A stretch of 32,000 nt of DNA from Candidatus Methylomirabilis oxygeniifera (lineage in GTDB: Bacteria > Methylomirabilota > Methylomirabilia > Methylomirabilales > Methylomirabilaceae). Under the pieces are notes generated by a model. That model did not search any database, had not been told where the DNA came from, and saw nothing but the letters and a program-made list of their open reading frames with translations. The stretch lies in NCBI GenBank assembly GCA_000091165.1, contig FP565575.1, positions 390,001 through 422,000 of the forward strand. The letters are read 5' to 3'. Position 1 is the first letter of the stretch. The number at the start of each line of letters is the position of its first letter. Shown piece after piece: positions 1-32,000 of the stretch. The translations under genes and the position numbers were made by a program.

Positions 1-648
1 TCTAACTTCGCCTTGACCCGCTATGAGGGCGATGCCGCCGTCCTCATGGTGCTGACCGCCGGGACCGGCTCCGGCATGGTGACCAGCGATGTGCCGGGGA
101 TCGACTGCGAGCCGGACTGCAAGGCGAGTTACGCGCAACAGATGACCGTCACCCTCACGGCGGTCGCCGATCCGGGGTCGGTCTTTGCCGGCTACTCGGG
201 CGATCCCGGTTGCGAGGACGGCATCGTCACCATGAATAGCGACACCACCTGTATCGCCACCTTCAACCTCCTGACAGCCGGTCCCGACCTCACCGGAACC
301 TGGCGGAGCCTGATCCAGAGCTGCAAGGGCGAGGGGGTCGAGCAGAAGTGTAAACTCAAAGGAAAGGTACAGATCCACAACGTGGGGACCGCGAAGGCTC
401 CCAGTGGATCCTTCCTGCGGTTCTACCTCTCGGCTGATCCGGTATGGGATGGCAGCGACACCCTCCTGCAGCAGGTGTCCGTCAGCAGTCTGAAACCGGG
501 AAAGACTAAGAGCAAGAAGATCAAGTATCGACAGCCGACCAGTCAGACCGCCAAGGGGCTGTACCTCCTCGCCGTCCTCGATGTCACCGGGCTCATGGCG
601 GAGCTGGACGAGACGAACAATCTGGTGGTCTTCGGGCCGATTCCGTAG
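1..648 (+). CDS. C-terminal fragment of a secreted/cell-surface protein (divergent InlB B-repeat-like Cys module followed by a CARDB-like beta-sandwich domain); 5' end lies outside the window
   Basis: Frame 1 is open from base 1 (tct aac ttc gcc ttg...), so the track start at 13 is an artefact. The segment GxDCxPDCxxxYxxxxxVTLTAxAxPGSVFAGYSGD..C....TCIATF resembles the InlB-type B-repeat module. LTGTW...VQIHNVGTAKA...FYLSAD...ETNNL resembles CARDB. Stop at 646-648. Confidence 0.55.
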   Translation, partial: SNFALTRYEGDAAVLMVLTAGTGSGMVTSDVPGIDCEPDCKASYAQQMTVTLTAVADPGSVFAGYSGDPGCEDGIVTMNSDTTCIATFNLLTAGPDLTGTWRSLIQSCKGEGVEQKCKLKGKVQIHNVGTAKAPSGSFLRFYLSADPVWDGSDTLLQQVSVSSLKPGKTKSKKIKYRQPTSQTAKGLYLLAVLDVTGLMAELDETNNLVVFGPIP

Positions 649-755
649 GTCGAGACCCTTATTTGCAGATCAACCTTCCGATTGGGCTTGCCCCCGGCGT
701 GTGAATTTGATATACATGGACACGGTTTAATAACGAATAATCAATAGAGGGCGGT

Positions 756-1475
756 GTGGGGAAGAGCCGATATATCGCGATGGTGCTGGCGAGCCTCGTC
801 TTGCTGTCGGTAAGGCCGGCATCGGGGGAGATCTATTTCCGAACCGACGAGGATGGGTTTGTGCACTTTACTAACGTACCGACGACACCGCAACACAGGC
901 GGCTTCAACCGGGAGTGTTGCCTCCTACCACCAAACTGACCAGTGCGAACATGTCGGAGCTGATCAACGCCCTCGGCGCTGAGTATGGGCTTGATCCTGC
1001 TCTGATTCGGGCCGTCATTCAGGTGGAGTCGAACTTTAACCGCAAGGCTGTCTCGCCTAAAGGCGCGCAGGGGCTGATGCAACTGATGCCGGCCACTATC
1101 TGGCGCTTCTCAGTGGGAGACGCCTATGATCCTCATGAGAACATCGGGGCGGGCGCCCGATACCTCCGCCAGCTTCTGGACCTATTTCGCGGGGATCTGA
1201 CGCTGGCGCTGGCCGCCTATAACGCCGGAGAAAACGCCGTACTCCGGTATAAGGGAATACCGCCCTATGCGGAGACCCGGGACTATGTGGCGAAAGTCCT
1301 CAGTCTGTACCGGCGCGGGCAACGAGAGCGCCACGCCGGCGGGCCGATCGAGACGGTTGCCCAGGTGATTGCGGCACAGCCGCCGCCCCCTCCGCCGCCA
1401 CCGTCCATCTATAAGGCGGAGGCGTCCGATACCATCCTGTACACGAATATCCCACCGATCGTCCAGTCTCCTTAG
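756..1475 (+). CDS. Lytic murein transglycosylase (SLT/GH23 domain) with N-terminal signal peptide and C-terminal polyproline tract
   Basis: GTG start preceded by AGAGGGCGG. Hydrophobic N-terminus ending SVRPASG. SLT motifs VIQVESNFN...GAQGLMQLMP...AAYNAGENAV. Run of eight Pro codons at 1380-1403. Confidence 0.85.
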   Translation: MGKSRYIAMVLASLVLLSVRPASGEIYFRTDEDGFVHFTNVPTTPQHRRLQPGVLPPTTKLTSANMSELINALGAEYGLDPALIRAVIQVESNFNRKAVSPKGAQGLMQLMPATIWRFSVGDAYDPHENIGAGARYLRQLLDLFRGDLTLALAAYNAGENAVLRYKGIPPYAETRDYVAKVLSLYRRGQRERHAGGPIETVAQVIAAQPPPPPPPPSIYKAEASDTILYTNIPPIVQSP

Positions 1476-1648
1476 GTATCTGACGGGTAGTCATTAGCCG
1501 CCGTTGTGATCCTGGATGTACACCTCTGTATCGTTTGATCGTTAACCCCGTCCGCACGTCAGTTTTCAGTGCGGCTCCTTTGACGGGAGCCCAGGCAACG
1601 GTTGAATCTGCTGGAGGTCCATTCCCCTCGGATTGCCACGAGTTCGTC

Positions 1649-1668
1649 ATACCGGCGGAAGCCGGTAT
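1649..1668. repeat. REP-like perfect hairpin ATACCGGC-GGAA-GCCGGTAT in the gap between convergent genes
   Basis: 8-bp perfect stem with a GNRA-type loop. It gives rise to the spurious peptide motif IPAEAGI / PASAGMT in overlapping track ORFs, which is typical of palindromic extragenic elements. Confidence 0.5.
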
Positions 1669-1684
1669 CCGGTTCCAACGGCCG

Positions 1685-2032
1685 TTAACGAAGCAATTGT
1701 TCGTACGTTGCAGCGTCAAAGCCGACAACGAGCGTGCGGCCCTTCCGGAAGGTCGGAGCTCGCAGGCCCCCAGTCGGTCCCATCAGGAGTGCCAGAAGTT
1801 CGGTCCTGCCGGGCTTATCTTTCCGTAGATCTATATAGACACGCTTCTGCCCTTTCGTCGCGTAGATCTCGTCCACCTCTTGGACCAGCGCGAGCGCGTC
1901 TTTCTCCTTCAGGGTCTGTTTTTTCGCATCTATCTGCAACACGATTTCGATGCGATGTTGCGCAAGAAACTCTTGCGCCTTGACGCAGCCCTTTCATCCG
2001 GGGCGGTGGTACCTCCAATCGATTCGTCCCAT
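1685..2032 (-). CDS. ArsC/Spx-family thioredoxin-fold protein, candidate selenoprotein (in-frame TGA at 1996-1994 read as Sec; predicted MGRIDWRYHRPG-U-KGCVKAQEFLAQHRIEIVLQID...)
   Basis: ATG at 2032-2030 is preceded by GGAGGAGG with a 5-nt spacer. The TGA is in frame with track ORF 1685..1942 (2032-1942=90). The TGA sits at the first Cys position of the family CxxC motif. The C-terminal LRAPTFRKGRTLVVGFD matches the ArsC-family KRP..V.G..vGF signature. Confidence 0.6.
1951..1987 (-). promoter_or_regulatory. Candidate bacterial SECIS element downstream of the in-frame UGA
   Basis: On the minus strand: UGA-AAGGGC-[UGCG]-UCAAG-[GCGCAAG]-AGUUU-[CUUGCGC]-AACAU-[CGCA]. Perfect 7-bp upper stem (1978-1960), 4-bp lower stem, apical loop containing GU about 22 nt after the UGA. 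Confidence 0.45.
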
Positions 2033-2243
2033 TAAGACCTCCTCCATTAGGCCATTATGATGCGTACAGGCGGTCCATGGTGTACACTCACGGGTTCCAC
2101 CGAGGGCGTATTACTCGCGCAACAGCGGCTGAAAACGCATCTGACCATCGATCCCTCAGTATGGTGTCGGCGCCCCATCGTGACGGATGCCGGAGTTGTG
2201 TGCAAGGAGAAAGTTACTCTATTCTGGGATAGCCGAAAAAAGC

Positions 2244-2272
2244 TTGACATGATGATCTGCTCAAATTAGATT
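2244..2272 (+). promoter_or_regulatory. Sigma70-type promoter candidate for the fae operon (TTGACA-17 nt-TAGATT)
   Basis: Consensus -35 TTGACA at 2244-2249, 17-nt spacer, TAGATT at 2267-2272, about 85 nt upstream of the fae start. Confidence 0.5.
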
Positions 2273-2356
2273 AGATACTTCGCGTCTAAGCAATGATCTG
2301 TCGTTGTGAGCGATAACCTTAACTGGAAATGGTGGAAAGGAGAAGGAGGAATGTCG

Positions 2357-2851
2357 ATGCGTGATATCATGGTTGGCGAGTCATTGGCAGGTGACGGTAA
2401 TGAGGTGGCCCACATTGATCTGATGATCGGTCCCAAGAACGGTCCGGTCGGCGCCGTCATGGCACAGCGTCTTGCTCAGCAGAGTGCGGGCCACAGCGCC
2501 CTCCTGGCGGTCGTGGCGCCGAATTTGCTGGCGAAGCCTGCGACGGTCATGTTCAACAAGGTGACGATCAAGGGGGCAAAGCAGGCGGTCCAGATGTTCG
2601 GCCCGGCCCAGGCGGCCGTGGCGAAGGCCGTGGTGGACAGCGTCGCAGAGGGTGTGATCCCCGCGAAGGATGCTGAAGATCTGGCGATCGTTGTCGGTGT
2701 CTTCATCCACTGGGAAGCCGATGACAATAAGAAGATCTTCGACTACAACTATCAGGCGACTAAAGAGTCGATCGCGCGGGCATTGGCAGAGCAGCCCTCG
2801 ATGAGCGAGATCCTGGCGCAGAAGGATAAGGTCAAGCATCCATTCGCGTAG
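2357..2851 (+). CDS. fae: Formaldehyde-activating enzyme (5,6,7,8-tetrahydromethanopterin hydro-lyase)
   Basis: GESLAGDGNEVAHIDLMIGPK...MFNKVTIKGAKQAVQMFGPAQ...VGVFIHWEA...HPFA closely matches the Methylobacterium Fae signature. I prefer the ATG at 2357 (GGAGG 7 nt upstream) to the track GTG at 2306. Confidence 0.93.
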   Translation: MRDIMVGESLAGDGNEVAHIDLMIGPKNGPVGAVMAQRLAQQSAGHSALLAVVAPNLLAKPATVMFNKVTIKGAKQAVQMFGPAQAAVAKAVVDSVAEGVIPAKDAEDLAIVVGVFIHWEADDNKKIFDYNYQATKESIARALAEQPSMSEILAQKDKVKHPFA

Positions 2852-2899
2852 TCGGATCGATACGAGGTAAGATTACAGAGTAGAATCACCTATATCGAA

Positions 2900-2966
2900 G
2901 GGGGCTGCCGGGCGAGCGTTGAGGGTCTGATCGACCCCTTGCCCGTCGGCCCCTTTGATTTGTTTC
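2900..2966 (+). terminator. Intrinsic terminator/attenuator between fae and mtdB
   Basis: About 17-bp GC-rich stem (2900-2916 pairs with 2938-2954; one mismatch, two G-U pairs), followed by TTTGATTTGTTT. Confidence 0.55.
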
Positions 2967-2981
2967 GTTGAGTGAGGACCT

Positions 2982-3866
2982 ATGGCGACCGAGCGAAAGC
3001 ATCTACTCTATTTTTTGACGACGGAAACCCAACCGAGTCCGTTTGACATCAACATGGCGTACGATGCGGGCTTCCACGCCGTGATTCCATATGGTGGTGT
3101 GAATGAGGAGTCTGCAGTCCTGCTGGTGCAGGATATTATCTTCTCTCGAGGACCGAAAGGCGCCAAGTTCAGCGCGCTCTTCATCGGGGGTAACGACATA
3201 GACTCGGCCGAGCGGGTCCGTCAAGCCGCCGCAAAGAGTATGTTTCCCCCTTTCCAGGTGTCGATGATGATCGATCCCAAGGGGTCCTATACGACGGCCG
3301 TCGCGCTGGTCGCCAAGGCAGAGAAGGCACTGGGCGGATTGCGCGGCAAACAGGTAGCTATCCCTGGTGGAACAGGCCCAGTGGGTATCGTGGCAGCGAC
3401 CCTCTGTGTGAAGCTAGGAGCCGAAGTCATTATCGGCTCCAGACAACTGAGCGGCGTAGAGCGTCTGGCTCAGCGGCTCTCAGCGCAGACGGGAGGCTCC
3501 GTAAAGGGCGCCGCGATGGCGACGGACGAGGACAAGATCTCGCACCTGCGTAGCGCCGATGTGATCCTGACGACCGGTAAGGCGGGTATCCAGATGATTT
3601 CCGAGGCGGTCCTGAACGCGCTCCCGTCGGGGAAGCTCGTGGCCGACGTTAATGCTGTTCCTCCGACCGGTATCCATAACCTGGCGCCGAATGACGACCT
3701 CAAAGAGGTTGTGCCTGGTATCAGGGGCATCGGGGCGCTGGCGGTTGGGGTTCTGAAGTATGATGTCGAGATCGAGATGCTCGAAACAATCCGAACCTCA
3801 GAGAAGTGTGTGGTGCTCGACGAGACGAAAGCCCTGGAGATTGCCCAAAGACGGCTGTCCGTCTGA
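2982..3866 (+). CDS. mtdB: NAD(P)-dependent methylene-tetrahydromethanopterin dehydrogenase (MtdB/MtdA family)
   Basis: About 294 aa. Family-typical N-terminus (FDINMAYDAGF) and Rossmann motif GGTGPVG. Located between fae and the fhc genes. Confidence 0.85.
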   Translation: MATERKHLLYFLTTETQPSPFDINMAYDAGFHAVIPYGGVNEESAVLLVQDIIFSRGPKGAKFSALFIGGNDIDSAERVRQAAAKSMFPPFQVSMMIDPKGSYTTAVALVAKAEKALGGLRGKQVAIPGGTGPVGIVAATLCVKLGAEVIIGSRQLSGVERLAQRLSAQTGGSVKGAAMATDEDKISHLRSADVILTTGKAGIQMISEAVLNALPSGKLVADVNAVPPTGIHNLAPNDDLKEVVPGIRGIGALAVGVLKYDVEIEMLETIRTSEKCVVLDETKALEIAQRRLSV

Positions 3867-3959
3867 GAGCCGTATGGTGAGGTGAGTAAATAATAGGTGG
3901 TGCTGTGATCTTATCGGTTGTGTGGTAAGATTTTATTATCGGATAGGAGCGAGAATCAG

Positions 3960-4298
3960 GTGCCCGAGACACAGTTTATATTGATCACCGGCCGATCGAC
4001 CAAGCAGGGAAGTTCAGCCCATCTCGGGAAGGACGCCCAGGAGTACCGGGACGAGGTCTCGACCTTGCAGATGAACCTCAAGGATATCGAAGCGATAGGA
4101 TTACAGGATGGGGTTCAGGCGCGGGTCACATCGAACTACGGTTCGATCGTGGTCAAATTGAAGAAAACCGATATCCCGCAGGGAATCGTCTTTATTCCTT
4201 ATGGAGAACTGAGTAACGCCCTGATCGGTCCGGATACCCAGGCTACAGGGATGCCGGATTCAAAGGGGATCACGGTGGAGGTTGGACGCCATGACTGA
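3960..4298 (+). CDS. Formylmethanofuran dehydrogenase subunit D-like protein (molybdopterin-dinucleotide-binding beta-barrel domain)
   Basis: ILITGRSTKQG...GVQARVTSNYGSIVVKLKKTD.PQGIVFIPYG...TGMPDSKG matches the FwdD/FmdD pattern. GTG at 3960 with AGGAGCGAG upstream is preferred to the track start at 3918. The stop overlaps the next start (ATGACTGA). Confidence 0.8.
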   Translation: MPETQFILITGRSTKQGSSAHLGKDAQEYRDEVSTLQMNLKDIEAIGLQDGVQARVTSNYGSIVVKLKKTDIPQGIVFIPYGELSNALIGPDTQATGMPDSKGITVEVGRHD

Positions 4299-5646
4299 GA
4301 GCGTTGCCGTGAAAGAGCCGGCTGTGAAAGAACCGTATGTGATGACGGGCGTCGTCTGCCCCTTCTGCGGTGTGACGTGTGACGATCTGGAGGTCAAGGT
4401 CGAGGACGGAAAGATCACGGAGGTCAAAAACGCCTGCGTCCTGGGTAAAGCCACCTTTCTCCATCACCTGGAGGGGTTGTCGACCCCGAGGCTGTATGGA
4501 AAACCGGCCACCGTTGATGAATGTATCGACGCGGCCGCAGAGGTTCTCGCGAAGGCCAAGTATCCCCTCATCTATGGGCTCGACTCGACCGAGCTGGGCG
4601 CGCAGCGGGCGTCGATCGAGCTGGCCGATCTGATCGGTGCGAATATCGACCACACCTCATCGGTCTGCCACGCGCCGAGCTATCAGGCGGTGATGACCGT
4701 CGGCATCCCGACCTGCACGTCGGGAGAGACGAAGAACCGGGCCGATCTGGTGATCTTCTGGGGATGTAATCCGGCCGAGGCGCATCCACGGCATGCCACC
4801 CGGTACTCGGTGACCGTGAAGGGGATGTTCGTCCCCAAGGGGAAGAAGGACCGGACGGTCATTCAGGTCGATGTCAGGCCGACGCCGACCACACGAATTG
4901 CCGATGCCTTCATCCAGATGAAACCGAACTCCGACTACGAGGTCATTTCTGCACTCAGGGCGCTCGTGAAGGGCCACGAACTGCCGCAGGCTGAGGTCGG
5001 GGGAATACCGGTCGATGAATTGAAAGCCCTGGTAGAAAAGATGAAGAGCTGTAAGTTCGGGATCGTCTACTGGGGGATGGGCCTGACTCAGACCAGGGGT
5101 AAATATCTGAATCTCGTCGCGCTGCTCAAGCTCGCTCAGGATCTCAACGAGTTTACAAAATTTTCGTGCGCGGCGATGCGAGGTCATGGCAATGTCGTGG
5201 GAATGGCTCAAGTACTGACATGGCAAACCGGTTTCCCCTTCCACGTCAATATGAGTCGCGGCTATCCTCGATTCAACCCTGGGGAATTCTCGGTGGTCGA
5301 TCTATTGGCCCGTAAAGAGATCGATGCCGCATTGATTGTTGCCGGCGACGCCATCGGGAACTTTCCCGGGAGCATGGCAGAGCATCTGAAATCGATCCCG
5401 CTGATTGCCATCGATCCCAAAGAGAGCGATACGACCAGAGTGGCTGACATTGTCATTCCGTCAGCGCAGGGAGCCATCGGCGCCGGGGGGATGGCGTACA
5501 GGATGGACCATATCCCCCTGATGTTCAAAAAGGTGGTTGAGTCACCCTACCCATCGGATCGGGAGATCATCGACCGCATCATCGCGAAGGTGAAGGCGAT
5601 GAAGAGTTGCGGTAACGGCGCTCCCGCCCCGGCCGGTAGAGGCTGA
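4291..5646 (+). CDS. fhcB: Formyltransferase/hydrolase complex subunit B, i.e. formylmethanofuran dehydrogenase subunit B homologue (molybdopterin-oxidoreductase fold)
   Basis: N-terminal CPFCGVTCDD...C (CX2CX3CX18C) and the SSVCHAPS motif. Position immediately before fhcA. ATG at 4291 with GGTGGAGG 8 nt upstream. Confidence 0.88.
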   Translation: MTESVAVKEPAVKEPYVMTGVVCPFCGVTCDDLEVKVEDGKITEVKNACVLGKATFLHHLEGLSTPRLYGKPATVDECIDAAAEVLAKAKYPLIYGLDSTELGAQRASIELADLIGANIDHTSSVCHAPSYQAVMTVGIPTCTSGETKNRADLVIFWGCNPAEAHPRHATRYSVTVKGMFVPKGKKDRTVIQVDVRPTPTTRIADAFIQMKPNSDYEVISALRALVKGHELPQAEVGGIPVDELKALVEKMKSCKFGIVYWGMGLTQTRGKYLNLVALLKLAQDLNEFTKFSCAAMRGHGNVVGMAQVLTWQTGFPFHVNMSRGYPRFNPGEFSVVDLLARKEIDAALIVAGDAIGNFPGSMAEHLKSIPLIAIDPKESDTTRVADIVIPSAQGAIGAGGMAYRMDHIPLMFKKVVESPYPSDREIIDRIIAKVKAMKSCGNGAPAPAGRG

Positions 5647-5658
5647 GGATAAATCGAC

Positions 5659-7305
5659 ATGGGACGCTCATTACGAATTGTCGGCGGTGAGGTCTACGAC
5701 CCGGCTAACGGGATCGATGGGGCCATTAAAGAGATCTGTGTTGAGGATGGAAAGATTGTAGAGTCCTGTACCAGGCCCGCTGAGGTGATTGACGCCGCGA
5801 ATCTGGTCATTATGCCGGGTGGTGTCGATATTCATACTCACGTCGGCAGTCCGGCGGTCAACGCGGCTCGCGGGTTCAGGCCGGAGGATCACCAGCGGAT
5901 GCATTTCCACTCAAAGCCCGCTGCCGGTATCAGGTCAGGCGTAGGCTCGACGGTCCCCTCCACCTTTGCGACCGGCTACCTGTATGCTCAGATGGGCTAT
6001 ACCACCGTGATGGAAGGCGCAAACGCGCCCATCGGTGTTCGGCATACCCATGAGGAGTTGATCGATATCCCGATCGTGGATAAGGGACTGTATATCGAAT
6101 TGGGGAGCAATGAGTTTATCCTGAAATTCATTAAGGCCGGCGAGATGGAGAAGGTCAAGCGATATGTCGCCTGGCTCCTCAGATCGTTGAAGGCGTATGG
6201 CGTCAAGCTGGTCAACCCCGGCGGGGTCGAGCAGTGGAAGTACGGCAAGGACGTGAAGAACCTGGACGATAAGGTCCACTACTTCGACGTCACGCCACGT
6301 CAGATCCTGAAGGCACTCGCCTGGGCCAACGAAAGCCTCGGATTGCCTCACTCGATCCACCTGCACGCCAATAGTCTGGGCACACCCAATAACTACCTGA
6401 CGACTCTGGACACGATGCGGACGCTTGAGGGCTCAAGACTCCATGTGGCGCACGCTCAGTTCCACAGTTACGGCGGAGAAAACTGGGGTGGTTTCTGCTC
6501 AAAGGCGGCCGAGATCGCGGAGTATATCAATACCCATCCCAACATCACGACGGACATCGGCCAGATCGTCTTTGGTGATGCCACGACCATCACGGCGGAC
6601 GGCCCGTGGCAGTACCGGTTGTATAAGCTCAGCAAGAATAAATGGTACAACCAGGACGTCGAGATCGAAACGGGATGTGGGATCGTTCCGTATACCTATC
6701 GGGAGAACAACTTTGTCAACGCCCTGCAATGGGCCATCGGGCTGGAGCTTTTCCTCCTGATCCGTGACCCGTGGCGAGTATTTCTTTCCACGGATCATCC
6801 CAACGGCGGCCCCTTCTACCTCTATCCCTGGATCATCAGGCTGCTCATGGATAAACCGTTCCGGGATGAGATGCTGAAGCGCGTCCATAAGCGTGTGTTG
6901 CCGGAGACGATGCTGTCGTCGCTTGACCGCGAGTATACCCTGAATGAGATCGCCATCATCTCCAGGGCGGGTCCCGCGAGAGCATTGGGGCTCACGCATA
7001 AGGGCCACCTGGGGGTGGGAGCGGATGCCGACATTACCATCTATTCCAAGGACAGCGATAAGGAGCAGATGTTCGAGCATCCCGTCTATGTCATCAAGGG
7101 CGGCGAGACGGTGCTTCGTGACGGCGAGATCATTCACAGCGTTGATGGTAAGACCCTGTTTGTGATCCCGCCTGAGGTCGGCGAGATGGACCCGACGTTC
7201 AAGACCGAATTCGAAAACTACTACACGATCCGGTACCAGAATTTCCCGATCGATATCGAGGACATCCCCCACCGAGAGGCGATTCCTGTGGGAGCGCCTC
7301 GATGA
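5659..7305 (+). CDS. fhcA: Formyltransferase/hydrolase complex subunit A (FwdA-like amidohydrolase)
   Basis: 548 aa. Amidohydrolase metal motif PGGVDIHTHV, with later HLH and HAQFH motifs. GAGGA SD upstream. Confidence 0.92.
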   Translation: MGRSLRIVGGEVYDPANGIDGAIKEICVEDGKIVESCTRPAEVIDAANLVIMPGGVDIHTHVGSPAVNAARGFRPEDHQRMHFHSKPAAGIRSGVGSTVPSTFATGYLYAQMGYTTVMEGANAPIGVRHTHEELIDIPIVDKGLYIELGSNEFILKFIKAGEMEKVKRYVAWLLRSLKAYGVKLVNPGGVEQWKYGKDVKNLDDKVHYFDVTPRQILKALAWANESLGLPHSIHLHANSLGTPNNYLTTLDTMRTLEGSRLHVAHAQFHSYGGENWGGFCSKAAEIAEYINTHPNITTDIGQIVFGDATTITADGPWQYRLYKLSKNKWYNQDVEIETGCGIVPYTYRENNFVNALQWAIGLELFLLIRDPWRVFLSTDHPNGGPFYLYPWIIRLLMDKPFRDEMLKRVHKRVLPETMLSSLDREYTLNEIAIISRAGPARALGLTHKGHLGVGADADITIYSKDSDKEQMFEHPVYVIKGGETVLRDGEIIHSVDGKTLFVIPPEVGEMDPTFKTEFENYYTIRYQNFPIDIEDIPHREAIPVGAPR

Positions 7306-7341
7306 CCTCGATGACATTGTGGTGGATCTGACGGAGACGCG

Positions 7342-8256
7342 ATGGAGATTAATGGCGTTCATATCGATGAGACATACGCAGAGGCATTCGGCGCCTATGC
7401 CGGTCGGGTAACGATTACCGCGTGCAGTAAGACGTGGGCCTACGAGGCAGCTCGGAGCATGACGGGCTTCGGGACCTCGGTGATCGGCTGTGGTTGCGAG
7501 GTGGCCATTGAAGGGATCGAGCCGACGGACACGCCGGACGACCGCCCCGGCGTGAGTGTGTTGCTGTTTGCCATGTCAAAAAAGGCAGTTCAGGAGCAAC
7601 TCATCAATCGGATCGGTCAGTGTGTGATGACCGCTCCTACCTCGGCCTGTTATAACGCCCTGGAGGCGGAAGATCGCCTGTCGATCGGGGGCAAGCTCAA
7701 ATTCTTTGGAGATGGATTTCAGATCAGTAAGCGGCTTGACTCACAGATAACCGAAAACGGGAGCGGTCCGCGGCGCTTTTGGCGGATTCCTGTGATGGAC
7801 GGCGAGTTCATTGTTGAAGACCGTTTCGGGGTGAAAAAGGGGGTAGCCGGAGGCAACTTCTTACTGCTGGGGCGCGGACTGCCGGAGACCTTGCAGGCTG
7901 CGGAGCGGGCGATCGAGGTGATGCGAAAGGTGTCGGGCGTCATTATGCCGTTCCCCGGCGGCGTCGTGAGATCCGGCAGTAAGGTCGGTTCGCGCTATAA
8001 GTTCCTCAATGCCTCAAGCAACACCGCCTTCTGCCCGTCGCTGAGAGGGTCGGTCAAGAGCGACCTGCCGGAAGGGGTTGGAGCGGTTCTCGAGATTGTC
8101 ATTGATGGCCTGACGCCGGAGGCGGTGGGAGAGGCGATGCGGGTTGGTATTCGGGCCGCGTGCGGTCCGGGTATCGTGAAGATCTCCGCCGGCAACTACG
8201 GTGGAAAGTTAGGCAAACATCACTTTCACCTCCATCAGCTATTAGCTGAGGGCTGA
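7342..8256 (+). CDS. fhcD: Formylmethanofuran:tetrahydromethanopterin N-formyltransferase (Ftr; FhcD)
   Basis: 304 aa. N-terminus IDETYAEAFG...GRVTITA and overall Ftr-like sequence. Lies within the fhc cluster. Confidence 0.92.
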   Translation: MEINGVHIDETYAEAFGAYAGRVTITACSKTWAYEAARSMTGFGTSVIGCGCEVAIEGIEPTDTPDDRPGVSVLLFAMSKKAVQEQLINRIGQCVMTAPTSACYNALEAEDRLSIGGKLKFFGDGFQISKRLDSQITENGSGPRRFWRIPVMDGEFIVEDRFGVKKGVAGGNFLLLGRGLPETLQAAERAIEVMRKVSGVIMPFPGGVVRSGSKVGSRYKFLNASSNTAFCPSLRGSVKSDLPEGVGAVLEIVIDGLTPEAVGEAMRVGIRAACGPGIVKISAGNYGGKLGKHHFHLHQLLAEG

Positions 8257-8289
8257 TCGCTGACGGCTCACTTGTGAAAAGAGGGTAGC

Positions 8290-9099
8290 ATGTCACCAGT
8301 CGTGCTTCGCATGAAAGCGGCCCCAACGAATATTCCACTTGAGGCGGAGTCGATCTCGCCCGATCTGTTCGTGCAGCGCAGTCAGGGGGAGATTGAGTCC
8401 ATGCCCGTTGCGTTGGGAAACGAGACCTACCGGCTTGGCGACTTCTTCACGGTTGAAGGAGAGCGCTCGGATGAGATCGTTCTAGAGGGCTGTACGGAAC
8501 GGGTCAAGTGGGTCGGTTCAGGGATGACGCGCGGTCGAATCGTGATCCGCGGCGACGTCGGGATGCACGCCGGATCGTACATGCAGGGCGGCGAGATCCT
8601 CGTCGAAGGGAATGCAGACGACTTTCTTGGCGTTGAAATGCAGGGCGGACTGATCCGGGTGAAGGGTAATGCGCGGCATCGGGTTGGGGCTGCCTATCGT
8701 GGGAGCAAGTACGGCATGCAGGGCGGGACCATCCTAGTCGACGGTAACGTCGGGCACGAAGTGGGCGCCTATATGCGGAGAGGTCTCCTCGTCATCAAGG
8801 GGAACGCCGAGGATTTCTTGGGGGCCATGATGATGACCGGAACGATCTGCCTCTTCGGCCAGGCAGGCATCAGAACAGGAGGCGGAATGCAGAAGGGGAC
8901 CATCGTCTGCATGCGTCCCGTCGATCTACTGCCGACCTTCGCCTACGACTGCACCTATGCGCCGGTCTTTCTCCGAATTTTGTTTAAGGAGCTGAAGCGC
9001 CTGGGGGTAGCGTGTCCCGCTCAGGCAGACGGACTCTTCCGACGCTATCACGGCGACATTGCCGATGTTGGAAAAGGCGAAATCCTGATCGCTGCGTAA
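8290..9099 (+). CDS. fhcC: Formyltransferase/hydrolase complex subunit C (FwdC-like, glycine-rich beta-helix repeats)
   Basis: Repeated G..G.I.V.GN......G motifs (IVIRGDVG, ILVEGNAD, IRVKGNAR, ILVDGNVG, LVIKGNAE), typical of FwdC and the GltB C-terminal domain. Confidence 0.9.
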   Translation: MSPVVLRMKAAPTNIPLEAESISPDLFVQRSQGEIESMPVALGNETYRLGDFFTVEGERSDEIVLEGCTERVKWVGSGMTRGRIVIRGDVGMHAGSYMQGGEILVEGNADDFLGVEMQGGLIRVKGNARHRVGAAYRGSKYGMQGGTILVDGNVGHEVGAYMRRGLLVIKGNAEDFLGAMMMTGTICLFGQAGIRTGGGMQKGTIVCMRPVDLLPTFAYDCTYAPVFLRILFKELKRLGVACPAQADGLFRRYHGDIADVGKGEILIAA

Positions 9100-9112
9100 G
9101 GAGGACACGATC

Positions 9113-10063
9113 GTGTCGCTGAGTATGAATCGCCAAGCCTGCGAGATTCTCGATCGAATGGCCGAGCAGCCGGAAGCGCTCGGCATCTCCATCTCGACAC
9201 TGACGAACGGCGCCAGAGTTGTGGATATGGGGGTCAAGGCGCCTGGCGGCCTGCTCGCGGGGAAGGGGCTGGCGGAGATCTGCCTTGGTGGGCTGGGAGA
9301 GGTCGCGTTCCTTCCGCTTCACTACGGCGACTTCTCGACTCCGGGTATCAGTGTCGCGATCGACAGCCCGCTACGACCCTGCCTCGGCTCACAGTACGCC
9401 GGCTGGAAGATCCATCGCGGGAAGTTTTTTGCGATGGGGTCCGGTCCGGCCAGGGCGCTGGCGAGGACCGAGGAGCTGTTTGAGACGATTCGTATCCGGG
9501 ACGACCACGACTCGGCAGTCCTCGTACTGGAAAGCGGCCGCCTGCCCGCTGAGGAGGTCGCCGATTACGTAGCGGAGAAATGCGGCATCAAGCCTGATCG
9601 GGTCTCCCTGGCGGTCGCTTCCACGCGAAGCGTTGCCGGGGGGGCGCAGATCGCGGCGCGCTCCGTAGAAACCGCGATGCACAAACTGATGGAGTTGGGT
9701 TTCGACGTGACCAAGGTACTCAGCGGCTTCGGCACCTGCCCCATTGCCACGCCTGCTGCGGACGATATGGCGGCGATCGGGCGAACCAACGATTGTGTCT
9801 TGTACGGTTGCGAGGTGTTCTTAACGATTTCGGCGACCGATGCCGAGATCGAGACGTTCATTGAGAAGATTCCCTCCTGCTCGTCTCGGGACTACGGCCA
9901 GTTGTTCGGAGACCTCTTTAAGCGTTACGATGGCGACTTCTATAAAATCGATCCGTTCCTTTTTAGTCCCGCCAAGATTACCATTACCAACGCCGCCAGC
10001 GGTCGAACCTATCGGGCCGGGCGCTTCAATGCCGAACTGCTTCAGACCTCTCTCCTGAGTTAA
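9113..10063 (+). CDS. mch: Methenyltetrahydromethanopterin cyclohydrolase
   Basis: 316 aa, Mch-like throughout. GTG start with AAGGAGGA upstream. Position directly after the fhc genes. Confidence 0.92.
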   Translation: MSLSMNRQACEILDRMAEQPEALGISISTLTNGARVVDMGVKAPGGLLAGKGLAEICLGGLGEVAFLPLHYGDFSTPGISVAIDSPLRPCLGSQYAGWKIHRGKFFAMGSGPARALARTEELFETIRIRDDHDSAVLVLESGRLPAEEVADYVAEKCGIKPDRVSLAVASTRSVAGGAQIAARSVETAMHKLMELGFDVTKVLSGFGTCPIATPAADDMAAIGRTNDCVLYGCEVFLTISATDAEIETFIEKIPSCSSRDYGQLFGDLFKRYDGDFYKIDPFLFSPAKITITNAASGRTYRAGRFNAELLQTSLLS

Positions 10064-10131
10064 CGACCGTTAGGCGGAGGGCGTGAGGCGTAAATAGTGA
10101 GGCGATGATGCCCACGTTGTTTATTTCTGAC

Positions 10132-10145
10132 CCCTCACCCCTCAC
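10132..10145 (+). repeat. Heptanucleotide repeat CCCTCAC x2, with inverted GTGAGGCG copies at 10083-10090 and 10097-10104
   Basis: Read directly from the sequence. Member of the CCYNCAC array family also seen at 11039, 19053 and 29438. Confidence 0.6.
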
Positions 10146-10161
10146 GTTTCCCGTTTCTCGC

Positions 10162-11037
10162 ATGAGAATCGGGATCCTGGCCGACAGAAACGGGTGGCAC
10201 GTCGAGGTACTGGCGAAGGCGCTGGCGCGACGCGGCTGCCAGGCCGACTTCCTGCCGATTACCCGACTGGTGGCCCGTGTCCCCGCCGATCCGCTTGTCG
10301 CGATCAACGGCCAATCCCTCGAATCGTACGATGCGCTGCTGATCCGGACGATCCCGGAAGGGTCGCTGGAGCAGATCATCTTCAGGATGAATGCGCTGCA
10401 CCGGTTGGAAGCGGCCGGTGTGCGGATCATGAACCGACCCAGCCCGCTGGAACAGACTGTCGATAAGTACTATACGTCCAGTCTGCTCGCGTCGCGCGGC
10501 CTGCCGACCCCGCGGACAATAGTCGCCGAAGGGTTCGACGAGGCGATGGCGGCGTTGTGCGAGCTCGGCGATGTGGTGGTGAAGCCGCTCTTTGGCGCCG
10601 GGGGACGAGGGATGGTGCGGGTGTGCGACGCCGACGTCGCCTATCGAGTCTTTCGCGCGCTTGCGCTGACTCGGAGCATCTTCTACATCCAGGAGTTTGT
10701 CCCGCATGGCGATTACGATCTCAGGGGTCTGGTGATAGGGGATCGTGTTGTTGCGGCCATGCGCCGACGGTCTGATGGGTGGCGGCATAATGTCTCTCAG
10801 GGCGCGCAGCCGGAGCCGATCGTCATGGACGAGGAAGCGACCAGACTCTGTCTTGAGGCCAGTCGACTGCTTGAGACCGATTATGCCGGGATCGATCTGT
10901 TGAAGACTGATAAGGGATATACGGTAGTCGAGGTCAACAGTATCCCCGGCTGGTCCGGCCTGCAGCGAACGACTGAAATCGATCTCGCCCAGGAGATCGC
11001 CGACCACCTGGTGAGTTTATTGGAACGCCTATGCTGA
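10162..11037 (+). CDS. RimK-family ATP-grasp ligase of the H4MPT/methanofuran cofactor-biosynthesis type (MptN / orf5-like glutamate ligase)
   Basis: ATP-grasp motifs (VVKPLFGAGGRGM, YIQEF, DLRGLVIGD, VEVNSIPGW). The family normally starts M(K/R)IGIL, which matches the ATG at 10162. The ATGs at 10105/10108 (track start) remain possible because a GAGG lies just upstream. Confidence 0.8.
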   Translation: MRIGILADRNGWHVEVLAKALARRGCQADFLPITRLVARVPADPLVAINGQSLESYDALLIRTIPEGSLEQIIFRMNALHRLEAAGVRIMNRPSPLEQTVDKYYTSSLLASRGLPTPRTIVAEGFDEAMAALCELGDVVVKPLFGAGGRGMVRVCDADVAYRVFRALALTRSIFYIQEFVPHGDYDLRGLVIGDRVVAAMRRRSDGWRHNVSQGAQPEPIVMDEEATRLCLEASRLLETDYAGIDLLKTDKGYTVVEVNSIPGWSGLQRTTEIDLAQEIADHLVSLLERLC

Positions 11038-11933
11038 GCCCACACCCCACACCCTCCACCCTATACCCTGATAAGGTGTCTCTTGCCGCCCAGCTCGCCT
11101 GTTTGCTGGAGGTCAGCGCCGATAAGCCCGGGAACGTCACTCCGTTTGCCGATTTCGCCGACACTCGCTACACCGACTTTCTGGCGAGTTCCGTCATTCT
11201 GGGGCAGGTCCTGCGAAAGGTTGCAACGCGTGCGACCGGCACGCTGGTCTTCGACGCGGTTCGACAGACGAGACGACTGATCGACCGGAATACCAATCTG
11301 GGCATTGCACTCCTCTTTGCCCCCCTGGCAAAGGCGGCCCTGCGGAAGGGGCGTCGATCTCTCCGGTCCAGCCTTCACAGCGTCCTGGCCGCCCTTACCC
11401 CGTATGATGGTCAACGGATCTATGAGGCGATTCGTCTGGCTGAGCCAGGAGGCCTTGGACAGGCGGATCGGTTGGATGTCCGAGCGACCCATGGCAGGGT
11501 CCCACTCCTTGAGGCGATGCGCGCCGCGGCCGATCGGGACTCGATCGCGCGCGAGTATGTCACCGATTTCGAGCTTACCTTCACCATCGGCGCTCCGACC
11601 CTCGATTGTTCGCTCCAGGAGTTGGGCGACTCGGAAGCCTCGGTCATCCAGACCTACCTGACGATCCTCTCTCGCGTGCCGGACTCCCTCGTCGCGCGCA
11701 AATGCGGGGTGCGTGAGGCCGCCAGGATCTCACGGGAGGCGGAAAGGATTCTGGCCATCGGAGGGGTATGTACTGAGCAGGGGTGGCGCAGGCTTCGACG
11801 ATGGGACGTCGCCCTCCGCAAGGACGGGAACCGTCTCAATCCAGGCACAACGGCCGACCTGACCGCCTCGGCGCTCTTTGTGGTGGCGTTAGAGCACGGG
11901 GTCGAATGTCTGCTGGGTCGCAGCGCACGCTGA
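11031..11933 (+). CDS. Triphosphoribosyl-dephospho-CoA synthase (CitG/MdcB)-like protein, methylotroph orf7-type H4MPT-linked gene
   Basis: CitG-like N-terminal core LLEVSADKPGNV, and NPGTTADL near the C-terminus. The ATG overlaps the upstream stop (ATGCTGA). The first 15 codons are made of the heptamer array, so the true start may be GTG near 11076. Confidence 0.75.
   Translation: MLSPHPTPSTLYPDKVSLAAQLACLLEVSADKPGNVTPFADFADTRYTDFLASSVILGQVLRKVATRATGTLVFDAVRQTRRLIDRNTNLGIALLFAPLAKAALRKGRRSLRSSLHSVLAALTPYDGQRIYEAIRLAEPGGLGQADRLDVRATHGRVPLLEAMRAAADRDSIAREYVTDFELTFTIGAPTLDCSLQELGDSEASVIQTYLTILSRVPDSLVARKCGVREAARISREAERILAIGGVCTEQGWRRLRRWDVALRKDGNRLNPGTTADLTASALFVVALEHGVECLLGRSAR
11039..11066 (+). 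repeat. Heptanucleotide array CCCACAC CCCACAC CCTCCAC CCTATAC
   Basis: Read directly from the sequence. The complement GGGTGGAGGGTGTGGGGTGTGGG has four G3+ tracts. Confidence 0.7.
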
Positions 11934-12037
11934 GATACGCGGTCCACTCGACAGCGCCTTGACCGTCGTTCCTCATCACCTCTGTCATGCCCTCGTGCCC
12001 AATTCACAACCGCTCTCATATGTAGGCCGCGCACATC

Positions 12038-12066
12038 TTGTCCACAACACCGTTCTATACTATAGT
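12038..12066 (+). promoter_or_regulatory. Possible promoter for the acetyltransferase gene (TTGTCC-17 nt-TATAGT) in an AT-rich spacer
   Basis: Motif spacing read from the sequence. Several alternative -10 hexamers lie nearby. Confidence 0.3.
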
Positions 12067-12132
12067 TCGCCATATATTATTGTAAGATAATCGCCACTGT
12101 ACCGTGGCAACGAACACTCGAACGGGACGGGT

Positions 12133-14799
12133 ATGAACGGTCTGGACAAAATATTCAGCCCGAAGACCATTGCCGTTATCGGCGCCTCTGAGAATACAGG
12201 GTCTGTAGGACGGGCGATCATGGAAAACCTCTTTACGCAAAAGACGGCGTCGATCTTTCCGGTCAATCCAAAACGGAAAAAGATCCTGGGGATGGATGCC
12301 TATGCCAGGGTTGCCGCAGTCCCGGAGCCGATCGATCTTGCGGTGATTGCGACGCCTGCGCCCACAGTTCCCGACCTTGTCAGCGAGTGCGGAGAGGCGG
12401 GAGTAGGGGGGCTCGTCATCATCTCCGCGGGGTTCAAGGAGATCGGCGAAAAAGGCAAAGGACTGGAGGACCGGATCCAGGCGACTCGGAAACGGTACGG
12501 CATGAGAATCATCGGGCCCAATTGTCTCGGTGTCATCCGGCCCATGACGGGGTTGAACGCCTCTTTTCTGAACGTCCGCCCTGAAGCGGGGCGGATCGCC
12601 TTTATCTCGCAGAGCGGGGCGCTGGGGAGTGCCATTCTCGACTGGGCCATGCATGCGCATATCGGCTTCAGCCTCTTTGCCTCCCTCGGCTCCATGATGG
12701 ATGTCGATTTCGGGGACCTGATCGATTTCCTGGGCGACGACCCGAATACCAAAAGCATCATGCTCTATATGGAGGGGATCGGAAATGCGAAGAAGTTCAT
12801 CAGCGCCGCAAAGGGATTCGCAAGGAATAAACCGATCATCGTGTTGAAACCAGGCAGATTCGCCGAGAGCGCCAGGGCCGCGTTCTCTCATACCGGGTCG
12901 ATGGGGGGTGAAGATCGAACATGCGATGCCGCCTTCAAACGGGTTGGTGTGGTCAGGGTGAGAGATATTGCCGATCTGTTTAATGTGGCGGAGGTCCTGC
13001 ACGCCAAGCACCTCCCGAAAGGATCCGAGATTGCGATCGTCACCAATGCAGGCGGAGCCGGGGTGATCGCGACGGACACGTTAATGGGGTTGGGCGGACG
13101 GCTCGCACGACTGACGGATGACAGCATCAGAATGCTGAACGATCATCTCCCCGCGTATTGGAGCAAGGCCAATCCGGTGGATGTCCTGGGGGATGCGGAT
13201 ATAGGGCGATACGAGACGGCCGTTACGACCTGCCTGGACGATCCCGGCGTCAAGGGTGTGATTACAATCTATACGCCGCAGGGGTCGGCGCAGCCCGACG
13301 AACTCGCAACGCGCTTCACGGCGATCGCCGATCAAAGCCATAAACCGTTTATCACCGTATGGATGGGCGGAGAACGTGTCGAAGGCGCGCGGAGGATCAC
13401 CCTCCAGCATAACATCCCGACGTATGACACTCCGGAAGAGGCCGTCAAGACCTACCTCTACATGTACCGGTACGGACGGAATCTCGAACTCCTGTATGAA
13501 ACCCCCGGGCCATTGCCGGTGGACCAGGCGCCTCCCAAACATAACCTGAAGGCATTTATCGCAGAGCTCTATAAGGAGGGCAGGACGCTCCTGACGGAGA
13601 AAGAATCGAAGCGGTTTCTCGTGAATTACGGCATTCCCACCGTCAAACCGTATCTGACGAAGAATCTGGAGGAAGCCCTGAGTGTGGCGAACTCGGTCGG
13701 ATATCCGGTTGTCCTGAAGATTGTGTCCCCCGATATCCTTCATAAAAGTGACGTCGGCGGTGTCGTGACAGGGATTGATTCCGACCGGGAGCTGAAGAGC
13801 GAATATGGACATCTGATCAAACGGGTTCAGAAGAAAGCTCCGCAGGCGACTATCTCCGGGATCTCCGTTCAGCAGATGGTGGAAAAGGTCGATTACGAGC
13901 TGATCCTCGGCATGAAAAAGGATAAAGACTTCGGGTCGGTCATTCTCTTCGGCATGGGAGGGATCGGGGTTGAGATGTTTCAGGACTTCTCTATCGGTCT
14001 ACCCCCGTTGAACCAGACCCTGGCGAGACGACTGATGGAAGAGACGAAGGTCTTTCGGATGATCCAGGGCTATCGGGGGAGGCCCGCTGCGGACATGACG
14101 CAGTTGGAGCAGATTCTGGTGAGCTTTTCCAATCTGGTCATCGATTTTCCGGAGATTGCCGAGATCGATATCAATCCTCTCGCCATCTCCGAAGGGAAGG
14201 CCTGCGCCCTTGATGCCAGAATCGTTCTCGATCAACACGCCGTCGGGTACACCGGCGCGTATCCCCATCTCGTGATCACCCCGTATCCCGCGCGATATGT
14301 GATCCCATGGCGATTAACCGACGGGACCGAGGTGCTCCTGAGGCCGATCCGGCCGGAGGACGAACCGCTGGAACGTGAGATGCTCTCGACCCTGTCTGAA
14401 GAGGCGTTGCGGGGGAGATTCTTTCAGGTCATCAAGAAGATCACCCATGAGATGCTGATTCGGTTCTGCAACATCGATTACGACCGGGAGATGGCGATCG
14501 TCGCGGAGCTGAGACAAGGGGAGAAAAGACGGATCATCGGCATCGGCAGGTTGATCATCGAACCGGACGGCAAGAGCGGCGAATTTGCCGTCGTGGTGCA
14601 CGATGATTTTCAGGGCAAGGGCCTCGGTTACAAGCTGGTGGACATGCTGATCGGCGTTGCCCAGGATAAGGGACTGGGGGAGGTGACCGGTACCGTCCTC
14701 ACCGACAACACGAGTATGCTTCGGGTGTGTGAGACCCTCGGGTTCAAGATCGGCCATCAGCCTGAAGGGGTGAGCAAGGTTAGGCTAGTGTTGAAGTAA
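12133..14799 (+). CDS. pat: Pat/YfiQ-type protein lysine acetyltransferase (NDP-forming acyl-CoA synthetase-like domains fused to a C-terminal GNAT domain)
   Basis: 888 aa. N-terminal CoA-binding segment (IAVIGAS...GSVG), a succinyl-CoA-synthetase-like flavodoxin domain, an ATP-grasp domain (YPVVLKIVSPDILHKSDVGGV), and C-terminal GNAT motif A (VHDDFQGKGLGYKL). Confidence 0.85.
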   Translation: MNGLDKIFSPKTIAVIGASENTGSVGRAIMENLFTQKTASIFPVNPKRKKILGMDAYARVAAVPEPIDLAVIATPAPTVPDLVSECGEAGVGGLVIISAGFKEIGEKGKGLEDRIQATRKRYGMRIIGPNCLGVIRPMTGLNASFLNVRPEAGRIAFISQSGALGSAILDWAMHAHIGFSLFASLGSMMDVDFGDLIDFLGDDPNTKSIMLYMEGIGNAKKFISAAKGFARNKPIIVLKPGRFAESARAAFSHTGSMGGEDRTCDAAFKRVGVVRVRDIADLFNVAEVLHAKHLPKGSEIAIVTNAGGAGVIATDTLMGLGGRLARLTDDSIRMLNDHLPAYWSKANPVDVLGDADIGRYETAVTTCLDDPGVKGVITIYTPQGSAQPDELATRFTAIADQSHKPFITVWMGGERVEGARRITLQHNIPTYDTPEEAVKTYLYMYRYGRNLELLYETPGPLPVDQAPPKHNLKAFIAELYKEGRTLLTEKESKRFLVNYGIPTVKPYLTKNLEEALSVANSVGYPVVLKIVSPDILHKSDVGGVVTGIDSDRELKSEYGHLIKRVQKKAPQATISGISVQQMVEKVDYELILGMKKDKDFGSVILFGMGGIGVEMFQDFSIGLPPLNQTLARRLMEETKVFRMIQGYRGRPAADMTQLEQILVSFSNLVIDFPEIAEIDINPLAISEGKACALDARIVLDQHAVGYTGAYPHLVITPYPARYVIPWRLTDGTEVLLRPIRPEDEPLEREMLSTLSEEALRGRFFQVIKKITHEMLIRFCNIDYDREMAIVAELRQGEKRRIIGIGRLIIEPDGKSGEFAVVVHDDFQGKGLGYKLVDMLIGVAQDKGLGEVTGTVLTDNTSMLRVCETLGFKIGHQPEGVSKVRLVLK

Positions 14800-14824
14800 G
14801 ACGAGAAACACCTCTTGCCTCGTC
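14800..14824. terminator. Weak hairpin between convergent genes (GACGAG-13 nt-CTCGTC)
   Basis: 6-bp stem only and no clear U-tract. Listed as a possible bidirectional terminator. Confidence 0.25.
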
Positions 14825-14836
14825 GTCCCGGGCCGG

Positions 14837-15787
14837 CTATGCGAGTTGATGGGTCTCCGATCTGGAGGTCTGGCGACCAAAGAACTCAATCAGGTGGTCG
14901 GCAACGGCTTTTTTCTGCTTATCCACCGTGATCACATGGTAGCAGTCATCGAGTAAGATCAGGCGCTTCCGTATTGAAGCGATGCCGTTGTGCACTAGTT
15001 CGCCATTACGAGGGCCGGTGATGTCGTCTTCGCGAGCCTGGAGGATCAAGGTGGGCGCCGTCACCTCACCCAAGCGACGACGGACGAGCGTGGAGAGCCG
15101 ATCTATATTGGTCAAGGTCTTCAACGGAAAGATCGGATACCCCATCGTGGCTGCCAAAGGGGCACTGATCGCCTGGTCGGCAGCATGGGTCATGCGAGTC
15201 CACAAACCCATGATCCATCGACGCAGGAGCGAAACGGAACCATACGACGCCCGCTTGTGGGCCTGAAGCCGTCTCTCCTTAATTCCAAAGGGTGGACCAT
15301 CCTGGTGGAAGAGGAGATAGCCCAAAGGAGCCACCTCCATAACAAAGGGCAAGAGTGCTCTGGTCCAAGGCGTCTTCCACCCATCATAAAAAAAGGTGGG
15401 CGAGAAGACTCCAAGTCCATCAACATTCACGGTCAGTGAGGAGTCCAACGCCAGGAGTCCTCCCGCGCTCAGGCCGGCCACATAGAGGCGGTCGTACCGT
15501 TCGCGTACGAAGGCAAGTTGCGCCTTCACGTGCGCGATCCAGTCCTCCTCGGACGTTCTCATCAGGTCCCTGAGCCGCGTACAGTGGCCCGGGAGGGTTG
15601 TGGCATAGACGTCCCATCCGTGGCGCGCCAACCGCCGTCCAAGGTAGCCCATCTCGACCGGTGTCCCTGTGACACCGTGAATCAGATATACCAAGGTACG
15701 TGAGTCGGTGTGGAAGGCGAGGTCGGTCGGTTGGCGGCCGACCATCTCATCAAGAGGACCAGACTGCGTGGTCAGTCGTCGGCTCAT
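14837..15787 (-). CDS. Alpha/beta-fold hydrolase (esterase/lipase-like, GLSAG nucleophile elbow)
   Basis: Motifs HGVTGTP, GLSAGG, and a late D...H. I prefer the ATG at 15787, which forms an ATGA overlap with the upstream aminotransferase stop. The track start at 15868 would overlap that gene by 85 nt. Confidence 0.75.
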   Translation of the reverse strand: MSRRLTTQSGPLDEMVGRQPTDLAFHTDSRTLVYLIHGVTGTPVEMGYLGRRLARHGWDVYATTLPGHCTRLRDLMRTSEEDWIAHVKAQLAFVRERYDRLYVAGLSAGGLLALDSSLTVNVDGLGVFSPTFFYDGWKTPWTRALLPFVMEVAPLGYLLFHQDGPPFGIKERRLQAHKRASYGSVSLLRRWIMGLWTRMTHAADQAISAPLAATMGYPIFPLKTLTNIDRLSTLVRRRLGEVTAPTLILQAREDDITGPRNGELVHNGIASIRKRLILLDDCYHVITVDKQKKAVADHLIEFFGRQTSRSETHQLA

Positions 15788-17178
15788 GGCTCCTCCGTGC
15801 AGTGGGTGAAGAGCCAGTCCAGCAGTTCGATGGCCAGATCGATCTCGCCCTTGGTGATATCCAGGCAAGGTGCTAGGCCGAAGACGTTCTTGTAATATCC
15901 CGTGACGTTTAGCACTAACCCCATGGGGCCACGGGATGTTGGAATCCCCCCGGCCAGACCCAACTCGAATATCCGGTTTGCGAGGGGCTGGTTGGGGGTG
16001 AGCCGGTCCGGCTGCGTGACTTCAATACGCAAAGCCAAGCCCAAGCCGGCGACGTCCCCGATCACGGCATGCCGTTTCTTGAGGAGTTCGAGCTGCTCCA
16101 GAAAATAGGCTCCCGATTCGGCCACCTTCCGCTCATAATCCTGCTGCTCGATCCACTGCAGTGTCGCCAGGGCCGCGGCCGTGCCCAACGGATTGGACGA
16201 GTAGGTGGAATGTGTCGACCCAGGCGGAAAGGCCTGGGGAGAGATGAGGGCCTCCTGGGCCCATAACCCGGAGAGGGGATTCAGGCCATTGGTCAAAGTC
16301 TTCCCAAAGACGACAATGTGCGGCTTGACGCCGAAGTGCTCAATCGCCCAAAACTTCCCGGTCCTGAAAAACCCCATCTGGACCTCGTCGTCTACCAGGA
16401 GAATCTTCCGCTCATCCAGAACCTGCTTGAGCCGCAGGAAATACTCGGGGGGCGGTGGAATATATCCTCCTGTGGCCTGCACCGGCTCTACGTAAAATGC
16501 GACAAACTCAGGCTCCTCAGCCTTCGAATCCCAGAATGAGTTATACTCCGTCTCGAACAGCCGCTCGAACTGTTTGACGCAGTAATAGTCGCAGCTCTCC
16601 AGCTTCATGTCGTATGGGCACCGGTAGCAGTACGGGAAGGGAACAAAATGTGCTCGGTTCGAGAAATGGCCGAAGCGTCGTCGGTATCGGTAGCTGGAGG
16701 TGATTTCGGAGGCTCCGAGGGTCCTGCCGTGGTACCCTCCCATAAAGGCCATGAAGAGGGATTTGCCGGTAGTATTGCGCACAATTTTCATCGAGTCTTC
16801 GATGGCCTGGGCGCCCCCCACATTGAAATGCACGCGCCCTTTGATGCCGAAGGCTCGGTGGCATTCGGTCGCCAATCTCTCGGCTGCCAGGACTTTTTCT
16901 TCATGGAGATACTGGCACGCCAATTGGGGCAATTGCTCGAGCTGCGCCTTTACCGCGTCCACGATGTGCTTGTTGCGATAGCCGAAGTTGACCGTCGAGT
17001 ACCACATCTGGAGATCGAGGTACGGCTTGTCCTCGCGGTCATAGAGAAAGCTGCCTTCACAGCCCTGAAAGAACTTCGGCGTAGCCGAGTAGTGTGCCGT
17101 ATCGCCATGCGAGCAGTACTGCGCCTCCTTTTCCCGAAGCGCCTCTTCGCTGAGTCGGGTCTTATCTGTGCGATTCAT
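15784..17178 (-). CDS. Class-III (PLP-dependent) aminotransferase, substrate unknown
   Basis: 464 aa. Contains GGAQAIEDS, GGYHGRT, LLVDDEVQMGFFRTG and VVFGKTLTNG (PLP lysine). ATGA overlaps with the neighbouring gene at both ends. Confidence 0.85.
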   Translation of the reverse strand: MNRTDKTRLSEEALREKEAQYCSHGDTAHYSATPKFFQGCEGSFLYDREDKPYLDLQMWYSTVNFGYRNKHIVDAVKAQLEQLPQLACQYLHEEKVLAAERLATECHRAFGIKGRVHFNVGGAQAIEDSMKIVRNTTGKSLFMAFMGGYHGRTLGASEITSSYRYRRRFGHFSNRAHFVPFPYCYRCPYDMKLESCDYYCVKQFERLFETEYNSFWDSKAEEPEFVAFYVEPVQATGGYIPPPPEYFLRLKQVLDERKILLVDDEVQMGFFRTGKFWAIEHFGVKPHIVVFGKTLTNGLNPLSGLWAQEALISPQAFPPGSTHSTYSSNPLGTAAALATLQWIEQQDYERKVAESGAYFLEQLELLKKRHAVIGDVAGLGLALRIEVTQPDRLTPNQPLANRIFELGLAGGIPTSRGPMGLVLNVTGYYKNVFGLAPCLDITKGEIDLAIELLDWLFTHCTEEP

Positions 17179-17918
17179 GCGAAACAGCTCACCTTTCGAA
17201 AGAGATGTTCAGTGACTTCGGTCAGTGTCTCAAACGGTTCACAGGAGATCCCCTGAAGATCACACCACTCTCGCAGTCCCGCCTTCGCGTAGACCTTTTG
17301 CGCCACAGTCGAGATGCAACGGTCAGATCGTCCGTCTCCGATATAGATTGTCTCTTTGAGCGAGAGGCCGCAAAAGCTAGCCACGGCGCATTTACACGTC
17401 CCGGCTCCAATCCGGCAGTCGGGTGATGCATACGGGGAACCGAGCGAGAAGGACCCGTTTCCATCACAGACCAGACGATTTGAGACGACGGGGATCGAAG
17501 ACAGACCGTACCGACGCAGTACCGCCTCGATGAGCCGATCGATGCCGTCGCTGACGATGATCAACGGGATACCGTGTTGTGCGCACCGTTGCTGGAGTGT
17601 CACGATACCCTTGTCGATGGGGAGAGTAGCCGCAAACTGCATGAGTGTTGACTGATCTGCCTGAATCAACTCCACCTGTCGGGACAGACACTCTCGGCTG
17701 GTGATCTCACCCCGTTCCCATCGACACTGCCATTCGCGGAATGCCGGCAGGGCAAAAGCTTCGAGGATGGCATCGGTGACATCCGTTCTGGTGATGGTCC
17801 CATCGAAATCGCAAAGGACTTGAAAAGCCGGCAGATCGCTCGGCATGCGCAGAGATCGGGAACCTGCTGCCGGCTTCTCTAATTCGGGATAGTTTATTGA
17901 AAGAAGAGTCTGATCCAT
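17175..17918 (-). CDS. HAD-superfamily phosphatase, MtnX/PSPase-like subfamily IB
   Basis: Motif I DFDGTIT, motif III/IV GDGRSD, and a Cys-rich cap. An alternative start at 17846 (MPSDLPAF...) is possible. Confidence 0.75.
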   Translation of the reverse strand: MDQTLLSINYPELEKPAAGSRSLRMPSDLPAFQVLCDFDGTITRTDVTDAILEAFALPAFREWQCRWERGEITSRECLSRQVELIQADQSTLMQFAATLPIDKGIVTLQQRCAQHGIPLIIVSDGIDRLIEAVLRRYGLSSIPVVSNRLVCDGNGSFSLGSPYASPDCRIGAGTCKCAVASFCGLSLKETIYIGDGRSDRCISTVAQKVYAKAGLREWCDLQGISCEPFETLTEVTEHLFRKVSCFA

Positions 17919-18056
17919 ACGTGAGCTACAGCATTCAACCTTTTCTCAATGCTTCGTTCGCCCTTTGTAAAGACCGCGTTCGGCTGAAGCCGTGCAGTCA
18001 CCTCGTTCGACTTACCTGAATCAATGCTGAGCGGCTGCGTCCGAAGTGATTAGAAA

Positions 18057-18443
18057 CTAGGCTGACCGTTGGGCGGGCTCGCTTCCCTGTGCGGGGGAGG
18101 CGGACTCCGAATGGGTCGTTTTACGGGTGTGGACGATGCGATAGCTGGATGGTAACGGAATCGTGAGACGAGAAGTGAGAGAACTGTAATCCGTCGCGGT
18201 GAACAAGAGACTACGCAACGACCCTAACGACGAGGCTGGCGTACGCGCCGCAGGAGGCTTGATCTCTCCGCTGGAATCCGGCATGACTGCTTCGAAACCA
18301 CAGGCCTGTGCACGTTCCCTTGAAGCCGATCCGTCGAGGTCTAACACATTAAAGAGGACGTAGGAGGATGTGACAATCATGCACACAGCAAAGAACGAAA
18401 AGAGATGTCGGAAGCTGACACGCCGCACACTAAACCTACACAT
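18057..18443 (-). CDS. Hypothetical small membrane-anchored protein (one N-terminal TM segment, Ser/Pro/Thr-rich tail)
   Basis: ORF only. Basic N-terminus plus the hydrophobic stretch LFSFFAVCMIVTSSYVLFNVL. No family recognised. Starts 8 nt after a near-consensus -10. Confidence 0.35.
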   Translation of the reverse strand: MCRFSVRRVSFRHLFSFFAVCMIVTSSYVLFNVLDLDGSASRERAQACGFEAVMPDSSGEIKPPAARTPASSLGSLRSLLFTATDYSSLTSRLTIPLPSSYRIVHTRKTTHSESASPAQGSEPAQRSA

Positions 18444-18451
18444 TACAAAAA

Positions 18452-18480
18452 ATAATAGCTCTTTTGCGCCGGGCTGTCAA
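18452..18480 (-). promoter_or_regulatory. Near-consensus sigma70 promoter on the minus strand (TTGACA-17 nt-TATTAT), positioned for a leaderless or near-leaderless transcript
   Basis: Reverse complement of 18475-18480 is TTGACA and of 18452-18457 is TATTAT, with an exact 17-nt spacer. The ATG at 18443 lies 8 nt after the -10. Confidence 0.5.
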
Positions 18481-18565
18481 GGTAATCTCTGTTCTGCCTC
18501 CTGCTAAATTGTTCCATCCACTCCACGCGCATCCTTGGCCTCTTATACTCAATTCCTACGCCTTC

Positions 18566-19525
18566 TTAACGAATCTCGGCTCCTCGATTGAAGGCCTTCG
18601 CTGGAAAGACGTCAGCATGAACCTTTGTAGGCACGACCTCTCTCATCTTTTCCATGATCGATGTGGCCATCTCCAGGTCCTTTGCCAGCCCATAGACCGC
18701 CGGTCCCCAGGAGCTTTGCCCCACCCCTAACGCCCCTGCCTGCGACATTGCCTTGGCCAACGTCGCCCCCTGTGTGGTGGCAAACGTTCCACCCTGAACG
18801 GGTTGAAACCAGTGTCCGACAATTCGCTGAATCATCGTAAGCGATTTGCCGAAGACGACGGGATCGCGTTCGAGCACCGACGGCAGCATCTGCATGAGGA
18901 GAATTCGGCTGAGTCGTCCCGTGTCGGCAGGACGGCCGGCGATTCGGTGAAACGCCCGGACTTCTTGTGCTCCGGCCAGCCCGCGGCCGGCGCGGGGAAT
19001 GGCCACGACAAAAGTCCAGTCTTTCGGAAAGGGGTAGCGAGCGATCATCGGCGGCACACCCTCCACCCTCCACCCTCCACCCTGCACTGCTCTCCGCCCG
19101 GCGTCTACGATAAAGCCGCCCCGCTCGAAGGCGGCGATCCCGATCCCTGACCGACGTCCTCTGCCCATTACGCCTGCCAACTCCCGAACATCAGCGTCGA
19201 CAGAGAACAGGCGAGCCAGCGCAGCAGCGACGCTCAAGGCCAGTTGCGTTCCTGAGCCCAAGCCGATATGGGCAGGGATCGTTGTCTTGACGGAGATATG
19301 TACCGTTTGGCGAATGTTGTAGTGACTGAGGAATTGGCGCGCGAGCGCAAGGACTCGGTCCCTCTCTGTCCCTGTGACCGAGAGGCGATTTGCCGGCATC
19401 GCCTCGAGCATGATCGAGGGTTCGTCGATCGCCAGCCCGATACTCCCAAACTGTCGACCCGATGAGCCGTCGGGGTCGATGAATCCGAAGTGAAGCCTGG
19501 CATGGGCTTTGACCGTTACCTTCAT
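18566..19525 (-). CDS. mptG: Beta-ribofuranosylaminobenzene 5'-phosphate synthase (H4MPT biosynthesis, GHMP-kinase fold)
   Basis: N-terminus MKVTVKAHARLHFGFID and the GHMP motif PAHIGLGSGTQLALS. ATG at 19525 (GTG at 19528 is an alternative), abutting the upstream stop. Confidence 0.85.
   Translation of the reverse strand: MKVTVKAHARLHFGFIDPDGSSGRQFGSIGLAIDEPSIMLEAMPANRLSVTGTERDRVLALARQFLSHYNIRQTVHISVKTTIPAHIGLGSGTQLALSVAAALARLFSVDADVRELAGVMGRGRRSGIGIAAFERGGFIVDAGRRAVQGGGWRVEGVPPMIARYPFPKDWTFVVAIPRAGRGLAGAQEVRAFHRIAGRPADTGRLSRILLMQMLPSVLERDPVVFGKSLTMIQRIVGHWFQPVQGGTFATTQGATLAKAMSQAGALGVGQSSWGPAVYGLAKDLEMATSIMEKMREVVPTKVHADVFPAKAFNRGAEIR
19053..19087 (+). repeat. Heptanucleotide array GGCACAC CCTCCAC CCTCCAC CCTCCAC CCTGCAC inside mptG
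   Basis: Read directly from the sequence. The sense (minus) strand reads GGGTGGAGGGTGGAGGGTGGAGGG and encodes QGGGWRVEGV. Confidence 0.75.
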
Positions 19526-19527
19526 CA

Positions 19528-20073
19528 CTATTGCCGCTCGACGTAATTTTGGAGGTATTGCATCGCCTGGGCTTCCTGCTCCCCCCCGGTTTTCTGCACA
19601 ATCTCAGCCAGGCGGCGATACTCCTGAAGGATCGTTTCCACACCCAGGAACCGGACCCGAGTGGCCAGGATCGCCGCCTCAATAATCGCATTCTTCGCCC
19701 GGTTGAACCCGATGAATTCCCGCAGGACGCCTTTCTTGATGATTTTACAGCGAAAGGTTGCGCGCGGGGAGGTGGTATCGGCGTGCATGACCGAACACTC
19801 GTAATAAGAGCAGGCGTCGGTCAGGACACGGCCGGGAACCAGCTCGGCCGGAAACGCAGGAAACTGAGGGCTGGAGATGGCGCTTTCGGCGAATAGGCGG
19901 ATCGAGTCGGTCAGATTGACGACAGCAGCCCCGGTGGCGACAAGATTCCGATAGGTGGCTGAATCTGTATAGGGGCGGATAAGGATCTCCCCTTCCCTGA
20001 TGGCGACCCCCATCGGGGCACAATTCGCCTCTCCCTCCTCATTCAACGTTGTGACGATACTCTCAATAATCAT
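19528..20073 (-). CDS. DUF447-family protein associated with H4MPT biosynthesis clusters (methylotroph orf19-type)
   Basis: 181-aa product starting MIIESIVTTLNEEG. The start overlaps the upstream stop (TAATG). The longer track ORF (to 20799) overlaps the next gene out of frame. Confidence 0.75.
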   Translation of the reverse strand: MIIESIVTTLNEEGEANCAPMGVAIREGEILIRPYTDSATYRNLVATGAAVVNLTDSIRLFAESAISSPQFPAFPAELVPGRVLTDACSYYECSVMHADTTSPRATFRCKIIKKGVLREFIGFNRAKNAIIEAAILATRVRFLGVETILQEYRRLAEIVQKTGGEQEAQAMQYLQNYVERQ

Positions 20074-21428
20074 TATCCTGTCCCGAGATACCCCCATTTG
20101 AGATCGTCTTCCTGGATATATTTTTTTCCGAGCAGCATTGCTATCCGCGCCTTCATCAGCTCGCGACCCAGGTAAAAGGCGTGACCGACCGGTTCCTGGC
20201 CGAGGTGCGCCGTAAGCTGGTCGAAGATCCGGCGGATGTCGGTCTCCTTGATGAAGAGATCGCGATTGAACACATAGATGGCCTCCCGGTCCGCAAAGAT
20301 CCTGAAGTTCTGGTCCGTCACCATCGGCTGCATCTCCCTCAGTTCTGCTTCGGATGGGCAATCGATCCGTCGGTCCTTGATGGTGAGCAGGCCGTCGTCG
20401 ATATCTTTCGGCAGCACCCCCCGCTGCCGGGCGTAATACATCAGCCGCCGAGCCAGGTCCAACTCGCGGACGGAGCCCCTGGCCCACGAGGCCACCTCGG
20501 TGGTAAGCACATATCGGATCTGCAGCTCCGACATCACCCCTGCGAGGAGCGCATTGATCCCCGTGCTGTCGGCATCGGTCAACTCGGTGATGTTTCCCAC
20601 CCCCATGAGGATCTCGGCCTGCGGGAAGCGGCGTCTCGCCTCGGTGTAGCGGGCGAGCGATTCGGCGAAACCGAAGCCGATCGGCGCGAGAATGGGATCG
20701 ATGAGGTATTGCGTGCTGCTCAGGCGCTCCACGGCTTCGATGTTCGCCGCCAGGGAATCCAGCCCCTTGCCGAAATCGGGGATAATCACCGGGGTGCACT
20801 GTAGATCCGGGGCAAGCTGCAGGTTCAGAGCGTTCAGGCTCAGGAGCAATTCGGCGCCGGCCTTGTCGGCGGCAAGAATCTCCTGCGGATCAAAGCTGTC
20901 GATGCTGACGCGGAACCCTTCAGACCGAAGTGCCGAGACAATCTCACCGACATTACCGGCCGGTCGCGCCGGGATACAGCCGACATCGATGATATCCGCG
21001 CCGCAGGCTGCGTAGTAGCGGGCCTTGCGGAGGATCTCCTCGATCGGCAGGGTGGGGGCGTCGTTGATCTCGGCCAGGATGGTCAGATCATGCCCGCCAT
21101 ACCCCTCCCGTTTCTTCTCGACACCGAAGTAGTAGGGGATATCACGCAGATCCTTCGGCCCCTTTTCGACCTTTACGCCCAACGCCTGCTCCAACTCGCC
21201 AGGTTCCACACGGCAGAGTCCGGGGATCATCAGCAGGTCACAGGATGGTGAGCGGAGCGCATGGAGGATGAAGGGCTGGGTCATCAGGGCGGCCACGCTG
21301 ATCTTGAGGACGGCCACCTCGTGGTCGAAGTCGGCCTGCATGCCTGCCAGCGTTTCTTTCAGGGCACGCTCTGCCAGCTTGCCGGTAATGAAGAGGATCT
21401 TCATGCGCCCGCCGCATTCCGTCGTCAC
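20073..21428 (-). CDS. Dihydropteroate synthase-like (pterin-binding) protein of H4MPT biosynthesis
   Basis: Pterin-binding barrel motifs (GADIIDVG, NALNL, GVGNITELTDADS). GTG at 21428 forms a GTGA overlap with the SDR stop. ATG at 21404 (MKILFITG) is an alternative start. Confidence 0.8.
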   Translation of the reverse strand: MTTECGGRMKILFITGKLAERALKETLAGMQADFDHEVAVLKISVAALMTQPFILHALRSPSCDLLMIPGLCRVEPGELEQALGVKVEKGPKDLRDIPYYFGVEKKREGYGGHDLTILAEINDAPTLPIEEILRKARYYAACGADIIDVGCIPARPAGNVGEIVSALRSEGFRVSIDSFDPQEILAADKAGAELLLSLNALNLQLAPDLQCTPVIIPDFGKGLDSLAANIEAVERLSSTQYLIDPILAPIGFGFAESLARYTEARRRFPQAEILMGVGNITELTDADSTGINALLAGVMSELQIRYVLTTEVASWARGSVRELDLARRLMYYARQRGVLPKDIDDGLLTIKDRRIDCPSEAELREMQPMVTDQNFRIFADREAIYVFNRDLFIKETDIRRIFDQLTAHLGQEPVGHAFYLGRELMKARIAMLLGKKYIQEDDLKWGYLGTG

Positions 21429-22174
21429 ACCCAGAGGCCGCCGTGGACGTGAAGGACCGCCCCTGTCACATATCGCGCCTTCTCGGATGCCAGAAAACTC
21501 ACCGCCTCGGCGATATCGTCGGGAGCGCCCAATCGACCGAGGGGGACCATCCCGGCCCAGGCCGCCTTGTCCTCAGCCTGATACCCGCCATAGGTCTCGG
21601 TCTCGATGAAACCGGGGTTGATGGCGTTGACCCTGATGCCCCAAGGCGCTTCGGATCGCGCCAACGACCTGGTCAACATAATCACGCCGGCCTTGGCGAT
21701 GTAGTAGGCCGGGGCCTCAAAGACCCCGATCGGCGAATGCTCCACATTGAGCGCCCCGATGTTGATGATGCTGCCGCCGCGCCGCTCTCGCATAACCCGC
21801 AGGGCCGCCCTGCTGCAATAAAAGGTGCTGCTCAGGTTACTGTCCAGCGTTCGTCGCCACTCGTCGTCGGTAGTGTCATATAACGTCCGCGTAAGAAACG
21901 GACCAACGTTGTTGACCAGGAGATCAAGGGGGCCAAGTTGGCTGACCGCCGTCTCGATGAGACGGGACGCGCCGGCGGAGACGGAGACATCCGCTTTCAC
22001 AGCCACGGCCTTCACAGGCAGACCCTCGAACTCCAGAAGGGCCGATTGGGCCGTCTCGTCGTCGGCATGATAGTTCAGGACGACGTTGTACCCGTCCTGG
22101 GCAAGGCGGCAGGCAATCGCCTTGCCGATCCCTTTCGTGCCGCCGGTAATCACCGCAACCCGTCGTGACTGCAT
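21425..22174 (-). CDS. Short-chain dehydrogenase/reductase (classical SDR, FabG-like)
   Basis: TGGTKGIG cofactor motif, NNVG, and catalytic YxxxK (YYIAK). AAGGGA SD upstream. Confidence 0.88.
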   Translation of the reverse strand: MQSRRVAVITGGTKGIGKAIACRLAQDGYNVVLNYHADDETAQSALLEFEGLPVKAVAVKADVSVSAGASRLIETAVSQLGPLDLLVNNVGPFLTRTLYDTTDDEWRRTLDSNLSSTFYCSRAALRVMRERRGGSIINIGALNVEHSPIGVFEAPAYYIAKAGVIMLTRSLARSEAPWGIRVNAINPGFIETETYGGYQAEDKAAWAGMVPLGRLGAPDDIAEAVSFLASEKARYVTGAVLHVHGGLWV

Positions 22175-22220
22175 TCGCTTAATCCCTTTGGCAGGAAAAG
22201 CAATTAGCTGTCAACTTCGG

Positions 22221-22259
22221 ACAAACCCCCCTCGCCCCCCTTTCAATAAAGGGGGGTTA
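22221..22259. repeat. REP-like element ACAAACCCCCC..CCCCCCTTT-CAAT-AAAGGGGGGTTA (9-bp hairpin)
   Basis: Perfect 9-bp stem at 22235-22243 / 22248-22256. A close sequence relative lies at 25108-25155. Confidence 0.5.
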
Positions 22260-22394
22260 CGTATGCCGTGGTGCGACCGCGACATCCGTCCTCTGCCCCT
22301 TGAAACCGTATCTTAAGCCCGCCCTGCTGAAACTTCAAGGCGAATCCATCCTTGCGTGTGCGGACAGTGCCATGACCTGCGCCATCAGAATTAC

Positions 22395-22422
22395 TTGACT
22401 AATTTTGGGTGGGATGTAGAAT
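22395..22422 (+). promoter_or_regulatory. Promoter for tRNA-Val (TTGACT-16 nt-TAGAAT)
   Basis: Hexamers at 22395-22400 and 22417-22422. The -10 ends 17 nt before the mature tRNA 5' end. Confidence 0.55.
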
Positions 22423-22439
22423 AAGTTACCCGACAGATT

Positions 22440-22515
22440 GGGCGGTTAGCTCAGTCGGGAGAGCGCCGCCTTCACACGGCGGAGGTCACTGGTTCGATCC
22501 CAGTACCGCCCACCA
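22440..22515 (+). tRNA. tRNA-Val (anticodon CAC), CCA encoded
   Basis: Manual cloverleaf: acceptor GGGCGGT/ACCGCCC, D-stem GCTC/GAGC, anticodon stem CCGCC/GGCGG with loop TTCACAC, T-arm ACTGG-TTCGATC-CCAGT, discriminator A, then CCA. Confidence 0.95.
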
Positions 22516-22520
22516 TGATT

Positions 22521-22550
22521 CCCCTGCCGTCCAGCAGGGGTTTTTTATTT
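22521..22550 (+). terminator. Rho-independent terminator after tRNA-Val
   Basis: CCCCTGC-CGTCCA-GCAGGGG followed by TTTTTTATTT. Confidence 0.8.
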
Positions 22551-22567
22551 ACCCTGACCATTGCAGC

Positions 22568-22596
22568 TTGACATCAGTGGACTCGTTCGGTAGGCT
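22568..22596 (+). promoter_or_regulatory. Possible bio operon promoter (TTGACA-17 nt-TAGGCT)
   Basis: Consensus -35 but a weak -10. Located 56 nt upstream of the bioB ATG. Confidence 0.4.
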
Positions 22597-22651
22597 CCGG
22601 TTTACCTCAGCCTCTCATTGCATGTAAGAATCAATCGCCATCGGGAGAAGC

Positions 22652-23722
22652 ATGGAAGCCGGACAATCTGGTGATGTGACAGCGCGGGTGCGATGGATCG
22701 GCGAGCGGGTACTCGCCGGAGGGACGCCGACGTTTGAGGAGGCCGTCGAGCTCTTCGAACGGCCCGATTACGACGTCCATGAGCTGTTTCAGACAGCAAA
22801 TCGCCTCCGGATGAATCGATTCGGCAACCGGATACATCTGTGCGGCATCGTCAACGCGAAGAGCGGCGGCTGCCCCGAGGACTGTAGCTTCTGCAGCCAG
22901 TCTTCCCGCCAGGCCGCCGAGATCGCGCGATATAGCGTAATCGCACCCGACGAGATGGTTGTGGCCGCCAGGCGGGCGCGCGGGTACGGCGCCTGGGCGC
23001 TTGGCGTAGTGACCGCAGGTCGGGGCTACGATGCGACTTCTGAAGATTTTCGGCAGCTCGTCGAGGGGATTCGGGCTATTTCGCGGGATGGCTCGGCAGA
23101 AGCACACGCCTCCCTCGGGATTATGGGCGACGAGGAGTTCCGACAGCTTAAAACGGCCGGCCTCACGACGTTCAATCACAACCTGGAGACCGGCCGTTCC
23201 TACTTTCCGAACGTCTGTACGACCCACACCTATGACGAGCGGGTCGCGACCATTAAAGCAGCCAAGGCGGCCGGGATCAGGGCGTGCAGCGGCGGGGTCT
23301 TCGGCATGGGTGAGGCCCCCAGACATCGCGCCGAACTGGCCTTTGCCCTGAAAGAGCTGGACGTGGACGAGGTTCCCCTGAATTTTCTGATCGCTGTCGA
23401 TGGCACCAGTCTGGCGAATATCGCCCCGCTCTCACCGCTTGAGATCCTGAAGGTGATCGCGCTGTTTCGCTGGATCCTTCCGACTAAGAACATCTTCATC
23501 TGCGCCGGCCGGCAGCATCTGGGCGAATTGCACCCGATGATCTTTTTTGCCGGCGCAAGCGGAATCATGGTGGGCGACTTTCTGACCACCAGGAACCGAA
23601 GCGTAAGCGACGACCTCAAGATGTTTCATGATCTGGGGCTTGATTGTGGCGAGTCGTTGCTCGCTCCGAAACGCCACGCCCCCACCGCTTCGACAGGCCT
23701 CACCACAGGCGCTGCACTCTGA
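22652..23722 (+). CDS. bioB: Biotin synthase (radical SAM)
   Basis: CPEDCSFCSQS (CxxxCxxC) and overall BioB-like sequence. GGGAGAAG SD upstream. Confidence 0.93.
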   Translation: MEAGQSGDVTARVRWIGERVLAGGTPTFEEAVELFERPDYDVHELFQTANRLRMNRFGNRIHLCGIVNAKSGGCPEDCSFCSQSSRQAAEIARYSVIAPDEMVVAARRARGYGAWALGVVTAGRGYDATSEDFRQLVEGIRAISRDGSAEAHASLGIMGDEEFRQLKTAGLTTFNHNLETGRSYFPNVCTTHTYDERVATIKAAKAAGIRACSGGVFGMGEAPRHRAELAFALKELDVDEVPLNFLIAVDGTSLANIAPLSPLEILKVIALFRWILPTKNIFICAGRQHLGELHPMIFFAGASGIMVGDFLTTRNRSVSDDLKMFHDLGLDCGESLLAPKRHAPTASTGLTTGAAL

Positions 23723-23730
23723 CCCTTGCC

Positions 23731-25074
23731 ATGGCCTCACGCAGCCGGCGGCTTCAGCAGGACGATAAACGCTACGTTTGGCACCCGTTCACCCAGATGC
23801 AGGACTGGCTGCAGGAGCGCCACCCGATCATCGAACGGGGCGAGGGGAGTACCCTCATTGACGTGGATGGGCGTTCCTACCTGGACGGCGTCTCCTCTCT
23901 GTGGGTGACGGTCCATGGCCACCGCAACGCAGTCATCGATCAAGCCATCCGTACCCAACTCGGAAAGATCGCGCATACGACCTTCCTGGGGCTTTCGCAC
24001 CCGCTCGCCATTGACCTGGCCAGGGCGCTCGTCCGGATCGCCCCGAAAGGGCTCACCAAGGTGTTTTACTCCGACAACGGCTCGACTGCCGTCGAGATCG
24101 CGCTCAAGATGGCGTTTCAGTACTGGCAGCAGCGAGGCGGAGCGTTTCGCCGTAAGAGGCGGTTCATCGCCCTGGAAGAAGCGTATCACGGCGACACCCT
24201 GGGCGCGGTGAGCGTAGGCGGGATCGATCTGTTCCATCAGCTTTATCGGCCGCTCCTGTTCCCGATTCGGCGGATTCCGTCGCCGTATCGGGCGCCATGG
24301 GACCGCCGCCGTCGGCCCGACCCGCTTGTGCGACTGGGGTCGATGCTGGCGCGGCATCACGATCAGACGGCGGGTCTGGTGATGGAGCCGCTGATGCAGG
24401 GCGCGGCCGGCATGCTGCCGTCGCCGCCGGGCTTCCTCAAGGCCGTGCGATCGCTCTGCTCACAGTACAATGTGCTGCTGATCCTGGATGAGGTCGCCAC
24501 CGGCTTCGGCCGGACCGGGACGATGTTTGCCTGCGAACAGGAAGGGGTGGCGCCGGACCTGCTCTGTCTGGCGAAAGGGCTGACCGGAGGGTACCTGCCG
24601 CTGGCGGCCACGCTTGCGACACAGCAGATCTTTGACGGCTTTTACGCCCCGTATGGGGAGAAGAAGAGCTTCTTTCACGGTCATAGCTACACCGCGAACC
24701 CGCTGGCGTGCGCTGCCGCCCTCGCGAACCTGCAGTGCTTTCGGCGGGAGCGGACGCTCGAGCGGTTGCAGCCCAGGATCGCCTTCCTGCGTCGGGAACT
24801 GGAATCGCTGCGATTGCTGCCGCACGTGGGCGACATCCGACAGGTGGGGTTCATGGTGGGGATAGAGTTGATGCAGGATCCGGCACGGGGTGAACCGTAC
24901 CCGTACGAGGCTAAGATCGGGATTCGGACGATCCTCGACGCGAGGCGTCGAGGGCTCATCATCCGGCCGTTGGGCAACGTCATTGTCCTGATGCCGCCCC
25001 TGTCGATCTCCCGCACCGACCTGCGCAGGATGGTTCGCATTGTCGGTGACTCCATCAGGGCGGCAACGGAGTAA
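23731..25074 (+). CDS. bioA: Adenosylmethionine-8-amino-7-oxononanoate aminotransferase
   Basis: YVWHPFTQM, AYHGDT, ILDEVATGFGRTG and LAKGLTGGYLP. The ATG at 23731 lies 9 nt after the bioB stop. The track start at 23644 overlaps bioB. Confidence 0.92.
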   Translation: MASRSRRLQQDDKRYVWHPFTQMQDWLQERHPIIERGEGSTLIDVDGRSYLDGVSSLWVTVHGHRNAVIDQAIRTQLGKIAHTTFLGLSHPLAIDLARALVRIAPKGLTKVFYSDNGSTAVEIALKMAFQYWQQRGGAFRRKRRFIALEEAYHGDTLGAVSVGGIDLFHQLYRPLLFPIRRIPSPYRAPWDRRRRPDPLVRLGSMLARHHDQTAGLVMEPLMQGAAGMLPSPPGFLKAVRSLCSQYNVLLILDEVATGFGRTGTMFACEQEGVAPDLLCLAKGLTGGYLPLAATLATQQIFDGFYAPYGEKKSFFHGHSYTANPLACAAALANLQCFRRERTLERLQPRIAFLRRELESLRLLPHVGDIRQVGFMVGIELMQDPARGEPYPYEAKIGIRTILDARRRGLIIRPLGNVIVLMPPLSISRTDLRRMVRIVGDSIRAATE

Positions 25075-25107
25075 CCTCCATGCGCTTGCTGCCGTACCAC
25101 GGAATAC

Positions 25108-25155
25108 AAAACCCCCTTGTATCCCCCTTTGCGAAAGGGGGGTTAGGGGGGTTTT
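25108..25155. repeat. REP-like nested hairpin AAAACCCCC..CCCCCTTT-GCG-AAAGGGGG..GGGGGTTTT between bioA and bioD
   Basis: Inner 8-bp stem 25123-25130 / 25134-25141. Outer 9-bp stem 25108-25116 / 25147-25155. Ends in TTTT. Related to the element at 22221-22259. Confidence 0.5.
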
Positions 25156-25178
25156 CGAGGCTGAAGGCTCAGTGCTGA

Positions 25179-25916
25179 ATGCTACTTTCTGAAGAATCCA
25201 TCGGTCTATTCGTCACCGGGACCGATACCGGCGTCGGGAAGACGCTGATTACGGCCGGGCTCGCGTATGCCCTGCAGACTCATGGGATCGATGTCGGGGT
25301 GATGAAGCCGGTCGAGACCGGTTGCCCCATCCGGGGTGGCCGGGTGCGACCGCCGGATGCCTTCGCGCTGCGTGAGGCGGCAGGATCGCGGGACGCCCTG
25401 GACCTGGTCAACCCCTATCGCTTCCGTGAGCCCGTGGCCCCGATGGTTGCGGCCGAGCGGTCGGGACGACGCATCGATGTCGAGCAGTTGCTGGAGCGAT
25501 TCGGTCGTCTCGCCGATCGACATACCATGATGTTGGTCGAGGGTGCCGGCGGCCTCTTGGTTCCCATCACCGAACAGGTATCGTTCCTCGATCTTGCGGC
25601 CCGGCTGCGCCTTCCCCTCCTCGTCGTTATCGGGTCCAGGCTCGGCGCGCTGAACCATGCCAGGCTCACGGTCGAGGCCGCCCTTGCCGCCCGTGTCCCG
25701 GTGGCCGCGGCCGTCGTGAATCGCACGACCGCCGAACGATCGCCGGCCCGGATCACCAACCTTGCGGCCCTCCGCCGCCTCCTGCCGGTCCCGATCCTTG
25801 GCGAGATCCCGCGCCTGTCCGATCTCAGGGGACACGCGCTCTGGCGCAGTCCTATCCTGCAGCGCATTCTCACGTCATATCTCAAAGATCTCTTTCCGGA
25901 ACTGATGAGGAGGTGA
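25179..25916 (+). CDS. bioD: Dethiobiotin synthetase
   Basis: P-loop GTDTGVGKT, with EGAGG and the general BioD layout. Confidence 0.9.
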   Translation: MLLSEESIGLFVTGTDTGVGKTLITAGLAYALQTHGIDVGVMKPVETGCPIRGGRVRPPDAFALREAAGSRDALDLVNPYRFREPVAPMVAAERSGRRIDVEQLLERFGRLADRHTMMLVEGAGGLLVPITEQVSFLDLAARLRLPLLVVIGSRLGALNHARLTVEAALAARVPVAAAVVNRTTAERSPARITNLAALRRLLPVPILGEIPRLSDLRGHALWRSPILQRILTSYLKDLFPELMRR

Positions 25917-25920
25917 ACCA

Positions 25921-26580
25921 GTGTTCATCGTACGCCGATCCGCACTGCTTACGCTGCCGCTGCTATCTCTCTTGTTCCTGACCTCGTGTACGCTCTTTGG
26001 TCAAGGGCCGCGCATCTGGGAGGATCCGTCCGGCGAGAAGGGGCTGGCGTCGTGGTATGGTCATCCGTACCATGGTCGCCGTACCAGTAATGGCGAGGTC
26101 TACGATATGTATCAATTGACGGCGGCCCACCGCGAGATCCCGCTCGGAAGCTGGGTGGAGGTGATTAATCTCACCAACGGTCGTTCTCTCACGGTCCGGG
26201 TCAACGATCGCGGGCCGTTTGTGGACGGCCGAATTATCGATCTGTCGTATGCCTCGGCCCAGTTGCTCGGGGTGGTGGGACCTGGCGTGGCGCCGGTGAG
26301 GGTTCGACTGATTCAAGCGCCGCCGCAGGCTCCAGGTCCGGCTCGCTATTCGGTGCAGGTCGCCTCATTTGTCACAGAGTCGAACGCCCTTGCGCTGAAG
26401 GCCGAGCTGGAGCAGAAGGTCTCAGATGTTCGCATGGTGAAGGCCCTGATCGGCGGAGAGGTCTACTATCGGATCCAGGTCGGACAGCTCGGCTCTCGCG
26501 CTGAGGCCAGGGCGGCCGCGGAACGGCTGGCGTCGCTGGGCTATCGCGTCCTGATCACGGATTTTGACGAGCGGCCCTGA
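25921..26580 (+). CDS. rlpA: Septal-ring lytic transglycosylase RlpA-family lipoprotein (DPBB domain plus C-terminal SPOR domain)
   Basis: Lipobox LTSC. Contains ASWYG..YHGRRTSNGE.YD, VRVNDRGPF and IIDLS. The SPOR-like tail reads YSVQVASF...YRIQVG. GTG start with GAGGAGG upstream, 4 nt after the bioD stop. Confidence 0.85.
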   Translation: MFIVRRSALLTLPLLSLLFLTSCTLFGQGPRIWEDPSGEKGLASWYGHPYHGRRTSNGEVYDMYQLTAAHREIPLGSWVEVINLTNGRSLTVRVNDRGPFVDGRIIDLSYASAQLLGVVGPGVAPVRVRLIQAPPQAPGPARYSVQVASFVTESNALALKAELEQKVSDVRMVKALIGGEVYYRIQVGQLGSRAEARAAAERLASLGYRVLITDFDERP

Positions 26581-26786
26581 GCAGTTCTGCCGTCATGTGT
26601 GTCGGTATACCAGTTTCCGCTCTTGCACCGTTCCCCTCTGATCAATTCATGGTCGATCGGTATGCCGAACCGATGTAGCGTATCGAAAAATTCCTTGTCT
26701 TATCGTAAATATAGGAGATAATATCTGTTGTATGGTAGCGTATAAAGTGAAATAGAATTCAGCCTGCTCTAACGGACGGAATACAG

Positions 26787-29732
26787 GTGAATCGCCAGGC
26801 TACGCGTCAGGAGGTATCGCTGTTGCGAGATCCGTCGCGGTGGATCGGCCTTCGCACCCGCCTGTTGCTGCTCATCCTCTTAGCGATCGGGCCGGCATTG
26901 GGCCTTGCGCTCTACACGGGCCTGCAACATCGCCGGATGGCCGCCGTTCAGGCTCAACAAGAGGCGCTGCGGCTGGCGCGGATCGCCGTCGGCGACCACG
27001 AACGACTGATACAGGGGGCGCAGCAACTTCTCATCGCGCTGTCGTCGCTGCCCGTAGTCCGCGCGTATGATGCTCGCGCGTGTCACGCGTACTTTGCCGC
27101 TCTCCTGAAACAGTATCCTCGGTATGCCAACCTGGGTGTGGTGACGGCCGACGGCGATGTTGTGTGCAGCGCGCTGCCACTGTCGGGCCCCATTAATCTC
27201 GCCGATCGGGCGTATGTTCGGCGCGCCGTGGAGACCCGCGCCTTCGCCGTCGGCGACTACCAGATCGGCCATATCACCGGTAAAGCTACGATCAATTTCG
27301 GCTATCCCATCCCTGACGACGTCGGACCTATCCGGGCGGTGGTCTTCGCCGCGTTGGATTTGGCCTGGTTGAACCGGCCGGCTGCCGACGCTCGGTTGCC
27401 GGCGGGTTCGGTGCTGAACGTGATCGACCGCAACGGCACAATCGTAGTCCGTTATCCGGACCCGGAACGGTGGATCGGGCGGCTCGCGGTGGACACGCCC
27501 ATCGCCAGGACCGTTCTTGCCGTCGGTGAGGGCGCGACTGAGACGTCCGGTGTGGACGGTATTGTACGTCTCTACGGGTTCGCCCCCCTGCGCGGCGCGC
27601 TGCACGGGCCGGAACTGTACGTGCAGATCGGCATTCCAACGTCGACAGCCTATGCTGAAGCCGATCGGCTGCTGGCGCGTAACCTCATCGGGCTCGGGCT
27701 TGCGGGCGTACTGGCGCTTGCGGCGGCGTGGATGTTCGGCGACCGATTCATCCTGCGCGGGGTAAGGGCCCTGGTATATGGGACCGAGCGACTGAAGGCG
27801 GGCGACCTGACCGGCCGGATCGAGGTGACCGGACGCGACGAACTCGGCACCCTGGCGGTCAGGTTTAACGAGATGGCGGACGGTCTGCAAGAGGCTCATG
27901 ACCGGCTTGCGGCGGACGTCAGGGAATTGGGGTATCGCGCGCAGGAACTCGGCCTTCTTCGGGAGATTGACCTGATGATGTTAGCCGAGACGCCTCTGCG
28001 GGACCTGCTTTCGAAGGCTGTTGAGGCGTTCGCTCGGCTGGCAGACGCGCAGACGTGCGTTTTGGTCACTGCCGACCCGAAGAGCGGAGAGCTGACGCCG
28101 GTTGCGAATTGGGGGCCGGACCTGGAGGCGATCCGGCAATACTTCGCAACCTTTCGGCCGCGAGCCGGAGAGGAAGGCGGTTCTCTTGGGAGAGCGATCG
28201 CCACGCGGAAGGCCGTCACGACCCCGGACGTGGCCTCCGATCCTTCGATGGAGCGGTATCGCGATGCCGCGTTGGCCCTTGGTATCCGCGCGATTCTCGT
28301 GGTGCCGTTGGTCGCAGATCAGCACGTGTTGGGGGCCGCAGGGATCGGCTACCCGACAGTCCGGCGCTTCTCAGAGACGGAGGTCCGGTCGATGGAGGGC
28401 TTTGCGAGCCAGCTTGCCGTGGCGTTGGAACAGACCCGCCTTCGGGAGGAAGCGAAGGATCGCCGAGGCCTGGAGGAGGCGCTCTATGCGAGCCGGCAGT
28501 TGTTCCAGGCGGTCGTGCAGTCGACCCCAGACGCAGTTATTGTCGCCGACGGCAGTACTCGCATCGTGGCGTGCAACGCAGGTGCCCAGCGCCTCTTCGG
28601 CTATACTGAAGGAGAGTTGCAGGGTATGCCGGTCATGGCTCTGGTGCCCGAACGATACCGGGAGACGCACCGACAGGGACTGGACCGGTTCGAAGTAACG
28701 GGCGAGGCCCGTGTGATCGGCAGAACGATCGAGGTTGACGCGCTGCGGAAGGACGGCAGCGACGTACCGGTGGAGTTGTCTCTTGCCGGTTGGAAGACAG
28801 GAGACCGGGTGTTCTACAGCGCTATCCTACACGATATCACTGAGCGCAAACAGTATACGACACACCTGGAACAGACGGTTCAGGAGAAAACGCGGACGCT
28901 GCGAGCGGCTAATCAACAGCTCGAAGCCGCGTCCCGACACAAGTCGGAGTTTCTGGCTAACATGTCGCATGAATTCCGGACGCCGCTCAACTCGATCATC
29001 GGCTTTTCCGACATCCTCAGAGACCCGGCCTTCGGCCCTTTGACCGAGAAGCAGGCCCGATTTGCGCAGAATATTCAGGTGAGCGGGCAGCACCTGTTGT
29101 CGCTGATCAATGACCTGCTGGACCTGTCAAAGGTGGAGGCCGGTAAGATCGACTTGCATCCCGAGCCCTTCGAGTGCCGAGAGGCCATACGCGCCGCCTT
29201 GGCGGAAGTCCAGCCCCAGGCCGACCTCAAACAGCTTGAGTTGACGCCGCAGACGGATGAGGCACCGTCCACGATCATCGCCGATCCCGTCCGCTTCAAG
29301 CAGATCCTGTTGAACCTCCTCTCCAACGCCGTCAAGTTTACGCCGGAAGGCGGACGAATCACCGTGACCGTGCGACGCGCCGCGCGACAGGAAGAAGGCG
29401 ACACGAGTCAGGGGGCGGCAGGCCAGGGCCTGGAGATCCTACACTCCACACCCCACACCCCACACCCTTGCGATGTCCTGGAAATCGCCGTTGCCGATAC
29501 CGGAATCGGAATTAAGCCGGACGACCTACCAAGGCTGTTCCAGGAGTTCACCCGCCTTGATGCGGCGATCGCCAAGCGGACGAAGGGTACCGGGCTCGGC
29601 CTCGCCCTGACGAAGCGACTCGTCGAGCTGCACGGGGGAGAGATCGCTGCTGTCTCGGACGGCGAAGGACGGGGCAGCACCTTCACGGTTCGGCTTCCCA
29701 TTACCCCTACCAACCATCACCCTCTCCAATAG
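26787..29732 (+). CDS. Multidomain sensor histidine kinase (periplasmic Cache-like domain, TM, HAMP, GAF, PAS, HisKA, HATPase_c)
   Basis: HAMP: ERLKAGDLTGRIEV..DELGTLAVRFNEMA. PAS: PDAVIVAD...FGYTEGEL. H-box: SEFLANMSHEFRTPLN. N-box: LLNLLSNAVKFT. G1: DTGIGI. G2: GTGLGLAL. Confidence 0.9.
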   Translation: MNRQATRQEVSLLRDPSRWIGLRTRLLLLILLAIGPALGLALYTGLQHRRMAAVQAQQEALRLARIAVGDHERLIQGAQQLLIALSSLPVVRAYDARACHAYFAALLKQYPRYANLGVVTADGDVVCSALPLSGPINLADRAYVRRAVETRAFAVGDYQIGHITGKATINFGYPIPDDVGPIRAVVFAALDLAWLNRPAADARLPAGSVLNVIDRNGTIVVRYPDPERWIGRLAVDTPIARTVLAVGEGATETSGVDGIVRLYGFAPLRGALHGPELYVQIGIPTSTAYAEADRLLARNLIGLGLAGVLALAAAWMFGDRFILRGVRALVYGTERLKAGDLTGRIEVTGRDELGTLAVRFNEMADGLQEAHDRLAADVRELGYRAQELGLLREIDLMMLAETPLRDLLSKAVEAFARLADAQTCVLVTADPKSGELTPVANWGPDLEAIRQYFATFRPRAGEEGGSLGRAIATRKAVTTPDVASDPSMERYRDAALALGIRAILVVPLVADQHVLGAAGIGYPTVRRFSETEVRSMEGFASQLAVALEQTRLREEAKDRRGLEEALYASRQLFQAVVQSTPDAVIVADGSTRIVACNAGAQRLFGYTEGELQGMPVMALVPERYRETHRQGLDRFEVTGEARVIGRTIEVDALRKDGSDVPVELSLAGWKTGDRVFYSAILHDITERKQYTTHLEQTVQEKTRTLRAANQQLEAASRHKSEFLANMSHEFRTPLNSIIGFSDILRDPAFGPLTEKQARFAQNIQVSGQHLLSLINDLLDLSKVEAGKIDLHPEPFECREAIRAALAEVQPQADLKQLELTPQTDEAPSTIIADPVRFKQILLNLLSNAVKFTPEGGRITVTVRRAARQEEGDTSQGAAGQGLEILHSTPHTPHPCDVLEIAVADTGIGIKPDDLPRLFQEFTRLDAAIAKRTKGTGLGLALTKRLVELHGGEIAAVSDGEGRGSTFTVRLPITPTNHHPLQ
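29438..29465 (+). repeat. Heptanucleotide array CCTACAC TCCACAC CCCACAC CCCACAC inside the kinase ATPase domain
   Basis: Read directly from the sequence. Encodes HSTPHTPHP. Flanked by CCTGGAGATC (29429-29438) and CCTGGAAATC (29476-29485). Confidence 0.7.
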
Positions 29733-29812
29733 ACGTTCACGCCGACGGTTCCAGGACGGTACAGTATATACAACACGTGTGCTCGGAGAAGACGACGCGC
29801 AGGGGTTGGCGC

Positions 29813-29841
29813 TTGATCTTTTGCCGGCCGTCAGGTATGAT
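29813..29841 (+). promoter_or_regulatory. Promoter candidate for the HD-GYP regulator gene (TTGATC-17 nt-TATGAT)
   Basis: Hexamers and spacing read from the sequence, about 50 nt upstream of the ATG at 29893. Confidence 0.45.
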
Positions 29842-29892
29842 CCTTATAAAGTAGAGAATAGCACTGAACACTTGTAAGAGTGAGATGTAGCC

Positions 29893-30882
29893 ATGCGAAC
29901 CCGCGAGATCTCTTCAAAGCTGCCACGGCTGCTTGTTGTCGACGACAACGCGCAGAACATTGAACTGCTGACGGCCCTGATGGAGGCCGAAGGATATGAG
30001 GTGATCTCGGCCGCTGACGGTCTGGAGGCTCTGACTCATGTGGCTGCCGCCCCTCCGGACCTGATTCTGCTGGATATCATGATGCCGAAGCTGGATGGCT
30101 ATGCAGTCTGCCGACGTCTCAAAGAGGAGGCGGCCACCCGCCTGGTGCCTATCGTGCTGCTTACGGCTCTTGGGGCGGAAGAAGCCCGGATTCGAGGAAT
30201 CGAGGCGGGGGCCGACGACTTTATTACGAAGCCGTTCAGCCGGACAGAGCTGAAGGCCCGCATCCGCTCGCTGCTCCGGCTCAAGAGCTTTACCGACGAG
30301 TTGGAGCACGCCGAAACCATGCTGCTTGCGCTGGGCCGAACCGTCGAGGCGAGGGACCCGTACACCCAGGGCCACTGCGAGCAGTTGGCGGCCTACTCGG
30401 TCGCCCTTGGGCGGAAGCTAGGCCTGCCACTGGAGGAGTTGACGGCCCTGGATAGAGGCGGATTCTTGCACGACCTTGGTAAAATCGGGATTCCGGATGC
30501 GATTCTCTTGAAACCAGGCGGCCTCAGCGAGGCAGAGTGGGTGATCATGCGCGAGCACCCGGTGATCGGCGAGCGGATCTGCCTGTCGCTGCGATCGCTC
30601 CAGCGGGTTCTGCCGATCATCCGCCATCACCACGAGCGGTGGGATGGCAGCGGCTACCCGGACGGCCTGAAGGGCGAGGCGATTCCGATCACAGCACGCA
30701 TCTTGCAAACCGTGGATATCTATGATGCAATGAGGACGGCCCGTCCATACAAGCCCGCCATGTCGCCTGAAGCTGCGTGCAATACCCTCCGGGATGAGGT
30801 GGCGCGAGGTTGGCGGGATCCGCACATTGTGTGTCCGTTCATCGAGCTGATCGAACGCGGAGAGCTGCCGGATCGGAAGTAG
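29893..30882 (+). CDS. Two-component response regulator with HD-GYP output domain (RpfG-like c-di-GMP phosphodiesterase)
   Basis: REC domain: LLVVDD...DLILLDIMMPKLDG...KP. HD-GYP domain: HDLGKIGIP...HHERWDGSGYPDGL. Confidence 0.92.
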   Translation: MRTREISSKLPRLLVVDDNAQNIELLTALMEAEGYEVISAADGLEALTHVAAAPPDLILLDIMMPKLDGYAVCRRLKEEAATRLVPIVLLTALGAEEARIRGIEAGADDFITKPFSRTELKARIRSLLRLKSFTDELEHAETMLLALGRTVEARDPYTQGHCEQLAAYSVALGRKLGLPLEELTALDRGGFLHDLGKIGIPDAILLKPGGLSEAEWVIMREHPVIGERICLSLRSLQRVLPIIRHHHERWDGSGYPDGLKGEAIPITARILQTVDIYDAMRTARPYKPAMSPEAACNTLRDEVARGWRDPHIVCPFIELIERGELPDRK

Positions 30883-30948
30883 GCGGACCCTGAGGATATA
30901 GGTGCCAGCGCTCTACGACCACAGAGACAAGCCTGGATGTAAGTACAT

Positions 30949-32000
30949 ATGTTGTCCATCAAGAACTGGAGCATCAGCACGCGGCTGCTGCTCGCCTTTC
31001 TCCTGGTCCTGGCTCCCTTTGTGGGGTTTGTCAGTATTGCCGGGCTGCATTTCGGCGCCATCATGCACTCCTATATACGGATCCAGGAGGATGCGACAGT
31101 CGATCTGAAGCGGACATCCGACGTAATGGCGGCTGCCGATGGTCTCCTGCTGGCAACTGAAGACTATCTCGCCAGTCGAGGTTCGCAGGAGCAGCAGCGG
31201 GTTATCGGATACGTGACGCATCTTCATGAGGCCTTCAGGATTCTGGGAACCACGCGATTTGAGGGCGCCGACGAGCGGCGATTGTTCGATGCAGCGAAAG
31301 ACATGGCGCCTCGCATGGAAGTGCTCGGACGGGAAATCGTAGAGCCTGCGCCCTTCCCGTACACTCGTGAGATATCCGCCAAGGTGGCCAGACTGACGAA
31401 GGTGCACGATCACGTCGATACGACGTTACATCAGCTTATGGACATCCACATACGCGAAATCGATGACGCGATGCGACACGTTTCCGATGTGGGCCGCCAG
31501 GTGATATTTGTCACGTTCGTTACATTGGCTGTCAGTGCGTTGGGGGCCGTCACCATCAGCGTTCCATTGGCGCACTGGCTGAGCCGACCCATCCGAGCCA
31601 TCGCGCAGGGGAGTCGTCGGCTGGCTGAGGGCGACCTGTCTCAACGGGTGGAGACGACCGGTGGAGGGGAGCTCGGAGAGGCGGCTCAGGCCTTTAACGA
31701 GATGGCGCAACGGCTGGAACGATCGGCCATCGAGAATACCGCGCTCTACGGCGCAGCGCGCCAGCGCGCCGAACGGATTGCGGCCGTCAATCGCCTGACC
31801 AAGATCATCAGCGCCTCCCTCGATATCGGCGCGGTCTATGAGACCTTTGCCGCGGAGTTGAAACGGTTCATCCCGTACGCGCGGATGGGGATTGTGATAG
31901 CTGAGAAGTCGGGCGTGCGATTTGCGCTCTTTCAACTTGTCGGCCACCGACTGAATGCGGTGCCGATTGGGATGGTCTGGTCGAACGTGAGAGGGACCGG
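30949..32000 (+). CDS. Membrane sensor protein, N-terminal part (TM, periplasmic region, TM, HAMP, start of GAF); continues beyond the window
   Basis: My own translation of frame 1 from the ATG at 30949 gives 350 codons with no stop: MLSIKNWSISTRLLLAFLLVLAPF...SRPIRAIAQGSRRLAEGDLSQRVETTGGGELGEAAQAFNEMAQRLE... (HAMP). It is absent from the ORF track because no stop falls inside the window. Confidence 0.8.
   Translation, partial: MLSIKNWSISTRLLLAFLLVLAPFVGFVSIAGLHFGAIMHSYIRIQEDATVDLKRTSDVMAAADGLLLATEDYLASRGSQEQQRVIGYVTHLHEAFRILGTTRFEGADERRLFDAAKDMAPRMEVLGREIVEPAPFPYTREISAKVARLTKVHDHVDTTLHQLMDIHIREIDDAMRHVSDVGRQVIFVTFVTLAVSALGAVTISVPLAHWLSRPIRAIAQGSRRLAEGDLSQRVETTGGGELGEAAQAFNEMAQRLERSAIENTALYGAARQRAERIAAVNRLTKIISASLDIGAVYETFAAELKRFIPYARMGIVIAEKSGVRFALFQLVGHRLNAVPIGMVWSNVRGT

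Follow-up and report, generated by a model that had tools for sequence, protein, structure and literature searches.

A predicted UxxC selenoprotein of the ArsC/Spx-like family NF041106, deposited as a shortened open reading frame in Candidatus Methylomirabilis oxyfera

A short locus on the minus strand of contig FP565575.1 raises the question of whether its product is the 85-residue hypothetical protein under which it has been deposited (CBE67529.1), or a longer protein in which an upstream in-frame TGA is decoded as selenocysteine (Sec). Within the window, meaning here the whole stretch of 32,000 nucleotides that was analysed, the mechanical ORF list holds at this locus solely an 85-aa ORF starting at GTG 1942, as an earlier sequence-only reading had remarked. 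Translation of the same frame further upstream gives 115 codons, running from ATG 2032-2030 through a TGA at codon 13 to the stop codon TAA 1687-1685. It is very probable that this gene (2032-1685, minus strand) encodes a 115-residue UxxC selenoprotein belonging to the NF041106 ArsC/Spx-like thioredoxin-fold family, with Sec13 predicted to be inserted in a SECIS-dependent manner. The features of the locus are as follows.

1685..2032, minus strand: predicted ArsC-like selenoprotein CDS, full length (115 codons, TGA codon 13 as Sec)
2038..2045, minus strand: Shine-Dalgarno sequence GGAGGAGG, with a 5-nt spacer (TCTTA) before ATG 2032
2030..2032, minus strand: proposed true start codon ATG (from translation and from the distal starts in related loci)
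1994..1996, minus strand: in-frame TGA, predicted Sec codon 13, with which the U-x-x-C redox motif begins
1985..1987, minus strand: TGC, putative resolving Cys16 of U-x-x-C (C16 does not vary in the protein alignment)
1960..1978, minus strand: predicted SECIS hairpin, 8-bp stem GCGCAAGA/UCUUGCGC and loop GUU (1970-1968), from folding and homologue pairing
1937..1996, minus strand: UGA and the 57 nt after it, matched by the covariance model of the family's SECIS element (49.6 bits)
1685..1942, minus strand: deposited 85-aa ORF beginning at GTG 1942 (CBE67529.1 / UniRef100_D5MJU6, "uncharacterized protein"), very probably an annotation artefact

Eleven sense codons lie between ATG 2032 and the TGA, which is followed by AAG, GGC and TGC to give U-K-G-C. 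Translated conceptually, the frame gives MGRIDWRYHRPG-U-KGCVKAQEFLAQH... (115 residues), which reads M..IDWRYHRPG-U-KGC. The sequence-only reading had pointed to a strong Shine-Dalgarno sequence five nucleotides ahead of ATG 2032 and to an in-frame TGA with the second Cys of the motif retained, and both are present at the positions listed above. GGAGG-like motifs are also found ahead of the distal start codon in loci of NC10, Melainabacteria and Terriglobia, while the sequence before GTG 1942 has no SD-like motif. A scan for promoters and terminators returned matches at chance level only; one of the scanned 'terminators' falls within the CDS, where it overlaps the 5′ arm of the hairpin.

With U replaced by C, the read-through product matches the NCBIfam model NF041106.1, "ArsC family (seleno)protein", with 137.8 bits (E-value 1.8e-40) where the curated cut-off is 85 bits, and its residues 4-110 cover model positions 1-107 of 107. 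This is the decisive family match; the Pfam ArsC domain (PF03960) scores 18.3 bits on the product and remains under its gathering threshold of 24. The Spx/MgsR model (TIGR01617) likewise gives 35.4 bits, under its cut-off of 75.05, and the NCBIfam search, taken to E ≤ 1, gave no match to TIGR00014.

The codon occupying the TGA column was compared at the DNA level across 32 related loci, the window included, which were translated in frame upstream of their called genes. Full length is kept in these loci. The column holds TGA in 26 of them (window counted) and TGC or TGT, giving CxxC, in the other six. The TGA loci belong to four phyla, namely NC10/Methylomirabilota, Melainabacteria/Obscuribacterales, Acidobacteriota and Planctomycetota. 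A Cys aligned with codon 13, which the sequence-only reading had proposed looking for, was thus found in six homologous loci and also in a 115-aa protein (P0119). Ahead of the TGA, all 26 loci carry a conserved M..(I/V)(D/E)WxYxRxG peptide with a start codon 11-13 codons upstream, and the same distance to the TGA/Cys column was found in 16/16 genome loci. Invariant columns of the protein alignment are W6, Y8, R10, the U/C column and C16. Among seven NC10 sequences, pN/pS was 0.12 for the ten codons preceding the TGA versus 0.26 for the remainder of the gene, from which it follows that the upstream codons are translated and constrained. Counting loci and database representatives examined, there are approximately five Sec forms per Cys form, and the NF041106-type family seems to be mostly of the Sec type.

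The hairpin predicted downstream of the UGA consists of arms 1978-1971 and 1967-1960, which form a perfect 8-bp stem with the loop GUU, or A-GUU-U when the closing pair is open. It begins 15 nt downstream of the UGA, with the apical loop beginning 23 nt after it. As a 28-nt element it has a folding energy of -12.2 kcal/mol (z = -4.63) and none of 200 shuffles was as stable, while the fold of the 66-nt context is unremarkable (z = -1.14); the signal is in the 19-nt core hairpin. The consensus for bacterial SECIS (bSECIS) elements requires a loop of 3-9 nt, an upper stem of 4-16 bp, a UGA-loop distance of 16-37 nt and an MFE ≤ -7.5 kcal/mol (PMC13188914, Fig. 2A legend), as well as a G within the first two nucleotides of the loop, in many cases with G or U after it (PMC13188914). 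The loop GUU, the 8 bp, the 23-nt spacing and the -12.2 kcal/mol of the hairpin all lie within this consensus. A hairpin at this site had been part of the sequence-only reading, and its perfect stem exists, with 8 bp in fact, and agrees with the bSECIS consensus; however, the additional UGCG/CGCA lower stem of that reading is not conserved. This lower stem does form in the window sequence, but as a conserved feature it was rejected, being paired in 60.4% of cases in 24 homologues, which equals the shuffle mean, and a slid register pairs better.

Conservation of the core stem was assessed in an alignment of 24 distinct Sec-form sequences, which is gap-free from the TGA. In these homologues 88% of the stem cells are paired, versus 29-55% when the 3′ partner is slid, and the covariation score of 0.219 (0.092 in shuffles) was reached by 0/500 shuffles. 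Pair 21-35 occurs as GC (16 sequences), CG (6), UA (1) and UG (1) and is never broken, while pair 26-30 occurs as AU (20) or GC (3); the loop nucleotides G27 and U28 are invariant in the Sec forms. The compensatory change from GCG/GCG to GCC/GGG also changes the protein, from Ala-Gln...Leu-Ala to Ala-His...Leu-Gly, and an additional change from A-U to G-C is seen in locus L043 (CAA..CUU to CGG..CUC; Gln to Arg). That compensatory changes alter amino acids argues for selection on the RNA and not on the peptide. The Leu codon of the 3′ arm is CTT in 24/24 Sec forms and CTG or CTC in the six Cys forms. Between 6 and 8 of the 8 stem pairs are formed in all 24 Sec forms, versus 2-3 of 8 in the Cys forms (Mann-Whitney p = 8.5e-6, indicative only, given the relatedness of the sequences and the few clades to which Cys forms belong); this contrast is confounded with clade, and the Cys forms also differ in their amino acids at this site. 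The hairpin proposed from a single sequence is thus conserved and covarying, and is absent from the Cys forms.

Searching the hairpin region with a covariance model was a check that had been suggested with the original proposal. A model trained without any NC10 sequence, i.e. on other phyla only, finds the window element at 1996-1937 (minus strand) with 49.6 bits (E-value approximately 7e-11), and the 32-kb window has no other match above 13 bits. Of the Sec-form loci kept out of the training, the seven others (L042 and six NC10 relatives) score 40-58 bits, and the homologous sites of Cys forms ≤14 bits. Rfam returned no SECIS match, either for the whole window at gathering thresholds or for 1880-2060 at E ≤ 10, but this negative is uninformative, as bacterial SECIS elements vary much in sequence (PMC13188914).

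With regard to the machinery for Sec, Mariotti et al. (2015) list Ca. M. oxyfera in their table as having SelA, a Sec-containing SPS/SelD and three predicted selenoproteins, with no ybbB (PMC4561486, supplement file 20). Both selA and selD, whose presence in the genome the sequence-only reading had made a point of, are therefore scored as present. A Sec-type SelD itself requires working UGA-to-Sec decoding, which implies selB and tRNA-Sec also. Within the 32-kb window no sel genes or tRNA-Sec were found, the sole tRNA being tRNA-Val, nor were other split selenoprotein genes, fwdB being uninterrupted. A literature search for direct mentions of selB, selC or selenoproteins in Methylomirabilis yielded only the Mariotti 2015 table and a remark in a 2026 review, according to which Methylomirabilota MAGs are reported to be selenoprotein-rich, one of them having 63 predicted selenoprotein genes.

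An explanation that would retain the full-length frame is that the UGA is read through without Sec, with Trp, Cys or Gly inserted by near-cognate or suppressor tRNAs or under a reassigned code, the hairpin then serving to slow the ribosome or being a by-product of the conserved peptide AQEFLA. Some gene callers did give homologues a W at this residue (P0151, P0180), and the stem overlaps conserved codons, meaning that part of its conservation reflects the protein. However, the W forms are products of the caller, which translated TGA under table 4, and TGA serves as an ordinary stop for 13/26 window genes, which indicates that the genetic code is not reassigned. The sole sense codon found in the column among homologues at the DNA level is that of Cys, the chemical analogue of Sec. 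Synonymous sites of the stem are also frozen, as seen with the Leu codon, pairing survives the substitutions that change amino acids, the bSECIS geometry with its invariant loop GU is present, and the genome is scored with SelA and a Sec-type SelD (PMC4561486). Read-through of this kind is accordingly regarded as very unlikely.

Another rival reading is that the real gene is the 85-aa ORF from GTG 1942, and that the ATG, the TGA and the hairpin belong to its 5′ leader. It is the annotation in all public records of the exact sequence (CBE67529.1, KAB2960606.1), and a protein database search returned 165 homologues of which nearly all are 82-85 aa, shortened in the same manner as in the window. 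Three classes of database entry are nevertheless artefacts of gene calling at this TGA. In the first, 82-85-aa products are begun at an internal codon, although both the TGA and the frame ahead of it are present in the DNA; in the second, 102-105-aa "MTC..." products are begun at an ATG right after the TGA; the third comprises the full-length products with W mentioned above, which come from low-GC contigs. At E ≤ 1e-10, an exhaustive profile search gave approximately 355 representative clusters (50% identity), and the top 150 of these include 15-17 that are full-length with CxxC, 22 that begin just after the TGA and 95 that are N-terminally truncated, the last class being inflated by contig-end fragments. 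The expectation that standard gene callers would truncate or miss this gene is thus borne out by the deposited protein and by most of its homologues. PGAP, for its part, names the orthologue HEX7550151.1 'ArsC family (seleno)protein [Ca. Methylomirabilis sp.]'.

The 85-aa product itself would have neither the redox motif nor the first strand and first helix of its fold, and it scores 13.1 bits only with Pfam ArsC, whereas the read-through product covers the NF041106 model from end to end. Its GTG lacks a Shine-Dalgarno sequence, while a strong one precedes ATG 2032. Orthologues starting near the GTG 1942 position would have spoken for the short ORF, but the 26 TGA loci all run upstream through the TGA with the conserved peptide, and the codons of that supposed leader are conserved as protein across four phyla with the low pN/pS given above. 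The short ORF is therefore extremely unlikely to be the real gene.

That the locus is a pseudogene in which a Cys codon decayed to TGA, or that the TGA is a sequencing error, is barely credible even though TGA is one substitution from TGC/TGT and Cys-form homologues exist, since this same TGA is seen in four independent M. oxyfera assemblies (the exact 85-aa ORF is also on ENA contig Methylomirabilis_oxyfera_contig_196, the SRR023516 contigs and GCA_009026205.1) and in 25 other loci of four phyla, purifying selection acts on both sides of it, and a structured RNA element co-occurs specifically with it.

The preferred reading, that of a selenoprotein gene, can be set out as a series of proposed steps. 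Translation would begin at ATG 2032 behind the strong Shine-Dalgarno sequence, and the UGA at codon 13 would not act as a stop. The 8-bp hairpin with its GU-containing loop would serve as a bacterial SECIS element, to which a complex of SelB, GTP and Sec-tRNA(Sec) may bind and so bring selenocysteine to the ribosome. Sec would in this way be inserted at residue 13, its insertion in vivo presumably being SelB-dependent, and U13-K-G-C16 is predicted to sit where strand 1 meets helix 1 in a thioredoxin-like fold.

The last of these steps draws on a model of the fold, obtained by AlphaFold (AF2) for P0119, a full-length Cys homologue with 48% identity to the window protein. This model has a mean pLDDT of 90.3, with strand 1 at residues 7-10, the CxxC motif at residues 14-17 and helix 1 at residues 15-26. 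The TGA column of the window aligns with its Cys14, modelled at the N-terminus of helix 1. The best sequence match among solved structures is Bacillus subtilis Spx (PDB 1z3e), in which U13/C16 align with the C10-x-x-C13 redox switch, and LRAP of the window protein aligns with LRRP of Spx. The best PDB fold matches of the P0119 model are Spx and "ArsC-family related" proteins, with TM scores of 0.5-0.56 only, and its central subdomain has a beta-hairpin where the Spx/ArsC-related structures are helical. In view of the sub-cut-off scores with Pfam ArsC and TIGR01617 and of these TM scores, any functional analogy to ArsC or Spx is loose, and the kinship to ArsC is at superfamily level only. As the protein fails both the true-ArsC and the Spx models, neither arsenate reduction nor RNA-polymerase binding is to be assumed for it.

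Most likely, the product cycles between a selenol/thiol pair and an intramolecular selenenylsulfide and is a small reductase of disulfides or other oxidised substrates; for UxxC selenoproteins, formation of a selenenylsulfide during turnover is how the motif is usually read (PMC1088965). Alternatively, the protein could act through its selenium as a redox sensor or regulator, or could have a role in NC10 tied to the fae/H4MPT cluster, for example in protection against NO or O2 in intra-aerobic methane oxidation. This is suggested by the apparent, unusual dominance of Sec forms in the family and by a central subdomain predicted to be unlike that of ArsC/Spx, but it is considered unlikely.

Genes neighbouring the locus in the window include fae, mtd, fwdDBA, ftr, fwdC, mch and H4MPT-biosynthesis genes, and bioB, bioA, bioD and a histidine kinase/response regulator pair are also present, a gene content in keeping with M. 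oxyfera. The fae/H4MPT formaldehyde-oxidation cluster is transcribed divergently from the selenoprotein gene. The locus is syntenic with fae and an SLT-domain gene within NC10 only, and no gene neighbours shared across phyla were found that could give a clue to the substrate. No ars genes occur near the locus in the window.

Selenoproteins related to ArsC have been described before, as the sequence-only reading correctly said of metagenomic surveys. The Sargasso Sea survey of 2005 described a UxxS selenoprotein under the name "arsenate reductase" (COG1393; PMC1088965), a bacterial survey of 2006 reported "ArsC-like" selenoproteins in Desulfotalea and Desulfuromonas, and the GOS selenoproteome of 2008 (Zhang and Gladyshev) contains 'Arsenate reductase 2' (cd03032, UxxC) (PMC2398784). 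In a catalogue of 2026, 'Arsenate reductase 2' is equated with NF041106, under the name 'Arsenate reductase-like protein' and with UxxC (PMC13188914). The window protein shares with this family the full-length match, the UxxC motif and the alternation of Sec and Cys among homologues; there is no difference of substance, the window copy merely having been deposited as a truncated 85-aa hypothetical protein. The gene thus belongs, as an ordinary member, to a selenoprotein family already catalogued since 2008, and is not new.

Other known systems are more distant. Like Spx/MgsR, which provides the best sequence and fold match of solved structures, the protein has an N-terminal redox pair, with U13/C16 in the place of Spx C10/C13. 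It differs from Spx in its score with the Spx/MgsR model (35.4 versus 75 bits), in the TM scores of 0.5-0.56 and in the predicted central beta-hairpin, Spx being all-helical there; Spx also has Cys where the window protein is predicted to have Sec. The ArsC-type 'Arsenate reductase 1' (UxxS; TIGR00014/pfam03960) belongs to the same superfamily and has Sec at the equivalent N-terminal catalytic position. However, that family has UxxS and matches the true-ArsC models, whereas the window protein has UxxC and no TIGR00014 match, which together with its sub-threshold Pfam ArsC score means that arsenate reduction is not implied. As for the RNA element, it resembles bSECIS elements of the Escherichia coli fdhF/fdnG type in lying within the CDS just 3′ of the UGA, in its stable upper stem, in a small apical loop with G then U, and in a UGA-loop spacing within 16-37 nt. 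It differs from these in having no primary-sequence similarity to them and no conserved lower stem, and no bulged U was identified in it.

General knowledge of selenoproteins is unchanged by this locus, as the family has been on record since 2008 and has a curated model in NF041106. The alignment of its SECIS element (26 sequences, with compensatory changes and the contrast between Sec and Cys forms) could seed a covariance model, Rfam being without one. The practical value lies in the correction of annotation, as in most metagenome gene calls, and in the reference genome of M. oxyfera, a truncated 82-85-aa hypothetical protein stands in place of this gene, and counts of selenoproteins or redox proteins in NC10/Methylomirabilota that are based on such calls miss it.

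In two database proteins of the ArsC-like selenoprotein family, P0180 and P0151, the alignment column of the Sec codon (codon 13 of the window gene) carries a Trp, and the corresponding DNA (loci L043, 301-654, and L044, 301-648) shows this residue to be a TGA translated by the gene caller under genetic code 4. The contigs concerned have a GC content of 36-44%, and the SECIS stem of L043 has a compensatory change from A-U to G-C. A third family member, P0182, which was matched in the protein-representative search, reads G-W-T-T-S and has no second Cys; this presumably represents U-T-T-S. P0182 thereby recalls the UxxS motif of true ArsC selenoproteins.

The following features lie within or around the selenoprotein gene or elsewhere in the window:
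756-1475, plus strand: SLT (lytic transglycosylase) domain protein gene, convergent with the selenoprotein gene
1974-1987, minus strand: terminator-like consensus match inside the selenoprotein CDS
2306-11933, plus strand: region with a full H4MPT-linked C1 module (genes fae, mtd, fwdD, fwdB, fwdA, ftr, fwdC with GXGXG, mch)
19528-21428, minus strand: two long ORFs overlapping by ~730 nt, from the mechanical ORF list

In the terminator-like match, the 5′ arm of the SECIS stem takes UGCG(U) as an alternative partner, and the U-rich loop and the 3′ arm come next. Such matches occur at chance level in the terminator scan (two found versus 1.0 expected), and the lower stem (UGCG/CGCA) that the sequence-only reading had proposed is not conserved.

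The SLT-domain protein possesses nine consecutive prolines close to its C-terminus, and this neighbour of the selenoprotein gene is also present in the NC10 loci L018-L019, L039, and L041. In the region of the C1 module, RimK-like ATP-grasp and CitG-like genes of cofactor biosynthesis lie 3′ of the module genes. The reading frame of fwdB in the window (4282-5646, plus strand) is uninterrupted, although some planctomycetes and archaea have FmdB as a selenoprotein (PMC4807772).

The related locus L001 (DATMXF010000196.1, 1-6255) shares 92% nucleotide identity with window 2218-4791 and 84-92% elsewhere, as well as the gene order fae, mtd, fwd, ArsC-like. It is almost certainly a mis-binned or mislabelled Methylomirabilis contig. 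Its record is titled 'Patescibacteria group bacterium'.

With respect to the overlapping ORFs, one possesses DUF447 and the other DUF6513 with a pterin-binding domain. As DUF447 begins only at residue 246 of its ORF, the true start is probably near 20080 and the overlap probably an artefact of choosing the most upstream start codon.

The AF2 model of P0119, a full-length Cys homologue, predicts a beta-hairpin (residues 56-69) in the central subdomain, which is all-helical in Spx and ArsC structures. In line with this, fold matches of the model are modest (TM 0.5-0.56), and the predicted hairpin may be a sign of a structurally distinct subfamily.
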